The position numbers and the translations under genes were made by a program. A stretch of 20,000 bases of DNA, taken from Reclinomonas americana ATCC 50394 (taxonomy: Eukaryota). The notes under the pieces were generated by a model. The model saw only the letters and a list, made by a program, of their open reading frames with translations. It did not search any database and was not told the origin of the DNA. The stretch lies in NCBI GenBank assembly GCA_048213135.1, contig PS015285.1:56834-76833 (forward strand). The letters are read 5' to 3'. This document shows positions 1 through 20,000 of this stretch, piece after piece (positions within the stretch are counted from its first letter, which is position 1; each line of letters starts with the position of its first letter).

Positions 1-353
1 CCTCCCGGTCTCCGTTCTCCCCTTTCCTCCTTCTCCTCCTCCTCCTTGGGCATCTCCTTGTTCCTCTGCCTTCCTCCTCCACCTGCTCCTTCCCTCTCCT
101 CCTCCTTCTCCCCCTTTCTGTCATCTCTTGCTGTCTAACCCATCTCCTGCTCCCCCTTCTCGTCCTTTCTTCTTCTTCTTCTCCTTCTCCCTTTTTGTTC
201 TGATTCTTTCTCTCGATTAGTCCCTTCCATCTTTCTCTCCTCCTCGCCCTTCTCCTTCCTCCCTCCCTGTTCTCCCGTCTCCCCCTCCCCGCCTTCTCCT
301 CCTTTTCTTCTTCTTCTTCCTCTCCTGCTCACCCTTCTCCCTCTTCTCCCCAG
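1..353 (+). repeat. Polypyrimidine low-complexity tract forming the 3' part of an intron
   Basis: Almost entirely C/T (CCT, TTC, CTCC units). Ends with branch motif CTCAC at 328-332 and acceptor CAG at 351-353. Confidence 0.85.
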
Positions 354-2095
354 TCGCAAAACCGACACCATCACACTGCAAGCATCGTCGAGTGACGTGC
401 GTGGCCGCATCCTCCAATCGATTCGGAGCGCCTGCGCACAGTGCAGTGCGTTTGATGGGGATCCGCGGCACCAGGTCTCACAGTTGACCAGCGAGATGGA
501 TGTTGCGTCGGGGAGGGGGAAGAGGGCCGACGCTCTCCTCGTGTGCCTGACACACCGCGCAGCAAGCACCCAGTGAAGCGTTGCTGCTGAAGCGCGCCAA
601 CTTGCTGCTGGACGCGCAGCAGTACTGGAATGCCAGGTTCTCTCCCCGTTAATTATCGTCATCCACTGTCTCTCATACTCACTTCATCGCCGCCGCAGTC
701 TCGACTTGATCACGCTGGCTCGATCACATCCGGAGAAAACACCAAGCGCACTGATTGAGCGCCGAGCGGTGGCGTTTGCAGCACTGGCGCGTCACCTCGT
801 CGTCTTTGCCAGACGACTCGGATACAGCGGTACGCTGCAGGTGCTCACTCCCTCCGATGCGGAAGACGGACCAGCTGGTAAGTGTGTGCCTCGTCATTCA
901 TGCTGGATTGTTGCGTGTCGTTCTTATGTGCGCTCCTGGTGCAGGTTGGAGTGCCAATGCACTGGGTTAGCGAACCGTTTTGCTTCACATTGTTGTTGTT
1001 TTGCTCAGTCACATGTTCCGCGGCCAGGTGCATTCCATCGGCACGGGTCGGCAGCTCGTTCCGATGCCTCCTGTTGCGTCCCACTTTGAGGATCGCTTCA
1101 TGCGCTCTGCGCTCACTCGCTCGCTCACAACGTCGTGTGTTACACGCAGCTTCGCCCAGGCGTGGTGGACACGAGAGCAGTGGGCGGTCCCTCGTGTCGG
1201 AGGTGTGATTCGTGCGTGCCTTGATGTGTCACACAGCTCTGATTCATCCTTTCCCGGCAGAGTGATGTCGACTCCGTCGCTGACGCGGGTGGCGATGCTC
1301 GTCGGGAGCCTGCCTCCGAGGTCTGCACCACCACTACTTCGCACGTCTCATCCCTCTTTATTCATGTTTCTGTGGCACAGGTCAGCGAGGCGCACATCGG
1401 CCTCCAATTCCTGCTGTACGCCTGGAGCGACGCACTGCTCTACGGAACCAAGCACGACGCTGCTGCGCATGTGAGATATCGCTTCCTTTCCTTCTCGATG
1501 TGCATGTGCGTTACACTCACTCGCCACGCTTGCAGTACGGCACGGTCACCGAGCTGCTTGCGTCGTACCGCGAGTGGATTCATGCGGCCGACGTCGAGTA
1601 CCTGGAAGCGAGGCTGCCGAATGCGCGTCGAGAGCATCCTGTATTTACGCGCATGACCGACGTTTTGCGCGACGCCGAGCGACTGGCGAAGGAGGAGCGG
1701 GTGAATAATAGGATGAGTCGCATCACGGACGAGTATCTGCGCTCATTGCCGGAGGTCGCCGAGAGCATCAGGTTGGTTGGCGAAAGGAATCTGCACGCTG
1801 CATTTCTTATTTCTTCTCCCTTTCCGATATCATCCTCCCTTCTCTGTGTTGTCGCCTTCCCCCTTCGGTCTTCCCCTTCCGTCTCCCCCTTCCGTCTCCC
1901 CCTTCCGTCTTCCCCCTTCGGTCTTCCCCTTCCGTCGTCTCCCCTTCCGTCTTCCTCCCCTCCGTCTTCCCTTCCGTCTTCCATCCTTCCGTCTTCCCCC
2001 TTCCGTCTTCNNNNNNNNNNNNNNNNNNNNNNNNNNNNNNNNNNNNNNNNNNNNNNNNNNNNNNNNNNNNNNNNNNNNNNNNNNNNNNNNCTCTC

Positions 2096-2181
<86 letters not shown>

Positions 2182-5100
2182 CCTCCTCCTCCTCCTCTCC
2201 TCCTCTCCTCCTCCTCCTCCTCCTCCTCCTCCTCCTCCTCCTTCCCCTTCCTTCCCCCTCCCCCCCCCCCTTTCCCTTCACCCACCACCTTCTTCCCCTT
2301 CCTCCTCTCAGGGAAGTCCACCTTCGCAATCACAAGATCGAGGTGCTGCCGAAATCCGGCCTCGAGGTATTCGCCAACGTGCGTGTGCTGGACTTGAGCA
2401 ATAACAAGATCAACGTCCTGCCGTTGCGTGCACTCTTCCTCCTCCCAATCCTCCTTGGTCATTGTCCTTACCTTCATCGGCCGATTGCAGGTGGCGCTGG
2501 TTTTCTGGCTTCCGCTCGCTCAGCCACTTGTATCTGAACAACAACAAGATCCACACGGTGGAGCTGGACGACATTGGACAAGGTGTAGCCCTGTGCCCCT
2601 CGCTGCGGCACTTGGAGATGGTGCGCACCGCTGTGCGCACCCTCGACGACCTGTTCAAGTTGGCACGGTGAGCGTGTGATGGATGATTGCCGAGTGAGTG
2701 AGTGAGTGTGGAGATGTGACTCTTGTCTCTCCTCGCACAGCAATGTGCGAGAACACATTCGAGTGCTTCGATTCAACGGCAACCCGTGCGTCAACTCGTT
2801 GCTGGAGCGCAAGTTGCGTCGTTTGGTTGTTCTCATCGTCGGCATTCGACACTGCGAGTTGACGCGTTTCGCGGCAGTGATCTGCTGCACGTTTCCATCG
2901 AGTACCGTTTCCGAATCATCGACATGTGCACGCAACTGGGCGATCTGGACGGTGTGCTCGTGAATGCCGCCGAGCGCGTGCTGAGCTCGTTGCGGATCTT
3001 GTTTTTTCTTCGTTGTGGAATCCAGAGTCAGCGTCCGACTGTTCTTTCCCGTCCGTGCAGGTGGTTCAAGGATAACAGCATGATGGAGTTGCACACTGCC
3101 TGCTGTCACTGCATGTCTCCCCGTGTGGAGGAGCAAGTGGATGCGCTGAAAATCATTGGGTGTGTTTTTCGTGTGCCTCGCGTCATTATTCCATCGGCAT
3201 CTGATACTGTGCACTGCAGTGGCGCGGGCAACTTCCTCGACACCGCGCAACAGCTGTTCCTCAACGACAACATGGGCATCGTGTCGCGCGCCCTGTCCAT
3301 GCAAAACGCACTCGTTGTCGAGCGTTGTTTGGCGGCCTTGTATCCGCTGCTCACCGAGTTCCAAACTGTTGCGTACGGGTGTGACGCGTGCTCAGTGTTC
3401 ACGCACATCTTATTCGTCTGCTGCACAGGAACCACTCGTGCGTTGCATCTCGATCCAATTCCGAGAGCAGGGCGGTGCCTCGCGCGTACTGCAGTCGCTC
3501 TCGTTTGTCGCCTCGCGAGGTGAGCATGCAAGTGCGACGCATTTTTTCGATGTTGTCACCAACGCGCTCTGCTGGCGTAGCCACCTCCACTCTCGTGCAA
3601 GAGTTCTCCTGGCCGCTGCCGCTGCAGCACCAGGCGCTGCAGGTGCTGTGTGCCCTGGTGTGCGGCGGAAACGAGCGAGACGATTTGTTGGTGTACCGAT
3701 GGAGTGCGTTTGAAAAGGTGCGTATCAGGAGGCCATTGTGCTTCGTGTTCTTCACATTCCGACCCGTGGCATCGTTTGTGCTCTTCTCCCTTGCGCCATG
3801 TTGCATCTTGCCTGTCATCTTCACCATCTCTCTCTCTTCTGTCACCTTCCTGTCTGCCTGTCTTTCTTCTTTGCATTGCCTTTCCCTGCCTTCCCTTATC
3901 TCTTTTCCCCTCTTTCCCCCTCTTTCCCCCTCTTTCCCCCTCTTTCCCTCTGCTTTCCCTCTCTTTTTCCCTCTCTCTTCCCTCTCTCTTTCCCTCTGCT
4001 TTCCCTCTCTTTTCCCCTCTCTTCCCCTCTCTTCCCTCTCTTCCCTCTCTTTCCCTCTGTTTTCCCTGTCTTTCCCCTCTTTCCCTCTCTCTTCCCTCCC
4101 TTCCCTCTCTCTTTCCCTGCCTTTCCCTCTCTCTTTCCCGCTGCCTTCCCCTCTCTCCCCTCTCTTCCTCTCTCTCTTCCTCTCTTTCCTCTCTCTTTCC
4201 TCGCTCTCTCCCTCTCTTCCCTCTTCTCTTCCCCTCTCTTTCCCTCTCTTTCCCTCTCTTTTCCTCTCTCTTTCCCTCTGCTTCCCTCTCCCTCTTTTCC
4301 TCTCCTCCCTCTCATCCCTCTCCTTCTACCTCTGCAGTCGCACGACCCACTCGTGTCGGAGAGTTTCGCCGCGGAGCAAGTGCAGCACCACATCGAACAG
4401 CTGACCTCGACTGGCAATGCCGTCGCCGTCCTGCTGGCACTGATGCAACCATTCTTGCAGCGGCCGATGTCGTCGTTGACACCGTTTCGTATTGCACGCC
4501 AGCCGATCCGCACAGCCCGTTGCACCTGACAACAGTGTTGCCGTCGCAGACATGAGTCCGGAATTCTGTGCAAATGCATGTTCCTCTTCACTGTGATGGT
4601 GTGTGGCCCGCCGGCACCTGCCTCTGCGCAATCGGTGAGTCGCATGTGGTCACACGTACGTTGAAGCCGTCACCTTATGCTCTCACTCACAATTGTCTCC
4701 CACTCGCAGTGCCCTCGTGCCGATCCGCGACTTCTCAGCAAGGAACTCGTCGACGTAATCCTCGCTCTGCTGGCGACGCACTCTGGTTCCACTCTGTGGG
4801 CTCTGTCATTGCTGGTGCGTCTCTCAATTCACCCCTTGTATTTGTTCTGTGCCTCGAGAGTCACCCGTTGCACGCAGATCCTCCTCCGAGTGGATCCAGA
4901 AGAGCATCCACAAGTGATGGTTGGTACTGCTGCTTTCTTTGTTGACCGTTTCGCCAGCTCACACACCGCTCTCTCTCTCGGTGTGCAGAGTGTGCTCTGT
5001 GACATCCGCAGGCTCCGTTTGTTCCTCAATCGTCTGGTCCGAGCGTGCGCAGCGGACTCCCGAGGTACAGTCGGTGTCACCGTCGCTCCCTCCATTCATC

Positions 5101-8100
5101 TGCTCACATGCCTGTAATGCCAGAGCACGAGATCGCCGACCTCATCTGGCTTCTCCTCCTGCGACTCACCAGCGCATTGCCGGAACTCACTGGTCTCCTC
5201 TGTGCGGCTGCCTCGGGTTCCGATAGCATCATTTCGTGTTGTCTCGTCAGCCTCATGGGTCGTCGGTGCGTGTGTATCTGGTTTCCGTTGACTGTCTGCC
5301 TTGGTCACACGCTCACCACAACCTCCATCGCATCAGCGTGCTACAATCGCGGCTCGCTTTTATGTTCCTCTGCAGCAGCTTGGTCAGCGACTCGGAGGCC
5401 TGCCACACGCTCGTGGAGCAGGTCGCGATTCCTTTGCTTGTTGCTAACAAAATAGCCACTTTCTCATTCTCTCTCTCCCGATAACAGCTGACGGCACCGC
5501 AAGCATTGCGCCTCTTTGAGGGCGTGCAGTTTGTTGATGCCACTTTTACACCGGCTGCCGCCAGTCATCTCCTCTGCCAGCAGCATCCGAAATTCCGACC
5601 ATTCCTGCGGTGAGCATGCCCACGTGACGCTTTTATGCTTCCGCCAGTCTCTCATTTTCCCCCCCGTGATCTCGCAGCGCCTTGGACTTTACTCGCCCGC
5701 GATATCCGGACTCGCTGTGCCGCTCAAACGTGTTGCTCCTGGTGGCTCGCACGGTACGCTCTTCGTCTGTCCTTCTGCCTCTCCACGTGCCTCACTCCCG
5801 CCTTTTGTAGTTGCGACGACTTACCGCCGGCACGGTGTCTGCTGCCGCCAATGTCGAGGACGACGCGCAACGAGAACCACTCTTCGACTGTGCGCAGCGA
5901 CTGCTGTCCATGACGTGGCACAACGATATGCAGGATCTGGATGCGTCGGCCATCGAGACCAAGGTCTCTCTCCTCTCATCACACCACTTTTAACGCATTC
6001 GTCTCATCTCTCTACTCTCCTTTCCTTCATTCCCCGTGCGCCAGTGCCTGGCATTCGACATTCTGAGCACGTTTCTGGCCACGGAAGCGTGTGTTCCGAA
6101 GCCTCCGCAGTCGTCCGGGGCAGTGGTGCAGTTGCCGCTTGTGTGCACAACCGAGGACGTAGAGTCGACATTGCGTGGTCGGCAACCGATAGGCACGGCT
6201 CCTGTCGCCTGTTGTTTCCTCCGCCTTTCACTCACTTTTCTCGTCACAGACGCCTTCAAGTGCACTGTGCAGCTGTCGGCCGCCGACGACAATGCGCGAT
6301 CGCTCTCTGGTCCACTGAAGCGCGGCGCGGCGGGTGACGACGACGACGACGACGACGATGGAGTGCCGCGGCTCGTTGTCTCCTTTGTCGCTTCCTCCTC
6401 TGTCTCCCCGCTCGATCGCATGTCGCGAACCGAGTCAGCCGTCTCGCACACGTGCAAGCTCCTCGATGCCATGTTGGTCGACGGTCGCCTGCTGTCGTGG
6501 TTGGTTAAATCCATGCAGAGAGTCGTGTCCCTTAATTTGCAACTCTGACTCGTGTCGGTGTGGCCCAGTATGCATGATGCGTCACAATTGTCGTTGTTGC
6601 TCTCGCTGTGGAACTTTGTCGAGTCGCTGGTGTGGAACTGGCAGTGCTTGAGCGCGCTGCAGTCGCTTGACGCCTCCTTCAATGAGGTGCTCACTGGCGA
6701 CCACGTGGCGTACCTGATGAACAAGTGCGAGCTGGACGACAAGATGCTGCTCTTCTTGCGCGCCCTGTGCACGCAGTTGGAGAGCAGCGCAGCTACTGTC
6801 AGCACACAGACACTGACGCTGCTGCATCGCATCCTCGCCACCGGTGCGTTGGACTGGACTGACTCGCCACCTCCCTCACTCTCATGTCCCTCTGTTGTGC
6901 TCTCCAGTGTTCGCATTTGTCGGCCTTCCCAAGCACTTCTTCGTGTGCAAGTCGATGCCGGTGAGCGGTCCGGTGGATGCGTCGACCATGCGACTGCCGT
7001 CGCTGCCGGACATGTTCATGATGGGCGCTTCGCGTCCACGCCGTCTCGGCGCCACCAACACCATTCCGCGCAGCCTGCGCGAGGTCGCTGTCTCGTTGAC
7101 TCCGGGCATGCGTCTGTTCATCGGCAACACGTTTTGTGTTGCCGGTGCCCTGGTCGACTGCGCTCTGCAGCTCGCCGCACAGACGGAGGTGTCAGCCGCC
7201 GCTCTGGCACGATCCGACGACGCCGCCGGCGCCAATCCGTACGGAATCCTCTCGGCCGCCTTACAGTACTTGCTTGTCGTCTCCAAGGCTGAGCCGAGCG
7301 ACCGCTTCATGTTGGCACTCACCCACCTCCTGCAAGTGCTCACCGACCACGCACGCGTCAGTAACAGCGGTCGTCTGGCCTCGATTGCCAGCTGCCTCAC
7401 GTCGATTCGCGAGGTCCTCAAAGTGCGCCCACATGCGGCCGATTTGCGGTGCGGACACTGCTCTTGTCAGGGCCTGCCTTCTTGTCGCTTTCTTTGCTCA
7501 CTTGCTGTGTGTTGTTGTGCGCCGAAGTCACGTCTGCGTCGATGGACACGTGCTGCAAACGTGTGTGCGCCTCTTGCGCGATCTGTCGCCGCACGTCGAT
7601 GTTCTCAGTCCACAACCGGCGACTGGTGCCGCCGCACCCGATGTGTTGCAGGCGGCGCAGTGTGCGGCCCTGCAGCAGGCACTCGCCACGTGCGCCGTCG
7701 GCTGTATTTTCACTCTGTGTACTCGAACGGCCGCACACGGCTCTACTGCCTCGCTGCCGACACTTGATGTGATGCACGAGCTGCAGCAAACGGCCACTGC
7801 CAACACACAACAACTGCTGGTGTGCCTCACGCCCGATCTGCTTGCGCACCTGCTGACGGCGCCTGCGGAGCTCTTGCAGGAGGTGCGTAATCTGGGTGAT
7901 CGCGGTTGCACACACAGTGACAGAACTCTCACCGCATCACAGGGTGAGCACGCCGTGCTTGTGGCCGAATGCGCGGAGCATGTGCTGGCAGACGAGACTC
8001 CTGCCTCGAGCACTGGTGCCGCTGGCGGCGAGAGCGCTTTGGTTGGCGGATCGGCACGCAACGGGAGACTCAGTCTGTGGCTGTTGGACGCACTCGGCGA

Positions 8101-11100
8101 AGGTGTCGAGAGCACAGAGATGCAGCTGCGAGCACGAGAAGCACTGCTGTACGTGCTGTCATCAGCTCGCCGTGCGCAGGTCCCGCTTCTCCGTCAGCTG
8201 GAGAAGAGCTGTGTGGCGGACGAGGCAAACCGGCGGTTCCTGGTCGAACTGGGTGCCCCTCTGCTGAGTGCGCTCATAGCGGTCGCAGCTCGTGTCGTGG
8301 TGGAGCGCGATTTGCAGCTTCCGCCTGCCGACTTTGCGGCGGTGGTTCGCAGCAGCGAGGCCGCCTTGCGCCTGCTGCATGCGCTTCTGAGTGGCTTGCA
8401 ACCGTTTGCCGCCTCCATCAACTCTGCATCAGTGGTGGGCTTGCCCCCGTCGCGCCGCTTTGCCTGTTGATACTCATTGAATGTGTCTGCGTATGCAGCG
8501 ACTGCGCACACGCTCTGGACTCGACCTGGACACTCGCACGCAACACTTGCTGGCCGAAGTGCCCGATTTTTTCCAAATCGTCGAGTCCACGCTCGACGCC
8601 ATCCTCCATGACGAGGTGTCGATGATTGTCGCCGGTGCCGACGGCGCCGATGCACTGCTTCAAGGCACGTGTGTGTTTTTTCTTGGTTGTTGTTGAATGT
8701 TTGGTGGGTGCATATTCACATTCGACGACAGAGACGTTTCTCGAAGCCCTCTTGGATGTGCTTCATGACGTGCGACCGGAGCAGCTGGCGCAGCACTCGG
8801 GCGCAACGCTCCACCGCCTCTGGCAGCTGCTGCTGGTGCGATTTGGCTCGCCAGCGCTTCGCTCGGTTTGTGTGTCTGTGTACGGATGGGTACGAGTCGT
8901 TGCCGCTGCTCGTCTCATGAATTGTGTGCAGAGTCCGGCAACGTACCTGACGCTGCGCATCTTGACCCGTGCCGCCGTGCTGGTTGATGTGACGGAGGAC
9001 ATTGTGCGGTCGACAAGCGCAGAGAGCTTGTTGTCGCTCCTGCGCTGGTGCGTGGCGTGCTCCGCGGAGCGCAGTTGCGTTGTTCTCTATCCTTGCAATT
9101 CCTCCCTTGCCCGCTTCGTTCTCACCTTTCCCCACGGCCACCGCAGACTCGGCGCCAGCGGCCGCCGCGTTGCATCACTGTTTCCGTCTGCTGGCGTCGC
9201 TGGTCTCTGGCATGCGTGTCGAGTACCTGCTGCCCAGTGCGGAACACGTGGTGTCGGCCGTGTCGGCGTGCGTGCAGACAGTGTTGAGTGCGCCGCCGCC
9301 GCCGACTGCCGCCGACCGCCGCGACCACGAAGAGGCGCTGGATGCAGTCATGGAGTTTCTGGCATCGCTTCTCCGCTCACACGACTACTTCAAGGCTCGC
9401 TTCGCCACCGAGCAGATGGTGGGCACTCTGGTCCAGCACGTACTGGCCGGCGACGACAGTGGGCGACTGCTGTCGCCGACCAAGCCCGACACGGCCGCGA
9501 AAACTCTCTCTGTGCGTCAGGAATGCCTGTGCCTGTCGGTACTGGCCGAGTTGTGCAAGGGCAGCACGCCGTGCTGCGGTGCTCTGCTCGCCTCGGCAGC
9601 GGGCGACAGCCTGTTCCTGGCAGCAGGTTTTTTTGTTGTTTGGTGGTCACGACTCTCTCCTTCTTGCGCTTACTCGCCCTCTCTCTCTCTCGCAGAGCGA
9701 ATGGTGGTCTATCTCGCCAAGCAGGTGGTTCGCGGCAATGTCGCGGTCAGCACCGCGGCTGCCAGCGTCATTTCTGCCCTTGTAGCCACCGTGCCGCTGC
9801 GTGATGCATCGCTCCCGGTGCCTGCGTCGCTGCGTGCCGAGCGACAGCAAGCATCCGCTCAGTCAGCGCGTTCCTGGACAAACACCGCCACCACTACCGC
9901 CACCGAGCAGCCACTCCTTTCGCCAACGACACCAGTGACGGCGACCACCAAGAGCACGGTGCAAACCCTGCTGGAGCGCGCCCTGGACGCCACCGTGGCT
10001 GAGTCTGCCAATCCCGACACACCCATCTCGGGCACCGCCGCGGCCACCGTGGCCTCCCTACTGGGGCAGGCCATTGAGGTTATGGCGCAATCGCCGACCA
10101 CTGCAGCAGCACCACCTGCTGTCTCGGTGGCCGCAGAGCCGGCGTCATCGTCATCGTCGTCTTCGTCGCACAACACTCATCGGCCGCAACCTGTGCTTGT
10201 GAATACTGGCGCGGATGCACTTGCCAGCTCACTTGACGTGCCGCCGACGCCTCGCACGCCCTCCATGTCCGCGCTCGACAATATGCCGCCTCCGGTGTTT
10301 GCCGGCCTCATTGTTACCTGTCTACATGAGGTGCGGGCACTGAAAGAGCTTTTTCATTCCCTCCCTCCCTCTCTCACGCACGCGTGGTGCAGACACATTT
10401 CATGCGCACGGTGATGGAGGACAGTCGACCATCGTCGGTATACTCTCATGCGCGGACACTGGCCGTTGACATTGCGAATGGGCACGAGTTGCTGGCCGAC
10501 GATTTGTTGAATGTGTGCTCCCGCCTGTGCCACGAGTACGTGCAGACAGCGTCCGTCATCACCGGCAGCGGTGGCAGTGCCGCGGCTGCGTCTGCCAGCG
10601 ACAGCGACAGCGACAGCGCGCCGTCCACCAACGCTGTGTGGCAGTATGCTTCACATACACGCGCCATGTCGAATCTGCTCGAGCTGGTGGCCTTGTTGCG
10701 TGGGGGTTGCACGTCGAGCATTTGGCACACGCTTATGCACTGTTTGACCATGCACCAGGTGCTCGGAGAAGCTGGTCGCCGGCTACTTGCCGGCCATCCA
10801 GCAGACCGCCAGCCAAGTGCGTTGGTGCGCACTGCTGCAGGCCACCTCGCGCGAAATGTCGGGTGGTATGCACTGCTTGCTTGCTTGCCTCGTGTGTGCC
10901 ACGCAATCTCACTCCGATGACAACGAACAAGATCTGGTTTCGACCAGCCTGCTATTCCGCAGAATCGCCGACTGCCTTGCGCGTCAGTTGCGAAGCGAAG
11001 ATTTGCGTGGCAGGCTCGCCACTCTGGAGTCCCGAGCGGCGGAAGCCGGGCAAGCCAATGTGTTTTGTGCGGTGAATACTTGAATTCGAGTGTCTTTGCT

Positions 11101-14100
11101 GCTGCACGTTGCGCAGCTGCTTACCAAGATTCTTGTATCAACGCAGCTGTGGGACTTGCTCGAGGATGTGGATCACTTGTTGCAGGTGGATTCCACGGGG
11201 TCGATGGCCGTGGAGATCTCGTGGGATGCCGTGGTGGCCGACGCTGCTGCGTTGCTGCGAGACTACGTCTGCGCGCTGTCTGCAGTCGCTGCCGCGAGTG
11301 TGAGCAGCTTGAGCAAGCGGCGATCTGCCGCGCAGTGGCTCACGCACCTACCGTGGTGGTCTCTGCCCGTGCATATTGATCAGTTGTTCGTGCAGTCGAC
11401 GGCGGCGGCTCCACGAGGCGCGCTGGTGAGAGTGTCTGGTGACGTCGATCTGCTCGCCGTGGCCTTGTTGCTCACTTGCTGGCGGGTGCAGGAGGTGATG
11501 CGTCTCGTGGAAGAAGTGCTACGTAGGCCTGCTGTACTGCGTCTGACGGCGGCGGAGGCCCCGCGTGTGTTTGCCGCTGGCCTCCGTCAGTTACTGGACC
11601 ACTTTGTCGTGCAGCAAGTTGCGTGGGAATGGTGTTGTGTGCTGATCCAAATCATGGACTGGTTGGCATGACTCGTCACTGTGTGCAAACGGCAGCACTC
11701 GGACGCCTCGTGTGTGAAGCAAACGTGGTGCTGTGCTCTGGTCACATTCGAGCGATTGCGCGAGAGCGGCGCCGATGGGTGCGTGATGATGCTGCCTTGC
11801 TCACTGATCCCCATTTTTTCAATTAAGTGTGCTTGTGTCTCAGTTTGCTGTGGGCCGAGAGCATCACCTACGCCGAGCTATTCAGTGCACTGCGCGACTC
11901 GTCCATGAGCTCCGAAGTCGACGTGGCCACCGTCGGCAAGCTGGCCACCATAAAGATGCAAGCGGTGTGTCGGGGCGGGGCTCGCGCTCCTCCAACGCGC
12001 TCTCGCACACTCACCGCGTTTGTGGTGATACAGATGCCGCTCTCAGAGGGAGTTGCCGACGTGTTGGCACCTTTGCTGGACATGGCTGGCCGGCTGCTTG
12101 CCGAACCGACGTACGACTCCTGGTTATCGGCGGCGACTGTGCTGCAGCAGGTGTGTGTGAAGGGGTGTCTTTCTGTTGACCGATTCGCTGATAGCTGTGT
12201 GCCTCTTGCAATGCAGCAGCTCTCCACTGCATCGCTGCAAGGCGCCTGCGTGGCGCTGCTCAAGACCGAAGTGGCGCAATCGCTCTCCAAGTTGGTGGTT
12301 ACCTGCGTGCAATATGTGTTTGACCCGCAGTCGCCACAGCGCGCGCCCCACGAATGGTTCTTACCGTGTTGCAGTGATGTGGTTGGTGCTGAGACTCACT
12401 GCTTTTTGCATGGCGCAGGGATGTACTGGCCTCGCGGTGTGCCATGGTGGTGGGAGCAATCGTCGATGCTGCTCGCGAGAGTCGTGCCGAGGTGTGAAAA
12501 TCAAGCAAGCATCGGTGTCTTCTGTTTTTTTCTGTGCGTGCTAACCACCGTACCCAGCTGCTGGAAGCACTGCTGTCGGGCGTCGTCCACGGCTGTTCGT
12601 ATCCGCGCTCCGACGTGTGCATGCAATTCCTGCGCCTCGTCTCTCGACTCGTTCGAGAAGCTTGTTGCGTGTGTGCGACAACGTACTCCGTTCCCCTGCC
12701 GCCGCTGGTGTTGAAAAGAAATGTGTGCTCTCCCCGTCGCAGCACCGGACATGGTGGCTGCCATTGTCGTCGAGCACCAGCTCCCACTGTTATTGCTGCG
12801 TTCGATAGACACGGTGCCGCGGTCGCAGCAAGCCGCCTACGCTCAGGTGGCACTCGGCGTCCTCTGTGCGCTGGCCGATGTGGCCGCATCCAATGGTTTG
12901 CGTGCGCGCGCCACCGCTAGACAGTTGCATTGTCCTCATGCAGTGGCGTGCGCAGGCCTGCAATTGCTCCCAACAGGCACGTTGCCACTCACCGTGTCAG
13001 CATGGGAGGGACCCGGCAGCATGACCTCCGTGACGGCTTCAGTGCGATCCGCCAGTTGCATCCTGAATTCTTCTGCACACCGCCTCCTTGCCATTCCGCT
13101 CAATCATTATGTTGCCGCTCCTCAAAATGCAGTGTCCTCTCTCCGCGTGTGCTTTGATCCGGCTGCCATGGGAGACGACGTTGCAGAACTTGCTACGGCC
13201 CTGGTGGACAAGCTGGTCACTTTCCCGTGGGGATTTTCAGCTCTCTTCTCCGGCAACGGCATCCCAGCCATCATGGTTTGTGTCGCTTTTTTTGTTATTT
13301 GCGTTGTCTGTGCTTGACAACGCACGGCTGACATGCATCGATATCAGGTGTCGACAATTCTCCCGGCCAGTGGAGTCGCCGACAGCAGCAATGCGCATCG
13401 CGCACACGCGCTGTCGTCTCGTCAAGCGCGCGTACTTTCGCTGCTGGACAAGTGCCTGGCCTCCATTGCCAGTCGACAGGTTGACTGGGCGCGCACCAGC
13501 GAGGCAAGCAGCGAGGCTGCCGACATTGTGCAGTCATTCACCACCGACTGCAGTGCCATCGAGGTTCGCACCGTCCTGTTCTTGCTGACCTTGCCGTGCG
13601 GAATTCATCGAGTGTTTAGGTGGCCAAGTTGATTCGCGTGGTGGACGTGTCCGGTCGCTCGGCCGACCAGGCTGCTCTGCAGGCGTTGCGCATTCTGCAC
13701 GCCATTGGCCAGCTGAGCGGCAATGCAGCGCAAGCAAACATGAGCCTCCTCGAGTCGTCGACGTGGGGCGAGTGGATGCGTGACGTGCAGTGGCTCCGTG
13801 GGTCGGTGCCGGCCGGCATTCCTGCGCACCTCTTTGGTATCCTTGGCAACACGGTGGCGGCCGGTGACGTGCGCCAAAAGACCTCCGAGGGTGTCATGGC
13901 TGGCCTCCGAGGTGCGTTTGGCGTGTCAGCAAGTCGTCGTTGATGTGTGTGTGTGTGTGTGCCAATCCTCGTTTCCGATACTTGCAGGAGCTGTTGCCTT
14001 GTGGTCGGTGTTAGGCGTGGCGGTGAGTAGTGCTGCATTCATTATCGATGTGCAATTGCTTGACTGCTCACGTTACGACGACCATTCACACAGAATGGTG

Positions 14101-17100
14101 GTGGGGACGTGCCGTCGCCGCAGCATGTATCGGAGACCCGTCGTGCCATTCTCAATTTCCTGCGACGGCTGTGCGATGACAAGCTGCCGCGCGTCGCGAG
14201 TGCATTCGCCGAGTCGCGAGTGCCATCGGCGCTGCTGCCGTTCCTGGAACATGCACCACTTGGTTTGTGCTCTCTCTCTCTCTCTCTCTCTCAGTTTTTC
14301 GAGCTCATGCCGGTGGCTGCTCATCACCTTTTGTGGCAGACTCGCCGACACACAGGGAGACGCTGTCGATATTCATCGAGTTGTTCGAGCACATGGCACC
14401 GGGTACATTCTTGAGTGGCGACACGAAGCGCGAGGCCTACGACATCATGTCGCGGTTTGTTATGGCGCAACGTGTCAGCGTGTGTGTTTTTCCTGACTCG
14501 TCGCGCGCAGGTGCATGTCGCAGCGCGAGTACCCACCCGAGCCGTACATTCGACTGATGACGTGCTGCTGTGAGCTCACCGACAATGTCACGGGCGTCTT
14601 GCGTGAGCCACTGGTGGTTGACCGTCTGTGTGGCGCCGTGAATCCGCGCACGCATCTGCAAGCGTCCATGCGAGTCGTGGAAATGTTCATTCAGTGCTGG
14701 AAAGAGGCCGCGGTGACATCGCTGTTTGTGGAGAGCGGCATTGTGCAGGTGTGGTTCTGTGTATACTCCCACTGACACTTGTTTTGCTCACGCACTGTGT
14801 GCGCCGCCACAGGGCGCCATTTCTTGCTTGTCGGAGTTGGCGTCGCGCGACTTTTCCAGCCGACCAAGCACCGTGCGGTGTCTGGAGGCACTGGAGCTGG
14901 TGCGCCCCATGCGTGTTGTAGATTTGTGCCGTCCTGCGTGGCTCATTTTTGTGCAGGCAATCCGACTGGCGCCAGAGGCAGCACAGTCAGCCGTCCTCAA
15001 CCAGTTTTGTTGGCATCGTGACGAGTTATATATCGTTTCTAAGCTTCGCTCATTACTTCTGTCGTCTTTCGTAGGACTCCGCTGCTGCTGCGATGCATTC
15101 TCCATGAAGTGACTGGAAAATCGGCCGACTACGCCGTGCCGCCCACCGCCATCAGCTCCACAGCGCTGCAGGCGTTGCATAGTGCGCAGGAAGTGTCGGT
15201 GCGCAGTTCAGATACAGTTGCCGCCGCCGCCATGCGCCGCTTCCAGGCCCCGCGTACAATTGCCGAGGCATTGCTGCTACTGGCCGAGTGCACCTCGCGA
15301 CAGTCGTTCATTCCGCTCTCCGAGTCGCGCAACCGCTGGCTGCAGCAGCTGCTCGGAATACTCGCGCATTCGTGTCGGTGAGTGCAACTCACATCTCTCG
15401 CCTCTTTTTCTCTCTCTTTCTGTGGCTCGCACTCCAACAGTGCTGCACAGGCGTCATGAATTGCTGCCGCCCATGACCACCGACGAGATGAATCTCGTCA
15501 GCCGTGCAGTGCTGGCTCTGTTGCGTCTGGCACTCGTGCCGTCACTGCATCTCGCCGCCGAGTCCGTCGCTGCGACATGCCGCCTTGTGCGCGAGATTGG
15601 CGTGCTGGTGGGTTGTGTCGTGCATGCACACCAGGTAGTCAATGGATGCTGACTGCTTGTGTTTGGTTTAGGCGTGCGGTCCCGCCGAGGAGTACGTCAG
15701 TGTGCTGACACAGCTGGCGGAGCAAAAGAGTCACGCCAAGCTGCCAGCCATGCGACTGCTGACTGCGTACTTGTCGGACTCGAAGCTGCGCAGCGTCTTC
15801 CTGGCTGGCGGCGGACTCGCCACGGTGCTGACCGACATGGCGACTGAGGACGAAGAGATCTCCGTGGTGGCCACCGAGGTGCGCTGGCGAGGAGGAGGAA
15901 AAGGGGGGAGAACGCGATTTGAATTGTTGCTAACGCTTGATGCAATGATGCAGCTGATGGACATGGTCACTGTGGCTGGCGCGAGGGATGCGCAGATTGC
16001 CAGCCACTTGATGTCCATTGTGCACACGCACACACCGCATTTGGATGCCGGCGACTCCATGGCAGTGTCCGAGAGGAAGATCAGCAGTGCGCTCGTGTCT
16101 CTGCGGTTTGTTTTTGGTCACACTGCGCGCTCCTCTTGTGACTTCCTCACCAACGTGGCAAACCAGGAATCTCGTGTCGCGTCTCGGGGGCGACATGTTG
16201 TCCGCTCTCAAACCCACCGATGTCGATGTGTTGCGACGATTGGCCGTGTCGCACGGCCTTCCGACTACCCCCGCACTGCAGGCGTCTGCTCTGCAGCTCC
16301 TCGTCACCATGCTCGGCACGCTGTCGGGCACCGATCCGTTGTTGGCCTCGGTGCACTCGATCTCCGCCGGCCAGGTTCGGCGACCGCAAACACTAACTGT
16401 GAATGTGTATGTGGTGGACGATAGCTGATCTCTGTGTGCAGGACCTGGTGCTGTCGCTCGATCACCTGCTCAAGGAACTGCGCGCCGATGCGCCATCTCA
16501 AGTCATTGACGCGGCGTGCCTGCACATGGAGGTTCTTTCATTTGCATGTTCCTCTCCGCAGCTGTCTCCATGGTGTCACATGTGTCGTCTCTCTCGCAGC
16601 TGCTGCAAGCGACTGTGCGTGCGCGTGGCGTGGCCACCATTCCTCTGTCGTCGGCGCTCTCCGTGTTGTGGCACACGGCGAGTCGGGCGTATGTGGTGGT
16701 GGAGAAGTCGGCCAATCGGCGCTCGCCCATTGAGCAGCTTCGCGCCACGCTGCTCACATTCGCCGCGGTGGTGGATTCGGTGAGGGGGAGAAGGGGGGAG
16801 AGAGAGAGAAAGGGAGAAGGAAAAGAGAGGAGGGAGTGATAGGAAGGGTGGGAAAGGGTGCTGGTAAGATTGACAAGCGTAGCAAGAATTGGATGCAGTG
16901 TCTTGATTAGTAAGTTTGAGAGATCGGCAAGCGGTGGAGGAGTACGAGCAAGTCAGTAGTAGTTGGAGGGAATGGGATGACAAGCATGTGGGCGGGCAGT
17001 GTGGAAGGAACAGAGATCGAGAAGATTAGCAAGAACTGGATGCAGTGTCTTGATTAGGAGATAGGTTTGAGAGATCGGCAAGCGGCGGAAGGGGAAGGAG

Positions 17101-19941
17101 CGGAAAACAAGAAGGAGAATGAGTACCGGAGGAGTTGGAGGCTTACAATATCTGTGAGATGGAGTGTGAGCGATTAATTGGCAGAAGAGAGAGATGATGA
17201 GAAGATCTGCATGCATACGGGGAGAAGCTTTATCACGGGTTATTGTGGGCGGTCATTAACTCATCCAGTGCTGCGATGAAACACGCAGGCGGTGGACGAG
17301 GCTGAGATTTCTGGTGACATGGTGTCTGCACTGAGTTCCGCCACTGGAGTGCGGGATCATTTGCAAAACTGTGAGTCTGGCTTTTTTCTTGCGCACCTTT
17401 TGCTGAATACTCACGTTTCCCCTCTGCATATGCAGACATTGCTTCGATGCTCCGTCTCTGCTTGGCGCGCAGTCCATTCTTGCGCACCTCGGATGGTGAG
17501 TTGACTGTCTCCTTGCTGTGATGCACCTCCCCCTTATTTGGTGGAACAGCGTTGGAGGAGTCACAGCGCATGTCGCTTCGTGCTTCGTCGTTTGCCGGTC
17601 TGCGCGCATTGTTGACGTTGCAGGCGTTTGAGGTTGCGTCGCGGCACCCTGTCTTGTCTTGCTCTCGCTGGCCTCTGATTGCAACGCAGCGTCTGGTGTT
17701 GGACTCGACCATGCGCGTCGTTCGAGACGAGGGTGTGGTCGACAGTGTCACCGGTCAGGTGCGCGACATACTGGCACACACCTCCGCAGTGCGACCGACC
17801 GGTGTGACTGGCGGTGCGTCATGCTTCTCACTTTGAGCAACACACACGTGAGCTGCTTACGCGCGTGTGCGTGCGCTGCAGAGTTTGTTGCCGGTGGCCT
17901 CGATTTGCTCGCCGAGATCCTCCGTCTCAGTGACGAGCCGGCGGCGAACGCTGCCGCGGTTCACGGGGAGCTGGTGGCGCAGACGGTGCGATTGCTTTCG
18001 CACGATCCGAACACCGCCGCTGACGACGGAGTGGTGGGAGCGGCGGCCAAGATGTGTCGCACATGGATCGAGCTGCGGGTAGTGCCCATGTTGGGCGCAT
18101 TCGCCGACACGATGGTGGCCACATTGGCGGTGCGTGTGTGTGTGCTGGGTGCAGAGACAAAAAATACTGCTTTGTTCACACCTTGTCGCAATGCAGCATC
18201 TGGCGCGTATGCAAAGGAACCACCAGGGTGCGAAAGACATGGCGTTGTTGCTGGTCGCCTTGCATCGAGCGGACAGCAAGCGGTTCAACGAGGCTCTCGC
18301 CCAGCAGCAGTTGGTACCGCTGGAGACGGCGGCACGGATTGTGTTGCGCGCTGTTCAACTGGCTGCTTCCTTCCCGCCCGCTGTCGCTCTCCCGTGCATG
18401 CAGATGCTGGCCGGTGAGTGTGCGTGTTCAGCAGTCCATGTGAGGTTTTGCCTTGCCCACCGCTGGCACGTTTTTTTCCTTCATTCAGGTCTGGCGCTGG
18501 ACTCGCCCATCGCGGTGTTCTTGTGCGCGCCGGGCAGTGTGGTGGCGGTGGCCACATCACTGCGCCAGTTCACCGCGCGCAATGTGACCAAGGCGCGCGC
18601 TCGCGATTCGATCGATCTCAGTGGCCAGCAGCAGCTGTCGGTGGCGGCGCAATGGTTCGTGTGTATGCTTCGTTAAATGTGCTGAGAGTGGTGCGTGTAT
18701 CTCACCCGCCTATGCCTCAGCGCCCTGGCCATGTGCGCCGCTCTCCGCTTGCTGACCTCGGCCGATAGTCACGCGATTCACGCCGCGCTGACTGAGGCGG
18801 CGACAGATCGACGACCAGTATCACGATTGGCGCCCGGCAAGAGGTAAAGCGGCCGCCCCACTGCCTATGCGCACTCACAGCGTTCTTCTCACGATGCGCG
18901 AGTGAGCAGCACACGCACTCTGGCCGAGGTGCTGGTCGGTCTGATCATGGAAACGCATTTTATCGGCGTGCGGCAGCCTTCGCAACCACAACAAGTGGGT
19001 CAGCCGGATCCTGTCGACGCCATTTGTCTGCTGGGGCGAGTGTACGGAGCACTGCAGGTGTCGTCGCATGTGCGAGCTGTGGAGGATGTGCACCGCACGG
19101 TGCAGCCGGTGATCATGGCGCTGCTTGGATTGCTGGCCTCGCCGCGGCCCGATGTGTGCTACTGGAGGTGGGATGGGGGAAGGGGAAGAAGGAGGGAAAG
19201 AGAAGGGGAGAGGTGGAAGAGGGAAAGGGCTTTAGGGAGGGAGGAAGCGATTCGAGACTGCAGCTGGGAATAGGAAGGGAGAAAAGGGAGGGACAGATGA
19301 GGAGAGAGAGAGAATGTGAGGAAGACAGGCGACAGAGAAAGGGTTTTCCGCACCACATCGGCTGTTCTCAACAACAACGACTTGCTTTCGCAGCGCGTAC
19401 GTCTTGCGCTGCTCGACGGAAGACTCGCAGATTGCAGAGCAACTGCGCGCCGCCGGTGCCGCCGCAGTCATCACCGACTTGATCGGACGAGACCGCACGA
19501 ACGCCGCGCAGCAGCTGATGGTCGAGATCCTCATGCAAATTGGTGAGTGTGGTGGTGCTTGCCGCCGCTTCGTGTTGGGAATTCCGACGAGAGATGCGCA
19601 GGTGTGGAGGATACGGCCAGCTCTGTCGTGTCGTCGTACTCGGCCGCCTCATCGACCGCCACCAGTCCACGTGCGCGACAATTGCAGGACGCCGGCAAAC
19701 GCGCAGCTGAACTGGAGATGTCCATGGCGGAGGCGTTGCAGGCGCATGCACAGCAGATTCGTGAATTGCAGCGCGAGCTGGAACGCGTGCGAAGCGAGTT
19801 GGTGCAGTCGGAGCAGATGCGCTCGGAAAATATGAGAGTTACGTATTCGCCCTGCATGCGCTTGTTGTTCTTCTTCGCCATGACCACTCTTCTCACGTGT
19901 ACCTGCTTGACGACCACCGCGACACACAGAGGGCGGAAAAG
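354..19941 (+). CDS. Single very large multi-exon gene (~80 introns), truncated at both window edges. Predicted LRR + ARM/HEAT-like solenoid + coiled-coil protein of roughly 4,000+ aa within the window; function unknown
   Basis: Consecutive GT..AG introns with CTCAC/CTGAC/CTAAC branch motifs join exons into one open frame with consistent phases. First exons: 354-501, 563-636, 699-877, 945-965, 1028-1072, 1150-1202, 1261-1320, 1381-1470, 1536-1771, 2312-2422, 2491-2667, 2741-2812, 2878-2988. Last exons: 19394-19542, 19602-19837, 19930-19941. I found no in-frame stop that splicing could not remove and no intergenic spacer. Some individual boundaries are ambiguous. Confidence 0.85.
1761..2988 (+). 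CDS. Leucine-rich repeat block (~5 LRRs) ending in an LRRcap motif (U2A'/ANP32/SDS22-like), spread over 5 exons
   Basis: Spliced translation: ESIREVHLRNHKIEVLPKSGLEVFANVRVLDLSNNKINVLPWRWFSGFRSLSHLYLNNNKIHTVELDDIGQGVALCPSLRHLEMVRTAVRTLDDLFKLARNVREHIRVLRFNGNPCVNSLLERNDLLHVSIEYRFRIIDMCTQLGDLDGVLVNAAER. It contains LxxLxLxxNxI repeats, a terminal GNP, and a YRxxIIxxxxxLxxLDG...ER cap. Confidence 0.85.
1858..2310 (+). repeat. Intronic compound repeat: ~13-nt CCCCTTCCGTCT(T/C) minisatellite, then (CT)n and (CCT)n microsatellites
   Basis: Directly visible inside intron 1772-2311. Minisatellite about 1858-2010, (CT)n about 2091-2177, (CCT)n about 2178-2242. Confidence 0.9.
2011..2090. other. Assembly gap (80 N)
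   Basis: Run of N between the minisatellite and the (CT)n tract. The flanking exons join in frame (ag+g = Arg in ESIR-EVHL). Confidence 0.98.
3061..19542 (+). CDS. Long alpha-helical solenoid region with ARM/HEAT-like repeats (part of the same gene)
   Basis: Recurrent amphipathic, ARM-like segments: MSPRVEEQVDALKIIG...LFLNDNMGIVSRALSMQNALVVERCLAALYPLL (~3110-3360); AAVTSLFVESGIVQGAISCL (~14710-14830); AMRLLTAYLSDSKLRSVFLAGGGLATVLTDMATEDEEISVVATELM (~15750-15960); ALLGLLASPRPDVCYWSAYVLRCSTEDSQIAEQLRAAGAAAVITDLI (~19120-19485). Judged by eye, no profile search run. Confidence 0.55.
3880..4328 (+). repeat. Intronic degenerate ~10-nt polypyrimidine satellite (TTCCCTCTCT-like)
   Basis: Many imperfect TTTCCCTCTC/TTCCCCTCT units inside the 620-nt intron 3718-4337. 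Confidence 0.9.
6335..6359 (+). repeat. Coding (GAC)n trinucleotide repeat encoding poly-Asp
   Basis: ggt gac gac gac gac gac gac gac gat gga = GDDDDDDDDG, in the frame of the exon. Confidence 0.8.
8665..8731 (+). other. Probable GC-AG intron (67 nt)
   Basis: A phase-1 donor is needed to reach ETFLEALLDVL. AAG|GCACGT fits. The next phase-1 GT (T|GTGTGT) would create TAG, and a later G|GTTGTT at 8686 gives an unusually short 46-nt intron. Confidence 0.6.
13945..13961 (+). repeat. Intronic (GT)n microsatellite
   Basis: gtgtgtgtgtgtgtgtg within the intron starting at 13912. Confidence 0.85.
14270..14293 (+). repeat. Intronic (CT)n microsatellite
   Basis: ctctctctctctctctctctctc within the intron starting at 14263. 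Confidence 0.85.
16780..17288 (+). other. 509-nt purine-rich intron containing an imperfect direct repeat
   Basis: Donor G|GTGAGG at 16780 and acceptor CAG ending 17288 join ...AVVDS-AVDEAEI... in frame. Sequence is G/A-rich and lower in GC than the exons. Repeat copies at about 16880-16940 and 17027-17092. Confidence 0.8.
19168..19393 (+). repeat. 226-nt intron filled with polypurine (GA-rich) low-complexity sequence
   Basis: Donor AG|GTGGGA and acceptor CAG join DVCYW-S-AYVLR in frame. About 19170-19343 is almost all G/A. Confidence 0.8.
19682..19941 (+). CDS. Coiled-coil segment continuing beyond the window
   Basis: LQDAGKRAAELEMSMAEALQAHAQQIRELQRELERVRSELVQSEQMRSENMR, then the 12-nt exon RAEK. 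E/Q/R-rich, heptad-spaced hydrophobic residues, no prolines. Confidence 0.7.
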
Positions 19942-20000
19942 GTCTTGTGTTGTTTTGCGTCGTGAGAATCTCACCGCCACGCCCTGTGCGCTGACTTGTG

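Follow-up and report, generated by a model that had tools for sequence, protein, structure and literature searches.

What defines a 5' splice site when the exon in front of it does not end in G? This question is raised by a gene in the 20,000 nucleotides of Reclinomonas americana DNA analysed here (the window), in which a sequence-only reading had singled out donors that begin with GTT, mostly GTTGCGT, and lack a G at the last exon position (-1). Judged from sequence, and with a probability that we put at about 60%, GTTGCGT together with its variants GTTTCGT, GTTGCAT and GTTTTGT appears to be a real second donor motif of ordinary short GT-AG introns, such that one recognised heptamer, G-K-UGCGU, may underlie both kinds of donor. 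In the following, the GTTGCGT-type donors including their variants are called class B, the G/GTGCGT-like donors are called the main class, and a slash marks the exon-intron boundary. The sample is one gene in 20 kb, in which class B starts about 12-14 of about 80 introns.

An intron-dense gene and its donors

The forward strand carries an intron-dense protein-coding gene at 352..19944, for which three gene-structure models give about 76-81 introns, mostly 55-80 nt long and, as far as the short introns are concerned, with 54% GC. It is a single gene that probably extends past both ends of the window. An N-terminal leucine-rich repeat is followed by helical-repeat-like sequence; Pfam matched LRR_8 in two exons and assigned no family to the eight long exons searched, and the ESM Atlas returned vague helical-repeat look-alikes and nothing more. 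An HMMER scan of 1.84 billion representatives revealed one distant relative, an open reading frame of 217 aa on a 1386-nt contig (P0001) that is 57% identical over exon 6907-7446, as well as two weak matches to repeat proteins (P0002 and P0003). A word-index protein search with exon 6907-7446 (against longer proteins) and with exon 10393-10692 found no relative, and two candidates for related DNA turned out to be spurious, one being a weak match with 31% GC (L001) and the other a bacterial MAG (L002).

Each junction was inferred from its reading frame, from codon usage and from the acceptor motif and length of the intron. In the motif-blind (flat) model a donor needs GT only, and 79 donors were chosen among 1431 GT sites; in the mixture model donors are scored on the intron positions +3..+8 only; the full model is the third one. 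Two further parses were dropped, one blind to donors and lacking the acceptor matrix, which was too imprecise, and one by EM with the full donor matrix and a lenient intron penalty, which over-split the gene into 98 introns. As a control, the motif-blind model was run on the reverse strand, where it reached a score of 1697, compared with 1707 on the forward strand; the 72 donors chosen there contained no 7-mer more than twice and had an even distribution of bases at -1. Since the two scores are nearly equal, the codon model alone is weak, and the argument is therefore carried by the motif enrichment on the forward strand.

GTTGCGT occurs 15 times in the window, 12 times on the forward and three times on the reverse strand, with 4.74 copies (sd 2.18) expected for both strands together and at least 15 reached in none of 200 shuffles. 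GGTGCGT is found 11 times on the forward strand and once on the reverse strand. The motif-blind model took eight of the 12 forward copies of GTTGCGT as donors (p=2.5e-8), which makes it the most enriched 7-mer among these donors, equalled by no other, and a two-component mixture on +3..+8, fitted unsupervised, split the donors into GTGNGT and GTTGCGT types. The full model used GTTGCGT as a donor in 10 of 12 cases and G/GTGCGT in 9 of 11 (including 18130, counted via a near-tie with 18136), and H/GTGCGT in at most 1 of 15. Near-equal use of the first two with the third almost unused is the expectation if the unit is G-K-TGCGT.

All 16 positions listed by the sequence-only reading carry the sequences and -1 bases given for them, and G at +6 with T at +7 was indeed present in 11 of the 13 GTT sites without exonic G, the exceptions being 2989 and 13055. 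Eight of the 13 (502, 2423, 2813, 3368, 9074, 11618, 13055 and 15004) were found by the motif-blind model, ten by the mixture model, which added 1073 and 12664, and eleven by the full model, which added 4484; the sites at 2989 and 19838 were chosen by none of the three. The remaining positions on the list (17633, 1471 and 17371) were chosen by all three.

The individual introns, all on the forward strand, differ in how well they are supported. Best supported is 2423..2490 (gcc/GTTGCGTG, 68 nt), chosen by all three models and with no GT between -57 and +45 that rivals it in phase; the exons on either side match Pfam LRR_8 (profile 6-40 and 19-57), and, allowing for the 24-residue repeat, the two alignments stay in register over the junction. 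Very good support is also available for 9074..9146 (gca/GTTGCGTT, 73 nt), which has no in-phase rival and costs 12.1 (flat) or 8.8 (canonical-only donor model) if forbidden. Of the perfect canonical sites the nearest, ctg/GTGCGTGG at 9048, does not have the right phase and would create a TGA at the junction.

All three models likewise agreed on several further introns. For 502..562 (gat/GTTGCGTC, 61 nt, a length that is not a multiple of three) the sole in-phase rival, cag/GTCTCACA at 475, is 7.0 units worse, and the canonical-only model swaps in 541-592; for 2813..2877 (caa/GTTGCGTC, 65 nt) an in-phase rival at 2786, ccc/GTGCGTCA, likewise lacks G at -1 and falls 8.9 units short; and forbidding 3368..3428 (act/GTTGCGTA, 61 nt) costs 6.0 in the flat and 5.8 in the canonical-only donor model. 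The intron 10695..10758 (ctt/GTTGCGTG, 64 nt, again not a multiple of three) starts with an additional GTTGCGT donor, ctt/GTTGCGTGG, that was missing from the original list. Retention of 11618..11695 (caa/GTTGCGTG, 78 nt) brings in an in-frame stop, and the canonical-only donor model places two introns around a 17-nt exon instead. Less secure is 1073..1149 (cct/GTTGCGTC, 77 nt), found only with the mixture model and the full model and located in the ambiguous region 878-1380, for which several near-equal parses exist, among them one with cag/GTGCATTC at 1028. The same two models chose 12664..12742 (ctt/GTTGCGTG, 79 nt), the donor of which is near-tied with an in-phase rival, tgt/GTGCGACA at 12673 (difference +0.1).

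Among the variants, 15004..15074 (cca/GTTTTGTT, 71 nt) was chosen by all three models with rivals 2.1-4.2 worse, as was 13055..13132 (cca/GTTGCATC, 78 nt), which has no in-phase rival. Retaining the latter causes neither a frameshift nor a stop, so that what supports it are the signals and the coding score (a cost of 10.1 if it is forbidden). The intron 4484..4549 (acc/GTTTCGTA, 66 nt) was found by the full model only; its removal leaves the frame open through 4338-4919, and its retention results in an in-frame stop. For the intron 2989..3060 two donors compete, ctc/GTTGCGGA at 2989 and ctt/GTTTTTTC at 3001, which are in phase, 12 nt apart and tied at 0.0; all models take 3001, and both begin with GTT and lack G at -1. 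The candidate variant aga/GTTACGTA at 19838..19931 was chosen by no model, and lies beyond model support since too little downstream exon is left before the window ends.

As had been noted from the sequence, only one GTTGCGT donor follows a G: the intron 17633..17689 (gag/GTTGCGTC, 57 nt) was chosen by all three models and has no in-phase rival; if retained, it is in frame and without a stop. The two normal-register donors without G at -1, cat/GTGAGATA of 1471..1535 (no in-phase rival) and act/GTGAGTCT of 17371..17435, were also chosen by all three models.

Apart from their donors, class-B introns are of the same type as those of the main class. All modelled ones are GT..AG introns whose removal keeps the frame, as is expected of U2-type spliceosomal introns, and retention would shift the frame in nine of 13 and add an in-frame stop in two more. 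Acceptor scores (5.46 versus 5.38 in the main class, p=0.98), the frequency of the branch-like motif YTBAY (77% versus 80%) and lengths (57-79 nt versus a median of 66) agree. Judged on the 13 copies in the window they do not form a repeat family: when intron bodies were aligned locally, the mean score was 7.35 (maximum 13) for 78 pairs within the class, compared with 7.71 for 624 pairs between the classes.

Exon side, register and U1 pairing

The absence of an exonic G from this group of donors was confirmed, at the level of sequence, with donors placed in ignorance of it. Among the motif-blind donors, G was found at -1 in 29 of 38 with G at +5 but in 1 of 10 of the form GTTNHG (Fisher p=2.3e-4), and among the donors of the intron-only mixture in 36 of 45 versus 1 of 11 (Fisher p=2.3e-5); within this gene, non-G at -1 is thus tied to the GTT motif. 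The stronger wording, that exons without a terminal G are what calls for the motif, is not supported. The preference is lost, with -1 G in 1 of 13 class-B sites versus 40 of 50 main-class donors; however, compared with the 21% background before any GT, 1 of 13 is no depletion (p=0.20). Class B has no preference for G at -1, rather than being restricted to exons without a terminal G. On the exon side of class B, A at -1 (5/13, p=0.04) and C at -2 (7/13, p=0.04) are somewhat frequent, at most a weak sign of a shifted register, in which these two positions would show the preferences of normal -2 and -3; the main class itself has almost no preference at -2/-3 here. A third group of donors has the exonic G but a weak intron side, for instance cag/GTTCTCTC, aag/GTCTCTCT and cag/GTTTTTTT.

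A shifted register had also been proposed, and one half of this holds. Under the main-class matrix, the 13 class-B sites have a total log-odds of +31.9 if shifted by +1 but of -59.4 if read normally, so that their intron positions suit the main class in the shifted reading alone. The other half fares worse: the helix with a textbook U1 is unstable (see below), and class B contains 10 GTTGCG and no GTTGAG, whereas the main class contains 10 G/GTGCG and seven G/GTGAG. C at +5 is therefore stricter in class B than a pure one-base shift predicts. The argument that reading frame favours cleavage before the GT over cleavage one base later (HG/TT..) did not hold up, for the two are indistinguishable by frame; the later cleavage was discarded solely because introns are expected a priori to begin with G.

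The standard U1 5' end we take to be ACUUACCU. Counted by hand, GTTGCGT forms four Watson-Crick pairs and one wobble with it in the shifted register, and two and one in the normal register. Nearest-neighbour duplex energies with this textbook U1 5' end (PMC4856993), which may not be the host's own U1, have means of -0.9 kcal/mol for GTTGCGT donors, -2.2 for unused exonic H/GTGCGT and -6.4 for G/GTGCGT donors. GTTGCGT is thus more weakly paired than the unused H/GTGCGT, and the usage is not accounted for by U1 pairing alone.

Shifted and bulged U1 registers have been proven experimentally in human cells, where the validated non-canonical registers together account for 1.5% of 201,541 sites (PMC4856993). 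The human +1 shifted sites resemble class B in that the GU at +1/+2 is cleaved and the consensus lies one base later, and in that the position of cleavage is uncoupled from the U1 pairing register, as is proposed here. They are rare, whereas in the gene studied here about 15% of introns carry a near-fixed heptamer, for which the textbook-U1 helix is predicted to be very weak. A human register with a bulge at +2/+3 can be drawn likewise as H/GU-U-GCGU, with +1/+2 paired, one U bulged and +4..+7 moved by one; in human it is predicted for only 54-68 sites (PMC4856993). This register predicts a preference for G at -1, since C9 of U1 is free to pair, and the expected G is not seen (1/13, compared with 40/50 in the main class).

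Canonical donors of the form AG/GTGCGT(G) have been described for green algae of the Mamiellophyceae (PMC2483917, PMC3879977), which share the main-class motif G/GTGCGT and a CTGAC-like branch motif with the gene studied here. Genes of these algae have few canonical introns each, and where short introns are dense they are AT-rich (<43% GC) and without clear signals, in contrast to about 80 introns with 54% GC in one gene here. The accessible parts of these descriptions contain no GTTGCGT class. Searching the full text of the literature for a GTTGCGT or GUUGCG donor class likewise yielded no description, only primers and unrelated RNAs, a species-specific paper being possible.

Inference from sequence supports the class-B sites themselves, their consistency with the frame, the lost preference for G at -1 and the displacement of the consensus by one base. 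The simplest description would be that the splicing machinery recognises a single heptamer, G-K-UGCGU, in both donor classes. In the main class, G/GUGCGU, cleavage would be at the GU formed by bases 2-3 of the heptamer, which leaves its first G at the end of the exon; in /GUUGCGU, the second class, the GU at bases 1-2 would be cleaved, so that the heptamer would be wholly intronic and the last exon base free. Early recognition, by U1 snRNA and perhaps U1-C or other proteins, might then bind shifted by +1, and a later catalytic step might select the GU. More tentative, and in our view doubtful, is the full mechanism in which the spliceosome cuts at the first GU in G-K-UGCGU and about one in six introns genome-wide is recognised with a +1 shift or via a second U1-like RNA.

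Competing explanations

The alternative that survives best, although an unlikely one, is a variant snRNA, either a second U1 or a U1 with an altered 5' end, that pairs directly with GUUGCGU in its own normal register. In its favour, no stable helix forms between GTTGCGT and the textbook U1 5' end, and C at +5 is nearly fixed, as if paired. It would also suit two features of the main class that are odd for standard U1: position +3 is G or T and scarcely ever A (32 G, 13 T, 4 C and 1 A), and +4 is not biased towards A. The U1 5' end is, however, very conserved among eukaryotes, and with the second class in the minority a single altered U1 would suit the majority class worse. Rfam gave 0 matches at gathering score in the window.

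It might also be possible, with slightly lower odds, that class B consists of intron-side donors, in which a strong intron motif read by the ACAGA box of U6 makes up for the missing G at -1, with the U at +3 bulged and no special shift of U1. An anticorrelation between G at -1 and the intron positions is a general two-class pattern described for exon-side (U5) and intron-side (U6) donors (PMC9803359, PMC11732430), and it is common to those systems and to this gene; the opposite extreme, the exon-side class of AG/GT with a weak intron side, is present here too. The intron-side class here is, in contrast, displaced by one base (C at +5, G at +6, T at +7) and does not have the normal-register //GURAG of these studies. 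Intron-strong donors in the normal register without G at -1 are rare (1471 and 17371), and H/GTGCGT, expected to pair better with U6 in the normal register than GTTGCGT, is used at most once in 15 cases. Moreover, a bulge in the U6 helix beside the catalytic centre is not established.

Very unlikely is an artefact of placement, in which the real junctions lie elsewhere and GTTGCGT is found near exon ends owing to codon context or as an intronic enhancer. The failure of the codon model to separate the strands would allow for this, as would the ambiguity of region 878-1380 and the behaviour of a donor matrix restricted to canonical sites, which re-parsed seven of 15 candidates (502, 1073, 2989, 4484, 11618, 12664 and 19838). 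An artefact would nevertheless be hard to reconcile with a model blind to the motif that still takes most copies, with four sites that have no other in-phase GT (2423, 9074, 13055 and 17633), or with the unbroken LRR register at 2423/2490 and the junction stop codon of the canonical site at 9048. When class-B sites were forbidden, the replacements were mostly non-canonical and likewise without G at -1.

A diverged minor-spliceosome class or a mobile introner family with a 5' GTTGCGT is highly improbable, because, although class B has in common with U12-type introns a donor motif that is long, nearly invariant and indifferent to the exon, its motif differs from the U12-type donor consensus, it has no separate branch motif or 3' architecture but shares acceptor score, branch-like motif and length with the main class, and its intron bodies in the window are no more alike than other pairs.

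Meaning for splice-site recognition

Should the reading of one heptamer in two positions relative to the cleaved GU be true genome-wide and in RNA, this organism would offer a natural system in which a non-canonical register of the 5' splice site is common and not exceptional, with routine, high-frequency use of a mechanism so far known only from rare human sites. Gene finders with a single donor matrix would then misplace about 15% of the donors of this genome. The uncoupling of U1 recognition from the choice of the cleaved bond by U6, U5 and Prp8 would become testable, and the reason for which a G two bases ahead of UGCGU outweighs an unbroken helix would become apparent.

Gene structure and coding strand

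The window, with a G+C content of 59%, is predicted to be occupied by a single, highly intron-dense gene on the + strand. Three gene-structure models (motif-blind, intron-only mixture and full) placed 76–81 introns in it, the majority of 55–80 nt, with YAG at the 3´ end and usually a YTNAY branch-like motif upstream. LRR_8 matches in two exons (Pfam) place leucine-rich repeats at the start of the product, followed by a long Ala/Leu-rich helical protein, for which no Pfam family was found. Among 1.84 billion representative proteins a single distant relative was detected, the unnamed ORF P0001, with 57% identity over exon 6907–7446. Long introns with low-complexity tracts are CT-rich at 1772–2311 (including an N gap at 2011–2090) and 3718–4337, and GA-rich at 16781–17288 and 19168–19393; parts of the GA-rich ones were misread as exons by the models. 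By eye, a stretch of ~65 nt is present in two direct copies in a GA-rich intron (about 16880–16940 and 17028–17092), reading …agcaagaa.tggatgcagtgtcttgattag…gtttgagagatcggcaagcgg….

Codon usage alone cannot identify the coding strand in this G+C-rich window: the motif-blind model scored 1697 on the reverse strand (72 "introns") versus 1707 on the forward strand, and with scores so nearly equal the codon model has little power. It is the motif and the -1 base that tell the strands apart: among the reverse-strand "donors" no motif is enriched and the -1 base is evenly distributed.

Recovery of the GTTGCGT donors

The sequence-only reading had proposed that, beside the main class of donors (G|GTGCGT, G|GTGAG), a second class, GTTGCGT and variants such as GTTTCGT, GTTGCAT and GTTTTGT, is used when the exon does not end in G. 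All 16 coordinates that it quoted carry the sequence and the -1 base reported. There are 12 copies of GTTGCGT on the + strand and three on the - strand, with 4.74 expected for both strands together, and the total of 15 was reached in 0 of 200 shuffles; the strand-specific enrichment of GGTGCGT (11 on +, one on -) is equal in degree. To sidestep the caveat that the choice of donors had been guided by the motif, we built a motif-blind Viterbi model requiring GT alone as donor, combined with codon usage, an intron-length prior and an acceptor matrix whose initial training set comprised introns starting at classical G|GTRMG sites. Given 1431 GT sites across the gene, it placed 79 donors. GTTGCGT was the 7-mer with the strongest enrichment among them, 8 of its 12 copies being chosen (p=2.5e-8, hypergeometric test). 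An unsupervised two-component mixture over positions +3 to +8 of these donors separated GTGNGT from GTTGCGT types. Re-parsing with this intron-only donor score gained 1073 and 12664, and the full model gained 4484; the three models recovered 8, 10 and 11 of the 13 non-G GTT donors originally listed. Recovered by none were 2989, in an exact tie with 3001 (likewise GTT after a non-G base), and 19838, too near the window end for testing. An additional class member, 10695 (ctt|GTTGCGTGG), was chosen by all three models. As far as inference from sequence can go, the observation was confirmed, and we consider the second donor class probably real (probability about 0.8).

In the motif-blind parse, G at -1 was found in 29/38 donors with G at +5 versus 1/10 GTTNHG donors (Fisher p 2.3e-4), and in the intron-only mixture parse in 36/45 versus 1/11 (Fisher p 2.3e-5). 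Since G precedes 21% of GT in the gene, its presence at 1/13 class sites is not a significant depletion (p=0.20). Thus, the second class has no G preference at -1 rather than avoiding G, and the proposed dependence on the exon end holds for the lost preference but not for an avoidance. A third donor flavour combines a -1 G with a weak intron side (for example cag|GTTCTCTC, aag|GTCTCTCT, cag|GTTTTTTT).

The full model uses 10 of the 12 GTTGCGT copies as donors (of the other two, one lies within an intron and one in an exon) and 9 of the 11 G|GTGCGT copies, counting 18130, a near-tie with its own choice 18136. H|GTGCGT, where H is a non-G base, is used at most once in 15 copies on the + strand, 10 of which lie in modelled exons. 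Use thus goes with a G two bases before TGCGT, both for an intervening G (cleavage after the first G) and for an intervening T (cleavage before the first G).

Security of individual sites

At 2423, 9074, 13055 and 17633 there is no alternative in-phase GT between -57 and +45 nt. For 502, 2813, 3368, 10695 and 15004 the in-phase rivals score 2–11 units lower, the only G-preceded one being cag|GTCTCACA at 475, a rival of 502. Forbidding a site cost 1.8–12.1 units in the motif-blind model; intron retention would cause a frameshift for 9 of 13 class members and an in-frame stop for 2 further. From one side of 2423/2490 to the other, the LRR_8 alignments of the flanking exons (profile 6–40 and 19–57) keep their register, allowing for the 24-residue period of the repeat, and so lend independent support to this exact junction. 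Within the exon, 26 nt before the GTTGCGT site 9074, stands a donor of perfect canonical appearance, ctg|GTGCGTGG (9048–9054). It is out of phase: splicing to acceptor 9146 would create a TGA where the exons meet and put the downstream sequence in the wrong frame. The site is therefore apparently ignored or confined to unproductive splicing.

The in-phase rival of 2813, ccc|GTGCGTCA at 2786, is 8.9 units worse in the model; choosing it would bring the NP and YR residues of a stretch resembling an LRR cap closer together, 8 residues apart instead of 17, which is nearer to the spacing of such caps. With a canonical-only donor matrix 7/15 candidates were re-parsed (502, 1073, 2989, 4484, 11618, 12664, 19838), and region 878–1380 has multiple near-equal parses. 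Within 15374–15450 the models join cgt|GTCGGTGA at 15374 to the acceptor at 15440. A more likely choice seems to be the classical donor tcg|GTGAGTGC at 15378, joined to the following AG (15450) with the frame unchanged. Comparable 6-nt slips are seen at 18130/18136, 18414/18420 and 10313/10331.

Recognition of the second class

Scored with the main-class matrix, the 13 class sites total -59.4 when read in the normal register and +31.9 when read one base further on, a displacement that looks like the shifted register proven in humans (sections of PMC4856993). The suggested U1 shift is partly supported by this displacement of the main consensus; however, in a crude nearest-neighbour model without pseudouridine or proteins, duplexes with the textbook U1 5´ end have a mean energy of only -0.9 kcal/mol for GTTGCGT donors, compared with -2.2 for H|GTGCGT copies left unused in exons and -6.4 for donors of the G|GTGCGT type. 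In addition, the second class has 10 GTTGCG versus 0 GTTGAG (main class: 10 G|GTGCG, 7 G|GTGAG), and the shifted-register signal at exon positions is weak. A plain U1 shift was therefore not accepted, and a shifted U1 register as the mechanism is somewhat more doubtful than probable. The class may instead be recognised by a variant U1, or chiefly by U6 or proteins. A bulged-U register would lead one to expect G at -1, which was not observed. A separate U12-like system and an introner family are both disfavoured, since the two classes do not differ in length, acceptor score or branch-like motif, and second-class introns have mixed phases and bodies with no extra shared similarity.

Among the full-model donors, the main class itself has G 32, T 13 and A 1 at +3 and T 15, C 15, A 11 and G 9, with no A bias, at +4, a composition that appears unusual for pairing with standard U1 or U6. 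A general anticorrelation between the exon and intron sides of donors is known (parts of PMC9803359 and PMC11732430). The main donor consensus of Mamiellophyceae is likewise G|GTGCGT (portions of PMC2483917 and PMC3879977); their dense short introns are described there as AT-rich, whereas the short introns of the window have 54% G+C. A full-text literature search, which may have missed a species-specific paper, returned no description of a GTTGCGT or GUUGCG donor class. Donors in non-canonical registers are already known, and in humans all validated ones combined make up 1.5% of sites (sections of PMC4856993); what would be notable about the second class is its frequency.
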